Program-made: the position numbers and the translations under genes | Shown here: in pieces, positions 1 to 64,000 of the stretch | Layout of the letters: each line of letters opens with the position of its first letter | Numbering within the stretch: position 1 is the stretch's first letter | Notes under the pieces: generated by a model | The model's input: the letters and a program-made list of their open reading frames with translations, nothing else | Databases searched by the model: none | What the model was told of the DNA's origin: nothing | From: an uncultured Gemmatimonadales bacterium | GTDB taxonomy: Bacteria; Gemmatimonadota; Gemmatimonadetes; Gemmatimonadales; GWC2-71-9 | Length of the DNA stretch: 64,000 nt | Assembly: GCA_963842945.1 (NCBI GenBank) | Contig: CAWJIM010000019.1 | Coordinates: forward strand, 416,001-480,000 | Direction: 5' to 3'

Positions 1-155
1 GCGGGTGATCGATGGGCTGAACCGGTTCCGGTTTGCCGGTGAGCCCGACCTGCTCGCGGCCTGGAGCTGCGGCGAGCAATGTCATCGGGCCGCGCCGGAC
101 CGGAGAACTCGCCGTCACCCGAAATCAAACCGGCCGCTTGAGGCCAAGACGGACC

Positions 156-1259
156 ATGAAACCACTATTTTCGACGTTGCTCCTGCTGAGCCTGGGCTAT
201 TCGGCCGGACGCAGTCCGCAATCGCCGGCCGGCAGCCTCGGCTCGGTGGCCGCGGTGGGGGAGGCCGCCAGCTACACCACTCCCTGGGCCGACAGCACTC
301 GGCTGGGGGACACCGTCTTCCATAGTAGTGGACGGGTGATCACCACGGTCGCGGTACGCACCGATTCGCACTGGGTGGTCCGTCCGCCCACCGCCGTGCT
401 GAAGGCCGGGCTGCCCTATGGGCCGAGCCAGCTCCCGCCCGACAGCCTCTGCAGCATGAGCTACTACACCTCAACGACGGTTCCGGTGGCGCCCAACCAG
501 GTGATCCGCGAGCTGGACCGGGTCCATGAGTGCGGCGCCCGCGTCTTCGCCCAGATCCGCCGGGCCAAGCTCAAGAACTCCGACGGCAATCTGAGCGTGG
601 ATGCGGCGCTGGCCGAGATCAGTCATTGGCCCTGGGACGAGCTCTGCGCCCGGGTCAAGGACTCGACCATCATCGGCTTTCACATCGGCGACGACGTGGT
701 CGCGAAGGAGTGGGGCCCCGCGCCGATCGAGACCCGGCTGGCGCAGTGGGATTCGATCGCGGGTGGCATCGTCGCGAAATGTCCTGGCGCGGCGACCGTG
801 ATTCGGGCCCGTCCCCGCCAGCTGTCCAAGCGGGACACCTGGGAGTGGCTCACCACCGCCTGGGCCCAGTATCCGGGCCCGCTGCCCCGGGCGGGCACGC
901 CGGAGGAGTTCTTTACCGCCGAGGTGGCGTCGGCCAAGAAGCAGCATCTCGGGTTGGTGACTGGGGTCAATCTGCTGGCCGGCGGGTGCGGTCCAGCGGA
1001 GGCGGGGCGGTGCCTGCCGAATATTCCAGGATCATCGCTTCGCGGTTCGGGCAAGCAGGCCTATCAGCTGAGCGCGGCGGAGTTCATCGACTACAAGACC
1101 GCGGCCATGACCGATCCCTATGTGTGCGCGTCGGTGGACTGGTCCTGGGGTCCCAAGTTCCGGAGCGAGTTCCACGCCCGGCCGGAGATCCAGAGCGCGG
1201 CCAAGGAGCTGGGGCTGATCGCGAGCAAGCGGGGGCGGTCGAGTTGCGTGCAGAAGTAG
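156..1259 (+). CDS. Secreted hypothetical protein, Cys-rich, possibly a TIM-barrel/glycoside-hydrolase-like fold
   Basis: ATG at 156 gives the signal-peptide-like MKPLFSTLLLLSLG; long open frame with GC-rich codon bias; no family motif recognised with certainty. Confidence 0.6.
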   Translation: MKPLFSTLLLLSLGYSAGRSPQSPAGSLGSVAAVGEAASYTTPWADSTRLGDTVFHSSGRVITTVAVRTDSHWVVRPPTAVLKAGLPYGPSQLPPDSLCSMSYYTSTTVPVAPNQVIRELDRVHECGARVFAQIRRAKLKNSDGNLSVDAALAEISHWPWDELCARVKDSTIIGFHIGDDVVAKEWGPAPIETRLAQWDSIAGGIVAKCPGAATVIRARPRQLSKRDTWEWLTTAWAQYPGPLPRAGTPEEFFTAEVASAKKQHLGLVTGVNLLAGGCGPAEAGRCLPNIPGSSLRGSGKQAYQLSAAEFIDYKTAAMTDPYVCASVDWSWGPKFRSEFHARPEIQSAAKELGLIASKRGRSSCVQK

Positions 1260-1350
1260 GCGGCAGCGCGGCACCAGTGCGGCACGGCGGAACGGGGCAC
1301 GAGGAGTTACAGGATCTGACGCTGGGCGACTGCGCGACTCGCGACTACCC

Positions 1351-2529
1351 TCACGGCAATCTCCCCCTCGCAACCGACAAACAGTCCCCGCCCGAGCTGA
1401 ACAGGTAGAACGTCTTCCCGTCGGCGCTCATGTACTTGGTCGGAATGTCGGCCCGCTCACCCGATCCCCACTGGGTGTTGCCGCAAGTGGTGGTGCTGAG
1501 ACCGCCGGGCCAGGCGCCCGCACTGGCGAACACCTGCTCCCAGGGACCCCAGGGGTTGGAGCCGACGAACACCATGAGGCCGCCGGTGAAGCGGGCGTCG
1601 TCCTTGGCATCGTTGGGCGTGGTGTCGAACACCAGCGAGAGCATGAACCTTTGAAGGCCGGGGTTCCAGCTCATCCCGGCTCGAGCAGTAAACCGCTTTC
1701 CCACCTTGTAGATGATCTTGGTGGCCGACGAGGAGGTGGGACACCAGGCCGGCGCCGACGGCACACCGCAGAAGTATTCCCAGCTGCTCCGCAGGGTCAG
1801 ATCGCTCCGGGCGCCACGGATCAGCCCGAAGGCCGGCACCAGATCGTAGGCACTGTTGCTCACGCTGCCGGCCGAGCTGCTGCGGAGCGGAATGACGGAG
1901 TAGACGTAACCCGCCGGCCCACCGGAGTACCCCTTCCCGTACTGCACGAACGAGGCGTAGCCCACCTCGGACAGGGTCCAATCCGCCCAGGTGAACTGCG
2001 GGTTGGCGGCGGTAACGTCGCTGGAGAACTTGAGCCGGGCGCCGGTGCCGCCGGGATTGATGTTCCGGATCCAGTACCAGAGCCGCCCGTCCGCATGCAA
2101 CATCCCCGCGGCCTTCTCACTCGAGGGTCCGTCACCCAAGGCCTCCGCTCCCGCGCCGTCGGCCGCGTCATCCCAGTCGAGCGGATCACCGGTGGGCACC
2201 GGCGTGAACGAAACCCCGTAGCCGGTAGAGCCGGAGATCCGGCCGAAGCCCATGCCGATTTTTTGCGGTGCTCCCCGGAAGCGGCAGTCGCCCACCGCGG
2301 TGTAGAGATTTCCGTCGGGCGCCCAGGTGGGGGTATATGAGTCGCAGCCTTTGGTGCGCGCGATCTGCTTCATGGCCGACTTGGCGTCCCACCGAATCGG
2401 GCCGCTGACCGCTGCGGTCAGCTCCGGGGTGGTCTGCTCGACAACGGCGTCGCTACAGCTCGCTGCGCCACCGGCGCAGATGATGACGGTGAGCACAGCA
2501 CCGTAGCTCGGGCGCAAGGCTGCCGGCAT
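1351..2529 (-). CDS. DUF4185-like beta-propeller lipoprotein (copy 1)
   Basis: Lipobox-like AASC; motifs DSYTPTWAPDGNLYTAVGD, PWGPW and IPTKYMSADGKTFYLFSSGGD resemble DUF4185-type proteins. Confidence 0.65.
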   Translation of the reverse strand: MPAALRPSYGAVLTVIICAGGAASCSDAVVEQTTPELTAAVSGPIRWDAKSAMKQIARTKGCDSYTPTWAPDGNLYTAVGDCRFRGAPQKIGMGFGRISGSTGYGVSFTPVPTGDPLDWDDAADGAGAEALGDGPSSEKAAGMLHADGRLWYWIRNINPGGTGARLKFSSDVTAANPQFTWADWTLSEVGYASFVQYGKGYSGGPAGYVYSVIPLRSSSAGSVSNSAYDLVPAFGLIRGARSDLTLRSSWEYFCGVPSAPAWCPTSSSATKIIYKVGKRFTARAGMSWNPGLQRFMLSLVFDTTPNDAKDDARFTGGLMVFVGSNPWGPWEQVFASAGAWPGGLSTTTCGNTQWGSGERADIPTKYMSADGKTFYLFSSGGDCLSVARGRLP

Positions 2530-2644
2530 GAATCCTCCGAGTCAGGGATACCGCGCGCAGATTCGACCCCGCAGACTGTAACCCTTTTTCGCCGGTCGGC
2601 CAGATCCAGACCGCCAGCGCGGAAGCGGTTGACAGCATCTCCGG

Positions 2645-4432
2645 TTGTTCCTACCCTTGCAGGCTGCACTTCACGCCCCCCCCGCAGGACCGCCGCTCGC
2701 GCGGACCGAAGAGGCCGGTATCAGACATCCAGCTCACGGTGTGATCGCCGTGCTCGCCGTGGCGCTCGCCTGCCGAAGCCCGACCGAGCCGTCGCGCGCC
2801 GTCCAAGCGGTGCCGGTTGCGGGGGACACCGCGGCACTGGCCACTGGATTCGTCTGGACTCGCGCCACGCCCGAGAGCCAGGGCATGTGCGGCAGCATCA
2901 GACAGCTGGGCTGCAGCAAGACCCTCCAACAGGTCTGGAACGGCATCAGCGGCGCGAAGTACAACACCAAACGTCTGGTCGTGATCCGGAACGACAGGAT
3001 CATCTACGACCGGGGCGGCACCCTCGCGTACTTCGTGTACTCCGCCACCAAGGGCCTGCTCGGCGGGCCGACGCTGGTGCACGCGATGAGCAAATGCGGG
3101 GTGGGCCTCAACGATCGCGCGGGCCAGTGGCTGGGACACGGCGAGGGCGCCCGCTGGGAGAGCGACTTCCCCTGGAGCGAGATCACGGTCGAGCACCTGG
3201 CCACCCACACCAGCGGCATCTGCGACTACAGCAACAGCACCACCATCTGCCGGGACGAGAATCCCGGCTGGCAGGCGGCGTTCGAGCGCAACAAGGTGGG
3301 GGGTGCGAAATACGTGTACCCCAACGATGCGTTCACCATCGCGCGGGCCAAAGCGGAGCAAAACCGGGAGCCGGCACGCACGCCAGGCAGCGTTCTCGAG
3401 TACAGCAACGTCGCCCACGCGCTGCTGAACTATGTGGTGCAGCGGGCCTGCGGCCTCAAGCTCACCGAGATCTACGACCGCTACATCAAGCAGGTGGGAA
3501 TGGGCTCACCGGTCGGCGTCGCGCTCATCTCGACCGACGACGGCCAGCAGTTCAACCAGGCGACGGGAATTGCGAAGTGGAAGGCGCTCGACGGTGCGGC
3601 GGTGCTGCGTCTGGCCGGGCGGCAAGGCATCTGGGACAACCAGAACGTCGAGCCGGTCCGCTACTGGCATCTGCTCACCCGGACCGCAGGCGACATCCCG
3701 GCGGCCGTCGAGCAGGGGTGGGGCGTGGTGTACGAGAACAACTCGGTCAACATGTGGACCCAGTCGGTGAATCATCGCCGGTTCTCGCTCGAGACCTTCG
3801 GCCACAACGGCAACTACAGCACCATCTTTCAGAACGATCCTCTGACCAGCACGATCGTGGTGCGACAGGGCGAGATGAACGGCAAGGGAGGCGGGTATCT
3901 CACGCTGAACGGCTGCTTCCCGGGATGGACCGGAACGGCGCCGACCTGCTCGGCCGGGACGAGCTACAGCAACAACTGGGGCAATTCCTCGGTCTACACC
4001 GGACAGCGGAAGAAGGTGATGGAGCCGCTGCAGGAGGCATTCTTCTTCCCGCCGCCGTTCTGCCGGATGACCTCGGCCGGCGGATCGAACGTGGATGAGG
4101 TGAGCGACGAATACACCACTCCCATGGACGGCGCGACCGTTGACCTCGTGGCCGAGATCAAGGTCAATCCCCGGGAAGGTGCCGGCTCATCGGTGGCGGA
4201 CGGCGTCGAGTTCTTTAAGGAGACCGGCGGTACGGCACCGACCTCTATCGGCACTGGAAAGTTGGTGCCCGGAAGCAATCCCGCACGGTATGAGCTCTCC
4301 TATGATGCGGCCGGCCACGGCGCGGTGGGGCAGGTCCAGACCTACTTCGCCAACTGCGTGGCCAAGTCCACCCAGGATGCGAGCAAGAAGGTGCCCTCCT
4401 ACTCCCAGCCGGTGCGGGTCCGCAGACTATAA
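2645..4432 (+). CDS. Serine hydrolase (beta-lactamase/AmpC-like fold) lipoprotein with C-terminal Ig-like domain (copy 1); true start may be ~2741
   Basis: WTRATPESQGM N-terminus, SxxK (YSATKG), LATHTSG, YSN and GHNG motifs; lipobox LALAC. Confidence 0.8.
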   Translation: MFLPLQAALHAPPAGPPLARTEEAGIRHPAHGVIAVLAVALACRSPTEPSRAVQAVPVAGDTAALATGFVWTRATPESQGMCGSIRQLGCSKTLQQVWNGISGAKYNTKRLVVIRNDRIIYDRGGTLAYFVYSATKGLLGGPTLVHAMSKCGVGLNDRAGQWLGHGEGARWESDFPWSEITVEHLATHTSGICDYSNSTTICRDENPGWQAAFERNKVGGAKYVYPNDAFTIARAKAEQNREPARTPGSVLEYSNVAHALLNYVVQRACGLKLTEIYDRYIKQVGMGSPVGVALISTDDGQQFNQATGIAKWKALDGAAVLRLAGRQGIWDNQNVEPVRYWHLLTRTAGDIPAAVEQGWGVVYENNSVNMWTQSVNHRRFSLETFGHNGNYSTIFQNDPLTSTIVVRQGEMNGKGGGYLTLNGCFPGWTGTAPTCSAGTSYSNNWGNSSVYTGQRKKVMEPLQEAFFFPPPFCRMTSAGGSNVDEVSDEYTTPMDGATVDLVAEIKVNPREGAGSSVADGVEFFKETGGTAPTSIGTGKLVPGSNPARYELSYDAAGHGAVGQVQTYFANCVAKSTQDASKKVPSYSQPVRVRRL

Positions 4433-4450
4433 GCTCCTCGCGGCAAAGCT

Positions 4451-4603
4451 CACCACGGAGGCACGGAGGACACGGAGGCCGCACGGACCGGATGGTGTAG
4501 TCCGCAGACCCTAACAGTTTCTAACTGTTGTTCCCCACCGCCCAACCAAAGTCATTGTTCGAGATGACCTTGCAACCTCCGTGTCCTCCGTGCCTCCGTG
4601 GTG
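4451..4603. repeat. Perfect 28-bp inverted repeat (CACCACGGAGGCACGGAGGACACGGAGG) around a 97-bp non-coding spacer; MITE-like
   Basis: 4451-4478 is the exact reverse complement of 4576-4603; the arms are built of tandem CACGGAGG units. Confidence 0.85.
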
Positions 4604-4681
4604 CGCTTTTGTTATGGTGCGCTTTTGCTACAGCCCGCTCGCCACAATGGCGTAATCCGTGGGCCGGGTGAAATTCCCAAG

Positions 4682-6565
4682 ATGATGATGAGACCGACAC
4701 GCACGAACAGAATTCTTCTGGTCACCGCCCTGGGATGCTCTCGATCACCTGCAGCGGGGACCAGCTCACCCGGCCGGCCGGAAAAGAGCGGCGAATTCGC
4801 CGTTGCCGGGCCGCCGGCCCGGATCACCATCAGCCGTCAACCGCCCTCCAACGCGCTGGACCAGGAGGTCTGGGCACCCGGCGCCCAGCCGGTCGTGGTG
4901 GTGAAGGATGCCGCCGGAGTCGCGGTCGTTGGCGCGGTGGTAACCGCCACCATCGCGAGCGGCAGCGGAGCGCTTCAGGGATCCCTCACCGCCACCACCA
5001 AGGCCAACGGCTCGGCCACCTTTGCCGATCTGGGGATCGCCGGGACGGGCAATCACAGCCTGCGCTTCACCGCCGGATCCGCCGGGGCGACCTCTGCCAC
5101 CGTGGCGATCAATCCGCTCCCCAGCCGAAGCCCGAAGCGGGAAGTGGGACGCGGCGGTGCCGTGGGACATCGTTCCGCTCCACATCCAGCTGCTCCCCAC
5201 CGGCAAGCTGCTGGCCTGGGGCAAGCACGAATCCAACGGCAGCATGGGCCTGCCGCGGCTGTGGAATCCGGCGGCTGGCCTGCCCAGCACGGCTACGATC
5301 GTGCGCGTCGGCGATATGCTGTTCTGTGGCGGGCACACGCTGATGGCCGACGGCCGAATCATGGTCTCGGGCGGGCACCTGGACGACGACCGCGGTCTCG
5401 ACGTCACCAACATCTTCGACCCGGTGAGCGAGAGCTGGGCGAGTGGGCTGCCGAAGATGGCGAAGGGGCGCTGGTATCCGACGGTGACGACGCTGGCCGA
5501 CGGGCGGGTGGTCACGGTGGCCGGGCGGGATGCCAGCTCCACCGTGGTGCTGATTCCGGAGATCTGGGAGGGAAACCGCTGGGTGAAGCTGACCGGCGCC
5601 AGCCTGACTCTGCCCTACTACCCGCGGCAGTTCGTGGCTCCGAACGGGAAGCTGTTTTATGCCGGCGAGCGGACCAAATCCCGCTACCTCGACGTGGACG
5701 TGGTGACGGCCAGCGGGCGGGGGCGCTGGTCCACCAGCGCGGGGTTTACCCGCCGCTTCGCCTACATCCGGGACTACGGTTCAGCGGTGATGTATGAGGC
5801 GGGCAAGATTCTCTACGCCGGCGGCGGGGGCGACCTGCGCGGGAGCATACCGGACCCCAAGTCTCCGGTGCCGACCGCGACGGCTGAAACGATCGATCTG
5901 ACTAAGACCGGCCCCGCGCCGACGCTGGAGCAGCACCACCTCGATGCACTACGCGCGGCGGCATCTCAATGCGACCATCCTGCCGGACGGAAAGGTGCTG
6001 GTCACCGGCGGGACCAGCGCGGGCGGATTCAACGATCTGTCGGGCGCGGTCCACGCGGCTGAAGTGTGGGACCCGGGCAACCGCGGAACGTGGACCGAGC
6101 TGGCGGCCAATCGGGTGGACCGTGGCTACCACTCGGTCTCGCTGCTGCTGCCGGACGGAACGGTGCTGCACGGCGCCGGCGGCGATGCCAACGACCCGGC
6201 AACCGGCGGGGAATATCCCCGGCAGACGAACCACGAAATCTTCCGGCCGCCCTATCTGTTCCGGGGCGCCCGACCGACCGTCACCAGTCTCTCGAAGACG
6301 TCCCTCGAGCTACGGAGAGACCTTCACCGTCACCACGCCGTATGCCGCGCAGATCACCGGCGTGCGCTGGATCCGGCTGGGCGCGGTAACCCACGCGTTC
6401 GACGCGAGCCAGCGGGCGAACACCCTGAAGTTCACCCGTGCCGCGGGGAGCGTCCGGGTGACCACGCCTGCAAGTGGCCGGCTGGCGCCTCCCGGGCACT
6501 ATCTGCTGTTTCTGCTCAATCGCAACGGCGTGCCGTCGGTGGGAAGAATCGTCCGCGTGGGTTAG
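4682..6565 (+). CDS. Copper radical oxidase (galactose/glyoxal oxidase, AA5-like): N-terminal Ig-like domain, Kelch propeller, C-terminal DUF1929; frameshifts near 5125, 5925 and 6303
   Basis: Motifs MLFCGGH, GRWYPT, RGYHSVSLLLPDG and VTHAFD spread over ORFs 4598-, 5022-, 5944- and 5969-6565. Confidence 0.85.
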
Positions 6566-6720
6566 AAGGTTTTTAGCCGCAACGCACCCACCGAAGGTGG
6601 GTACCCGACGCAGATAAACGCAGATTCACAATTTTTGACACGGATAACAACCGACAAAAGCACGGATCGCTCCGTGGCCGAAAATAGCTCCCAGTGTCCT
6701 TCCCAAAACTCGAGACTTAG

Positions 6721-6776
6721 TCAACAGCACACCCATTGAGTCCGCTTGCAAGGGTACTCGACTGGTGTGCTGTTGA
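6721..6776. repeat. Hairpin with perfect 13-bp arms (TCAACAGCACACC / GGTGTGCTGTTGA) between convergent genes
   Basis: Direct inspection; further imperfect pairing inside the loop. Confidence 0.6.
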
Positions 6777-6828
6777 ACAAGAACTCTTATAGCCGGCTCC
6801 AAAGAACGGAGTGGGTTCCTTTTTGTCA

Positions 6829-8298
6829 TCACTGTGCTTGGTTGATGATCTTGTAGACCCCACCCTGCTGAGTCACGATGTAAAGCTCGCCGGCGGAGTC
6901 TTCGCCGAAGGCGGTGATCTGGCCGCCGGGCTTGAGCTCAGGCCACTCCTTCTGCTCGGTGGGGACGCCTCCCTGAATCCGGAAGCTCCTCACCCAGCCG
7001 ACGCAGTAGTCGGCGTAGAAGAAGGTGCCCTGCAGTGACGGCATCGCAGGACCACGGTAGACGTAGCCGCTGACGACGGCGCACCCTTCATCGTGGCTGT
7101 ACTCCAGCACCGGCAGGGTGAGTCCGGTCTGATCGCAGTCTCTCCGCTTGAAGCAGTGCAGCCCTTCCATCTCGTCCCAGCCAAAGTTCACTCCCTTCCC
7201 GGCACCACTCGAGGCGGCGGCGTAGTCCACCTCTTCCCATTTGCCCTCGCCGACATCGCCGATGTAGAGGTCGCCGGTGGCGCGGTCGAAGCTGAAGCTC
7301 CACGGGTTGCGGAACCCGTAACTCCAGATCTCGGGGCGGGCGCCGGCCGTGCTGACGAACGGATTGTCGGCCGGCACCGTGTACGGCTGGGTGCTGACGT
7401 CGATCCTCATGATGTTGGCGAACGGGTCGTCCAACGATTGCCCTCGGTTCTGGTCGACGTCGTGCCCGTCGCCCAGGCCGACGTACAGCATGCCGTCAGG
7501 ACCGAAGGCCAACTGGCCTCCATTATGGGCCACGCCGGGCTGGGGAAACGCGAACACTGGCACTTCGCTCGTGGGGTCGCCCTGATCGGGATCGGCCGAG
7601 ACCCTGAAGGCGGAGACCCGGTTCACGTTGAAGTGGTCGTTGTAATGCACGAAGAAGCGCCCGCTGGTCGCGTAGTCGGGCGGGAAGGCGAGACCGAGCA
7701 GCCCCTGCTCCCCGGCGACGCTGGAGACTTTCGCCGTGAGCTCGAGGAACGGCGTGGGGAGCAGCACGCCGTCCTTGATGATCCGGATGGGTCCGGCCTT
7801 GAGCAGCACGAACAGGCGCGTGTCGCCCGGTGGCGATACGAGAGCGGTGGGAAACTTGAGTCCGCTGACGATCTGCTGCAGGGCCGGCGTGTCCGCGCCA
7901 GGCGGCGGAGGCGGCGGCGGCGGAGTTGTCGCCGAGACGGTGATGGGAAGGCTTCCAGAGATCGCATCGGTGGTGGCGGTGATCTGGGTCTGCCCTTCAG
8001 CCACACCGGTCACCAGGCCGGCCGAGGTCACCGTAGCGATGTTCTGATCGGCGGAGCTCCAGGTGAAGCTGGCTCCAGAGACGGTGGCGCCGCCGGCGTC
8101 CTTGGCCGTTGCCGTGAGCTGGAGCGTCTGACCGACCTGCACTGCGGCGCCGGGCCCGGTCACGGTGACAGTGGCGACGGGGTTGGGCGGCTCAACGCCG
8201 CCTCCATCACTGTCACTGCTACAGCTGACCAGCACGGACAGGAGCACGGGGACGAGGGCGAACAGTCCGGGACGGCGACACGAGAATGCCTGGGGCAC
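6829..8298 (-). CDS. PQQ-dependent sugar dehydrogenase (GSDH family) lipoprotein with Big_2 Ig-like domain
   Basis: GEQGLLGLAF, HNGGQLAFGPDGMLYVGLGDG, EIWSYGFRNPW and GDVG motifs; lipobox LVSC; Pro-rich linker. Confidence 0.9.
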   Translation of the reverse strand: MPQAFSCRRPGLFALVPVLLSVLVSCSSDSDGGGVEPPNPVATVTVTGPGAAVQVGQTLQLTATAKDAGGATVSGASFTWSSADQNIATVTSAGLVTGVAEGQTQITATTDAISGSLPITVSATTPPPPPPPPGADTPALQQIVSGLKFPTALVSPPGDTRLFVLLKAGPIRIIKDGVLLPTPFLELTAKVSSVAGEQGLLGLAFPPDYATSGRFFVHYNDHFNVNRVSAFRVSADPDQGDPTSEVPVFAFPQPGVAHNGGQLAFGPDGMLYVGLGDGHDVDQNRGQSLDDPFANIMRIDVSTQPYTVPADNPFVSTAGARPEIWSYGFRNPWSFSFDRATGDLYIGDVGEGKWEEVDYAAASSGAGKGVNFGWDEMEGLHCFKRRDCDQTGLTLPVLEYSHDEGCAVVSGYVYRGPAMPSLQGTFFYADYCVGWVRSFRIQGGVPTEQKEWPELKPGGQITAFGEDSAGELYIVTQQGGVYKIINQAQ

Positions 8299-8450
8299 AA
8301 ACAGCTCCTGTTCGATGCGGCGCGAGCGGTGAAGACGGACCAGTGGGAAGTTCAGGCCTGCTCTGGATTATGGGTCGGCGCAGGAGAATCGGGGAAGAGC
8401 CGGGAACCTGGTGTGATTGGCGTCACACAACGGTTGATATACGGGAGGGT

Positions 8451-8540
8451 AGCGGGAGGGGCGTGGTCTCTCCCGCAGGGTCAACTACAGCCACCCCCCT
8501 CTCCCCTGAGACCCTGCGTCGAGTCCACGCCCCTCCCGCT
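8451..8540. other. ~90-nt nested stem-loop in a divergent intergenic region
   Basis: Perfect 16-bp arms 8451-8466/8525-8540 plus inner perfect 9-bp arms 8474-8482/8510-8518. Confidence 0.7.
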
Positions 8541-8716
8541 GTTAGAGAATTTGCTTACACCTGGGAGCGCGGCGGGTATGGGTTCGAAACTGCTGGAGAG
8601 CTCTCACTCCCGCCCGCGTTCCCCAAAACGATGTTGCCGATTGCAACTGGAGTGCTTGCGTTGGCGGGGATATTCGTCATGATATATGTGAGGTCCACAC
8701 CACCACGGGCCTGAGC

Positions 8717-9466
8717 ATGCAACTCCTCCTGATCGAGTCGGGCAGAAAATTCCTTCAGACCGCCGAGTGTGCCGCCCTGAGCATTCTGGCACACGGGTTC
8801 GTCGTGTGGTCGGCGGTCAACCTGACCTCCGAGGGCCGGCGGCTTCCCACCGACGAGCGGCAGGCGCGGGTGTTCTTCCTGCTCCCGCCCGACCGGGTGG
8901 ATGTACGGGAGCGGCAGTTCGAGGTCATTCAACTGGGCAAACTGGGCGGCGACCCCCAGGATGGCGGGTATCTCCTCAACCCTGACCCGGGCTGGGAACG
9001 GCGGCAGATCGCCCACGGCTCCCGCAACAAGCGGAAGGGCAGCGGTGCCAGGGGGGAGCTGCCCTTTGGGCCCTCCTCGCCCTACGTACCGGACACCGCC
9101 TTCAGCGTGCTCCAGGTGGATGAATCGGTGGAGCGATATGAGTCGAGCGCGGCGCCGATCTATCCCAAGGACCTTCTGGCCACGCAAACCCAGGGCGATG
9201 TCGAGGCCACCTACGTGGTGGACACGGTGGGGCAGGTCGACACCACCACGATCCACGTGATGTACAGCGACGATCCCCGTTTCACCGCTTCGGTGGTGGC
9301 GGCGTTGGGCGGGATGCGCTTCCGTCCGGCCAAGCGGAGCGGCAGGATCGTGCGCCAACTGGTGCAGCAGAAGTTCCGCTTCCGGATCGTGCCGCCGGAG
9401 CGCGGCATGTCATCCCTTCGTCGCTCGCGCTCCTCAGGGCAGGCTCTGAGCGCGCGCGAAGGATGA
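8717..9466 (+). CDS. tonB: Energy transducer TonB family protein
   Basis: N-terminal TM segment with SxxxH (SILAH); C-terminal PIYP...GDVEATYVVDTVGQVD...MRFRPA...VRQLVQQKFRF. Confidence 0.85.
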   Translation: MQLLLIESGRKFLQTAECAALSILAHGFVVWSAVNLTSEGRRLPTDERQARVFFLLPPDRVDVRERQFEVIQLGKLGGDPQDGGYLLNPDPGWERRQIAHGSRNKRKGSGARGELPFGPSSPYVPDTAFSVLQVDESVERYESSAAPIYPKDLLATQTQGDVEATYVVDTVGQVDTTTIHVMYSDDPRFTASVVAALGGMRFRPAKRSGRIVRQLVQQKFRFRIVPPERGMSSLRRSRSSGQALSAREG

Positions 9467-9468
9467 CA
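9408..9468. repeat. REP-like palindromic element TGTCATCCCTTCG...CGAAGGATGACA
   Basis: Near-perfect terminal inverted repeat; internal CTGAGCG..GCGAAGG motif also present at 15575-15598. Confidence 0.7.
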
Positions 9469-9470
9469 CC

Positions 9471-10883
9471 TTACTCCAGTGTCACCGTCAAGAACCGCAG
9501 CTGTCCCTGCCGTCCCACCTGCAGCACGGCCGTGGAGTCGGGCGCGAAGCGGCTGACGACTCCCCGCAGATCCTCCAGCGTCCTGACCGCCTCGCCATTC
9601 ACTCCGTAGATCACGTCTCCGGCGACTGGGCCCGCGGCACCGCGAGCCTGGGAGGCAACGCCCGCGACCACCACACCGTGTTCCTGCCGGATGCCGGGAA
9701 TCATCTGGGCCAGCTCGGGGGTCAGATCCAGGGCCAGGATGCCGAGGCGGGAGATGAGGTTTTTCTCCGGGGTCACCAGGTCGCGGAAGACGTCGGACGG
9801 ATCCCGGCGCTCCACCAGTGGAACGCGGAGGTTCAGCCGCTGCAGTCCTCGTCCCACCTCGAGGTTCACCGTACCCCCCGGCTTCCTTCCGTAAAGACTG
9901 ACATCGAACTGGCGGGCGTTCTCCATCGGCTTGCCGTTGACCGAGAGAATCACGTCGTTGATCCGAAGTCCCGCCTTGGCAGCCGGGCCGTTGGGATAGA
10001 CGTCTCCCAGCACCACCCCCCACTCGCGGGTCAGCCGCAGTCCCGCCGCCAGCGCCGGGGTGATGGTCTGGGCGAAGACACCGATCTCGCTGCGGCGCAC
10101 TCGCCCCTGGGTGCGGATCTGATCGTAGATGAATCGGACGATGTTGGCCGGAGCGGCGAAGCCCACGCCTTCGCTGCCGCCAGACTGGCTCAGGATGAGG
10201 GTGTTGATGCCCATGACCAGGCCATCGGCAGTGACCAACGGCCCGCCGCTGTTTCCCGGATTGATCGGGGTGTCGGTCTGGATGTAGATCATCCGGTCTT
10301 CGTCGCGGAACTGGCGGCCCACCGCGCTCACCACGCCCATGGTGACGCTGCTGGCGAGCCCGAACGGGCTGCCGAACGCCAGCACCACCTGACCCGGTGC
10401 GAGCGAGTCGGAGTCGCCCAGCCGGGCAATGGGCAGGTCTTTCGCCTCGACCTTGAGCACGGCGAGATCGGTCTCCGGGTCCACGCCGACCAGTTTGGCC
10501 GGCAGCTCGAGCGATACCGGCGGGAGCACCGAGCGGTTGGGCGTGCCGGGGACGGCCGCACGGGGCACGATGACGATGAAGCGCCGGCCTCCTTCGATCA
10601 CGTGCGCGTTGGTGACGATGAATCCGTCCCGGCTCAGGATCACGCCCGAGCCGGTGCTGCGCTGGGTTCCGATGAGCGCGTTGGCTCCGGTGGCTCCAGC
10701 GGTCACCGGCCCGTAGGCGGCGACCTGGATCTGCACTACGGCGGGAGCGATGCGGGAGACGACACCCTCGAGCGAGTGGCTCAGGGCGCCGAGGTCGGCT
10801 CGGCGCGCAGGAGTCTGGGCTGCGCCGGCGACAGATCCGAGGAGGGCGAGCCCGAGGGGGCCGGCCCAGGTGAAAAGTCTCAT
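9471..10883 (-). CDS. HtrA/DegP-family serine protease with two PDZ domains
   Basis: TNAHV, TDLAVLK and INPGNSGGPL catalytic triad motifs; signal peptide from ATG 10883. Confidence 0.92.
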   Translation of the reverse strand: MRLFTWAGPLGLALLGSVAGAAQTPARRADLGALSHSLEGVVSRIAPAVVQIQVAAYGPVTAGATGANALIGTQRSTGSGVILSRDGFIVTNAHVIEGGRRFIVIVPRAAVPGTPNRSVLPPVSLELPAKLVGVDPETDLAVLKVEAKDLPIARLGDSDSLAPGQVVLAFGSPFGLASSVTMGVVSAVGRQFRDEDRMIYIQTDTPINPGNSGGPLVTADGLVMGINTLILSQSGGSEGVGFAAPANIVRFIYDQIRTQGRVRRSEIGVFAQTITPALAAGLRLTREWGVVLGDVYPNGPAAKAGLRINDVILSVNGKPMENARQFDVSLYGRKPGGTVNLEVGRGLQRLNLRVPLVERRDPSDVFRDLVTPEKNLISRLGILALDLTPELAQMIPGIRQEHGVVVAGVASQARGAAGPVAGDVIYGVNGEAVRTLEDLRGVVSRFAPDSTAVLQVGRQGQLRFLTVTLE

Positions 10884-11155
10884 CAGTGTTTCGCTTGAGA
10901 TTGAGAGTCGAATTGGGCAGAATCCGTGAGCGGCAGGAGGCAATCGGGCGCGCGCGCTAGCGTCCGGTTAGTGCCGTTCGGCTCCTCACGAGAGTGCTGG
11001 CTGGTCTGAATAGTGAAGCAGTATGTCGGCCCAGAGCCTCGTTAGGACGCAGTCGCCTTATGCTGGATCCGATGACGCAGCGCCCGCCTGCGGCCGGAGG
11101 GGCCGGCACCCGCGTCCTCCGTTGTCTCCGTGCGTGCGCAGTTACCTTCCTCGGC

Positions 11156-12394
11156 ATGGAAGTGGCCGAGGTCCAGCGCCGCACGCTGCGGCTTCTCTTC
11201 ATTGCCCAGGTCATCAGCGGCATCGGTATCGCGGTCGGCGCTTCGGTCGGTGCGCTGCTGGCGGCCGACATCGCGGGCATCGGCGTGTCCGGCCTGGCGA
11301 TCAGTACCAACGTCGTGGGCGCGGCGCTCTTCGCGGTGCCGGCCACGGCCATCGTCCATCGCTACGGGCGGCGGCTGAGTCTCGCGGCCGGCTACGCCAT
11401 TGCAGCAGTGGGCTCGATTCTCCTGGTCAGCCGCCGCAATGCGAAACTCGATACCAATCCTCTTCCTGGGATTCTTTTTCTTCGGCGGGGCCACTGCCGC
11501 CGGGCTGCAGGCCCGCTATGCCGCGGTGGATCTGGCGCCTGCCGCGATTCGGGGCCGCCATCTCTCACTCGTAGTGTGGGCGACGACGATAGGCGCGATC
11601 ATCGGGCCCAGCCTCGCTCCAGTCGCCGGGCAGACGGTCGGCGTGTACGGTGTGCCCCCGATGGCGGGGCCCTTCGTCTTCTCGGCGATTCTGCTGGGAC
11701 TGGCAGCGTTACTCCTCTTCGGGTTCCTCCGGCCGGACCCGGCCGTGGTGGCTCGGGAGCAGTTCGGAGCTTCCGGTGCAGCGCGGCTGGGCTGGCTCGC
11801 GCGGGGATCGGAGCGGCACTTCGAGTGGTGGCCTCGCTGCCGGCGGCCCGGCTAGGCGTATCCGCCATGGCGATCGGACACGTAGTGATGGTCGGGGTGA
11901 TGACGATGACGCCAGTCCATATCCGGGGCGGCGGCCACGGCGCCGAGTACACCCTCAGGATCGTGGGATTGGTGCTCAGCTTTCACATCGCCGGGATGTT
12001 CGCTTTTGCGCCGGTGGTCGGCTGGCTGACAGATCGGATCGGCCGGAGGCCGGTGATCTTCGCCGGCATCGCCATACTGCTCACCGCGTGCGCCGTGGCT
12101 GGCACCGCGGGCCACGATCCCGTGCATCTCGCCGGCGGATTGATGCTGCTCGGCCTCGGCTGGTCTGCGACGATGGTCGCCGGATCCACCCTGCTGAGCG
12201 ACGCGATATCGGGGGAGATGCGTGCCTCGGCGCAGGGGCTTTCGGATCTGATGATGGGGCTTGCCGGGGCGACCGCAGGCGCCCTTTCCGGTGTGGTGGT
12301 GGAGGCCTGGAGCTACCCCACGTTGACGCTGCTCGCCGCCCTGGCCACGGCACCCCTCATCATTCTGGTCTCTCTGCCAGCCCCGCGCGGATAA
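11156..12394 (+). CDS. MFS transporter (compensating frameshifts near 11430 and 11790)
   Basis: Multiple TM helices; RYGRR and WLTDRIGRR motif A; QARYAAVDLA in the alternative frame 11400-11855. Confidence 0.85.
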   Translation: MEVAEVQRRTLRLLFIAQVISGIGIAVGASVGALLAADIAGIGVSGLAISTNVVGAALFAVPATAIVHRYGRRLSLAAGYAIAAVGSILLVSRRNAKLDTNPLPGILFLRRGHCRRAAGPLCRGGSGACRDSGPPSLTRSVGDDDRRDHRAQPRSSRRADGRRVRCAPDGGALRLLGDSAGTGSVTPLRVPPAGPGRGGSGAVRSFRCSAAGLARAGIGAALRVVASLPAARLGVSAMAIGHVVMVGVMTMTPVHIRGGGHGAEYTLRIVGLVLSFHIAGMFAFAPVVGWLTDRIGRRPVIFAGIAILLTACAVAGTAGHDPVHLAGGLMLLGLGWSATMVAGSTLLSDAISGEMRASAQGLSDLMMGLAGATAGALSGVVVEAWSYPTLTLLAALATAPLIILVSLPAPRG

Positions 12395-12403
12395 GCAGTT
12401 GTC

Positions 12404-12459
12404 GACTGATGACTAAGGACTCGCCGACTCGGGTCTCGCGACTCGTGACTCGCGACTAC
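12404..12459. repeat. Degenerate heptamer tandem array (GACTCGC/GACTCGT) at the 3' end of DUF4185 copy 2
   Basis: gactgat gactaag gactcgc cgactcg ggtctcg cgactcg tgactcg cgactac; the same 13-mer GACTCGCGACTAC occurs at 1336-1348. Confidence 0.6.
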
Positions 12460-12480
12460 ACGTGCTTTGTTTCCATGCTT

Positions 12481-13685
12481 CTAGGGCAGAACCCCGCGGG
12501 CGATCGAGAGGCAGTCGCCCCCGGAGCTGAACAGATAGAAGGTCTTGCCGTCGGGGCTCATGAACTTGGTGGGGATGTCCGCCGCTCGCCCGAGCCCCAG
12601 CCGGTGGAACCGCAGCCGGGTGTGCTGGTGCCCCCGGGCCAGATCTGGTCCTCGCTGGAGAACACCTCCTGCCAAGGACCCCACGGCTCCGGTGCCACCA
12701 GCACCATGAGCCCGCCATGGAATCGGGTCCCTTCGTTCGGCGTCTCCGGAGTGGGATCATAGACCAGCGATAGCATGAACCTCTGGAGCCCTGAGTTCCA
12801 GCTCATGCCGGCCCGAGGGGTGAACTTGGTATTGGGCTCCACGAAGATCGGCGTCGCGGCGCTCGCGGAGCTGCACCAGGCGGGACTGCTCGCGTTGCCG
12901 CAGAAATACTCCCAGAAGCCTTGCAGCGTGAGATCGACCCGCACCCCGCGGAGCAGGCTGAACCCGGGCACCAGGTTATACGCGCTGTTGCTCACGCTGC
13001 CGGTGGCGCTGGAGCTCATCGGGATTACCGCATACACATAGTAGGCCGGTCCGTCGGCGTATGCCTGACCGTATTGTGCGAATGAGGCGTAGCCAATCTC
13101 CGGCAGGCTCCACTCGGCCCATGTGAAGCCGGGTGTGACCGCATCGTAGTTGTCGGAGAACTTGAGCCGCACGCCGGTGCCGGCCGAGCCGATGTTCCGG
13201 ATCCAGTACCACAACCGTCCGTCGGCGTGCAGCATCCCCGCCGGCTTCTCGCTCTCGGAGCTGTCGCCCACCGCCTCCACACCGGCACCCGCTGCCGCAT
13301 CGTCCCAATCCTCCGGGTCACCGGTGGGCACCGCCGTGAAGGTGAGGCCGGTTTCGATCGTGCCGGAGATCCGGCCGAACCCCATGCCGATCCTCCTCGG
13401 GACGCCTTCCGGCTGGCAGTCGCCGTACGCGGTATAGAGGTTTCCGTCGGGGGCCCAGGTCGGAGTCCAGGAGTCGCATCCCCTGGTGCCGGCAACCTGA
13501 ATCATCTGCGACTGCGGGTCCCAGGTGATGCGGGCATCGGCCGGCAACTCGGGCAGCACCGGCGGCTCCGGCAGGTCGCCGCTCTCGCTCGACGTGTCGC
13601 TACAGGCGAGTGCACCATAGAGCAGCCCTACCGCAAATCCGAATTTCACCGAGATACCAATTCTCATCTTCAACAGGACTCTCAT
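12481..13685 (-). CDS. DUF4185-like beta-propeller lipoprotein (copy 2), frameshift near 12585
   Basis: Clear paralog of 1351-2529 (GCDSWTPTWAPDGNLYTAYGD, SNSAYNLVPGF, IPTKFMSPDGKTFYLFSSGGDCLS); lipobox ALAC. Confidence 0.7.
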
Positions 13686-13778
13686 TTTTCTAACCACAGA
13701 GGGCAATGTCTATGGACTAAACGCTAGCATGCCGGTATGCCGACCAAGGTGAGATTGCTCACCGACCGCAGAAGTGCT

Positions 13779-15535
13779 ATGGAACTAAGGTCACGACAGC
13801 GCCTTAGAAATCTCGATCCCGCCTTGCACCGCACCGCTATCTATCTGGCCCTGCTTGTCTTGGGCTGCGGCTCCGAACCTCCCTCTCAGCCCGAGACTCC
13901 TGCTCCACCTCCGACAGCGTCCCCACGGCTCCCACCCAGGCGTTCCAGTGGAGCTCCGCCACGCCCGAGAGCCAGGGAATGTGCGGCAGCACCATCCAGC
14001 TCGGCTGCACCAGCACGCTGGATCAGATCTGGACCGGCATCAACGAGCGCAAGCACAATACCAAGCGGTTCGTCGTCGTCCGGAACGACAAGATCATCTA
14101 CGACCAGGGCCAGAACCAGCCGTACTACTCATACTCGGCGTCGAAAGGACTGCTGGGAGCTCCTACGCTGGTCTACGCCATGAGCAAGTGCGGGATGGCG
14201 CTCACCGATCGAGCTGCCGAATGGCTGGGGCATGGCGAGGGTGCACGCTGGGACAGTGAGTATCCCTGGCGCGACATCACCATCGAGGATCTGGCCACCA
14301 CACCAGCGGCGTCTGCGACTATGGCAACACCGGGACGGCGTGCAGCGATCAGAATCCCGGCTGGCAAAGCGACTTCGAGCGCACCAAGCAGGGTGGCGAT
14401 GAGTTCGTCTATCCGGGTGATGCCTTCACCATCGCCCGGGCCTCGCCGAGCAGAACAGCGAGCCGGCTTTGGCGCCGGGCAGCATCTACGAGTACAGCAA
14501 TGTTGGACACGCCTTGCTCAACTACGCCGTACAGCGAGCCTGCGGCCAGAGCCTGGTCGACATCTTTGACTCCCATATCAGGCAGCCAGGCATGGGGTCA
14601 GCAGTGCGGCCGCGCTGATCCACACCGATGAGGGTCAGCAGTTCATCCAGGCCACCGGCATCGCCCAGTGGAACGCGCTGGACGGTGCCGCTGTGCTGCG
14701 TCTTGCTGGGCGGCTAGGCATCTGGGACAATCGGAACGTGGAGCCGGTGAGGTACTGGAGGGAGGTGACCAAGATCGAGGGCAACATCCCGGCCGCCGAG
14801 TCATCCAACCGAGGCGTGATCTACGAGATCAATTCGCGAGACACCTGGACTCAGGCACCTGGGTTCCTGCGTCTCTCTCATGAAACCTTTGGCCACGGCG
14901 GCAACTACAGCACCGTCTTCATGGACGATCCGCTGACCAGCACCATCATCGTGCGGCAGGGCGAGAACAATGCCGACGGCGCCTCGTATCTCACCCTCAA
15001 TGGGTGCGCGCCGGGGTGGACCGGCACGTCGCCCAACTGCCAGCCGGGGACCGACTGGAGCAACAACTGGGACGCTGCCGCCGGCGAGCTCGGCTCCTCC
15101 CGCGAGGGCCCCCGGAAGATGATAGTCGAGCCGCTGCAACAGGCCTTCTTCTTCCCACCGCCGTTCTGCCGGATGATTGCCGCGGCAGGCCAGCCAGTTG
15201 ATAACCTGACCGATGCGTATACCGGCTCGCCCGGCGCCGCGACCGTCGAGCTGACGGCGGAGATTCAGGTGGATCCGCGCGAGGGGGCAGGCTCTTCGGT
15301 GGTGGACCGGGTGGAGTTCTATAAGGAAGGGGACGAGACCAGTCCGAAGCACATCGGAAACGGGACCCTGGTTGCGGGAACCAACCCGGCTCAGTACCAG
15401 CTGTCCTACAGTGCGGAGAGCCACGGTGTCCCGGGCGAAGCCAAGACCTATTTCGCCAACTGCGTGGCCCGCTCAGTACAGGATCCCACCAAACAGGTTC
15501 CCTCCTATTCTCGGCCGGTGCGGGTGCGACGGTAG
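13779..15535 (+). CDS. Serine hydrolase (beta-lactamase fold) lipoprotein with Ig-like C-terminus (copy 2), several frameshifts
   Basis: Paralog of 2645-4432: YSASKG, YSNV, FGHGGNYSTVF, FFFPPPFC, VPSYSRPVRVRR; lipobox VLGC. Confidence 0.8.
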
Positions 15536-15537
15536 CC

Positions 15538-15598
15538 GGTCGGGTGGTCGGGCGGTCGGGCGGGTCCGTCACGGTGTCACCCTGAGCGCAGCGAAGGG
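15538..15598. repeat. Short GGTCGGGC octamer array followed by the REP-like motif TGTCACCCTGAGCGCAGCGAAGGG
   Basis: Direct inspection immediately after the stop codon at 15535. Confidence 0.55.
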
Positions 15599-15743
15599 GC
15601 CGAAGCTCCACAACAAGTAGATGTGAACGTCAGGATCAAGGAGGTTCTGGGCATGAGACGCTTCGGGAAAGGGGAAGTTCGTGCTATTCACCCTTTCCTG
15701 CGGAATCCCGGTGCCGAGGGGGCAGCCGAGGGTTGGCGACTGC

Positions 15744-17153
15744 CTAGAAGGTGAACGAGACCGAGTAGAGTCCGGTAAAGGTCTGGACGCTCACATCAGT
15801 GGTCGCCTCCAACCCTCCCAGCGACGGGCCGATCGCCCGTTCGGTAGTCGTTCCCCATGACGAAAGGATGCCCAGGGAGGCGGTCAGGTTCCCGGATCCC
15901 AGAGACACGCCGCCCGAGGCGCCGGTCAGGTCCACCGCCCGAAAGGTGGACTGCGAGGGTGCGCTCACCGGCGATGGATCGGTGAAGAACCCGGCGTGCA
16001 GCCGGAAGCCCGGCGAGAGGGAGAAATTGGCGCCCAGCGCAACGCTCACGATGGAGCGGGCCTGGTTGAGCACTGGGGTAAAGGCTGGAGTGGTGATCGT
16101 GGGGGTACCCGAGGCATCGGTGGTAATCTGGACGCCGGTGGAGTCGCTGGAGAACATCTCGTACTCGTCCTCTGCCCCGTGGTAGCGAACGTCCAGCTCG
16201 ACCTGCCCCCGGGAATAGCGGAAAGTTGCCCCGGCCGTTGCCCGTAATGGGATCTTGAGGTCGAAATTCGCGTCGGGGTCCCGGAAGGCGAGATCGTCCT
16301 CGGCACCGCCGGCCTGGAACAGGATGCGGTTGAATTTGACCTTGCTGCTCCCGCCGATCCGAACGCCGGGCGAGGTGACTGTCGCACCCAGGGTAACTGC
16401 TGGCGCGAGATCCCACTGCGCGCCGGCGGTAAGGAGAAGATGGTGAGCACTGCCGTCGGTCGAGAACGTTCGGACCGCTGTCGTGACCCCGGTCGGAAGC
16501 ACCAGCCGGTCGTTAATAGTCTGGTCCTGGTTGAGGCCGGTAAATGCGTAGCCGACTCCTATCCCGACTCGGATGGTTTGCGACAGCCGGTAGGCGCCAT
16601 TCAGACTGGGGATCTCGGTTCCAAAACTCATCGTTGAGTTATAGCCAAACGCCTCGGTACCCCCTCCGGCCGGCAGGGTGAAGGCGCCGTCCAGGCTGCT
16701 GGGCGACCAGCCGACGGGCTTGGTATAGCCGAAGCCCAATCGAAGCCGCGGGTTCTTGGCGATCGGCGCTCCCACCACGATGCCAAAGAAACCGCCTATC
16801 GGGCTGAACTTCGTGCTCGAGCTCTTCTGCCCGACGCCGTTCAGCGTGGTCTTGGTCAATTCATACGCGTTGGAGCTGGCGTTCAGGGCGGTCTTCTCGC
16901 TCGAGACCAGACCTGCCGGGTTGTACCAGTTGGCTAACGCGTCGTCGGTCCGGGCCACATAGGCGCCTCCCTCGAGCGCCTCCCGCTGGCCGATGCCGAT
17001 GCGATTGTAGTTGGGAATGATGCCGCTCGGCGGGATGCTGAACTGGGCCACCTGCGCCTGGAGGAGGTGCGGCAGGAGAAGCGCGGGAATCAGGCTCAGG
17101 ATTCCTCGGGCGGCGGCTGCGGCCGCGCTGGCAGTTCGGTCGGATGGTCTCAT
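15744..17153 (-). CDS. Outer-membrane beta-barrel protein, OmpP1/FadL-like
   Basis: GGAYVARTDDALANWYNPAGL motif, alternating beta-strands, C-terminal Phe (YSVSFTF); SD GGAAGGGG before ATG 17153. Confidence 0.75.
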   Translation of the reverse strand: MRPSDRTASAAAAAARGILSLIPALLLPHLLQAQVAQFSIPPSGIIPNYNRIGIGQREALEGGAYVARTDDALANWYNPAGLVSSEKTALNASSNAYELTKTTLNGVGQKSSSTKFSPIGGFFGIVVGAPIAKNPRLRLGFGYTKPVGWSPSSLDGAFTLPAGGGTEAFGYNSTMSFGTEIPSLNGAYRLSQTIRVGIGVGYAFTGLNQDQTINDRLVLPTGVTTAVRTFSTDGSAHHLLLTAGAQWDLAPAVTLGATVTSPGVRIGGSSKVKFNRILFQAGGAEDDLAFRDPDANFDLKIPLRATAGATFRYSRGQVELDVRYHGAEDEYEMFSSDSTGVQITTDASGTPTITTPAFTPVLNQARSIVSVALGANFSLSPGFRLHAGFFTDPSPVSAPSQSTFRAVDLTGASGGVSLGSGNLTASLGILSSWGTTTERAIGPSLGGLEATTDVSVQTFTGLYSVSFTF

Positions 17154-17308
17154 CCGTTCCCCTTCCATGACTGGCTGAGTTTGTCTCGCACGATAGCCTG
17201 GAACGGCAGATGCGACAGTACACCTTAGTGCAAAGACGACTTCCAGCTCCCCTGCGGGGGGTATCAGGCGGCAGGGCTTCACGGTACCTCGCCTGCTAAT
17301 ATTGCTCG

Positions 17309-17905
17309 ATGCGGGTGTCGCCCACCGAATATCTGGGCCTGAAGCTTCGGGCGCACGAGCTGCTGAGGGATGTTCCCCTGTATGACGTGTCGATGGTGGA
17401 TCTACCCGGAGGCGGCGCCGACCGCAGCCTGGCCGATATCCGCGCCCTGGGCCGGGTGGCCCCGCCCAGCCGGATCGCGGGGACGCTTTACAGCGCCCGA
17501 CGCCTGCTGGGGAGGGTGTTCGGCTGGGACCGGGTACCGATGCGGCTGGAGGACTCGCCGCTGCTGCACCGGCTCTCGGAGCAGGACCGCCGCGAATCGG
17601 AAATTGCTCCCGGCACTGCCGACGGTCCTTTCCTCGTGCTCTATCAATTCCCTCGCGAGTCGTTGAGCGAGACCCACAATGCCACGGTGCACGGATGGAT
17701 CTCGCTCGCACTCGCGCCTAGCGCTGCCGGGTACCGGCTCTACTTCGCGGTGTATGTGCTCCCGGTCTCCTGGCTCACTCGGCCGTACCTCATCATGATC
17801 GAGCCGTTTCGCCGGGTGCTGTATCCAGCCATGCTGCGGCGGATCCGCCGGGCCTGGATGGCGGCGTACGGGCGCGACGTGACTCCGCCGAGCTGGGGAA
17901 TGTGA
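17309..17905 (+). CDS. DUF2867-like protein
   Basis: LLRDVPLYDV...NATVHG...YFAVYV...YLIMIEPFRRVLYP pattern. Confidence 0.6.
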   Translation: MRVSPTEYLGLKLRAHELLRDVPLYDVSMVDLPGGGADRSLADIRALGRVAPPSRIAGTLYSARRLLGRVFGWDRVPMRLEDSPLLHRLSEQDRRESEIAPGTADGPFLVLYQFPRESLSETHNATVHGWISLALAPSAAGYRLYFAVYVLPVSWLTRPYLIMIEPFRRVLYPAMLRRIRRAWMAAYGRDVTPPSWGM

Positions 17906-17937
17906 CAAAACACGTTCCGATTCGCGACAAAAAAGGG

Positions 17938-17966
17938 TTGCCCCCTGCCGTCCCGATTTCTATACT
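17938..17966 (+). promoter_or_regulatory. Sigma70-like promoter TTGCCC-17-TATACT for the VOC gene
   Basis: Correct 17-bp spacing, followed by SD GGGAGG and ATG 18000. Confidence 0.55.
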
Positions 17967-17999
17967 GCCCCCAGACACTCATACCAGCGGGAGGCAACT

Positions 18000-18479
18000 A
18001 TGCCGAAGAGCACGCAAGCGATTCCCAAGGGCTACCATACCGTGACGCCCAGCCTGATGGTGGCCGGGGCGGCGCGAGCTATCGACTTCTATAAGAAGGC
18101 CTTGGGAGCAGAGGAGCTGAGCCGGTTTGCCGGTCCGGACGGCTCGATCATGCACGCGGAGATCAAGATCGGCGACTCGGTAATCATGCTCGGTGACGAG
18201 ATGCCGGATCAGGGCGGCAAGGGCCCCAAGTCGCTCGGCGGCACGCCGGTAGGCTTCTTCGTGTACCGGGACAACGTGGATGCGGCCTGGAAGCAGGCGA
18301 TCCAATCCGGCGGCAAGGAGGTCATGCCGCTGGTCGATCAGTTCTGGGGCGATCGTGCGGGGTGTTTCGAGGACCCGTTCGGTCACAAGTGGTGGCTGGC
18401 CCAGCATATCAAGGACCTGACACCGGAGGAGCTGAAGCAGGCGGCGGAGGAGTTCTTCTCCCAGATGCAGCCCAGCTAA
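18000..18479 (+). CDS. VOC family (PhnB/glyoxalase-like) protein
   Basis: GYHTVTP, AIDFYKKALGA, MHAEIKIGDS, DQFWGDRAG..DPFGHKW. Confidence 0.92.
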   Translation: MPKSTQAIPKGYHTVTPSLMVAGAARAIDFYKKALGAEELSRFAGPDGSIMHAEIKIGDSVIMLGDEMPDQGGKGPKSLGGTPVGFFVYRDNVDAAWKQAIQSGGKEVMPLVDQFWGDRAGCFEDPFGHKWWLAQHIKDLTPEELKQAAEEFFSQMQPS

Positions 18480-18497
18480 GCTGACAGGCAAGAACAG

Positions 18498-18533
18498 AGC
18501 GGGCCCGCTCAGCGCGGGTCCGCTTTTGCTTTT
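18498..18533 (+). terminator. Intrinsic terminator
   Basis: AGCGGGCCCGC-loop-GCGGGTCCGCT hairpin followed by TTTGCTTTT. Confidence 0.7.
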
Positions 18534-18638
18534 CAGGCAGCCTTACGTACCGTTTCGGCCGCCTGCTCCGGAGAGTCCGTAGCGAGCCAGCGTGTTCCAG
18601 ACTGTGGCTCAGCGCATCGGCCCGCCCGTGTTGCCGGA

Positions 18639-20082
18639 CTAACGCCCCGCCATGGCTCCGACTTTGCCCTTCGGCGTGATGTTCCGGTTGGTGCGGAACA
18701 CGTTCTCCGGGTCCCACCGAGCCTTCACCTCGGCCAGCCGGCTGGAGACTCTTGCCCAGCGCCGCCTCGATCCGGTCCGGTCCCTCGTCCTGAGTCAGGA
18801 AGTTGATGTAGGTCCCGCCGGTCGAGAACGACTTCATGTCGTTCCACGCGGTGCGAGCCCAATCGATGTTCGCCTGATCCTCACTCGGCTCCACCCACGA
18901 GCCGGTGATGTTGACGACGTATCGGGCGTCCCGGTTGCCCACCGGTGAGTGCTCCTGGTCCAGCCGGTTGAGCGCGCCTGCCATATGGAACAGGATCACC
19001 GCCGAGTGGGGTGAGCGGATCCGGGCCGCGTGCTCCACGACTTTCTCGCAGAGCGCAGGCTCGATCCGGGGGAGATACTCGCTCTTCCAGTAGTAGCGCC
19101 GGCCCTTGGGCTGGGTCGCGTCGAGGAGCGACTGCATCTGAGCGTAGGGCCGCCGCACCAGCATGTCGCCCGCCGGCTTCCCGAACGACTTGATTGGGGC
19201 CACTACCTTCTCTCCCTCCTCGGCATTGCCGGTGTAGCACGCCGAGATGGCGATGATGGGCTTGCGGTGGATCTCGGGGGGAAGCCAGGGCGCGGGCGGG
19301 GCCAGTCGCATCAGCGCTACGAGGGTCAACTCGGGCGGCGCCTGCTCGGTCAGCGTGCGGTACAGCTCCAGTACGCTGGGCGCGTCGCTTGCCGGCCAGG
19401 CGACCAGGCCACCCACGATCTCCGGTCCCACCGGGTACAGCCGGTAGTCGATGCCGGTCACCACCCCGAAGTTCCCGCCACCGCCTCGGAGACCCCAGAA
19501 GAGATCGGGATTCTCCTCGCTGCTGGCGCGCACCAGCCGTCCGTCGGCGGTGACCAGGTCCATGCCGAGCACGGTGTCGCAGGTCCAGCCGTAGCGGCGG
19601 GTCAGGTATCCGAAGCCCCCGCCCAGCGTCAGCCCCGCGATGCCGGTCTGGGAGATGAATCCCATGACCGCGGCGAGTCCGTGCAGCTGGGTCTCGCGAT
19701 CCACGTCACCCAGGAGGCAGCCACCCTGCGCGTGGGCGATCTGTTCCTGGGGCTCGACCCACACGCCCCGCATGAGCGAGAGGTCCAGCATCAGGGCGCC
19801 GTCGGCCGTGGCCAGGCCGGCGATGTTGTGGCCACCGCCCTTGATGCAGAGCAGGAGCTGGTGCTCCCGGGCGAACTGGACGCACGCGGCCACGTCGGCC
19901 GTGCCGAGACAGCGGGCGACCAGCGCAGGATTGCGGTCGATCATCGCATTCCAGACCGTGCGGGAGTCGTCATAGCCGGGGTCGCCGGGCAGAAGCAGCG
20001 GTCCCTGGAGCCGCGCCTTGAGGGCGTCAATTGTGGTCTGATTCAGCTCGATCTCTCGATTGTCGGTGGTAACGGCCTTCAC
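18639..20082 (-). CDS. FAD-binding oxidoreductase (berberine-bridge/6-hydroxy-D-nicotine oxidase-like), frameshift near 18745
   Basis: KGGGHN, TGIAGLTLGGGFG, DLFWGLRGGGGNFGVVT, YINF; C-terminal KARWDPENVFR in the shifted frame; GTG 20082 with SD AAGGAG. Confidence 0.9.
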
Positions 20083-20319
20083 TGGCGATTCTCCTTTCAG
20101 CGCCGGTATCGGCTGAGTGCGGATGCGAGATCTATCAGGTGTGCCCCTGTTCTGCAGGTTTGTCAAGCATGGGCGTGCTGGGTTCTGGGTCACATCATCA
20201 GAGAGAGTGAAGCCCTAGGTTTGCGCCTCGTTTGTGGTGCCTACCGATCAAGGTCTCGGTGCTGCTCCCGAGGCCTTTTCTGTTCTAGCGTACGCCATTT
20301 AAGAGAAAGAGCCATTCTT

Positions 20320-21264
20320 GTGATTACCCGCTTTGATAAGCTCCAGACGGAGCTTCCCCATCCGAAGAATCCTTCTCCCAACTCGGCCGCGGCAGTTCAG
20401 GAGCTCCTGGGCGGCAAGTTCGGTGAGATGTCTACCTTCATGAACTACACGTTCCAGTCGTTCAATTTCCGGGGTCGCAACGAAATGCGCCCGTTCTACG
20501 ACCTCATCGCCAACATCGCTGCGGAGGAGTTTGGCCACATCGAGCTGGTGTCCTACGCAATCAACCTGTTGCTGACCGGGACGACCGAGCGGGGCGACGA
20601 CCCCAGCGCGACTCCACTCGAGTCGGCGGCCGATGCCCGGAACACCTACCACTTCCTGGCGAGTGGACAGCAGGCGTTGCCGATGGACTCCCAGGGGAAC
20701 TTCTGGACCGGCGCCAACGTGTTCTCCAGCGGGAATCTGAAGCTGGACCTGCTGCACAACTTCTTTCTCGAGTGCGGGGCCCGGGCCGGCAAGATCCGGG
20801 TCTACGAGACGGTGGACGATCCCACCGCTCGCGCCTGCGTCGGGTTCCTCCTGGTCCGGGGCGGGGTGCACATCGTGGCCTACGCCAAGGCACTGGAGAA
20901 GCTCACCGGGGTGGATGTGGGCAAGCTGCTTCCCATCCCCGACATCAGCAACAAGCGTTTCCCCGAGGCGGCCAAGCACGAGGCTCGCGGCCTGCACCGC
21001 ATTCTCTACCAGTTCAGCCCGCAGGACTATCCTCGGGCCAGCGAGATCTGGAACGGCGCTCATCCCGAGGACGGGAGTGAGTTGAAGGTTCAAGTCGGGG
21101 CGCCGGAGGGATTCAATCCCCCAGAACTGGAAGCCGAGCCCCAGCTCACCGCTCCAGTGGGCCCGGACATCGATCCTGAAATGTTTAAGGATGTGGCCGA
21201 GCGAATCTTTCCTGAGTTGAGCCCGCGGAAGCGGACGCGGCGGGAAAAGGTACCCTCCCGCTAG
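20320..21264 (+). CDS. Manganese catalase family protein
   Basis: QELLGGKFGEMST, IAAEEFGHIELV, LVRGGVHIVAYAKALE. Confidence 0.9.
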   Translation: MITRFDKLQTELPHPKNPSPNSAAAVQELLGGKFGEMSTFMNYTFQSFNFRGRNEMRPFYDLIANIAAEEFGHIELVSYAINLLLTGTTERGDDPSATPLESAADARNTYHFLASGQQALPMDSQGNFWTGANVFSSGNLKLDLLHNFFLECGARAGKIRVYETVDDPTARACVGFLLVRGGVHIVAYAKALEKLTGVDVGKLLPIPDISNKRFPEAAKHEARGLHRILYQFSPQDYPRASEIWNGAHPEDGSELKVQVGAPEGFNPPELEAEPQLTAPVGPDIDPEMFKDVAERIFPELSPRKRTRREKVPSR

Positions 21265-21446
21265 GCTGGACATTCCAACCATCGGGGGCGGGCATCGGCC
21301 CGCTCCCGGCAGGTTGCCCCGTTGGCCGACCTACTCCAACCTGTAGACCTCGGCAGCACTGATGGCGCAGATTCCACCCTGGCATTCCATTCGCCAACGC
21401 GATGGGAACGTCTTCCATGACGAGACCGGGTGCTACTGAGGCGGGA

Positions 21447-23745
21447 TCAGGCCAAGTTCATTTCTCGAAGCAGCGCATTAAACCGGGGGTGCCCCCGCAG
21501 TGAGGTGAAGAGGAACGATCCTTTCACCCCGAAGATCGCCGCCGGCCCGCTCCCGGTAGGCCCGCTCCAGCCAGTCCATCGCCCGCTCTTTGTCTCCCAG
21601 CCCGGTATGGACATACGCCATATGATAGGGCGAGACGTACCGTTGGCTCGAAAGCTCTTCCAGCCGCCGCAGCACGGCTCGGCCCTCATCGGTCCGCCCC
21701 ACCATCCCATATGCCTGCCCCACCTGCGCGAGGTACAGGGTGTTCTCCGGCGACAGGGCGAGTGCCTTTCTCCAGACGTGGCTACCCCCTGATCGGTCTT
21801 ACCGGTCAGCAGCTACACCCAGCCGAGCGTCGAGGTGCGCCAGCGGCAGATGGGGCTCAACCTCCAGGACGCGGGTCACGCCTCGCAAGGCTTCCTCGTA
21901 GCGGCCGGCGCGCAGGTAGGTGGTCACCAGATCCATACGGTGGGCCAGCGGATCGAGCTCGTGGGCCCGCCGCTGCATCTCGAGCGCCTCGTCGTAGCGC
22001 TCGAGCGACGGACAGCATGAGCCCGTAGATGTCGTAGGCTTCGCCGCTGTTCGGGATTCAACTCGATCGCCCGCTTGAGCTCCTGCTCCGCCCCGATCCA
22101 GTCGTAATCGCAGGCGTACTTGAGGTGTCCCAAGGATGGCATGGGCCTCGGCAAGGTTAGGGTCCAGCTCGAGCGCCCGCGCGACCGCCGGCTTTGGCCC
22201 GCCGGAACGCCTCCTCCGAGGGGAGTGAACCCATGCCACCCCGATGGCCATGTCGATGTAGGCCTTGGCCATGGTGGCGTGGGCCAGAGCGTAGTCCGGG
22301 TCCCGGGCAAGCGCCTCCTCGAGATATTTCAGTCGCCTGGTCCATGCCCTGCCTGAGTCCAGCGGAGGACGCAGTGCCGGCCCTGGAGGAAAGAGCTGAT
22401 AGGCCTCGACGTCGTCGGGTGGGCTTCTTCCGGATCCGACGCCGCTCCTCGGGTGAGAGCTTTGCCTCCAGCGCCGCCGCGATCTGGAGCGCGACATCGG
22501 TCTGAATGGCGAAGATGTCGGTCAGCTCGCGGTCGTAGGTCTCGGCCCAGAGATGCCGGTCCGTTTCCGCATCGATCAGGGTGCGCAACGATCCGAACCC
22601 GGCTCCCGGCCCGCCGCACGCTTCCATCGAGCAGCGCTGGCACGTTCAGGGTAGGCCGCGATCTCTCGCAGGCTCTGCTCCCGTTTCTTGAACGGCATCA
22701 CCGAAGCCCGCGAGATCACCTTGAGCGAGCGGATCCGGGACAGGTGGGCGATCACGTCCTCGGTGATCCCATCGGCAAAGAACTCGTTCTCGGGGTCGGC
22801 GCTCATATTGAGGAAGGGGAGCACCGCGACCGAGGGCGACCGATCGGTCCGATCGGCGCTGGCCGGGGCGGCGAGGGCCTCGGCGAATGCAGCGGCAGTC
22901 TGGTAAAACGGTGGGCCGGATCGACTGCCAGGGCCCGCGCGATGGCCTGCTCCACGCCGGTCGAGACCGTCGGACGGCAGGCGGCGTACCCGAGGCGGCT
23001 GGCTCGGTGAACCGCTTGGCCATGACCGCCATGGCGGAGGCACCCTGGTGCGGCGGCTCGCCAGCGAGCAGCTCGTAGAGCACGCATCCGAGACTGTAAA
23101 CGTCACTCCGGCCGTCGAGAGCCCGCTCGCCGGCGGCTTGTTCCGGACTCATGTACTCGGCGGTACCGAGCGTCATGCCGGTACCGGTGAGTCTCGACTC
23201 CCCGCTCACTCCGTCCCCTGCTGCCTCCGCTGCCCAGCTGACCCGCTGTCAGCAGCAGCAATCCCGAAGTCGGTCACCATCGCGTCACCTTCATGAAGGA
23301 GGATGTTCTCGGGCTTGATGTCACGGTGGATCAGGCCGTGGCCATGGGCGTGTTCCAGGGCGGACGGCGACCTGGCGCACGAGACTGATCGCCTCGTCGA
23401 TCGGGAGCTGTCTTTCCCGGGAGAGCTTGTGTCGCAGGGACTCACCGCGCGACGTAGGGCATCGAACATAGAAGAGGAGTCCGTCCACCTCGCCAGAGTC
23501 GTGTCAAGCGGCAGGATATGGGGATGAGTAGAGCCCGGCGGCGATGCGGATCTCGCGGGTGAATCGTTCGGGGCCGAGCAACGAGGCCGAGCTCGGGCCG
23601 GAGCACTTTGATCGCCACCTTGCGGCGGTGCTTCAGGTCGTGGGCCAGGTACACGGTAGACATGCCCACCGCGGCCGAGCTCGCGCTCGACGGTATAGCG
23701 GCCGGTGAGGCCGGCTCCGAGTTGGCCCAGCTGAGCTGACGTCAT
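21447..23745 (-). pseudogene. Ser/Thr protein kinase - TolB-like - TPR protein, heavily frameshifted (pseudogene or locally poor consensus)
   Basis: Fragments [69 protein letters not shown] repeats and LRGHPRF scattered across frames. Confidence 0.75.
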
Positions 23746-23822
23746 CCGGGCAGAGGTAGCTGCATAGATCTCAATTGTGCGCCGGTGCGGGTTTGGAGGG
23801 CAACCTTCGGTCATCATGGAGG

Positions 23823-24112
23823 CCTAGCGCAATCGGCTGATGGTGGGTGCGGCTGGGATTCCCCGCATGTTTCGAGCACACGAAACAACAACGGCGGATT
23901 CCATGACCGACAACAGAACTTCACTCGCAATTCTCTCCGACCAGCTGGCGGACGCCGCGGCGAGCGCCGGCGAGTCCATCGTTGCAGTGCACGCGCGCCC
24001 TCGATTGCCCTCCACCGGCATTCACTGCGCAGGACGGCGTGGCGGTCGACCACCGACGGCACCGTCCGCCGCGACAGCGACATCACCGTCACCCTTCCTG
24101 ATCGACGAAAGC
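23823..24112 (+). repeat. Direct repeat copy A of 25104-25389 (upstream region plus truncated 5' end of the S1C protease gene)
   Basis: About 290 bp collinear with 25104-25389; differences are mostly at synonymous third codon positions. Confidence 0.9.
23903..24112 (+). pseudogene. Truncated 5' fragment of an S1C protease-like gene
   Basis: MTDNRTSLAILSDQLADAAASAGESIVAVHARPRLPSTGIH identical to the 25182 protein, then frameshifted and truncated. Confidence 0.8.
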
Positions 24113-24455
24113 AGGAGTTGAGCCGGCTGCCGCACCTTCTTCCACTCTGAGCGTCGGGACTTAAGCAGTCCGCCTGGCGCATCGATCCTGCCGGTAGCAC
24201 ATTCGGAATACTTCCCCAAGGACGGTTCACATCTCTGATGCGCCGGCCGCGCCGGCCAGCGCCCTTCACGACCGGTACGTACTCGAGCGTGAGCTGGGTC
24301 AGGGCGGGATGGCCACGGTCGCTTCCTGCGTGAGATCCAGATCGCCGCACGCCTGCAGCACCCCCAAATAGACAGTGTTTCCGCCAGAAGTTGGCTTGAC
24401 TCTGTCTTGACCCGCGGGCCGAAGGTTAGGTCTGACTCACCACCAGGAGCGCCCT

Positions 24456-25082
24456 ATGCATCCCCTTTCGAAGTATTCAGTGGCGACCCGCCTCACAGTA
24501 GTCGCTGTCGGTCTGGCCGGAATGCTCGCCTGTGGATCGGACGAGTCCACAACCGCACCGGAGAACTCAGCCGCCGACGTACAGAGCAGCAGTGCTCGCG
24601 TCACCGTATCCCTCGCGCCGAGGATCGACGGCTCAGTGGAAGACGGCAACCTCGCCATAGACAACTCGGTGGTCCAGACGCTCCATGTTCCCTCCTTTGA
24701 AGACCGGGGAATCATCGAGTTCGACCTGCGGCAGTTCTCCGGACCGGTGTACCGGGCCACGCTCCGGCTCACCGTCTATGCCAGCAACGGGCCGTATCCG
24801 TTCCGAGTCGACCTGTATGGGTATCGGGGAAATGGAAAGCTCGAGGCCAACGACTGGGATAGGGGTACGTTGATTACGTCGTTCCCATACGCGGGCGAAG
24901 CTAAGGTCGTTCTGGACGTCACAGCGAAGGTCCAGGCGATCAAAGCTGCCGGCGCCAACTACGCCGGCTTCAACTTCCGGACCGAGCCTTCTGATATCGA
25001 TCTCAATGGCCCGTTCGTGGCATTCCACTCCAACGAGTATCCGCCGCGAGCGGTGCTGAATATCCGGACGAACGCACCCTGA
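24456..25082 (+). CDS. Hypothetical lipoprotein (beta-sandwich, possibly carbohydrate-binding)
   Basis: SD AGGAG, lipobox MLAC, DRGIIEFDL...ATLRLTV...VLDVT pattern. Confidence 0.7.
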   Translation: MHPLSKYSVATRLTVVAVGLAGMLACGSDESTTAPENSAADVQSSSARVTVSLAPRIDGSVEDGNLAIDNSVVQTLHVPSFEDRGIIEFDLRQFSGPVYRATLRLTVYASNGPYPFRVDLYGYRGNGKLEANDWDRGTLITSFPYAGEAKVVLDVTAKVQAIKAAGANYAGFNFRTEPSDIDLNGPFVAFHSNEYPPRAVLNIRTNAP

Positions 25083-25181
25083 ATCGCCTGTTGCGCACAC
25101 CGACCTAGCCAATCGGCGGATGGTGGGTGCACCTGGGATCCCTGCATGTTTCGAGCTTACGAAACAACAACGGCGGATTCC

Positions 25182-26109
25182 ATGACCGACAACAGAACTT
25201 CACTCGCAATTCTCTCCGATCAGCTGGCGGACGCCGCGGCGAGCGCCGGCGAGTCCATCGTCGCGGTTCACGCGCGGCCCCGATTGCCCTCCACCGGGAT
25301 CCACTGGCAGGACGGCGTCGTGGTCACCACCGACGGCACCGTCCGCCGCGACAGCGACATCACCGTCACCCTCCCTGATGGACGAAAGCTGCCGGCGACT
25401 CTGGCCGGGCGCGACCGGCGCACCGACCTCGCCGTGCTCAGGGTTGCCGCCGGCTCCCTGCCGACTGCTCGCCTGGGCGACCCGGCGTCACTCAAGCCCG
25501 GCCATCTGGTGCTGGCGCTGGCGCGACTGGGCGAAGGCGGCCCTCGAGTTTCCTTTGGCGCAGTCAGCGCTATCGGCGGACGCTGGCGCTGCTGGAAGGG
25601 CGGCGAGCTCGACCGGCTGCTGCAGTCGAATCTCACGCTCTATCCCGGCTTCGGCGGTGGCCCGCTGGTGGACGCGACGGGGCAGATTCATGGCATCAAT
25701 TCAGGCGGCTTGAGCCGGGCGTTCGCCACCACCATTCCGGTGGAGACGGTGAACCGGACCGTGCGGCAGCTGCTCGAGCGCGGCTACGTTGCTCGGGGCT
25801 GGCTCGGCGCCGCGATGCAGCCGGTGCGCTTCAACCCGGCGGCCCAGCGGCGGCTCGGGTCTCGAGAGCGACAGCGGTCTGGTGATCCTGTCGGTCGAGC
25901 CCGACGGGCCCGCGGCGTCCGCCGGACTTCTGGTGGGCGATGTGATCGTGAAGCTGGGCGGACGGCCGATCGAGGACGTCGAAGACCTGGTCGATGCGCT
26001 CGGCGCCGCCGATGTGGTGGGACGGACATTCAAGCTCGACCTGGTGCGCGGCGGCGAGCTAACTCAGGCCGACGTGCTGATCGGGGAGCGGCCGCGGCGG
26101 AGCGCGTGA
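25182..26109 (+). CDS. S1C/trypsin-like protein with PDZ domain, catalytic His and Ser apparently absent; frameshift near 25860
   Basis: GRDRRTDLAVLRV, LYPGFGGGPLVD, RGWLG, PDZ SVEPDGPAASAGLLVGDVI. Confidence 0.85.
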
Positions 26110-26683
26110 TAACCAGCTTTCTCAATGGCCCAGCCGAGCGGCTCCGCTCCAGCGTGGCGCAGATCGTCACTGGAACCAACGGAACCGGCGGCATCGGTGC
26201 GGCCATCGCCTGGACCGATGGCGGGCTGTTCGTCACCAATGCGCACGTGATCCGCTCGCCCCGGATGACCTGGTTACGCCGGACGGCCGGCGGGTTCCAG
26301 GTGAGCTGGTCTGGCAGGAGCGGCGGCGCGATGTCGCCCTGGTGAGGGCGCCGGAGGCCGCGATGCCGCCGGTCCGGACCGCGGATCCTTCGGCCATGCG
26401 TCCGGGTTCATTGGTAATGGCGATCGGGCATCCATTCGGACTGGTGGACGCGGTCAGCACCGGAGTGCTGCAATCGGTAGGCGAGCTGCCGCTGGAGCTG
26501 GACTTCGAGGGCGGCAGGCTGCGCTGGGTTCAGGCCGACGTGCGGCTGGGTCCCGGCAATTCGGGTGGTCCGCTGGCCGACGCGGACGGACGGGTCATCG
26601 GGGTGGCGGCAATGATCGTGGCGGGGATGGCGCTGGCGGTGCCGGCCCCGGAGGTGGAGGCGCTCTTAGCGAGCAGCGGGTGA
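26106..26683 (+). CDS. Trypsin-like (S1C) serine protease without PDZ; frameshift near 26270
   Basis: GTGA overlap with upstream stop; VTNAHV, AIGHPFG, QADVRLGPGNSGGPL. Confidence 0.8.
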
Positions 26684-27055
26684 AGATTCGAGCGTTCGTG
26701 GCGGTGCGGGATCCGGCGGTCCGGCGCACTCTCGTCACCGCACTGAAAAGAGATCGCGACATCGTCCTGGTGCCGGTCCCGGAGGAAGCCGACGTGGTGG
26801 TGGACGAGGCGGCGGTTCGGGCCGGTGCCAGACTGGATGGTGCCGAGGAAGGGCGATGGAGCGCTGACCCGGCGGGAGCTGAGCGTGCTCCGGCTGGTGG
26901 CGCACGGTCTGGGCAACAAGGAGATCGCGAGCGAGCTCGGCATCTCCACGCACACGGTCAAGTATCATCTGGCGTCGCTGCTGGCCAAGCTGGGCGTGCA
27001 CTCGCGGACCGAGGCCGTCACCATCGGGCTGCGCAAAGGGCTGGTGCCGTTATAA
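26680..27055 (+). CDS. LuxR-family HTH transcriptional regulator with degenerate receiver-like N-terminus; frameshifted
   Basis: LTRRELSVLRLVAHGLGNKEIASELGISTHTVKYHLASLLAKLGVHSRTEAV. Confidence 0.85.
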
Positions 27056-27067
27056 AGGAGTCAAACT

Positions 27068-27388
27068 ATGGCTTTCTATCTCGTCTCCGCTCGTCCCGTC
27101 GCCCATCGCCTGGAGGAGCTGGAGGCTAAGCTGAACCAGTACGCGTTCCTGGACCTCCGGCCTTTCGGCCGCGCGCTCACCGCGTCGCTCGAGGGAGCCC
27201 GGCAGCTGCCGGACGGAACCGCGGTGTGGGAGGAGGAGGACTACTGCCGGCCACCCCTGGCGCAGGAACGGGCAGCGGTGCTGGACCGGTACTTCGAGGA
27301 GATCTCGGTGGAGCCGGTCGCGCAGGGTCGAGGTTGGGAAGGGATCGAGGAGCTGCCGCTGCTGTTTCCCGCGCTGGCCCGGTCTTAG
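27068..27388 (+). CDS. Conserved hypothetical protein
   Basis: SD AAGGAG; compact ORF with WEEEDYCRPPLAQERAAVLDRYF. Confidence 0.7.
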   Translation: MAFYLVSARPVAHRLEELEAKLNQYAFLDLRPFGRALTASLEGARQLPDGTAVWEEEDYCRPPLAQERAAVLDRYFEEISVEPVAQGRGWEGIEELPLLFPALARS

Positions 27389-27421
27389 GAGCACGAAGAC
27401 CCAAGAGAGGCTAGAACCAGA

Positions 27422-29318
27422 CTACCGATAACCCGCTGCTTGCAGCTGGAATAACTCTGAGTACAGGCCACCGAGGCTCAGCAATGCCTCGTGAGTTCCT
27501 TGTTCCACCAGCTCTCCTCCCTTGAGCACCAATATTCGGTCCGCCATTCTCACTGTGGAGAACCGGTGCGAGATGAGCACCGCCATCCTTCCTTTAGTAA
27601 GCTCCGAGAACCGGAGGAACACCTCGTACTCCGCCCGGGCATCCAGCGCCGCCGTCGGCTCGTCCAGGATCAAGAGCTGCGCGTCCCGCATATAAGCCCG
27701 GGCCAGGGCCACTTTCTGCCACTCACCGCCCGAGAGATCCACGCCGCCTTCGAACCGCTTACCCAGCATCTGCTCGAACCCGCCGGTGACCCGCTGGACC
27801 ACCGAATCCGCCAGGCTCCGCTCGGCCGCGCTCCTGATCGCCGGCTGGTCCTCGATTCGGCCGATGTTGCCTACCGCGATGTTTTCCTTCAATAGAAAGT
27901 CGTAGCGAACGAAGTCCTGGAAGATGACGCCGATGTTCCGCCGGAGACTGTCGAGGTCGTAGTCCCGGAGATCGACCCCGTCCAGCAGAATCCGGCCCTC
28001 GTCGGGGTCGTAGAGACGAGCCAGCAGCTTGACCAGCGTAGTCTTGCCCGCCCCGTTCTCCCCCACCAGCGCGATCCGCTCGCCCGGCGCCAGCGAGAAG
28101 TCGAGCCCCCGCACCGCCCACCGCTCCGATCCGGGATACCTGAAGCCCACACCTTCGAAGGCGAAGCCGGTCCGGATCGGGACCGGCACCGGCTTGGCGC
28201 CCGGCTTGAGCCTGATGCTGGGCTCGATCTCCAGAAAGCTGAACAGGTCTTCCAGGTAGAGGCTCTGCTCGAACACCTGGCCAGCGAGAGCAGCACCCGC
28301 TGGATGAGATCGCGGCTCTGGCGAAAGGAGCCCGGCCAGGAAGGTGAGCACTCCGATGGTGAAGACGCCGGCGCGCGATTCGTAACCCGTGACTGTCAGA
28401 TAGATGATGACGGCGTACGCGCCGTAGTAGCCCAGCGTCCCCACCGACGGCCAGCAGCGTGGAGATGAGGCTCCGCCGCACCGCCAGCGCCTTGTTGGCC
28501 TCGTAGAACTCCTGCGACAGCCGGTCGTACCGGCCCACCAGGAAATCGGAGAGCCCGAAGAGCTTGAGCTCCTTGGCCGAGATGTCGCTGGCGCCGATGT
28601 AGCGGAGGTAGTCGAGCGTGCGCCGCTCGGGAGTCCAGCTGTAGAGGAGCGAATAGCCGAGCGAGGCGAAGTGGGTCTCGCCCAGCAGCGAAGGCAGCAC
28701 CGCCACCACCAGCAGCACCAGAAGCCAGGGGACGTACACCGCGAGCGCGACGCTGAGCGAGACCAGGGTGATCAGGTCCTGCAGTGTCGCCAGCAGCATG
28801 GTGAAGAGCCCGATCCGCCCCACGGTCTGCCGCCGGGCCCGCTCCAGCTTATCGTAGATTTCGGCGTTCTCGAACTGCTCCAGGTCGAGCGTCGCCGCAT
28901 GCTGCATCAGCTGAACGCTGGTGCGATTGGCGAAGAGGTCGCCCAGGAGACTCTCCAGCAGCGCCGACATCCGGCTCAGCCCTTCGCCGACCAGGGCGAT
29001 CGCCAGCTCGATCCCGATCAGGAGGCCGAGCCGGGACCAGGGGATTGGCCCGCCGCTGTTGTGCAGGTTGATCGCGTGGACCACCCCGTCCACGATGAGC
29101 TTCCCGATCCAGAGCACCGCGAGCGGCACCGCCGAGCGGGCGACGCGGAGCAGAAGAATACCGACCACGTAGCGGGGCTCGGTCTCCCACACCATGCGAA
29201 GCAGCTTGGGCAGGTGCCTGAGGGCCTGGAACCGCTCCCGCCAGCCGACGTCGGGGGCGAGCGCGGGCCGGCCTCGGCCGTTTCCTCTTATAACGGGGTG
29301 TCGGAGAGGGAGGGACAT
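27422..29318 (-). CDS. ABC transporter ATP-binding/permease (exporter type), frameshifts at 28280-28450
   Basis: N-terminal TM domain; GENGAGKTT, LSGGEWQK, LILDEPT, ISHR. Confidence 0.92.
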
Positions 29319-29326
29319 GCTATAAA

Positions 29327-29386
29327 GGTAAGCGGTGAGCGGTGAGCGGTAAGGCGGTAAGGCGGTAAGGCGGCAAGGCGATGAGC
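29327..29386. repeat. Mixed heptamer/octamer tandem array (GCGGTGA, GGCGGTAA)
   Basis: ggtaagcggtgagcggtgagcggtaaggcggtaaggcggtaaggcggcaaggcgatgagc; same octamer as 32032-32144. Confidence 0.8.
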
Positions 29387-29449
29387 CTCTAGCCGAGCGC
29401 CGGTACCCGATTAGAATCTCGGCGACCCTCATACCATCCTGGAGACTCC

Positions 29450-30173
29450 ATGGCAGTGAGCGCAGCGGCGGTACGGACCGGAAGGCGGACTCGGCGCTTC
29501 TACGTCGGGATGGCGCTAGCCATGGCCATCACCGTATTCGCTGGATTCTCCCGCAGCTACTTCCTCAAGGGCTGGTACGGCACGCCGGAGCTGAGCCGCC
29601 TGCTCCACCTGCACGGGCTGGTGTTCACCACCTGGGTGCTGTTCTTCCTGTCCCAGACCGCTCTGGTCGCGAGCGGCAGGACCTACCTCCACCGGCGGAT
29701 GGGAATCGCCGGCGCGGTGCTGGCCGTGCTGGTGCTGATCGTGGGAACGACGGTCGCGATCATGCGGGTCAAGAGCGGGAGGGCGTCGCCCATTCCGGGC
29801 GTTTCCCCGCTCGCCTTCCTGGCGATCCCGCTCTTCGACATGGTGGTATTCGCGATTCTGGTGGGTACCGCGCTCTACTTCCGCCGCCGGCTCGAGGCGC
29901 ACAAGCGGCTGATGACGCTCTCGATGATCTCGCTCCTGGCTGCCCCGATCGCGCGGATCGAGCTTCCTGCCCCTGCCGCCCGGTCCGCCGACGTTCTTCG
30001 GCCTGGCCGACCTCTTCATCGGAGCGCTGCTGATCTACGACCTCGTCACCCGCCGGAAGATTCATCCCGCCACGATCTGGGGCGGGCTTCTCATCGTGGC
30101 CTCGCAGCCGCTCCGGCTGGTGATTGCGGGGACGCCGGCGTGGATGGCCTTTGCAGGGTGGATGACGCGGTAA
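29450..30173 (+). CDS. Conserved membrane protein (about 7 TM), frameshift near 29970
   Basis: SD GGAGA; FAGFSRSYF, LHLHG, HRRMG, HKRLM, RRKIHPATIWGG. Confidence 0.75.
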
Positions 30174-30175
30174 TA

Positions 30176-30233
30176 AAGCGGTGAGCGCTCACCGCTTACC
30201 TAGTTGTCCCCCGCTCACCGCTCACGCTTTACC
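30176..30233. repeat. Perfect 22-bp palindrome AAGCGGTGAGCGCTCACCGCTT plus a CCGCTCA heptamer array between convergent genes
   Basis: 30176-30197 is self-complementary; the units are the reverse complement of the 29327 array units. Confidence 0.75.
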
Positions 30234-31949
30234 ATCCAGCCACGCTTCGATATGCGATCGAAGAAACGAGAGCGGGACACTGCCGCTCTCGAGGACCCGG
30301 TCGTGGAACTCGCGGATGTCGAACTTGTCTCCCAGCCGAGCCTGCGCCTCGTCGCGCAGCCGCTCGATCTCCAGCCGCCCGATCATGTACGCCGTGGCCT
30401 GGCCCGGATTGGCGATGTAGCGGTCCACCTCCGACTCCACCGCGGCCCGGGAATTCGGCACATGCGCCATCATGTAGTCGATCGCCTGCTGGCGCGACCA
30501 GCCCAGCACCGCGAGGCCGGGGTCCACCACCAGCCGGGCGGCACGCAGGGCCTGCTGGCCCAGCTCGCCGAAGCGATCGAGGTCGCTCGAGTACAAGCCC
30601 ATCTCTCCCGCCATCCGCTCCGCATACAGTCCCCAGCCCTCGGTGAACCCGGAGAAGACGAGGTAGCGGGTGATGGGATGCGCGTTCCCCCGCTCCTGCG
30701 CCAGCGCGATCTGCAGGTGATGGCCCGGAATCGTTTCGTGGAAGGCGATGCCCTCGAGCGGCGCCCGGGGCTGCGGCGGGGTGTTGCGCGCGTTGATCCT
30801 CCAGCGTCCCGGCCGCTTGCCGTCGGGAGTGCCGGGCACATAGGAGTTGGGGCAGCCGCCCTTCTCCTCGAACGCGAGGCATGGATCCACGATCACGTCG
30901 CCTCGGGGAAGCCGGCCGAACCAGCGGGGCATGGCCGCCTTGGCCCGCCCGATCGCCGCCTCGGCCGAGGCGATGATCTGCTCCCGGCTGCCGAAGGTAC
31001 TGTCGGTCCGAAGCCTCTGGTACACGGCAGGCAGATCGGAGCTGCCGTAGCTCCGCTGCGCCAGCGGACGGGCCTCGGCTTCGATCGCCGCCATCTGCTG
31101 AAGCCCCAGCTGGTGGATCGCCCGGGCATCCTTGTCCACCGTGGTGAACTGCCGCACGCTGGCCCGATAGCACTCGGCGCCATTGGGCAGGGCGCTGAGC
31201 GCGGTGCCGGTGCGGGCCTTGGGGATGTACTCGGACACGAGGAAGTCGCGATACCGGGTGGCAGCGGGGATGATCTCCCGGGCGACGATGGCGATCACCG
31301 AGTCCCGGAACCCCGGCGCCGAGTCCCGGTCGGCGAGCCCGGCGAACGGAGACCGCTCGGCCGGAGACTTGAGGACTTCATTCAGCTGCGCGACCACCAT
31401 CTGGGCGTTGGCCTTGGGCTGAGTGTACCCCAGGCGGAGCCCCTCCTTGAGATTGCCGATCTCGGTGTCCACGTAGCGGGCGACGCCGTGCCAGCGGACC
31501 AGTGCCGCAGCCCGGAGCTTCGGGGTGCCGACCGGCTGTAACTGGGCCATGACCGGCAGGTAGATCTGCCAGCCCGCCTGCTGGCTCAGCGGCAGCAGCT
31601 CGCCGCGGCAGATCCGGCTCTGGCGCGAGGCCTCCAGCGTCTCCAGCAAAACACCGTAGGTCGCGTCCTCTGGCCGGCCACTCAGTTCATCGGCCCGAAT
31701 CTCCTTCAGCCGGGAGATCCATCGGTCCTCTTTCTTCTCCCAGGCCCGAAGCGCGGGGAGCGAGTTGTCGTTCATCCGGTCGTTGGGAGCCTCCGGTACG
31801 CCGAGGAAAACGGCGGCGAGCGGAAAGGTCTGTACGAAGGTGCTCCAGTATTCATCGGCCAGAGCATCCACTTTCGAGGGAGCATCACCAGGTGCAGCGC
31901 CGGTGGCCAGCGCAAGGAGGATGAGCGAAACCGAACGCAGATGTGTCAT
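30222..31949 (-). CDS. DUF885 family protein (secreted)
   Basis: FHETIPGHHLQ, FTEGWGLYAE, RAARLVVDPG, EVDRYIANPGQATAYMIG, FDIREFHD. Confidence 0.92.
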   Translation of the reverse strand: MTHLRSVSLILLALATGAAPGDAPSKVDALADEYWSTFVQTFPLAAVFLGVPEAPNDRMNDNSLPALRAWEKKEDRWISRLKEIRADELSGRPEDATYGVLLETLEASRQSRICRGELLPLSQQAGWQIYLPVMAQLQPVGTPKLRAAALVRWHGVARYVDTEIGNLKEGLRLGYTQPKANAQMVVAQLNEVLKSPAERSPFAGLADRDSAPGFRDSVIAIVAREIIPAATRYRDFLVSEYIPKARTGTALSALPNGAECYRASVRQFTTVDKDARAIHQLGLQQMAAIEAEARPLAQRSYGSSDLPAVYQRLRTDSTFGSREQIIASAEAAIGRAKAAMPRWFGRLPRGDVIVDPCLAFEEKGGCPNSYVPGTPDGKRPGRWRINARNTPPQPRAPLEGIAFHETIPGHHLQIALAQERGNAHPITRYLVFSGFTEGWGLYAERMAGEMGLYSSDLDRFGELGQQALRAARLVVDPGLAVLGWSRQQAIDYMMAHVPNSRAAVESEVDRYIANPGQATAYMIGRLEIERLRDEAQARLGDKFDIREFHDRVLESGSVPLSFLRSHIEAWLDGKA

Positions 31950-32031
31950 ACCTGTAACCCGCTGGACAGAGGAAGAATGAACGGGAACGCTACGCTGAAC
32001 TACGAGGAGTGAGAGATGGAAGTGTCGGACG

Positions 32032-32144
32032 GGCGGTAAGGCGGTAAGGCGGTAAGGCGGTAAGGCGGTAAGGCGGTAAGGCGGTAAGGCGGTAAGGCGG
32101 TAAGGCGGTAAGAGCGGTAAGGCGGTAAGGCGGTAAGGCGGTAA
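32032..32144 (+). repeat. Tandem octamer array (GGCGGTAA) x14, one unit being the 9-nt variant GAGCGGTAA
   Basis: Counted directly from the sequence. Confidence 0.97.
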
Positions 32145-32200
32145 GGGACCGGTAGTTTAATTGATGCTAGTAAGACCTATGGCAGGCGTAATGATTCTGC

Positions 32201-32552
32201 ATGCCACCGTATGAGAGATTCGATGCCTGGAAGATGGCCCATCGACTTGCGCTTCAAGTTTACGAGATCACTAACGGTTGGCCGGCTGCAGGAGCGCTAT
32301 GGACTGACTGCACAACTTCGTCGGGCCGCAATCTCAGTACCGACCAATATTGCTGAAGGGTCGGCTAAGCGCGGATCGCGAGAGCTCAGACGCTACCTTG
32401 ATATAAGCCTTGGCTCCCTGTCTGAGGTCTCCTATCTCCTCAGGTTCGGGCAAGACTGTGGTCTGCTTTCGCCTTCTGACTTCAAGGCTCTGGATGGTTT
32501 GAGAGATGAGGCCGGAAAGCTCACGTGGCGCCTGTATGCAACTGTAAAGTGA
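32201..32552 (+). CDS. Four-helix-bundle protein (23S rRNA IVS / Avd-like family), one extra base near 32284
   Basis: MPPYERFDAWKMAHRLALQVYEITNGWP joined to ERYGLTAQLRRAAISVPTNIAEGSAKRG...YLDISLGSLSEV. Confidence 0.9.
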
Positions 32553-32560
32553 TCCCGACG

Positions 32561-32591
32561 TACCGCCTTACCGCCTTACCGCCTTACCGTC
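32561..32591 (-). repeat. Inverted tandem array (TTACCGCC) x~4, complementary to 32032-32144
   Basis: taccgcc ttaccgcc ttaccgcc ttaccgtc. Confidence 0.93.
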
Positions 32592-32603
32592 TAGTATTCC
32601 CCC

Positions 32604-33317
32604 ATGCCATCCCCTGAAAAAATCGCATACATCACCGGTGCCACCCAGGGCATCGGCCGAGCCACCGCGCTGGCATTGGGGCGCGCCGGCTACGCCGTCG
32701 GGCTGCTCGCCCGGACCGAGTCGGACGTGGATGATCTCGCCAATGAGTTGTCCCGAGAGGGCATAGAAGCTGCCGGTGCGGCCGCCGACGTGGGCAACCC
32801 GGATCAGGCCCAGCGAGCGGTGGACGAGCTGACCCGGGACCTGGGCGACGCCGACGTGCTGGTCAACAACGCCGGGGTGCTCATCGCCAAGCCGTTCGAG
32901 GAACTGACGCTGGAAGAGTGGGACGTCACCATGGGCACCAACGTCCGGAGCCTCTACCTGATGACCCGGGCGGTGCTCCCCGCCATGCGGCGGCGCAAGC
33001 GGGGCGCAATCATCAATGTGGCCAGCCTCGCAGGGCGAAACGGTTTCGTCGGCGGTACCGCTTACACCGCCTCGAAGCACGCGGTCCTCGGATTCAGCCG
33101 CTCCCTCATGCTGGAAACCCGGAAGGAGAACATCCGGGTCATCGCCATCTGCCCCGGCTCGGTCGACACCGGCCTGATCCGGGACCAGTCGATGTTGAAG
33201 TCCGACCCCCTGCGTATCCTCAAACCCGCGGATGTCGCGGAGACCATCGTGCACGCGATCAATCTTCCCGAGCGCGCCCTGGTGAGCGAGCTGGACATCC
33301 GGCCGACGAATCCGTGA
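32604..33317 (+). CDS. SDR family oxidoreductase
   Basis: TGATQGIG, LVNNAG, YTASK. Confidence 0.93.
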   Translation: MPSPEKIAYITGATQGIGRATALALGRAGYAVGLLARTESDVDDLANELSREGIEAAGAAADVGNPDQAQRAVDELTRDLGDADVLVNNAGVLIAKPFEELTLEEWDVTMGTNVRSLYLMTRAVLPAMRRRKRGAIINVASLAGRNGFVGGTAYTASKHAVLGFSRSLMLETRKENIRVIAICPGSVDTGLIRDQSMLKSDPLRILKPADVAETIVHAINLPERALVSELDIRPTNP

Positions 33318-33532
33318 GGAACGTGGGGAACGTGCTGGTCTCGCGTTGCATCTGCCGTAACACCCCGTTTTCGGACCTGTTGCCACGGGCTCGTGCGGGC
33401 GGCTGGAGCCTGCAGGATCTCATGACTGAGACCGGCTGCGGTGCTCAGTGCGGCCTGTGCCGGCCGTATCTCCGCCGCATGCTCCGCACCGGGGAGACCG
33501 TGTTCCACGAGCTCTTGTCAGAGGACGCATGA
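33314..33532 (+). CDS. BFD-like (2Fe-2S)-binding protein
   Basis: GTGA overlap; CIC...TGCGAQCGLCRPYL. Confidence 0.75.
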   Translation: MRNVGNVLVSRCICRNTPFSDLLPRARAGGWSLQDLMTETGCGAQCGLCRPYLRRMLRTGETVFHELLSEDA

Positions 33533-35105
33533 GCGCGCAGGAACACGCGTCGGCCCATCGGATTCTGGGCCCGGCTCGAGCGCTACTGGCGTCGGCTTTC
33601 CTATACCGGCTCCATCATCGGTATCGCCATCATCATCACCTGGCTCGGCGTCTGGCAGATTCGCCGGGACGACACCGTCGGCCTGCTGCTCACCTCGGTG
33701 GCTACGCTGCTGACGCTGGTCACCTTCCGTCACCTGGGCGAGCTCTCGGAGGGGCAGAAGACCTCGCTCCGCACCGCCCTGGCGCACTCCGACCGGCGCA
33801 ACCGCGAGCTGGATCACCTCCGGCACCTGGCCGGGACTCTGCTGGCCGGCACCGACCTCGGACGGGCTGGTGCGCGAGGTGGCCCAGTCCGCGGCCGAGC
33901 TGCTGGAGGCTGAAAGCGGTGCGGTGACGCTGATGGTGGAGGAGGGCCGCTTCCTTAAAGTGAAGGCGGCAACCGGTGCGCTCGAGGCGGCCACCGGCAT
34001 GCTGGTTCCGATAGATGGCTCGCTGCTCGGCTGGGCGGTGACTCAGGATTCCGCACTGGTGTCGGACGACATGGATTCCGATCCCAGGAACTACCAGCCG
34101 GCCTTCACGATTCCCCTCAAGTCGGCCGCCATCGTTCCGCTGCGGTCCGCCGGCTTCGTGGTGGGCACGGTGAGCGTGTACAACCGGCGCGACCGGCAGC
34201 CCTTCAGCCAGCATGACGTTCAGCTGCTGCAGATTCTGGGCGACCAGGTTGTGGTGGGCCTCGACCGGGCATCGGTACTGGCCGAGAGCCGGCGCAACGA
34301 GACCGCCCTGCGGAACAAGAACCAGGAGCTCCAGCAGGCCACCCAGCTCAAGAGCGAGTTCCTGGCCAACATGTCGCACGAGCTCAGGACCCCGCTCAAC
34401 GCGATCATCGGCTTCTCCGACCTGCTGCTCGAGGGCGGTGGGGGCGATATCTCACCGCAGCAGCGCGAGTTCATCGAGGCCGTGCTGCGCAACGGGAAGC
34501 ATCTCCTCTCGCTGATCAACAGCGTGCTCGATCTCTCCAAGGTCGAGGCCGGCCGGATGTCGCTCACGCTGGCGGTGACGGATCTGCGGGAGGCAATCAC
34601 CGGGGCGGTGACCGACACCGCGAGCCTTCGCACCGCGAAACAGCAGGAGTGCGTGCTGAAGCTCGATCCGGCTTCGTTAACGGTCGTCGCCGACCGAGTC
34701 AGAATTCGGCAGATTCTCTACAACCTCCTTTCCAACGCGTCGAAGTTCACCGCCGAGGGTGGCAAGATCTGCCTGGCGGCAGTGCGGACCCGCGCGCCGC
34801 TCCGGCAGCCGGCAGACCGGGCGGGCGACAGGGGCCGTTTGGTCCCCCAGGACGTCGTGTGGATCTCGGTGACAGACGAAGGTGTGGGAATCAAGCGGGA
34901 GGATATGCCGAAGCTGTTTCAGGAATTCAGTCAGGTGGACAGCTCGGCCAGCCGGCGGGCACAGGGAACCGGACTGGGCCTGGCCCTCTGCAAAAAGTTC
35001 GTGGAGCTGCACGGCGGCATCATCGGAGTGGATTCGGTCTACGGCAAGGGCGCCGCGTTCTGGTTTCTGCTCCCGGCCGATGGGCCGATGCGCCGCACAG
35101 CTTGA
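33529..35105 (+). CDS. Membrane GAF-domain sensor histidine kinase, frameshifts in the 5' part
   Basis: [43 protein letters not shown]. Confidence 0.9.
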
Positions 35106-35136
35106 ATCGGAGGGCCAAGGCGCTACCCTTAAGGGA

Positions 35137-35496
35137 ATGGCAGCCCTTCGCTCGATAATGAGCGTGGCCGGTTTTCTTACGGCCCTTCTGGCCGGTGTCC
35201 ATCTGGCCCCAAGCCCAGCGGCTGTCCCGCTCCCCAACGTTGCATCGAAGCCCGCTCCCGCAGCTGTCGTCAGTACTCCCCAGGAATCCCTCCCGGCACC
35301 GGTTCACGACGAGGCCACCTGCGCCTTCTGCCAGGCGGCGGCATTCGCTCCCCATGCGGGCCAACCGGTGGGCACCCTCGCCCTGGACACCGGTGACGAG
35401 CAGCGGCTCCAGCCGGCCCACGACGACTCACCCGCCTTTTCCGCGTCGGCCAGTCCGGCGCGCTCCCGAGCTCCCCCCATTCTCCGATCGGTCTGA
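35137..35496 (+). CDS. DUF2946-like leader protein (TM segment, CxxC, C-terminal RAPP)
   Basis: N-terminal hydrophobic segment, HDEATCAFCQ, SRAPPILRSV stop; directly upstream of the metal-uptake genes. Confidence 0.7.
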   Translation: MAALRSIMSVAGFLTALLAGVHLAPSPAAVPLPNVASKPAPAAVVSTPQESLPAPVHDEATCAFCQAAAFAPHAGQPVGTLALDTGDEQRLQPAHDDSPAFSASASPARSRAPPILRSV

Positions 35497-35542
35497 GCCA
35501 ACGCGTCTCTAGCGACGCGTAACTCTTACAATCGGAGGATTC

Positions 35543-36943
35543 ATGCACCGCCGTGCTCGCACGGCCATTCTGCTCGCCGGATTCTGGCTGGGAGCAGCAT
35601 CCAACGTTCAAAGCCAGGTCAGCACTCGGGTCGATTCGCTGAACCGAGCGCTATCGACCTTGTCCGCGCGCATCGATTCGCTCGAAGCCGGCCTCTGTCC
35701 GGCAGCGGCCGGACCCGCGGTTCCTGGCCCCTCGGGAGACCGGGTGACCGACACTCTCGCCGCCCAGGTCCAGTCACTGGAGCGCAGACTGGCCGCCCTC
35801 CGACAGGTGCGCTGCGCGCCGGGCGCGGCTCCCGGCCGGCACCGACCCAGACATCCGGATTCGACTGACGATCTCGCGGCGATCCGGGCGGCCGCCGCGC
35901 AGGCCGCGGGACAGGCCGGCGGCGGAGGTCAAACCGATTCCACGAAGCCGAAGTCGGAGACTGCACCATCCCAGCAAAGCCCTCGGGGAGCCAACCTCCT
36001 CAACCCCGAGATCAGCGCCACGGGTGATATCCGGCTGGTGGCCCGGGAGGGCCAGCAGGAGAACACCTTCGTGCCCCGCGAGTTCGAGTTTGCCTTTCAG
36101 TCGGCCCTCGATCCGTACTCCAGTACCAAGATCTTCATGACCTTTGAGGATGAAGAAGTGGGGATCGAGGAGGGCTACATCTACTGGACGGGACTGCCGG
36201 GCCGGCTTCGAGTCGATCTCGGGAAATATCGCCAGCAGGTGGGCGATCTGAACCGATGGCATCTGCATGCATTGCCCGAGACCGAGTATCCGCTGGTGTA
36301 TCAGCGGTACTTCGGAGAAGAAGGTCTGTCCGGGGTCGGTCTCTCGCTTTACACCACGCTGCCGTTCTCCCTGGCCGGTGCCACCCACGAGGTCTGGTTG
36401 CAGGGCACCACCGTCAACAGCGATCCGATGCTGAGCGGAGGCCACCCGTTGGTGCTGCTGGGACGGCTGCAGAACTTCTGGCAGCTCAGCCGGAGCACCT
36501 ATGCCCAGCTGGGAGTGACCGGACTCGGCGGCAACCACGACGATGCCGACCTCCGCAGCCGGGTGGCAGGACTCGACTTCCGGCTGACCTATCGCCCGCC
36601 GCAGTCCGGCACCCGGCGCGACGTCACCTTCCGTGCCGAAGGGTACCGCTTCCACGCCGATGAGATTGGAGTCACCACCAATCGGTATGGCGCGTTTCTG
36701 GATCTGCAGGCACGAACCAGCCAACGCTGGGTCTTCGGCGCCCGCTACGATTATGTGGAGGCGCCGCGGGGCCCGGATGATACCGAATGGCGAATTACTC
36801 CGAACCTCACCTGGTGGCAGAGTGAGTTCGTTTTTCTCCGGCTGGAAGGCGAGCACCGGCACAGCGATCTGGCGGGGACCCAAAACCTGTTGACGTTCCA
36901 GGCGGTGTGGGCCATGGGCCCGCACAAGCATGAGACGTATTGA
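35543..36943 (+). CDS. Outer-membrane beta-barrel associated with metal uptake (zinc-regulated receptor/porin-like)
   Basis: SD GGAGG, signal peptide, coiled coil, LNPEISATGD, DLNRWHLHALP, WWQSEF, C-terminal MGPHKHETY. Confidence 0.75.
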   Translation: MHRRARTAILLAGFWLGAASNVQSQVSTRVDSLNRALSTLSARIDSLEAGLCPAAAGPAVPGPSGDRVTDTLAAQVQSLERRLAALRQVRCAPGAAPGRHRPRHPDSTDDLAAIRAAAAQAAGQAGGGGQTDSTKPKSETAPSQQSPRGANLLNPEISATGDIRLVAREGQQENTFVPREFEFAFQSALDPYSSTKIFMTFEDEEVGIEEGYIYWTGLPGRLRVDLGKYRQQVGDLNRWHLHALPETEYPLVYQRYFGEEGLSGVGLSLYTTLPFSLAGATHEVWLQGTTVNSDPMLSGGHPLVLLGRLQNFWQLSRSTYAQLGVTGLGGNHDDADLRSRVAGLDFRLTYRPPQSGTRRDVTFRAEGYRFHADEIGVTTNRYGAFLDLQARTSQRWVFGARYDYVEAPRGPDDTEWRITPNLTWWQSEFVFLRLEGEHRHSDLAGTQNLLTFQAVWAMGPHKHETY

Positions 36944-36944
36944 A

Positions 36945-36988
36945 GCAGCGGGGCAGCGGGGCGGCGGGGCAGCGGGGCGGCAGGGCAG
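36945..36988 (+). repeat. Tandem octamer array (GCAGCGGG) x5.5
   Basis: gcagcggg gcagcggg gcggcggg gcagcggg gcggcagg gcag; complementary CCCGCTGC units at 37088-37151. Confidence 0.8.
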
Positions 36989-37043
36989 TCACTGAAGGCG
37001 GAGACGAAGCGATCTACTTGAGACCCATTGAAGGAATACACAT

Positions 37044-38143
37044 ATGACGTTCACATCACTGTTCATTCTCGCGGGTCTCCTGTGGAGCTGCCCCGCTGCC
37101 GAGCGGCCCCGCTGCCTCGCTTGAAAGCCCCGCTGCCGAGCGACCCCGCTGTCGCGCCTCCTAAGCTCGTCACCAGCTTGACGACCTACGGCGCCATTGC
37201 GCGAGAGATCGTCGGCGACCGGGGCACGGTGACCTCCATAGCCCAGGGCGACGAGGATCCCCACTTCGTGCAACCGAAGCCCAGCTTCGTGGCGATCCTC
37301 CGCGACGCCGATCTGTTTGTGACCACCGGTATGGATCTCGAGCTCTGGGTGCCGGCGCTGCTGGACCGGGCCGGTAACCGAAAGATCATGGACGGCGGTC
37401 CCGGATATGTAGCAGCATTTCGCGGAATCGATCTGATGGAAGTGCCCACCTCGCTCAGCCGAGCCCAGGGCGACATCCACGTCGATGGCAACCCGCACAT
37501 TCACACCGATCCCGTAAATGGGATCATCATCGCGCGGAACATCCTGGCGGGCCTCCAGCGCGTCTCCCCCGAGAACGGCTCGTACTACGCCGGCCGGGAA
37601 CAGGACTTCGAGAAGCGGGTGCTGGAAGCCACGATCGGCGCCCCACTGGTCGGCATCCTGACTCCCGCGACCGCCTTCGATCTCCTGAAATCGAACAAGC
37701 TCCTCGATTTCCTGGCGCAGCAGAAGTATCAGGGCAAGCCGCTCACTGCGCAGCTCGCAGGCTGGCTCAAGCAGGCCGAGGTTTTCCGGGGCAAGCAGAT
37801 GGCCTGCTACCACAAGGAGTGGGCCTATTTCAGCCGGCGGTATGACATCGAGTGCGTCACCTACATCGAGGCAAAGCCGGGTATCCCGCCGACACCCGGC
37901 CACGTCCAGGAAGTCATTCAGCTGATGCGGGACCGAAAGATTCCCGTGCTCTTCTCCTCGAATTACTTCGACCGTAAGCAGATCGAGCAGGTGGCCGAGC
38001 GCACCGGCGCCAAGGCGGTGATCGTGCCGGAAAACACCCAGGGGGCACCCGGGGTGAATACCTACTTCGACCTGATGAACACCTGGGTCAGTAATCTGGC
38101 TCTCGGGTTCAAGGACGTAGCGCTCACCGCCGGAGCCCGATAA
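37044..38143 (+). CDS. Metal ABC transporter substrate-binding protein (ZnuA/MntC-like); frameshift between signal peptide and mature domain
   Basis: SD AAGGA plus ATG 37044 (MTFTSLFILAGLLWSC); DPHF, GDIHVDGNPHIHTDP, YHKEW, KPGIPPTPGH. Confidence 0.88.
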
Positions 38144-39150
38144 TGGACCTGAGCCTCTTTCTTCCGCCGCTGGTGGCGTGCCTGGTCATCGTAGCCATTC
38201 ACTCGTATCTCGGGCTGCACGTGATCGCCCGCGAGGTGATTTTCGTCGACCTCTCTCTGGCCCAGATGGCGGCGCTGGGCTCGGCCGTCGCCATTCTGGC
38301 CGGGAGCCAGCCCGATTCGTCAACCGCATTCATTTATGCTCTGGGATTCACCACCCTGGGCGCGGCGACGTTCGCCCTGACCCGCACCTCGGAAAAAGGT
38401 GCCGTGCCCCAGGAGGCGATCATCGGGATCGTGTACGTCATGGCATCCGCCGCCGCTATTCTGGTAGCCGACCGCACTCCCCGCGGGGGCGAGGCCATCA
38501 AAGACATCCTGGTAGGCAGCCTTCTCTGGGTCACCTGGCCCACGATTCTCCGTCTGGCTGGCATTTACGCGGTGGTGGGACTGGTGCACTGGGCGCTGCG
38601 GCGGCGGTTTCTCACCATTTCGTTCAGCCCGGAAACGGCGCTGGCTCTCGGGTGGAAAATCCGCTGGTGGGATTTTCTGTTCTACCTCACCTTCGGTATC
38701 GTGATCACCTTCTCGGTCCCGATCGCGGGAGTGCTGCTGGTGTTCTCCTTCCTGGTGGTCCCTGCAGCCGTCGCCTTTCAGTTCACCCGGCGCCAGGGAA
38801 CCCTGGCCCTGATCTCGTGGCTGAGCGGGGCGCTGGCCTCTGCGCTCGGGCTTTGGGTGTCTTTTCACTACGATCTGCCGACCGGTCCGGTGGTCGTGTG
38901 CATGTTCGGCCTGGTGCTTCTGGGAGCCTATCTGGCGCGGAGGGTGGCTGGGACTCAGGCACCGGCACTGGCCCCGACGTCACGCAGAGAGGGCCACCCC
39001 CAGCCTCTAACTCACGCTGGGCCTCAGATCACGGTCTTTCGGTCGGAGCGCCAGCGCGACACGGTGGGATGCGGCAGCATTGCGCCGCGGCGAAGCAGTT
39101 CGAAGTGCGCCGCGATGATGTCGGCCAGACGCTGGGCAATGAGCACGTGA
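38143..39150 (+). CDS. Metal ABC transporter permease (ZnuB-like); true end probably ~39010
   Basis: HSYLGLHVIAREVIFVDLSLAQ, QEAIIGIVY, GVLLVFSFLVVPA, YDLPTGP. Confidence 0.88.
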   Translation: MDLSLFLPPLVACLVIVAIHSYLGLHVIAREVIFVDLSLAQMAALGSAVAILAGSQPDSSTAFIYALGFTTLGAATFALTRTSEKGAVPQEAIIGIVYVMASAAAILVADRTPRGGEAIKDILVGSLLWVTWPTILRLAGIYAVVGLVHWALRRRFLTISFSPETALALGWKIRWWDFLFYLTFGIVITFSVPIAGVLLVFSFLVVPAAVAFQFTRRQGTLALISWLSGALASALGLWVSFHYDLPTGPVVVCMFGLVLLGAYLARRVAGTQAPALAPTSRREGHPQPLTHAGPQITVFRSERQRDTVGCGSIAPRRSSSKCAAMMSARRWAMST

Positions 39151-40581
39151 TGCTCGTTGAGCGTGCCTGGCGACTCGGAGCTGAAGATCAGGGCTCCGTG
39201 CACTCGACCCGCCACCCTGAGCGGAACGATCAGCTGGGTCTCGTTCCCGTTCTGAGCGAAGCCACAGGGCAGATCGCCCTTGAGCGTCCGGGCCAGAGAA
39301 GTGCCGGCGACCGAGACGAGCGGAAGATGTGAAAGAGTCCGCTTCTCCCCCGGCTCCAGCATGATCACCCGGTCCGTCTGGGTCATCCGAAGCGCAAAGG
39401 TAAGCCTGTCGTAGGGCAACGCGGCGCGCGACTCGGAGGCTATCAGCTCCGTCGCCACTGCCGGATCGGAGGTGGTGGCCAGCAGACCAGCTATCCGAAA
39501 GAGCAGCTCTGCATGAGGGTGTGTTTCGGCCGGCTTGAGAACCGGCGGCGGAGCTTCCTCTGTAACCAGAAACCCGCTGATCCGGGGGGCGATCAATCCA
39601 GCCAAGAAGTGCCAGCAGCTCGGCGTCTTCGTCGGCGTAGAACGCGGGACCAATGCTGCCCACGAGAAGATAGGCTGGAACATTCGCCCGCAGGTCCAGC
39701 CGGGCTCCCACCAACGCGCGAGTGTCCGCTCCGGCCGGCTCGCTCGCGGTGAGAAATCCTCTGGGCCAGCGGGAGTCCCCATAGGTGTCGCCCACTAGAA
39801 GACTGTTGCCTAATCCAAAGATCCCGCCCACGTCCAGGTGATCTCGACTGATGATCAAGGATGGATCCTGCCACAGGGGTCCGCCGGGATGTTCGCCCAG
39901 CCGGAAATACCGTTTGCCGGCGGGGTCCGACAACAGCAGCTCGATGTGCTCGTGGGGCAGTAATGGCGCGAGTCCCCGCGACACCGCGGCCAGGAATCGC
40001 TGTGGGGTGGCACTGGAGCGGTTGGCCTCTGCGATGGTCTCGAGCAGTCCCGCGATGCGTTCCTGCTGCCGGGATGGCGATCCCTCGGCTGCCTTCCACT
40101 GGCGAGCGATGCGCCCGAGCATGGGCGCGATCCGCTGGGTGACGCACTGAAGCACCACCCGTTCGACTGAGCCGTAGAGCCCAGCCCGGAGGTCGGCCAT
40201 CAGCAGCAAGGCCACATCCCGTTTGCCGAATGTCACCGGCAGGCAGGCGACCGATCCATAGCCCGCCTGCGACACGACCTGCTCCAGCTGACTGAGCTCT
40301 TCGGGCTTCAGGTGAGGTGAGGGAAGCGGGACGGCCAGATCATCTTCCGCCAGCTCAGCCGGGCCGAGCAGCACTGCCCCACCGTGGGAGGGATAGAGCC
40401 AGAGGCCCAGGAGGTCGTGGGGGACCTCGACGGCGACGGTGTCCGACAAGGCCTCGTGCCAGGTGGCGAGCTCAGCCTGGTCGAGCTGCTCGTCGTCCAC
40501 TCGCAGAATGGGGACGAGCAGCTCGCTCCCGCTGGACGCGAGCGGATCTTCGTCGGTGGAGAGATCCGGTGTCTCGCTCAT
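39024..40581 (-). CDS. Multi-GAF-domain protein without an evident output domain; frameshift near 39600
   Basis: Repeated GAF-like segments (VPHDLLGLWL, LLPHEHIELLL, LPYDRLTF; LIVPLRVAGRVHGALIF). Confidence 0.65.
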
Positions 40582-40755
40582 AAGTACCGCTTGAGTGGCA
40601 CGACGTATGCCCCTGAGTTGCCGCAAGCAAGTTGGTTGCTGCCGCAGAGTTACCATCAGCGCCCCAGGCCAGACCGCCCCTCGCCGTGCCAGTGGGTGGC
40701 GTCCTGCCCACTCTTTTGCAGGTCGCTGCGCCGTATGCGCATGTGCTTAGTAAGC

Positions 40756-40784
40756 TTGACATACCCCTACCCCCTACATACTTT
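40756..40784 (+). promoter_or_regulatory. copA promoter TTGACA-17-TACTTT with a C-tract CsoR-type operator in the spacer
   Basis: TTGACA TACCCCTACCCCCTACA TACTTT upstream of copA-csoR. Confidence 0.7.
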
Positions 40785-40822
40785 CCCCTCTGATCTGAAC
40801 TACCCTCCCACCAGCGCGCACC

Positions 40823-43151
40823 ATGACGACCGCGGCCCCGACTACCTGTACCATTCCCGTTTCGGGCATGCACTGCGCCGGCTGCAGCAGCCGAGTGCAG
40901 CAGGCGCTGGAGAGCACGCCGGGCGTGAGCGCCGCGAATGTGAATCTGATGACCAATTCGGCGACCGTGGAGTTCGATCCTTCAGCGGTCACTCCGCAAC
41001 GTCTGGTGGAGGCAATCAGGGAGACGGGCTACGGCGCCGAGCTCCCGGCTGACCGGGTCAGCACTACCGGTGCTGGTCGACCAGCAGGACGCCGCCCGGG
41101 CGGCGGAGATCCGGGAGCTGCGGCAGAAGTTCACTGTCAGCCTCGCCGCCGCCATCCTCGCCATGCTGCTGAGCCTGCCACTGGCGAGCGCCGACCCGGG
41201 CACCACGCGGGATCCCCTGATGCGAGTCATGATGCCGCTCTCCCGGATGTTCGAGCGCATCGTGCCTGGTGTTGCCGATGTGTCGGCAGACGTCTGGCGA
41301 TATCTGCTGCTTGCGGTGACGATCCCGGTGATCGGCTGGGCAGGACGGCATTTCTACAGCCGGGCGTGGGCCGCCGCGCGGCACCGCATGGCCGACATGA
41401 ATACCCTGATCGCGCTCGGCACCGGCGCAGCCTTCCTGTTCAGCCTGGCCATGACACTGGCGGACGATTGGTTTTCCGCCCGCGGGATCAGGCCGCAGGT
41501 GTATTACGAGCCGGTCGTCTGGATCATCGCTCTGATTCTGCTGGGCAATCTGCTGGAGGCGCGGGCGAAGAATCGGACCTGGGAGGCCCTTCGCCGGCTG
41601 ATCGCGCTGCGCCCGCCTACCGCGCGAGTGCTTAGAGGCGGAGAGGAGCAGACCGTCTCCCTCGACGATGTGCGAGTCGGCGATCGCCTGCTGGTACGCC
41701 CGGGCGAGACGATCCCCGCGGATGGAGTGATTCTGGACGGGTCCAGCCACGTCGACGAGTCGATGCTGACCGGCGAGCCGGAGCCGGTTCGGAAAGTCGT
41801 TGGCGACTCGGTCGTCGGCGCCACGCTGAATCGGAACGGCGCGCTGCAGCTCAGGGTCACCCGCACCGGTGAGGAGACGGTCCTCGCCCGGATCATCCGG
41901 CTGGTGCGGGAGGCCCAGGGCTCCAAACCGCCGATACAACGTCTCGCCGATCGCGTCTCCGCTGTTTTTGTTCCCGTGGTTCTCGTCCTGGCGACGCTCA
42001 CCTTCGGAGTCTGGCTGCTGTTTGGGCCGGAGCCGTCCTACCTGCACGCCCTGGTGGCTGCGGTCACGGTGCTCATTATCGCGTGTCCTTGCGCCATGGG
42101 ACTCGCCGTGCCCACGGCCGTGATGGTGGCGACCGGTAGGGGAGCCGAGCTCGGTGTACTGATTCGGGGAGGGGAGGCCCTGGAGCGCACCGGTGACGTG
42201 GATGTGGTGGTGCTGGACAAGACCGGAACCATCACCGAAGGCCGGCCCAGGGTTGGCTCGGTGATCGCAGCGTCCGAGTCCGGCCTGAATGCCGACCGGG
42301 TTCTGCAGCTGGCGGCTTCGGTGGAGCGATTCAGTGAGCATCCGCTGGGCGAGTCAATCGTTGCCGAGGCCGAACGTCGGACGATTCCGCTGCTCCCGGT
42401 TACGGCCTTCGAGAGCCGAACGGGCCGGGGAGTGGAGGGCGTGGTGGAGGGCCACCGCGTCGCCTTGGGGAATGTGGCCCTGATGCGCGAGGCAAAGGTG
42501 GACCCGGCAGCGCTCGACCGGCAGATCGGCAGACCGGATGAGACTCGGGTATACCTCGCGGTCGATGGCCGGGTGGCGGGGCTCATCACCGTGTCAGACC
42601 CGGTCCGATCGAGTAGCGCCGAAGCGGTTCGCCGGCTCAAGGAGCTGGATCTCGATCTGCTCCTGCTCAGCGGGGACGATCAACGGACAACCACCAGCGT
42701 AGCGCAAATGGTTGGGATCGACCACGTCGTGGCCGAGGTGCTGCCGTCGGGGAAGCTGCAAGAAATCCGGCGGCTGCAGCGGGAGGGCAAGTCCGTGGCG
42801 ATGGTGGGAGATGGACTGAACGACGCGCCGGCGCTGGCCCAGGCAGACATCGGGATTGCGATGGGCGGCGGGACCAGCGTGGCGGTTGAAGCCGCTACGG
42901 TCACCCTGATGCGGGGTGATCTCATGGGTGTGGTGGACGGGATCGCGCTCTCCCGCAGGACCATGAAGATCATTCGGCAGAATCTCTTCTGGGCCTTCAT
43001 CTACAACCTGATCGGCATTCCGATAGCCGCCGGTGTGCTGTATCCCCGATTCGGTCTGCTGCTCAGTCCGGCCATGGCGGCGGCGGCCATGGCGGCCAGC
43101 TCGGTGAGTGTGGTGTCCAACAGTCTCCGGCTCAGGAATTACCAGCGTTAA
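40823..43151 (+). CDS. copA: Cu(I)-translocating P1B-type ATPase, frameshift near 41065
   Basis: [44 protein letters not shown]. Confidence 0.93.
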
Positions 43152-43152
43152 C

Positions 43153-43175
43153 CATTCACCGCTCACCGTTCACGC
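43153..43175. repeat. Short heptamer array (TCACCGC-like) between copA and csoR
   Basis: ccattca ccgctca ccgttca cg; same unit as 30211-30225. Confidence 0.45.
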
Positions 43176-43191
43176 AGTGACGAGGTTCAGC

Positions 43192-43536
43192 ATGGCAACA
43201 GAAACCAAGACCCCCTGCGCCTGTGGGGCCAGAACGGGCGACGGCTCCCCGGGCAGCACGGTAGATCCGGAGATCAAACACGCGATCGGTACCCGGCTAC
43301 GCCGGATCGAAGGGCAGGTCCGAGGCCTCCAGAAGATGGTCGAGGAGGAGCGTTACTGCGCCGACGTGCTTATGCAGCTCTCATCGGTGCAGGAAGCTCT
43401 TCGCGGAGTAGGACGGGGACTGCTTCAGAACCACCTGAAGCACTGTGTGACCGAGGTGCTCAGGAGTACTGATCAGGAGCAGGTGGATGCGGCAGTAGAG
43501 GAGCTGATGGAGCTGATGTATAGGAACGCGCGGTAA
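43192..43536 (+). CDS. csoR: CsoR/RcnR-family metal-sensing repressor
   Basis: RLRRIEGQVRGLQKMVEEERYCADVLMQ...NHLKHCV (C-H-C Cu ligands). Confidence 0.92.
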   Translation: MATETKTPCACGARTGDGSPGSTVDPEIKHAIGTRLRRIEGQVRGLQKMVEEERYCADVLMQLSSVQEALRGVGRGLLQNHLKHCVTEVLRSTDQEQVDAAVEELMELMYRNAR

Positions 43537-44980
43537 GCATATCCGCCGCCACCGTACGGGTCGCTCCCAGGATGACGAGCCCGCCGAGAATAGCGACCGA
43601 CGGAAGCAACAGTACTGCCTGATCCAACCCGAACCGGTCCGATAACGCGCCCACCAGCGGGAAGGCCACCGTGTCGCCCACCAGGTGAATGAAGAGCAGA
43701 TATGCCCCCGCAACGGTCGCGCTGATCTTTGCGGGCACCACGTCGAAGATCACCGCGGCAATCGGGCCGTTGAACCAGGATAAAAAGAAGAAGGCAGCGG
43801 CGAATACCGGCACGAAGAGGCTCATGTCCCGCAGCGTGAGGAGCCAGACCGTGAGCGGCCCCCCGAGCAGCAGGCCTAAGGCGACGGTGATCACCCGACC
43901 GGTGACGGTGTAGCGTCGAAGCCAGTCGGCCAGCACCCCGCCGCAGAGCGCGCCGGTGATGCCGGAAACCAGACCCCACGTCCCCATCAGGGTTGCGGCA
44001 TCCGTTACCGCCAGATTCAGCTCCCGTGAAATGAACGTGGGGGCCCAGCCGACCAGTCCATTGATCCCAAACGAGATCAAGGCGCCGCCCAGGAAGACAT
44101 ACACCAGAGTGGGAGTCCGGAGCACGACCGCCAGCGAGACCGCCTGGTCGCCGAATACCCGGACCAGCGCGGTAGGGCCCGAGGCGGGGGCCTTGGCGAA
44201 GCGTTTGACCCAGAGCCGGATGTTGAGGGCGACGCCCAGGGCAACGCTCGCCCCAAACGCTGCCACGTCGACCTCGGAATCCGCGGCGTAGACCCGGTCG
44301 AAGTGCCAGGCCAGCGCGCCACCGACGACCAGGCTCAGAAGCAGAGGGAAAAAGGATCGAACCAACGAGTTGATGCTGACCTGGAGCTCAGTCCAGCTCT
44401 CCCGAATCGACAGCAACGTGGGGATGCGACCGGGGTCGTGCAGCCGGGCAGTGAGCAGCGCGAGCGCGAATCCGGGAATGCTGACGGCGATCATCGCCGT
44501 CCGCCATCCGTAGACCACCTCGAGGCGGCCACCCAGCCAGATGCCGAGCACGCCCCCCGGCAGGATACCGGCCGCAAGGATCCCCAGAGCCACCGCTCGC
44601 CCTCGCAGCGGAAAGTAGTCCGCGACCATCGACTGGGCGGCGGCGCTGAATGCCGCAGCACCCATGCCCACCAGGGCCCGGCAGATCAGCAGCTGAGGGA
44701 AGCCCACGGCAAAACCGCTGGCCATGGTGAACGCGCTCCACAGGACTATGCCGAGGGTGATCACTGCCCGGCGAGACCGGAGGTCGCTCACGATCCCGAA
44801 GGGCAGCGCCGCCAGGGAGAAGATCAGGACATAGGCGGACGCCAGCCAGCCGAGCTGGGTATCGCTAAGGGCGAGGTCGGCCTTGATCGGATCGAACAGG
44901 CCGAAGATGACGTTCCGGTTGATGAAGCTGATGAGATTGGTGACTGCCAGCAGCCCGAGGGCGTAGTGCGAGCGCTTCAC
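43460..44980 (-). CDS. MFS transporter (spinster-like)
   Basis: [27 protein letters not shown]; multiple TM helices; 3' overlap with csoR suggests the true end is earlier. Confidence 0.85.
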
Positions 44981-46152
44981 CTGCGCGCGACCGTCTCCGC
45001 TCCACCGGCACCCGGGTGCATGTGGGCCAGGGATTCTTCGGCGCGTTGATCGCGGAACTGGAGGGCGGCCCGGTATTCATGCACCAGTCGCTCCATCATC
45101 GCCGTTCGCCTCCCGTACAGTCGCTTGAGCGGACGGGAGGCGCGCCGCTCCCTGGCGTACGCGGTGAGGAGCGGAAGCGCGATGCTGCTGTCGGTGTAGA
45201 CCACGACGGTGCCGGGCAACTGGTCCGGATCGATCTTGCCCCAGCTTACCGCCTCAGCCGGGGTAGCGCCGGAAAGTCCACCAGTATCGGGGCGGGCATC
45301 GGTCATTTGGAGAAAATAGTCATGGCCGCGCTCGTCGATTCCCAGCACTTCCTGGATCTGCGGCTCGGTCTGCAGCATGAAGTTCTTGGGACTACCTCCC
45401 CCGACGATCAAGACGCCACTCTTGCCGCCTCCCCGCTTGGCCTCCAGGACGATGCTCGCGGTCTCATTCACGTCGGCGCTGACGTCAAACCGCAGCTTGC
45501 TCCCGGCAAGCGCCTGCTCGGCCACGTTCATCCCGATCGAGCTGTCGCCCGGAGAGCTGGTATAGATGGGCACCTCCAGCTCGTGGGCAGCCGACAGCAC
45601 CGACCGCCGGGACAGACCAAGGGCACGCTCGCGCTCCCGCACATAGCCGCCCAGCAGATAGTGGTATTCCGCGCTGCTCATGGGGCGCTGGAACTCTTCC
45701 CGGGCCGACACCTCGCGAATGAAGGCATCGGTGGAGAGCAGAACACTGTAATCGAAGAAGATGTCGTAAATCCGCACGACGCCCTTGTCGCGGAGCTCGA
45801 CATCATTGGCGTTGGGCGTTCCCCGGTGCATGGCAAGGCCGAGGGCGAAATGAGCGTCATGGTACAGGTTGGCACCGGTGGAGATCAGCCAGTCCACAAA
45901 CCCCGACTCCATCAGGGGAATGAGGCAGCTCATGCCGAGGCCGGCTGGGGTCATGGCGCCGGTGAGCGTCATTCCCACCGTCACGTCGGGCTCCAGCATA
46001 CGCTGAGTGAAGAGCTGACAGCCTTCCCGCAGCCGGCCCGCGTTATACGCCAGGAAGGCATTGTCGATCAACTCCGCAACGGTCTCTTTGCCGGTGGTGG
46101 CCTTGGGATCGATGCGCTGTCCGCGCAGGTACGGTGCAGAGGGTCTGGTCAT
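44977..46152 (-). CDS. Deoxyhypusine synthase-like protein (probable homospermidine synthase, SpeY-like)
   Basis: [46 protein letters not shown]. Confidence 0.9.
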
Positions 46153-46222
46153 CGCATTAGCAATAGGAGTCTCGGCAAAGATTTATCTGCGCTAATCTGC
46201 GGCCGACAAATATGCCTGTCGG

Positions 46223-46957
46223 TTAACGCTTCTCATTGCGAGCTTCGATCACGATACGGGTTGCTTCCGCAGGATCGTCGGTGACCTGGAACAGCTCGAG
46301 GTCCTTGGCGTCGATCTTCCGCTCGTCCGCAACCGTCTTCGTGAGCCACTCCACCAGTCCCGCCCAGTAGTCCCGGCCGAAGAGAATCACCGGAAAGTTT
46401 CGTACCTTGCCGGTTTGGATCAGGGTGAGCGCCTCGAACAGCTCGTCCATGGTTCCGTACCCGCCGGGGAAAACGATGAACGCGGTGGCGTACTTCACGA
46501 ACATCGTCTTCCGTACGAAGAAGAACTTGAAGTTGAGGCTCCGGCTCAGGTAAGCGTTGGAGCCCTGCTCGAACGGCAGCTCGATATTACAGCCGATCGA
46601 CAACCCCTTGCCTTCCAGTGCTCCCCTGTTGGCCGCCTCCATGATGCCCGGTCCGCCCCCGGTGATAACCGGGATCCCCGCTTGGGCGAGCAGCCGGGCG
46701 GTCTCGACCGCGGCCTTGTACTGAGCATCGTTCGGCTTGGTGCGGGCCGAGCCGAAGATCGATACCCCATCTCGAACATCGGAGAGATTGTCGAACCCCC
46801 AGACGAACTCCCCCATGATGCGGAGCACCCGCCAGGGATCAGAGACCAGGATCTGCGCCTTATCCCGCCGCTCCTGGGGCTGGGGGCCCTCGAGAAGGGT
46901 CTCGTCTTCAGTTGGACGCTTGTTGTCGTCCATGGTGCGGTACGGACTATTGGTCAT
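46223..46957 (-). CDS. LOG family (TIGR00730-like) Rossmann-fold protein
   Basis: VSIFGSART, ITGGGPGIMEAANRGA, FFVRKTMF, FPGGYGTMDELFE. Confidence 0.92.
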   Translation of the reverse strand: MTNSPYRTMDDNKRPTEDETLLEGPQPQERRDKAQILVSDPWRVLRIMGEFVWGFDNLSDVRDGVSIFGSARTKPNDAQYKAAVETARLLAQAGIPVITGGGPGIMEAANRGALEGKGLSIGCNIELPFEQGSNAYLSRSLNFKFFFVRKTMFVKYATAFIVFPGGYGTMDELFEALTLIQTGKVRNFPVILFGRDYWAGLVEWLTKTVADERKIDAKDLELFQVTDDPAEATRIVIEARNEKR

Positions 46958-46989
46958 AGGGAGCGGAATATACCAATTATACTTCGCCG

Positions 46990-47250
46990 ATGTCCCACTC
47001 CTGGGGTTCTTTGACGGGTCGGTTGGTGTTACGGGGCCTGCTGAATCCGCGTCTCGGCATTGACCTGCTCCGGACGGCGTGGGCCTTCCGACGAAGACGG
47101 TGGTGGGCCCAACCACCTTTCCTGCCGGTTCCAGATCGTGCGTATCTGCGTTGGCGGATGCATACCGCCTATGCCAATGAGGACGCGGTGCCGCCGCTCG
47201 ACGATGTCGTCCGCTTTGCCCGATGGCGCCGGGAGACCATGGGGCTGTGA
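46990..47250 (+). CDS. Small hypothetical protein
   Basis: WWAQPPFLPVPDRAYLRWRMHTAY; coupled by GTGA overlap to ndh. Confidence 0.65.
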   Translation: MSHSWGSLTGRLVLRGLLNPRLGIDLLRTAWAFRRRRWWAQPPFLPVPDRAYLRWRMHTAYANEDAVPPLDDVVRFARWRRETMGL

Positions 47251-48539
47251 GCCCGCCCCACGTAGTCATCCTGGGTGGAGGATTCGCTGGTCTCTATGCC
47301 GCTCGGGGCCTGCGCCGCGCGCCCGTCCAGGTAACGCTGATTGACCGCCGCAATCACCACCTATTCCAGCCGATGCTCTATCAGGTGGCAACCGCCGCCC
47401 TGAATCCGAGTGACATTGCCGCGCCCATCCGCTCGGTGCTGCGCAGGCAGGCGAATGCGGAAGTTTTGCTGGCCGAAGTCGCCAGCATCGACGTCCCGAA
47501 CCGCCGAGTCGATCTGACTGACGGCAGTCAGGTCGCCTACGACTATCTCATCGTTGCCACCGGCACCCACCACTCGTACTTCGGGCATAATGAATGGGAG
47601 CCGCTGGCCCCCGGTCTCAAGAGCCTGGAAGATGCAGTGGAAATTCGCCAACGGGTGTTGCTCGCGTTCGAGCGCGCCGAGCGGGAAACCGATCCGGTCC
47701 GGCGCCACGCATTTCTCACCTTTGTGATTGTGGGAGGCGGCCCCACCGGCGTGGAGATGGCGGGGGCCGTCGCCGAACTCCGGCGATACGCCCTGCGCCG
47801 GGATTTCCGCCGGATCGATCCGGGTGAAGCCACGGTCATGCTGCTCGAGGGCGGCTCCCGCCTGCTTCCGTCCTATCCGCCGAGTCTCAGCGACAAAGCC
47901 AAGATGGAGCTGCGCCGACTGGGCGTGGAGGTGCGAACCGAGACCATGGTGACCGACATCAGGCCTGGATCGGTCGTCGCCGCAGGCTGGACCATCCCGA
48001 GTCAGACGGTAATCTGGGCTGCCGGCAACCTGGCCAGCTCCGTGCTCAAGTCGCTGGGCACTCCACTCGACAGCGCCGGCCGCGCTATTGTGGAGCCCGA
48101 CTGCACCATCCCCGGACATCCGGAGGTCTTTGTCCTCGGCGACGCCGCGCACTTCGAGCACCAGGAAGGTGGTCCGCTGCCCGGCGTCTCACCTGTGGCC
48201 ATCCAGATGGGCGAATACGCCGCTGGGGTTATTGCGGGAGACCAGAACGGCGAGCCGCGCCGCGCGTTCCAGTATTGGGACAAGGGTCAGCTCGCGGTGA
48301 TCGGCCGGGGCCGAGCGGTGGCGGATATCTGGAAACTCCATTTTGGCGGCCTGCTGGCGTGGCTCACCTGGACCTTTGTTCACATCTTCTTCCTGATCGG
48401 GTTCCGCAACCGGATCCTGGTCATGATTCAGTGGGCCTGGTCCTATCTGACGTATGGCCGTGGGGCTCGTCTGATCACGGGCGAGACACCTCACACGCCT
48501 TCGTTGCCACCGGTGAGCATTCGACCGGCGGCACCATGA
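47247..48539 (+). CDS. ndh: Type II NADH dehydrogenase (NAD(P)/FAD oxidoreductase)
   Basis: VILGGGFAG, HLFQPMLYQVAT, VGGGPTGVEMAG, WAAG, GD, YWDKG. Confidence 0.92.
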   Translation: MSPPHVVILGGGFAGLYAARGLRRAPVQVTLIDRRNHHLFQPMLYQVATAALNPSDIAAPIRSVLRRQANAEVLLAEVASIDVPNRRVDLTDGSQVAYDYLIVATGTHHSYFGHNEWEPLAPGLKSLEDAVEIRQRVLLAFERAERETDPVRRHAFLTFVIVGGGPTGVEMAGAVAELRRYALRRDFRRIDPGEATVMLLEGGSRLLPSYPPSLSDKAKMELRRLGVEVRTETMVTDIRPGSVVAAGWTIPSQTVIWAAGNLASSVLKSLGTPLDSAGRAIVEPDCTIPGHPEVFVLGDAAHFEHQEGGPLPGVSPVAIQMGEYAAGVIAGDQNGEPRRAFQYWDKGQLAVIGRGRAVADIWKLHFGGLLAWLTWTFVHIFFLIGFRNRILVMIQWAWSYLTYGRGARLITGETPHTPSLPPVSIRPAAP

Positions 48540-49471
48540 ACCTTGCCTCGCTCATCAAGTCCCGCGCACGGGAGCTCGGCTTCGTCGGCTGCGGCATTAC
48601 GCACCCTGGACCCAGCGCGTACGGGGAGCAGCTGGATGAGTGGCTGGCCAAAGGCTATGCCGGCACTATGCGCTATCTCCATCGCCAGGCGCGCCGCAGG
48701 CGGAATCCCGGCCTGATCGCGCCGGAGGCGCGGTCGGTGGTGGTAGTGTTAGACAACTACTACAACCCCGATCGAGAGGAGGACCGCCAGGCTCCTCGCG
48801 TGGCGAAGTATGCCCGGGGGCACGATTATCACCGGGTTACCAGCCAACGGCTCGGAGTTTTAGCCGAGTTTCTGCGAGAGCATGGTGCTACGCTGGCTCG
48901 AACCTACGCCGACGCGGGGCCGGTTCCCGAGCGCGAGCTGGCCCGGCGGGCTGGACTCGGCTGGATCGGCAAGAACACCATGCTGGTAAATCCCGGAATC
49001 GGCTCCTTCTTTTTTATCGGATCGATTTTTACCGATCTCACACTCCCGGTTGACCAGCCTTTTGAAACAGATCGCTGCGGCAGCTGCACCCGCTGTCTCG
49101 ATGCCTGCCCGACCGACGCTTTCGTAGAGCCGCGTATGCTGGACGCGACCCGATGCATCTCGTATCTCACCATCGAGCAACGGGGGCCGATTCCGGAGGA
49201 CCTGGCCGACCGCTTCCAGGGTTACGTGTTCGGGTGTGATATCTGCAACGACGTCTGCCCCTGGAATCAACGGTTCGCTGAGCCCACGGGAATCCTGGAG
49301 TTTCAGCCCAGCGCTGAACTGAGCGCAACTGCGGAGCTGTTCGAGGAGATGAGCCCTGAGGAGTTCACCCGGCGATTCGGAGACACGCCGTTGGAACGGC
49401 CGGGACTCGAGGGCATGCGGAGAAATTATCGGGCGGTGTTTGGAGCCCGGGGCGCAGGCAAGCCGGTTTGA
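48536..49471 (+). CDS. queG: tRNA epoxyqueuosine(34) reductase
   Basis: AKYARGHDYH, GLGWIGKN, CGSCTRCLDACPT, RCISYLTIE, FGCDICNDVCPWN. Confidence 0.95.
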   Translation: MNLASLIKSRARELGFVGCGITHPGPSAYGEQLDEWLAKGYAGTMRYLHRQARRRRNPGLIAPEARSVVVVLDNYYNPDREEDRQAPRVAKYARGHDYHRVTSQRLGVLAEFLREHGATLARTYADAGPVPERELARRAGLGWIGKNTMLVNPGIGSFFFIGSIFTDLTLPVDQPFETDRCGSCTRCLDACPTDAFVEPRMLDATRCISYLTIEQRGPIPEDLADRFQGYVFGCDICNDVCPWNQRFAEPTGILEFQPSAELSATAELFEEMSPEEFTRRFGDTPLERPGLEGMRRNYRAVFGARGAGKPV

Positions 49472-49920
49472 CCACTCACCTGAAGCGCATGCTCCGCTAC
49501 GATATCTGGGCCAACGAGGCGACGCTGGAATCGCTTACCCAGGGCACTCCGCCGCCGCGCAGCCTGCGCTGGATGAGCCACATCATTGGTGCGGAGCTCC
49601 TGTGGCTCAGCCGAATGGAGGGCGTACCCAGTGAGCTGCCGGTATGGCCGGAGCTTACGGTGGAGCAGTGTCAGGCGCGGCTACCCGAGCTATCAAGCGA
49701 GCTCGGCGATGTTGAGCGCCTCGGGCCGCTGAATCGTCCGGTGAGCTACACCAATTCCAAAGGGGAGCCGTGGACCAGCACGGTCGAGGAGATTCTTACG
49801 CACCTCGTGATCCACTCGGCATACCACCGGGGACAGATCGCTTCTGATCTGAGGGCCGCCGGACAGGAGCCGGCCTACACCGATTACATCCACGCCGTAC
49901 GCCAGGGCCTGCTCGAATGA
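49468..49920 (+). CDS. DinB family protein
   Basis: YDIWAN, SHIIGAE, HSAYHRGQI. Confidence 0.88.
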   Translation: MTTHLKRMLRYDIWANEATLESLTQGTPPPRSLRWMSHIIGAELLWLSRMEGVPSELPVWPELTVEQCQARLPELSSELGDVERLGPLNRPVSYTNSKGEPWTSTVEEILTHLVIHSAYHRGQIASDLRAAGQEPAYTDYIHAVRQGLLE

Positions 49921-50135
49921 ACGCGTCGCCCGGACCAATGATCGTGATGGCCGGAGTGGCACTCGTTCTGGTGGGACTTGCAGTCTGGTCCGGTGCATTG
50001 GGATGGTTCGGCAGACTCCCCGGGGATATCCGGATCGAGCGCGACTCGATGCGGATCTACATCCCGCTGGCCTCGATGCTGGTGATATCGGTTGTGCTGA
50101 GCCTCCTGATGTACCTGCTCAATCGCCTGCGCTGA
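49917..50135 (+). CDS. DUF2905 family membrane protein
   Basis: GRLPGDIRIER...IYIPLASMLVISVVLS. Confidence 0.88.
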   Translation: MNASPGPMIVMAGVALVLVGLAVWSGALGWFGRLPGDIRIERDSMRIYIPLASMLVISVVLSLLMYLLNRLR

Positions 50136-51628
50136 TCTTCCGCCCCAGCTTCACCACCGCGTCTACCAGGAGCTCGAAGTCAGTCCGCCGGCTTCGGTGG
50201 TTGACGTTGGCGCAACGAATCGCGTACTGCCCCTGCAGAACTGTGGCTGAGGGGAGGGCCAGTCCGCTCTCCTGCAACCGGAGCAGGATTTCCTCGTTCA
50301 AGGCATTGAGATCGACACCCTCATTTCCCCGCGGCACATAGCGAAAGCACACAACATTCAGCGGAACCGGCGCGAGCAGCTCCAGCTCCGGATGGGCCTC
50401 GATCAGACCGGCCAGGTATTGGGCCTGAGCCACATTCTGTTCGATCAGCCGGGCCAAGGCTGTCACCCCGTACGCCTTAAACGACAGCCACACCTTGAGG
50501 GCCTTGAATCCCCGAGTCAGGTCCACACCGCGATCGGCGAAGGGGAATCCTCCGGCGATAGGGCCCCGTTTGGCTCCGCCCAGATAGCTCGCGCTGATGG
50601 CAAAGGTGGCGCGGTGCAGCTCCGGATCGCGGACCAGGAGACAGGCGCACTCGAACGGCAGGTAACCCCACTTGTGGAGATCGAACCCGAGCGAATCGGC
50701 GAGCTCGATGCCCTTCACCTTGTCTCGCAGCTTGGGAGGCAAGCGAAGCAGGGCACCGAACGCTCCATCTACGTGGAACCAGATTCCCTCATTCCGGCAG
50801 AACTGGGCCAGAGCGGCAAGATCGTCGGTTGCTCCCGTGTTCACGGTGCCGGCGGTGCCAATGATGCAACACGGCAGCGCACCGGCTGCCCGATCCCGGG
50901 CAACCGCCTCCTTCAGGAGGGGAACGTTCATCCGGTACTCCTCGTCTACCGGGATCAACCGGAGCGAGCCATTTCCCAGGCCCAGCAGCTCGACCGCCTT
51001 TTGGGCCCACCCGTGCACCTCGGTTGAGGCGTAGCAAATCAACCTGGGAGTGGTCCGGCCGGTCTGCGCATCCTGGAGACCATCTTCTCGAACGTTGATT
51101 CCGATCCGCTCCAGGGCGTGGTGCCGAGCCACGGCGAAGCCAAGGATGTTCGCCATAGAACCGCCGGTCACCATCAGCCCGCTGGCCTCGGCGGGGAAGC
51201 CCATCAGCTCCGCGAGCCACCGTACCACCTGCTGTTCGACCAGGGTGGGGGACTGGTCGAAACCGGCCAAGTGCGGATTCAATCCGGCGGCAAGCATGTC
51301 GGCCATCATCCCAAAAGGAGTGCCGTTCCCCTGGACCCAGCCCCAGAAACGGGGATGCAGGTTGCCGTTCGGATAGGGAAGAACCAGACGGAGAAACGAT
51401 TGGTAGGCCGCCTCCTCACCCTCACCCTCCAGCGGCAGCGAACTGCTCAGGGCCGACCGCACCTCCGGCGGCGGCGACCGCCATACCGGCTGGTCGCGGA
51501 TCGTCGAGAGGTGATCCAGCATGTCGTCGACCATCCGGTGGGCCAGCGCCCGGAACTCGGACCACTCGGCCGGACCGGCCGGGTCCAGCGACTTCTCCAA
51601 GCTCTCGGTCAACAAGGGTTTACGTCAT
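50119..51628 (-). CDS. PLP-dependent (aromatic-L-amino-acid-type, group II) decarboxylase; probable extra base just after ATG 51628
   Basis: HPRFWGW, GGSMAN, GTAGTVNTG, HVDGAFG, DLHKW; SD GGAGAG before 51628. Confidence 0.9.
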
Positions 51629-51727
51629 GTTCTCTCTCCGTTTGAGCGCATGCCAACAGGGTCACACATTGGCTTGCCGCGCTACCCGCTTCATGCGCTC
51701 AAACTACTGGAACCTTACTATTCAATC

Positions 51728-52234
51728 ATGGCAGACACCTTGAACCGGCCGCCGCCAGCACCCATCGTGGTGAACCGGCGAACGCCGCAGGTCGAGCGCC
51801 TCAAGATCCTGACGCGGCTGCTGGACAACGCGTTCCAGATCCCGGGCACCCGGTTCCGCATCGGGCTGGACGCGATCGTCGGCATAATCCCCGGAATCGG
51901 GGATGCCATCGGTGCCGTGTTCTCCGCCTTCATCGTCTTTCAGGCGGCGCGGCTCGGTGTTTCTCGGGCGACCCTGGCGCGAATGATGGGCAATGTGGTG
52001 CTCGATACCGTCGTCGGGGAGATCCCCCTGCTCGGTGATCTGTTCGATGCCGGCTGGAAGGCGAACACGAAGAACATGGCCCTGCTGGAGGCGCATCTCG
52101 ATCGGCCTGAGTCAACCGGCAGGTCCAGCCGAACGGTGCTGCTTCTGTTGGGAGCAGGGTTGCTGGTGCTGCTGGCCGGAGTCATAGCTCTGGGAGTTCT
52201 CGTAGCCAAACTTGTCGTCGTTCAGATGCGGTGA
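51728..52234 (+). CDS. DUF4112 domain protein
   Basis: LLDNAFQIPGTRFRIGLDAIVGIIPGIGD...IPLLGDLFDAGWKAN. Confidence 0.9.
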   Translation: MADTLNRPPPAPIVVNRRTPQVERLKILTRLLDNAFQIPGTRFRIGLDAIVGIIPGIGDAIGAVFSAFIVFQAARLGVSRATLARMMGNVVLDTVVGEIPLLGDLFDAGWKANTKNMALLEAHLDRPESTGRSSRTVLLLLGAGLLVLLAGVIALGVLVAKLVVVQMR

Positions 52235-52238
52235 GTCG

Positions 52239-52652
52239 ATGCGGACCAGTCCATCGTTGTACAGCGTTGCCATCTTCGTCCACGATATCGGGCGGGCCAT
52301 CGAGTTCTACCGGGACAAGCTGCGGCTGCCGGTGACCAAGCAGGGCTCGTTCGGTGCTGAATTTCTCGAGGGTGAAACCCACATCGGCGTACACCCGGCC
52401 GTGCACCCGGAGGCCAAGTCTCTGGTCGGCAGGCACACCGGCATAACCCTCTTCGTTCCCGGACTGTTGCATTACTGCGGCGAGCTGCACGACCGCGGCG
52501 TTCGCTTCACCAGCGAGCCGACGCAGCAATCCTGGGGCGTTATGGCAATGGTGGCGGATCCGGATGGGAATGTGCTCGCCCTCTGGGAGGACAAGCTGCC
52601 GGAAGAGGAGGAGGCGTATCACTCGATGGATCAGGCGGACGGCATCGCCTGA
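52239..52652 (+). CDS. VOC/glyoxalase family protein
   Basis: VAIFVHDIGRAIEFYRDKL...WG..ADPDGNVL. Confidence 0.85.
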   Translation: MRTSPSLYSVAIFVHDIGRAIEFYRDKLRLPVTKQGSFGAEFLEGETHIGVHPAVHPEAKSLVGRHTGITLFVPGLLHYCGELHDRGVRFTSEPTQQSWGVMAMVADPDGNVLALWEDKLPEEEEAYHSMDQADGIA

Positions 52653-53135
52653 TCGCCGCTATGCCGTTGGCCGGGCCGGAACGGTGAGATGGCCAGGGCG
52701 CCGGGGTGGCCGCGAAAGCAGTCCTCCACGATCTGCCCCTGCTGCTCCATTCCGTACGCGCTGAAAGGCTTCCCCGGCTCCAGCGTGTAGTGATATGGAC
52801 TGGAGCCGAGGCGGCCCTTTCTGATAGAGCAAGTCTCTGAGCTGGGCCACGAATCCCCGTCCGAAGTAGCGCCAGAACCCCCAAGCCTGAAACTGGGCGC
52901 AATGCGTGAGCTCGTGCGCCAGGACCGGCAGATGTTCCTCGCAGTGATCTGGAAGGAAAACCCGGTTGCCCAGCGCCACGGCTCGATTCCGGCTGAGCCG
53001 CAACACCGCCGTGCGAAGGCGGCGGGACCAACCAGTCGCATCGGACCGGTAGAGGCGGACGCGCCGATGATCGAGCAGGGAGCTCAGCGTTCCCAGGGCT
53101 AGCCGCTCGGAAGAAGTGAGGCGCGCCGCCGGCAC
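52631..53135 (-). CDS. DUF4157-like HExxH zinc-metallopeptidase-domain protein, frameshift near 52820
   Basis: AVALGNRVF, LAHELTHCAQF, YGMEQQGQIVED. Confidence 0.7.
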
Positions 53136-53138
53136 CGC

Positions 53139-54297
53139 CTATCTCCCCAGGAATTCGCCGATTGGCGCGAGCGCCTCGATGTGATCGCAGAAGATCTTGA
53201 ACGTCGCAATGAGGGGCACAGCAATAAAGGCTCCGGGAACTCCCCAGATCCACCACCAGAACACTAGTCCCACGAAGATGGCAACCGGATTCAGCGTGAG
53301 CCGCCGGCCGAGAATGAGTGGCGCGATCAGTTGTGACTGGAGGATGTTGACCCCGAGGTAGGCCACGGGGACGAGCAGTGCATGCCCGACCTCCTGGAAG
53401 GTAACCAGCCCCGCCAGCGTCAACAGCGTCACCACCGCCGATGCGCCCAGATAGGGGATGAACTCCGCGAGAGCAGCCAGCACGCCCCAGAGCACGGGGT
53501 TAGGCATCTTGAGCAGGAACATGACGATGGCGACGGCCAGACCGAGCGCGAGGTTGACCAGCGTCACCGTCACGAGATAGGTGGAGATCGAGGCTTCGGT
53601 CTCCCGGGCAATCGCCACGGCCTTCTTCTTGTCGCGAAGCTGGGGCAGAACCTTGATCAGCTTCTGCAGAAACAGGTCGCCGGCTGCGAGCAGAAAGTAG
53701 AGGAGGATGATCACCTCGAACGCGCTGGCGACGAGCGTTTGAGTGGTGCCGAACAGTCGTTCGGTCAGCGACGGACCCTTCAGCACCACTTCCTGCGTCT
53801 TGGTTCCGTTGTCCACTTTCGTGGCCTGCTCGACCTGCTCCGCGGTCTTACTGACTTGTTCTACCGGCGTTCGCAGCTTTCGGAGTCGATTCTCCGCTTC
53901 CCGCATGCTGGCCGGCAGCTTGGCCACCCACTCCCTTGGCGGGCCCCACCAGTCCGTAGACCGCAACGCCTCCGGTTCCCAGCAATCCCACAATCACCAG
54001 GGCGGCCCCCAGAGGTTCGGGAACCCGGGCGCGCTTGAGTGCGCGGATCAATGGGCTCAGAAGAAAGTCGAGCAGGACGGCGAGAACGATGGGGAGAAAG
54101 AAGGCGCGAGCAAAATAGAGCGTATACAAAGCAGCAAGGACGAACAGACCGGTGATCGAGATCGAGCGGACTTCCACCCGCTCGCGCAGGGCTTCGCCCA
54201 GCTTGTTGATATCCGGTTGGTCGACTGCCGCACCAGCGTCAGGATCGGGGACAGGCCCCGGTACATCGGGCTCGAATGGAGATGTGCCTTGGGTCAC
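53139..54297 (-). CDS. AI-2E family transporter, frameshifts near 53945-53990
   Basis: FFLPIVLAVLLDFLLSP, EFIPYLG, LNPVAIF...WIWGVPGAFIAVP. Confidence 0.88.
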
Positions 54298-54383
54298 CCT
54301 TGTCCCTCCGTCCGGCCCAGCAGTAGGTTAGCGCCCATCACCCGGGTAGCAGCCTTGCCCTCTTCTGAACGGAATTGAGCCGT

Positions 54384-55135
54384 ATGTCTCGCCTCTGGCA
54401 ATCGATCCTCTCGCTCTGGGCCTGGCTCGTGTTGGTACTATGCATTCTGATCTGGTTCCCGGTAATGCTCATTCTGCTGCTGGTGACCGGAGCATTCGAT
54501 CGAGGTCGCTATATCGTCGGATACGTCTTTCGCCGCATTGGGCCGGTGACGGCCACGCTGAACCCGCTCTGGCAGCTTTCGCTACTCGGGAACGATGCCC
54601 AAGAATCCGCGGCATCCCTACGTGGTTGTCTCGAATCATGAATCGTTCGCCGACATCCTCCTGGTCAGCCACCTGCCCTGGGAAATGAAATGGCTCTCCA
54701 AGGCCGAGCTCTTTCGAATTCCCGATAATGGGATGGATGATGTGGCTGGCCGGAGACATTCCGGTAAAGCGCGGCTTCGGTCCCAGTGCGGTCGAGGCCA
54801 TGGAGCGCTGCCGTAAGGTGCTCCGGCAAAAGGTCTCTGTGATGATCTTCCCGGAGGGGACCCGCTCCAAGACCACCGAGCTGCTTCCGTTCAAGGATGG
54901 TGCTTTCCGTCTTGCGGTCGAGGCCGGGGTTCCCATTCTGCCTCTCGCGCTCAGCGGGACGGGTACGGCGCTTCCCAAGCATGGCTGGCGCTTCGGGCGA
55001 TCGGCAGCGCACCTGCGGGTACTGGAGCCGGTGGAAACGGCCGGCCTCACCCTGGCCGATGTGCCCTCATTGAAGGCGCGAGTTCGAGATCTGATTGTTC
55101 AGGCCAGAGACTCGCTGGCTGCCGAGATGCGCTAG
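54384..55135 (+). CDS. Lysophospholipid (1-acyl-sn-glycerol-3-phosphate) acyltransferase, PlsC family; frameshifted
   Basis: SNHESFAD, IFPEGTRS, PFKDGAF. Confidence 0.85.
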
Positions 55136-56043
55136 GCCCTCCCCAAATCTCCCGGCGCTCGAACTCGGCCAACCGCCCCTGCCAACGCCAACAGTGTGAG
55201 CAGGTAGGGCAGCATTAAGAAGAGCTGGTATGGCGCCTGAACACCCAATGCTTGAAAGATGAACTGCAACGCCGTCGCCAGCCCAAACAGCAGGGCTGCC
55301 AGGGCAACTCCCCCCGGGTGCCAGCGACCCAGCACCACGATGGCGATTGCCAGGAAGCCTCTCCCGGCAGTCATGCGCTCCGCGAACGTGCCCACCTGGG
55401 CCAGGACGAGTGTCGCGCCACCGAGACCAACGAAAGCACCGCCGATGACCGTGGCTGCGGAGCGGATCAGCGTGGTCCGTACTCCCATGGCTCGGGCCAT
55501 GGCCGCCGCTTCGCCGGTGGCGCGCAACGCGAGCCCCACTCGTGTCCGGAAGAGCACCCACCAGACCAGCGGCAGCGCTGCAAAGACGAGGTATGTCGGG
55601 ATGGGCTGCTGGAAGAAACCCGGTCCCAGCACGGGGATCCGGGACAGACCGGGTATCGGTAGGTCCGAAAATGTAGGTATGCTGAGACCCACACCCTGAA
55701 TGCCGTACGCCTGGCGGTAGATGGTGCCGGTGAGGCCAACCATGGCCAGCGTAACCGCGGTGCCGGTGATGACCTGATCTGCCCGGGCACCAATTGCGAG
55801 CAGGGCAAAGACACCAGCCGCAAGCATCCCAGCGAGAGCCGCCATTCCCAGACCACCCCACGGTCCCCACGTCGTTGCCCCAAGGGCGGCAGCCAGAGCG
55901 CCGGCCAGCATGATTCCCTCGATCCCCAGATTGATCACGCCTGAGCGCTCGGTGATGGTCTCGCCGGTGGCAGCGAACAGGAGGGGCGTGGCCACCCGAA
56001 CCGCCGCAGCGAGAAATCCGCCAGCGAGCACCAATGGGTCCAT
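55132..56043 (-). CDS. ABC transporter permease (nucleoside/sugar type)
   Basis: ATPLLFAATGETITERSGVINLGIEG, GRGFLAIAIVVLGRW. Confidence 0.92.
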   Translation of the reverse strand: MDPLVLAGGFLAAAVRVATPLLFAATGETITERSGVINLGIEGIMLAGALAAALGATTWGPWGGLGMAALAGMLAAGVFALLAIGARADQVITGTAVTLAMVGLTGTIYRQAYGIQGVGLSIPTFSDLPIPGLSRIPVLGPGFFQQPIPTYLVFAALPLVWWVLFRTRVGLALRATGEAAAMARAMGVRTTLIRSAATVIGGAFVGLGGATLVLAQVGTFAERMTAGRGFLAIAIVVLGRWHPGGVALAALLFGLATALQFIFQALGVQAPYQLFLMLPYLLTLLALAGAVGRVRAPGDLGRA

Positions 56044-57098
56044 CAGCTCGCCTTGCGCATTGCCGGACGAATTCTTCGAATGACTCGCGCGTTCATCCAG
56101 CCGCCTTTTGGCGTGGTCGCGAGCAGGGCGACGACGATAATCGCGGCCTCGACCACAAAAACCGCAACGGCCGGGATCCCAGCGTCGCGCTGCATGGCTC
56201 CCGCACCCGCTTCCAAGGCGCCGATCAGCACTCCGCTGAGCACCACACCGGCCGGGTCGAGTCCTCCCAGCAAAGCCACGGCAATTCCAGTAAAGCCGTA
56301 TCCTGGCGACAGGTTCTGAAACAGGGCGTACGACACTCCGCTTATTTCCACGCCCCCAGCCAGCCCGGCCAGAGCTCCGGAGCACAACAGTGCCATGGCT
56401 CCGACTCTTTGTGGATCGACTCGGCCGCTGATCTCCGCAGCGCGCGGCCCCGCGCCCACCGCCCGAAGCCGGAATCCCCAGAGAGTAAAATGAAAGAGGT
56501 ACCAGAGCACGAGGCCGACGAGCAGAGCCAGGAAGAAGCCGGCGTGAAGTCGGCTGTCTCCCAGCAGGGGTAGGCGTGCCGGATCCGGAATGGCGTCGCT
56601 CTGGGGGTACACCCGGCTGTGCTCCTGCAGTGGGCCTTGCACCAACAGGCTGACCAGGGATTCGGCCACGAAATTCAGCAGCAGGGTACTGATGACCTCA
56701 ATCACGCCAAACCGAAGCTTGAGCCAGACCGGAATGGCTATCCATGCAGCGCCTGCTATGGCAGACCCCACCAACAGCAGTGGGATGCCCAGAGCCGAAG
56801 GTACCCGGGCCAGGTGCAGCCCGATCCAGGTCGCCGCTATGGCGCCGGCATAGAATTGTCCCTCACCACCGATGTTGAAGGACCCACCGCGGAACGCGAT
56901 CGCGATTCCCAACCCGATCAGAATCAGCGGAACGGCTCGGACCAGGGTAGCCGAGGTGAATGCATACCAGGAGCCGAAAGCGCCACTGAACAGGGCGGCG
57001 AGCGCTATGCCGGGATCGTATCCAGCCAGGTACAGACCTGTCGCCAGAAGGCTCAGTCCGATCAACACAGCGGCCAGTGCCCACCACAGCCGATTCAC
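56043..57098 (-). CDS. ABC transporter permease (nucleoside/sugar type)
   Basis: FNIGGEGQ, EVISTLLLNF, GYGFTGIAVALLG. Confidence 0.92.
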   Translation of the reverse strand: MNRLWWALAAVLIGLSLLATGLYLAGYDPGIALAALFSGAFGSWYAFTSATLVRAVPLILIGLGIAIAFRGGSFNIGGEGQFYAGAIAATWIGLHLARVPSALGIPLLLVGSAIAGAAWIAIPVWLKLRFGVIEVISTLLLNFVAESLVSLLVQGPLQEHSRVYPQSDAIPDPARLPLLGDSRLHAGFFLALLVGLVLWYLFHFTLWGFRLRAVGAGPRAAEISGRVDPQRVGAMALLCSGALAGLAGGVEISGVSYALFQNLSPGYGFTGIAVALLGGLDPAGVVLSGVLIGALEAGAGAMQRDAGIPAVAVFVVEAAIIVVALLATTPKGGWMNARVIRRIRPAMRKAS

Positions 57099-58564
57099 CT
57101 CGCAGGCTCCTGCAGCATCATGCGGCCGATCTCATCCCGTGTAGCCGTCGCCGGAGCCTCCGACAGCACCCCGCGACAGACGACGATCGTTCGATGAGAT
57201 AGCTGCAACACTTCATCCAGGTCGCTGGAGTACACCAGAACGGCTGCTCCGGCTTCAGCTGCTGCGCTGATTCGGGAGCGGATTGCGGCCGCAGCACCGA
57301 TGTCCAGACCCCGGGTTGGATTCTCGGCTACCAGAACTGCCGGATTGCGCGAAAGCTCTCGAGCCACGATGAGCTTCTGCTGATTGCCACCGCTCAGGGA
57401 TCCCGCACGCGCAGCAGGCCCATCAGCGACGATTCCATACTGCTGCAGCAGCTCCGCTGTCCGAACCCGCGCTGCCCGCCAATTGAGGTACCCTGGTCGG
57501 ATCCAAGGGGCCTCGTGGTCCAGGCCAAGCGTGACATTCTGGGTAAGACTCAGCTCTGGAATCAGACCCTCTGAAGTACGGTCTTCCGGGATGAAGCCGA
57601 TCGGTCCGGCTACTTCCAGTCTTCCCCGCAACGGAAGGATTCGGCCCGCGATGGCCCGCAGCAGCTCGCGTTGTCCGTTCCCCTCCACCGCAGCGATTCC
57701 GACGATCTCGCCTCCCTGAATCCTCAGCGATCCGTGCCGAACTGCTATACCGTAGCCGCTCTCTCGGGAAACCTCGAGCGCCTCCATCCGGACCAGAACA
57801 GGGGCTGCGCCGGCAGCTGGTCGCGATCTCGACCTGGCCGGTTCAGCAGTGTCCGGCGCCGATCCGATCATTGCGCGGGCCAGCGAGCTCGCTGTCTCGT
57901 CGATGACAGTTCCGGAGTGCGTCACGGCGCCCTGACGCAGCACCGTCACTCGATCCGCTACTCGGAGCGCCTCGTCCAATTTGTGGGTGATCAGGACGGC
58001 AGACCCGCCGGCCTCAGCGAATCTCCGCACCACCTGGAGTAACTCATCTGCCTCTGGTGGCGCCAACACCGCGGTGGGCTCATCCAGCAGCAGAATCCTC
58101 GCATCGACCGCGAGAGCTTTGACGATCTCCAGCCGTTGTTTCAATGCCACCGGAAGACGGCCGGCTCGCTGGTCAGCGTCGAGAGGCAGGCCCAGTTTCT
58201 CGCTCAGAGCCTCAGCCTTCCGGCAGAGATGCCGAGGATGGCCGGCCCAACCCGCGGCAAGGGCAATGTTCTCGGCCACCGTCAAAGCCGGGATCGAGGT
58301 AAAGTGCTGATGCACCATGCCCAAGCCAAGATTTCGTGCCTGTCGGGGAGACCAGATGGTCCGATCGCTGCCATTGAGTCGCACCGATCCCGCGTCGGGC
58401 AACACCATGCCGTAGGCGACATGCATCAGCGTGGATTTGCCTGCTCCATTCTCACCCAGCAGCGCGTGCACCTCACCGGAGCCCAGAGTAAAATCGGCTC
58501 CGCGGAGTGCCTCCACGGAGCCGAATCGCTTTCGAATCCCCACGAGCTCGAGAAGGGGAGGCAC
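57095..58564 (-). CDS. ABC transporter ATP-binding protein (two NBDs)
   Basis: GENGAGKST, MVHQHF, LDEPTA, LSGGNQQK, PTRGLD. Confidence 0.93.
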   Translation of the reverse strand: MPPLLELVGIRKRFGSVEALRGADFTLGSGEVHALLGENGAGKSTLMHVAYGMVLPDAGSVRLNGSDRTIWSPRQARNLGLGMVHQHFTSIPALTVAENIALAAGWAGHPRHLCRKAEALSEKLGLPLDADQRAGRLPVALKQRLEIVKALAVDARILLLDEPTAVLAPPEADELLQVVRRFAEAGGSAVLITHKLDEALRVADRVTVLRQGAVTHSGTVIDETASSLARAMIGSAPDTAEPARSRSRPAAGAAPVLVRMEALEVSRESGYGIAVRHGSLRIQGGEIVGIAAVEGNGQRELLRAIAGRILPLRGRLEVAGPIGFIPEDRTSEGLIPELSLTQNVTLGLDHEAPWIRPGYLNWRAARVRTAELLQQYGIVADGPAARAGSLSGGNQQKLIVARELSRNPAVLVAENPTRGLDIGAAAAIRSRISAAAEAGAAVLVYSSDLDEVLQLSHRTIVVCRGVLSEAPATATRDEIGRMMLQEPAR

Positions 58565-58568
58565 TGGA

Positions 58569-59366
58569 TCAGAGACCGGTAGGGTGATCGTGGAACTCCC
58601 AGTCGACATCGAACAGCTCGCCCAAGTGGGACGCCATCGCCTGAACACCCAGTGTTTCGGTTGCGTAGTGTCCGGCGTAGATCAGATTCAGGCCCCACTC
58701 CATGGCATCGAAGTAGGTGTGGTGTGGGCCTTCGCCGGTAATGAATGTGTCGATGCCGGCATCACGCGCCTGCGCAAGCATGTTTCCGGCGCCTCCGGTG
58801 ATAATGCCCACTCGCGCCGGCTTCTCCGGCCCTCCCGGAATCAGCGTGGCGCTCCCTTTCAGGGTATGAAGCACGCGGTCAAGCTCGAGGGCCAGCGCTT
58901 CTCTCGTGGGAAGACCGCTCGGCACTTCTCCCCAGACTCCCATAAGGATGCCGCGATAGTTGCCGAACCACCCCTCCACGCGTATGCCGAGCCGCTCAGC
59001 CAGTACTGCATTGTTGCCCACCTCCGGATGGACATCCAAGGGTATGTGAGCTGCGTAGAGTGGAATGTCGTGGGCCAGCAGAGTGGACAGCCGCCGATAG
59101 CGCCGTCCAGTGATCGGAATGTTGCCGTCCCAGAAAAGTCCGTGGTGCACCAGGAGCAGCGCCGGGGGCTTCCGGGGCTCGAGTGACGCAACGACTCCCT
59201 CAATCGTAGCAAGGGAAGCATCTACTGCGGCAACGATCCGCCCTATGTGGCCGCTATTCTCCACCTGGAGCCCATTCACCGCATTGACTTCGTCGGGGAT
59301 GTCTTTGATCCGAAGAAACTGATCGAGATAGCCGGAAACTCTGGCGAGTTGCTGCGCTTGAGTCAT
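58569..59366 (-). CDS. Nif3-like dinuclear metal centre hexameric protein
   Basis: NGLQVE, VHHGLFW, HIPLDVHPEVGNN, FITGE, AGHYATE. Confidence 0.93.
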   Translation of the reverse strand: MTQAQQLARVSGYLDQFLRIKDIPDEVNAVNGLQVENSGHIGRIVAAVDASLATIEGVVASLEPRKPPALLLVHHGLFWDGNIPITGRRYRRLSTLLAHDIPLYAAHIPLDVHPEVGNNAVLAERLGIRVEGWFGNYRGILMGVWGEVPSGLPTREALALELDRVLHTLKGSATLIPGGPEKPARVGIITGGAGNMLAQARDAGIDTFITGEGPHHTYFDAMEWGLNLIYAGHYATETLGVQAMASHLGELFDVDWEFHDHPTGL

Positions 59367-60385
59367 GCGCCGATTCGGCCCAACGACTTCTGAGGGGTGT
59401 GCCGGTCGGTGGCCTCCATGCTTGTGGGCCGGGGTGCCGCAAGCAGAGTTCCGGAGGAGATCGAGTCTGCCGCCGCGGTCACTCGAGCCTGGAGGCCGGC
59501 CGGAACGATACTGTCCAATCGAGGGTCGGGCACGTAGCTCACAACGCCGCTCTTGAGGCCGAAAGCCTCCACGTGTGCCTTGAAGTTGCCCTGCTTCACC
59601 TCGTTTGCGATCAGCAGGAACGCTCGGGGCAGATCGATAATTGCACTCCCGAGGACGTGGCCGGGAGCGAGCCCGGCTTGGTCGGTGTTCGCCCCGAAAA
59701 CGTACACGCCGGGGCGGTCCTTGACCGCTTGGAATAGCCCCAGAGCTGCAGCGTCCGCGTTGTGGTGGAACATGTCCGCACCCGCACCTATCAGGGCCAG
59801 TGCCGCCTCTCGGCCCGCGGCAACGTCATCGAAGCTATTCAGGTATACCAGTCGGGATCGGATTTTGGGGTTCACCGACCGAGCCCCGTTGAGCCAGCCT
59901 TGGTAGGCTGCTTCGATCGGGGGGAGCTGGATCCCGCCCACAAAACCCAGCGTGCCGGTCTTGCTCATCCCAGCCGCCACCATGCCCGCCAGGTAGCTGG
60001 CCTCTTCCAATCGAAATATCAGGGGAGAGACGTTGAGTCTGGCTCTTCGCCCGGAGGTCACCACAAAAACGGTACGAGGATAGGAGGCAGAGGCTCGCTC
60101 GGCGAGATCCTGGAACTCAAAACCATGAGCAAACACCAGGTCGTACCCCTGGGCCGCGTAGCTGCGAAGCGCCTCGCTCTGCTCCGCCGGGGAACGAGCC
60201 TCGATGTGACTGATCCGCGCCCCGAGCGAATCACCAATCCGCTGCAGTCCCGCATAGGCACCGGAGTTCCAGGCTGCATCAGTCACCGAGCCAGGCGTGA
60301 CCAGCCCGACCCGCAACCCGCCGGCCTGATCGCGGGAGCAGGAGGCCAACATTATGGCGACAGCATAGCAGCAGAGCCTGGCCAT
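59363..60385 (-). CDS. BMP family ABC transporter substrate-binding lipoprotein
   Basis: Lipobox LASC; PGSVTDAAWN, HGFEF, YLAGMVAA, GFVGG, GAD. Confidence 0.9.
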   Translation of the reverse strand: MARLCCYAVAIMLASCSRDQAGGLRVGLVTPGSVTDAAWNSGAYAGLQRIGDSLGARISHIEARSPAEQSEALRSYAAQGYDLVFAHGFEFQDLAERASASYPRTVFVVTSGRRARLNVSPLIFRLEEASYLAGMVAAGMSKTGTLGFVGGIQLPPIEAAYQGWLNGARSVNPKIRSRLVYLNSFDDVAAGREAALALIGAGADMFHHNADAAALGLFQAVKDRPGVYVFGANTDQAGLAPGHVLGSAIIDLPRAFLLIANEVKQGNFKAHVEAFGLKSGVVSYVPDPRLDSIVPAGLQARVTAAADSISSGTLLAAPRPTSMEATDRHTPQKSLGRIGA

Positions 60386-60483
60386 TCCAATTTTTCGGAG
60401 GGCAGGTGCGCGGAATTGCACCCGAGAGCGGGCGGAAGTGACCCTCAAGATTTTACTATCCACACACTTAGGTGAATTTTCAA

Positions 60484-60903
60484 CTATTTGTGGGAAGTCC
60501 CGACGACGTGTCCCTCGGTTTTGGAGTCCATTTTCACTTCGCCACTGACTCTGGCGCCTTCTATTATAGAAATGCGAGGCGTCAGAATGTCGCCGGCGAC
60601 CATGGCGCTGGCCTGAAGCTCCACGCGCTCCCGGGCATGAATGGCTCCGCTCACCTGACCCGCTATCACGGCCTCCTGGGTGTGCAGGTCTCCCTCGATC
60701 ACAGCCCCTGAGGCAACCAGCACCTGAGACCCTACCCTGACCGTTCCCTTGACCCGTCCCTCGATGCGCACGACCCCGTCTGTCTCAAGGTCGCCAATAA
60801 CTGTCATGTCGCTGGCGATTATTGAGAAGGGTATTTGATCGGTTTTACGGCGTCTGAGCTCGTTGCCCTGATCATCCCGTGGCGGGCTGGAGAAGATGCC
60901 CAT
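60484..60903 (-). CDS. Bactofilin (polymer-forming cytoskeletal protein)
   Basis: SIIASDMTVIGDL..DGVVRIEGRVKG beta-helix repeats. Confidence 0.92.
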   Translation of the reverse strand: MGIFSSPPRDDQGNELRRRKTDQIPFSIIASDMTVIGDLETDGVVRIEGRVKGTVRVGSQVLVASGAVIEGDLHTQEAVIAGQVSGAIHARERVELQASAMVAGDILTPRISIIEGARVSGEVKMDSKTEGHVVGTSHK

Positions 60904-61700
60904 CAGCTTCCCTCCTTTACCATCGTCAGGGGGTTCAGGGATACCCCGTGTTGCCTGATTTCAAAGTGAAGGTGAGGAGCGGTCGAGCGCCCGCTGTTTC
61001 CGCTCAGGCCAATTACCTCCCCGGGTGCGACTGTAGCTCCCACTGTCACTATTATGCGCGAGAGGTGGCCGTACATAGTCTGGTATTCCTCAGGATGATT
61101 CAATAACACAAAGAATCCGTACTCCGGATCCTGTCCGGTCTCACGAACAGTGGCACCGCCCGACGCCCGAACCAGGCTTCCAACCGCAACTGCTATGTCG
61201 ATGCCGGGATGTGCCTCATTCCGTCCGCTTGCCTTCACCTGTCCCCGAGTGATGTAGCCCGATTCATCCAGGGGCCAGTGCCGAGGAGCAGTGGGGCCAG
61301 CAGCAAGGTCAACGGTAGATGCGAGTCGAGCTCTGATCGGTGGTGCAACCGGTAACTGTGAGGCCTTGGTTACCGGATCTCGAACAATCTCGCCACCCAT
61401 CATCTGCCGGACCTGCGCGTAACGTGACTCGGCGCTGTCCAAGGCCTCGGAAAGCTCGCGTACCCTGGTATTCTCGGCACGAAGCCTTGCCAACTCGCGC
61501 TCCAAGCCGGGCACCCGCGCCGCCGCTCCGGCCAGCGGTCCATAGAGCGCCGCCACCAATAGGAAGAGAAGGGCAATCAGTCCTAGAGCCCACGAGCCAA
61601 GTCGCAGACCCCAGATGGGGATTCGGTAGGTCCGAGTTTTGGTGGTGCCATCCCGCTGGACTACTATGGTGACCGCACGCGAGCGCTTCCGCTTCTTCAT
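60903..61700 (-). CDS. M23 family metallopeptidase
   Basis: HPGID, YGHL, SGNSGRSTAPHLHFE. Confidence 0.92.
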   Translation of the reverse strand: MKKRKRSRAVTIVVQRDGTTKTRTYRIPIWGLRLGSWALGLIALLFLLVAALYGPLAGAAARVPGLERELARLRAENTRVRELSEALDSAESRYAQVRQMMGGEIVRDPVTKASQLPVAPPIRARLASTVDLAAGPTAPRHWPLDESGYITRGQVKASGRNEAHPGIDIAVAVGSLVRASGGATVRETGQDPEYGFFVLLNHPEEYQTMYGHLSRIIVTVGATVAPGEVIGLSGNSGRSTAPHLHFEIRQHGVSLNPLTMVKEGS

Positions 61701-62590
61701 CCCGCGAACGGCTCACCCAGGATCAGCTCCAGCACCCGCGCCAAGTCATCGTTCGAGTAATAACTGATGCTGATGAATCCCCGCCCCTTTCGGCGCGTGG
61801 TCACCCGGACGTCGGTGCCCAGCCGTTTGCGGAGGGAGTCCTCAATGCGACGGACATCGGCATTTTGGGGCCTAGGTGGCGAATGCGGTCTTGATACTGT
61901 CGACTCGGTGTCCCCTGATTTACCCGTCTCCGGCCGCGCACGAGCCTCCAACTCTCGAACCGACCAACCCGACTCCGCGGCCTCTTGAGCCAGACGCACC
62001 AAGTTGGCCCGATCTTGCACGGTAAGGAGAGCTCGAGCATGCCCCTCCGTCAACTTGGCCTGATGGACCAGTTGCTTGACTTCATCGGGCAGTTTCAACA
62101 GCCGAAGCAGATTGGCAATGGTCGATCGGTCTCGCCCCACCAAACGGGCGATCTCGGCTTGGGGAAGCTGAAACTCCTCACTCAGGCGCTGATAGCCGGC
62201 GGCCTCGTCAATCGCACTCAGGTTGTCCCTTTGCAGATTTTCGATCAGCGCCAAGGTCAGGAGAGTCGGGTCGTCGACCTCCTTCACAACCGCAGGGATT
62301 TTGGGCCACCCGAGTCGCTGAACCGCGCGCCACCGCCGCTCTCCCGCGATAAGCTCGTATTTCCCATTGCGGGGGCGCACCACCACCGGCTGGAGAAGCC
62401 CAGACGCCTCGATAGATGCGGTCAACTCCACCAGCTCGGCTTCATTTATTTGGGTCCGAGGTTGGAAAGGGTTGGGCTGAACGCTGCCGACGGGTAACTC
62501 GCGAAGCGCCCCGGAAGCTTGAGCCTGCTCTCGGGATGCCGAACCGAGCAGAGCCTCGAGGCCACGGCCCAGTCTCTTGGTTTCAGTCAT
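61697..62590 (-). CDS. parB: Chromosome partitioning protein ParB
   Basis: [41 protein letters not shown]. Confidence 0.96.
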
Positions 62591-63526
62591 GAGTGGTCAC
62601 CTCGGGCATTTGGTCCGTTGCCTGGTCGGGAAGGTGGTGCACTGGTTCCGGCTCCGGTTCGCTGCTCATTTCGGTAGGAGGGCGGCTTTCGTCGGCTGGC
62701 TGTTCACCGAGTGATTGCGAGCTACTGGCGGCAAGTGGCTCGATGGTGGCGTCTGAGTGTTCTAGCCGACGCAACAACTCCTCGGCCACTGCTAGGTAGC
62801 TCTTCGCACCGACCGATTGCGCGTCGTACAGCAGGATCGGCTTGCCAAAACTGGGGGCCTCGGCCAGCCGGACATTCCTTGGGATAGGTGTGACAAATAC
62901 TTTGGCCCCAAAGTACTCCTTCGCGTCCTCGGCGACCTGACGACAGAGATTCAGACGGGCGTCGTACATGGTGAGAAGCACCCCGTTAATAGCCAGCCCA
63001 GGGTTGAAGTTTTGTTGCACTAACCTGACAGTGTTAAGAAGCTGCGATATCCCTTCCAGCCCGTAGTACTCACACTGAATCGGGATCACGACTCCGTTAG
63101 CCGCAGTCAGAACATTTAGAGTTAGCAGGCCAAGAGACGGGGGGCAGTCAACGATGATGTAATCGTAATCGCTCTTGTAGATCGTCCAGTGTCCGGCGAA
63201 GAATCGCTTCTCGCCCTTCACGTTCCACTAACTGCAGCTCTGCCCCAACTAGATCTTGCGTTGCCGGAAGGACATGAAAGAAAGGGGAGGGCGGAAATGG
63301 ACAGGACAGATGCTCCGGGCGCTTGCCCCTCGACCAAGGATTCATAAAGTGAGAGCTCGACAGTCTCCTTCGCGACACCCACCCCGCTGGTTGCATTTCC
63401 TTGGGGATCCGCATCGAGCAGAAGTGTCCGTCGTTGGGCGATAGCTAGCGCTGCGGCAAGATTCACGGCGGTTGTGGTCTTACCGACTCCGCCCTTTTGG
63501 TTTGCTATTGCTATGACCTGAGCCAT
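62583..63526 (-). CDS. parA: Chromosome partitioning ATPase ParA/Soj, frameshifts at 63180-63300
   Basis: [52 protein letters not shown]. Confidence 0.93.
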
Positions 63527-63679
63527 GTGTGCCGAAGCCTTGAATTGGGAAACAAACGTGGCTTCCGAACTTGAGATGGATTGCTATGCCAGGGGGGACC
63601 GCGGCAGCGGTCGCACGAATATAGGAGTTTGTACTTGGAGGGCAATCACCGAAACCTAAAGCCAGCGCTGAATGGCTAT

Positions 63680-63695
63680 CGTTTCACGTGAAACT
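63680..63695. promoter_or_regulatory. parS site (CGTTTCACGTGAAACT)
   Basis: Matches the parS consensus core GTTTCACGTGAAAC, upstream of parA. Confidence 0.9.
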
Positions 63696-64000
63696 ATGCA
63701 GAGGGGGACGTTTCACGTGAAACGCGCTCGCGTCTACCCAAGCGGATAACCTCCGAGAGGAGGTTTTGAATATCACTGGGTGACACTCCTGGAACCCTGC
63801 TGGCTTGTCCCAGGCTTCTAGGCCGAACGACCTGCAGTTTTTCTCGTGACTCGTAGGAGAGGGCTCTCAATCTTGAATAGTCCAGATCCTCCGGGATGGG
63901 GTACTGTTCCATCTGCCGAATCCGCTCTACAGAAGACCGCTCCTTGGCTACATATCCAGCATACTTCAACTCAACGCTCACCCACTCAATTGCATCAGTG
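63694..64000 (-). CDS. mnmG: tRNA uridine-5-carboxymethylaminomethyl(34) synthesis enzyme MnmG, 3' end (partial)
   Basis: ELKYAGY, IPEDLDY, LSYESREKL..RPRSLGQASRVPGVSPSDI. Confidence 0.93.
   Translation of the reverse strand, partial: TDAIEWVSVELKYAGYVAKERSSVERIRQMEQYPIPEDLDYSRLRALSYESREKLQVVRPRSLGQASRVPGVSPSDIQNLLSEVIRLGRRERVSRETSPSA
63709..63724. promoter_or_regulatory. parS site (perfect palindrome CGTTTCACGTGAAACG) inside the mnmG 3' end
   Basis: 16-bp palindrome that encodes VSRET in MnmG. Confidence 0.92.

Follow-up and report, generated by a model that had tools for sequence, protein, structure and literature searches.

A small four-helix-bundle gene and the two complementary tandem arrays that enclose it very probably constitute an exchangeable cassette, which, judging from comparison of related sequences, occupies different sites in both orientations in Gemmatimonadales. 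The copy described here lies in a stretch of 64,000 nucleotides (the window) from an uncultured Gemmatimonadales bacterium, whose genome (G000; 4.3 Mb, completeness 87%, contamination 6%, partly with duplicated stretches) was compared with 102 other genomes of the genus and with a wider sample of phyla. Our best full explanation, to which we assign a probability of about 0.5, combines the exchangeable cassette with host recombination at its arms and a pentameric protein that would bind the repeat unit. The coordinates of the features discussed are collected in Table 1.

Table 1. Features of the cassette and its surroundings in the window
Feature	Position	Strand	Basis
Left (G-rich) arm, 14.2 copies of GGCGGTAA with one inserted base	32032..32146	+	tandem repeat finding
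AT-rich motif of WWWW-T-G-R-T-W type, ends 23 nt before the -10 position	32156..32166	+	sequence, leader alignment, position profile
Predicted -10 box AATGAT of a leaderless promoter, imperfect (first base not T)	32190..32195	+	inferred from homologue leaders
Four-helix-bundle gene, PF05635 23S_rRNA_IVP / TIGR02436, about 116 codons, frameshifted near 32288	32201..32552	+	profiles, homologue alignment
Right (C-rich) arm, 3.6 copies of TACCGCCT, complementary to the left arm	32561..32589	+	tandem repeats, pairing, RNA folding
Short-chain dehydrogenase (SDR) gene, PF00106, host neighbour	32604..33317	+	profile match
DUF885 gene, neighbour, divergent from the cassette	30222..31949	-	profile match
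Second G-rich array, built of GGTGAGC and GGTAAGGC units, next to where the ABC-transporter gene starts	29327..29380	+	repeat finding, relatives
C-rich partner array, CCGCTCA units	30186..30233	+	repeat finding

The preliminary description had placed the gene in a minimal cassette between two arrays able to pair in several registers, and this geometry was reproduced. The last full unit of the left array ends 56 nt before the ATG at 32201, and the right array begins 8 nt past the TGA at 32550-32552. The left array (98% matches) has a TRF score of 221, the maximum of the window, while a degenerate extension of the right arm spans 32555-32592. The arms pair in many registers, over up to 38 nt at 92%, and on RNA folding the MFE and centroid structures alike enclosed the gene in a stem of about 32 bp (z = -2.3 for the whole region), in agreement with the stem of roughly 30 bp first estimated. 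None of 100 shuffles reached the inverted-repeat score of the locus, which is 61. The low GC content of the gene was likewise confirmed (0.545 versus 0.657 for the contig). The searches made agree with the earlier statements on the surroundings: no rRNA (zero Rfam matches in the window), no reverse transcriptase (no PF00078 match in the 87% complete genome) and no transposase or integrase in a scan of 12 ORFs from 24.4 to 38.1 kb. The arms enclose no gene other than the PF05635 member, and the element contains no transposase. A TAGTAT -10-like box (32592-32597) abuts the right arm before the SDR gene.

The second pair of arrays in Table 1 encloses an ordinary 244-codon gene without a Pfam or NCBIfam match. 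The arms of this element (29327-30233) consist of 7/8-mers, only some relatives have the gene at the same site, and the G-rich array matches the left arm of the ABC/SDR spacer described below for relatives. Both the enclosed gene (29450-30184) and the ABC-transporter gene (27422-29320) are frameshifted with respect to relatives, probably by long-read errors.

Profile searches assigned the product of the cassette gene to PF05635 (80.1 bits, cut-off 33.8) and TIGR02436 (77.1 bits, cut-off 24), both curated cut-offs being exceeded as anticipated. The reading frame was not as first described: the ORF starting with ATG 32201 is interrupted by a stop after 51 codons, and its N- and C-terminal parts lie in different frames. 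Alignment with three intact homologues revealed an extra base near 32288. This frameshift is plausibly an assembly error because at least 7 frameshifts were counted over 9136 aligned residues of this assembly, affecting 6 of 30 gene stretches, which corresponds to about 0.09 per gene of this size; the window copy may also be a pseudogene. Two of the seven paralogues in the genome are frameshifted. Reads from eight runs did not reach the frameshift and yielded a single 151-nt contig, over 32311-32461. In the search of read sets, the best share of words was 0.12, and no RNA run was found to cover the gene.

A structure model of the homologue in G076 (84% identical) consists of four helices (pLDDT 95) and aligned with TM scores of 0.90 to Xcc0516 (PDB code 2GSC) and about 0.8 to Avd. 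A fold search at E <= 0.001 retrieved 2GSC and 2RLD only, followed by Avd, and there was no enzyme among the significant matches. By analogy with Xcc0516 (2GSC as described in PMC4990558), the protein is predicted to form a homopentamer. Among 49 sequences, the polar residues Q38, R41, E52 and E75 are invariant and H14 and N49 nearly so; this consensus was already noted in PMC3936711. Within the clade of the window protein, synonymous sites approach saturation, pS being 0.62-0.89 for 20 of 21 pairs, and dN/dS, where defined, amounts to 0.03-0.12. As judged from these codon comparisons, the protein is under purifying selection. Its closest named relatives, among the matches listed, belong to Gemmatimonadales.

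The preliminary description had asked whether other members of the family are also flanked by inverted arrays, and for most loci inspected this is the case. All seven family members of the window genome have a G-rich array upstream and a complementary array downstream, and the arms of these paralogues are built from at least five different units. The family was detected in 83 of the 102 other genomes of the genus with 1-10 matches each (the count includes G065). From about 340 matches to the Pfam model and the window protein, the best 65 loci were examined, six of them cut by contig ends; arms were found at 55 of the 59 loci with full flanks, each unmatched by 100 shuffles. A search across 185,579 genomes gave 584 confirmed candidates, the best 80 of which included 74 with full flanks, one probably duplicating G105. 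Arms were present at 51 of these 74 loci and at 44 of the 67 outside Gemmatimonadota, compared with 0 of 136 shifted controls. A family member was also detected in Bacteroides thetaiotaomicron, which served as a control. As best matches, the genus and phylum loci are not a random draw, and kin among them are not independent.

The exact unit of the window was found in none of 19 gene-less genomes, in 6 of 28 with one or two copies of the gene, in 10 of 24 with three or four and in 23 of 30 with 5-10, a trend confounded by kinship. A strict dependence of the arrays on the gene, as suggested by the exact unit, was overturned by the broader octamer pattern. Octamer arrays are abundant in five gene-less genomes (227 matches in G118, 198 in G123, 58 in G028 with its completeness of 97%, 28 in G102 and 21 in G014), and thus arrays persist without the protein.

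A gene-independent search of the window genome detected 106 inverted-array elements. Ninety of them have loops shorter than 200 nt, 86 with the G-rich arm first and none with the C-rich arm first; loops of 200-300 nt are absent, and the seven loops of 400-600 nt contain this gene (five) or ordinary genes (two). Near-identical array loci on different contigs (C12/C13, C5/C17 and C11/C21) suggest duplicated strain contigs in the bin. An arm score typical of the family was reached by only 8 of 3816 called genes, one being a family member; the caller missed the other six paralogues, and this control leans to typical genes. The dispersed arrays fall into the families that also make up the cassette arms, in accordance with the earlier proposal. 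Their interpretation as remnants of the cassette was weakened, since nucleotide and protein profiles matched the seven known genes only and no gene fragment outside them. The short loops are unique in sequence. The leader motif lies beside 1 of the 86 short hairpins; together with the absence of gene fragments, this gave no support to an origin of the hairpins by plain decay of the gene. A non-periodic inner motif of the GGTAYG type is common to the cognate nine-mer cassette and 8 of 11 nine-mer hairpins, compared with 6 of 75 others. With regard to a terminator role of the short hairpins, 64 of them were sorted by context into 13 between convergent, 45 between tandem and 6 between divergent genes, the background numbers being 178, 1024 and 284, respectively; 26 more were set aside as overlapping called genes, and this weak trend was not used.

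Ordinary genes lie inside arms in three cases in this genome; besides the 244-codon gene, two of about 140-150 codons are located in G-first arms at C19:238513-239117 and C23:161584-162228. Nuclease genes of the GxxExxY type (PF13366) have arms of the same build, with a distinct 9-mer family of their own, at 8 of 9 loci from four genomes, so that the arm-gene-arm build is not private to the PF05635 protein. A gene-less hairpin in the window (4454-4600) has CACGGAGG-type arms around an AT-rich loop, and these arms match those of GxxExxY (PF13366) genes in the window genome and relatives. At 36945-37151, a GCAGCGGG array follows a stop codon and its complement lies inside the 5' coding region of the next gene, a member of the ZnuA family; the ZnuA-internal stretch is longer in G000 than in G068 and G011, and the left arm in G011 has a different unit. 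A C-rich 7-mer array of GACTCGC units (12417-12457) represents the family flanking another paralogue of the genome. Palindromes of the GTCATCCTGAGC type are nested in array hairpins at L068:3205-3440, L070:4620-5080 and G000 C1:224986-225151; in G015 they lie on both sides of a putative, apparently broken GIY-YIG gene, an arrangement that resembles an Ssn/SRM cassette.

The insertion site is variably occupied among relatives. Neither the gene nor DUF885 was found within 1.5 kb upstream of 29 SDR orthologues (three of these regions end at contig breaks), and the gene is thus not vertically conserved at this position. In six of the 29, only some 25 bp of bare spacer, with -10-like boxes back to back, separate the SDR gene from a divergent ABC gene, and in several relatives this ABC/SDR spacer contains short hairpins whose units vary. 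G011, whose SDR is the nearest relative (96%), retains degenerate arms and lacks the gene; G035 and G094 carry an intact cassette with the window's unit directly before the SDR gene, and in G076 the SDR interval is occupied by a family member from another clade. As unrelated genes are also taken up, the spacer is a hot spot. Empty orthologous sites, which had been suggested as a sign of mobility, were accordingly observed next to hairpin-bearing and filled ones. No target-site duplication was evident by eye between empty and filled ABC/SDR spacers, the relatives being too diverged for base-exact comparison. Arm length and unit vary among the copies. Labels such as secG and rpsU for the neighbouring sites reflect what we take these genes to be.

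Reversal of the cassette was observed between G104 and G120, where the flanks are 85-92% and the cassette 84% identical. It also occurred at two further sites, in 3 of 12 and in 1 of 5 genomes, respectively. At all three sites the orientations were compared between genomes and not within one population, and opposite orientations could stem from independent insertions. At the loci of G104 and G120 (L080, L081), the arms have grown to higher-order units of about 15 nt over about 150 nt, and short inner octamers are retained on that side of the flipped gene where its promoter lies.

Twenty pairs have homologous neighbours, and in 19 of them the gene shows a higher pS than every host neighbour measured; host genes saturate at lower pS owing to high GC3. 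Between G000 and G068, the pS values are 0.77 for the cassette and 0.15-0.22 for the host genes, and identity falls and resumes exactly at the arms. The two hosts are sisters; sisterhood of their cassettes is rejected by the AU test (p = 0.007), and a clade formed by the cassettes of G000, G068 and G011 is not (p = 0.19). Replacement of the cassette at this site is the simpler reading of these sequence comparisons, and some of the divergence may be due to an elevated mutation rate within the loop.

A tree was calculated from 63 proteins, leaving out G065 and a multiply frameshifted paralogue and representing the window protein by its C-terminal part. Proteins with 7-mer arms and those with 8/9-mer arms fall mostly into separate clades, and subclades share units. 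The window clade (12 members, support 95/88) is characterised by (A/C)(A/C)GGCGGT-type arms, with AAGGCGGT or ACGGCGGT as the unit where determined, and it occupies six different sites; its member closest to the window protein, that of G076 (84%), has the same unit at another site. Among seven further loci, the units of G105, G021, G076 and G068 fit their own clades and one is degenerate. The remaining two, whose proteins sit on long branches outside the window clade (G069, G082), carry the window unit. In all five genomes selected for a low copy number, the unit of the resident gene is the first or second commonest of six octamers counted. Counts of cognate versus other octamers are 42 versus 0 in G063, 67 versus 39 in G078, 5 versus 8 in G071 and 30 (14 in its own arm) versus 29 in G109; the two counts in G021, 36 and 21, are both cognate. 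As far as these comparisons go, the unit largely follows the protein tree. This co-variation, together with homology, makes us lean slightly towards a protein that binds its own repeat unit. Genome-wide homogenisation of arrays without any recognition could also match the units to the resident genes.

A scan of 31900-32700 for a sigma-70 consensus promoter and a terminator returned nothing, and no full promoter was found. Of 60 homologue leaders, 32 have a TAnnnT box whose end lies 4-8 nt ahead of the ATG, compared with 1-4 for six other intervals, and a Shine-Dalgarno-like word occurs in only 8 of the 60. The WWWW-T-G-R-T-W motif, located about 23 nt further upstream, is a property of the family leaders (31 profiled) and absent from 115 host leaderless genes. 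From these patterns we infer an internal leaderless promoter inside the cassette, and with such a predicted promoter between the arms the gene's own transcript would not include the G-rich arm. A -10-like box, 5-6 nt ahead of the ATG, is frequent among host genes as well (window 32592-32604; L028, L031, L033 and L034).

The element is built in the order G-rich arm, AT-rich motif, gene and C-rich arm. In the mechanism that we propose, its internal leaderless promoter would allow expression at any site and in either orientation. Gene-less hairpins with a matching unit would serve as landing pads. Crossover or conversion in both arms by host enzymes would swap the loop and thereby lead to gain, loss or replacement of the gene, while crossover between the two arms of one element would result in inversion. 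Such arm-mediated exchange, as suggested by the sequence comparisons, is marginally favoured over its absence. In the five-fold ring, each subunit crevice might read a single unit on a strand that is unpaired, either the ssDNA of a hairpin or RNA; reading of this kind, as by Avd with flipped-out bases, would keep unit and protein matched.

The preliminary description also allowed for a system acting at the RNA level. In such a system, the arms would pair in read-through host RNA and RNase III would cut the gene out, as in the 23S rRNA IVS. The predicted stem would suit such an intervening sequence, as would the precedent of Coxiella with its 28-bp stem and RNase III cleavage at the first repeat (PMC4990558). 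Moreover, a host gene points into most cassettes: a rough gene caller assigned both neighbours at 39 loci, of which only 2 are divergent (3 with G035 corrected), and at 19 the cassette gene is antisense inside an operon. However, the copies in the window and in G035 lie between divergent genes, so that a host transcript across both arms of the window copy is unexpected. The promoter predicted inside the arms, with its -10 box shortly before the ATG in about half of the relatives, weakens the idea further, and flips, replacement and spread are unexplained by RNA excision. We regard this account as rather unlikely; it can coexist with an exchangeable cassette and, if true, would mean that insertions are harmless or create processing sites. 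Retro-mobility, in which the protein would recruit a reverse transcriptase in trans like Avd in DGRs and the cassette would be copied via RNA, draws on the shared Avd fold. We consider it very improbable in view of the missing PF00078 match in the 87% complete genome, of reverse transcriptases in only 21 of 102 relatives compared with 83 for the PF05635 family (both counts including G065), and of the Avd profile NF033474, which scored an intact homologue at 20.1 bits (cut-off 80) and did not match the window fragment. The predicted transcript would also be devoid of the left arm and the promoter.

Passive association would imply that host repeats grow by slippage and templated copying, both at hairpins between genes and at AT-rich genes of foreign origin, and are homogenised throughout the genome, the job of the protein being unrelated. 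Arrays in gene-less genomes, arms around ordinary and GxxExxY genes, short loops without gene remnants, different units of close relatives at one site and an arm inside the ZnuA gene of G000 only are all consistent with this. It accounts poorly for the near absence of enclosed ordinary genes (8 of 3816), for paralogues of one genome that keep different units, each common to distant homologues, for the separate 9-mer family of the GxxExxY genes and for an exact window unit present in 0 of 19 gene-less genomes versus 23 of 30 with at least five copies, a comparison confounded by kinship; on balance, it is unlikely. The Ssn and RAYT proteins nick their own repeats. The cassette protein could correspondingly be an enzyme itself, i.e. 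a cryptic nuclease or strand-transfer protein that nicks the repeat and starts homing of the cassette, in line with its invariant and near-invariant polar residues and with parallel cassettes that carry nuclease-fold genes. Against this stand the fold search without an enzyme among its significant matches and the description of Avd as an accessory subunit, and we judge it quite improbable. Exchange of the cassette by host recombination at the arms remains our preferred reading.

The cassette ties a widespread, structure-solved protein family without assigned function to the intergenic 7-9-nt arrays that occur unexplained in many bacteria. A candidate ligand of each PF05635 protein lies beside its gene, and natural specificity pairs are thus provided. 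If the protein drives the movement, the cassette would be a mobile element that dispenses with transposase, integrase and reverse transcriptase, and it would supply small nucleic-acid binders with sequence specificity. In a more far-reaching proposal, which we put forward tentatively and consider doubtful, PF05635 pentamers would be seemingly programmable readers of their own 7-9-nt units that drive transposase-free mobile cassettes and seed, or home into, matching hairpins. Orphan heptamer and octamer arrays such as Xanthomonas GGGAATC would then be explained, and rRNA intervening sequences and the Avd of DGRs would be offshoots.

Among known systems, the S23p intervening sequence (IVS) from Coxiella burnetii contains 2-3 tandem heptamers before its ORF; ORF-bearing 23S rRNA intervening sequences are also cited for Leptospira (PMC4990558). 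The cassette resembles these elements, which are regarded as selfish (PMC4990558), in protein family, in an ORF within a stem loop of about 30 bp and in upstream tandem heptamers. Unlike S23p, which is reported to be decaying and probably unexpressed (PMC4990558), the cassette protein is under purifying selection and has a predicted promoter of its own. The cassette furthermore differs from an rRNA IVS by its location outside rRNA genes (no Rfam match) between DUF885 and SDR, by arms that are both tandem arrays, by several paralogues per genome with their own units, and by many gene-less copies, flips and changes of site.

In REP/RAYT systems, hairpin repeats on either side of a small gene recur at scattered places in the genome. 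Ssn/SRM is a proven case of a small gene flanked by repeats which its protein binds (PMC11893778). Ssn with its NTS/SRM repeats combines a small single-domain gene with flanking hairpin repeats that are dispersed and homologue-specific (PMC11893778). The cassette shares with these systems a gene between repeats that are also scattered through the genome and vary with the homologue, and it would function in the manner of Ssn/SRM. In contrast to both systems, the flanked gene of the cassette matches PF05635 and related models only and has no GIY-YIG or transposase domain, and its 7-9-nt tandem arrays form one large hairpin instead of separate palindromes of 20-50 nt. Binding of the repeats by the cassette protein, in contrast to Ssn, is a prediction from sequence.

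Intergenic G-rich arrays of GGGAATC in Xanthomonas and GGGGA(C/T)T in Nostoc lie near stop codons and are rarer between divergent genes (PMC4692102). According to the same source, GGGAATC forms 70 convergent inverted pairs of unexplained function in Xcc, and such repeats are read as G-quadruplex elements at stable loci. In its supplementary file 2, repeat 15 is listed immediately upstream of XCC0516, which encodes the protein of structure 2GSC, while 'four helix' and 'xcc0516' have no match in the main text (PMC4692102). In an X. vasicola homologue, we found both arms. The units of Gemmatimonadales differ from these repeats, and many lack runs of three G. In the available text of PMC10053308, PF05635 is linked to Avd only, and the available texts of PMC4679880 (TAACTGA repeats), PMC8700078 and PMC10910872 do not link the family to repeats. 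A connection of the family with arrays outside rRNA was not found in the open-access literature, subscription journals and supplements being beyond the scope of this search.

Avd reads bases in crevices between its protomers (10.1101/2023.10.23.563531). With Avd (4DWL, 8UB7), which binds RNA between subunits, the cassette protein shares the four-helix fold, and known relatives form a pentameric barrel; it differs by an identity of only about 10%, by a score below the NCBIfam cut-off and by a genome without a PF00078 reverse transcriptase. By its defining features, the cassette is not an rRNA IVS, a DGR gene, an Ssn or RAYT system or an IS, and its design of a gene with cognate repeats is general and, outside rRNA, apparently undescribed.
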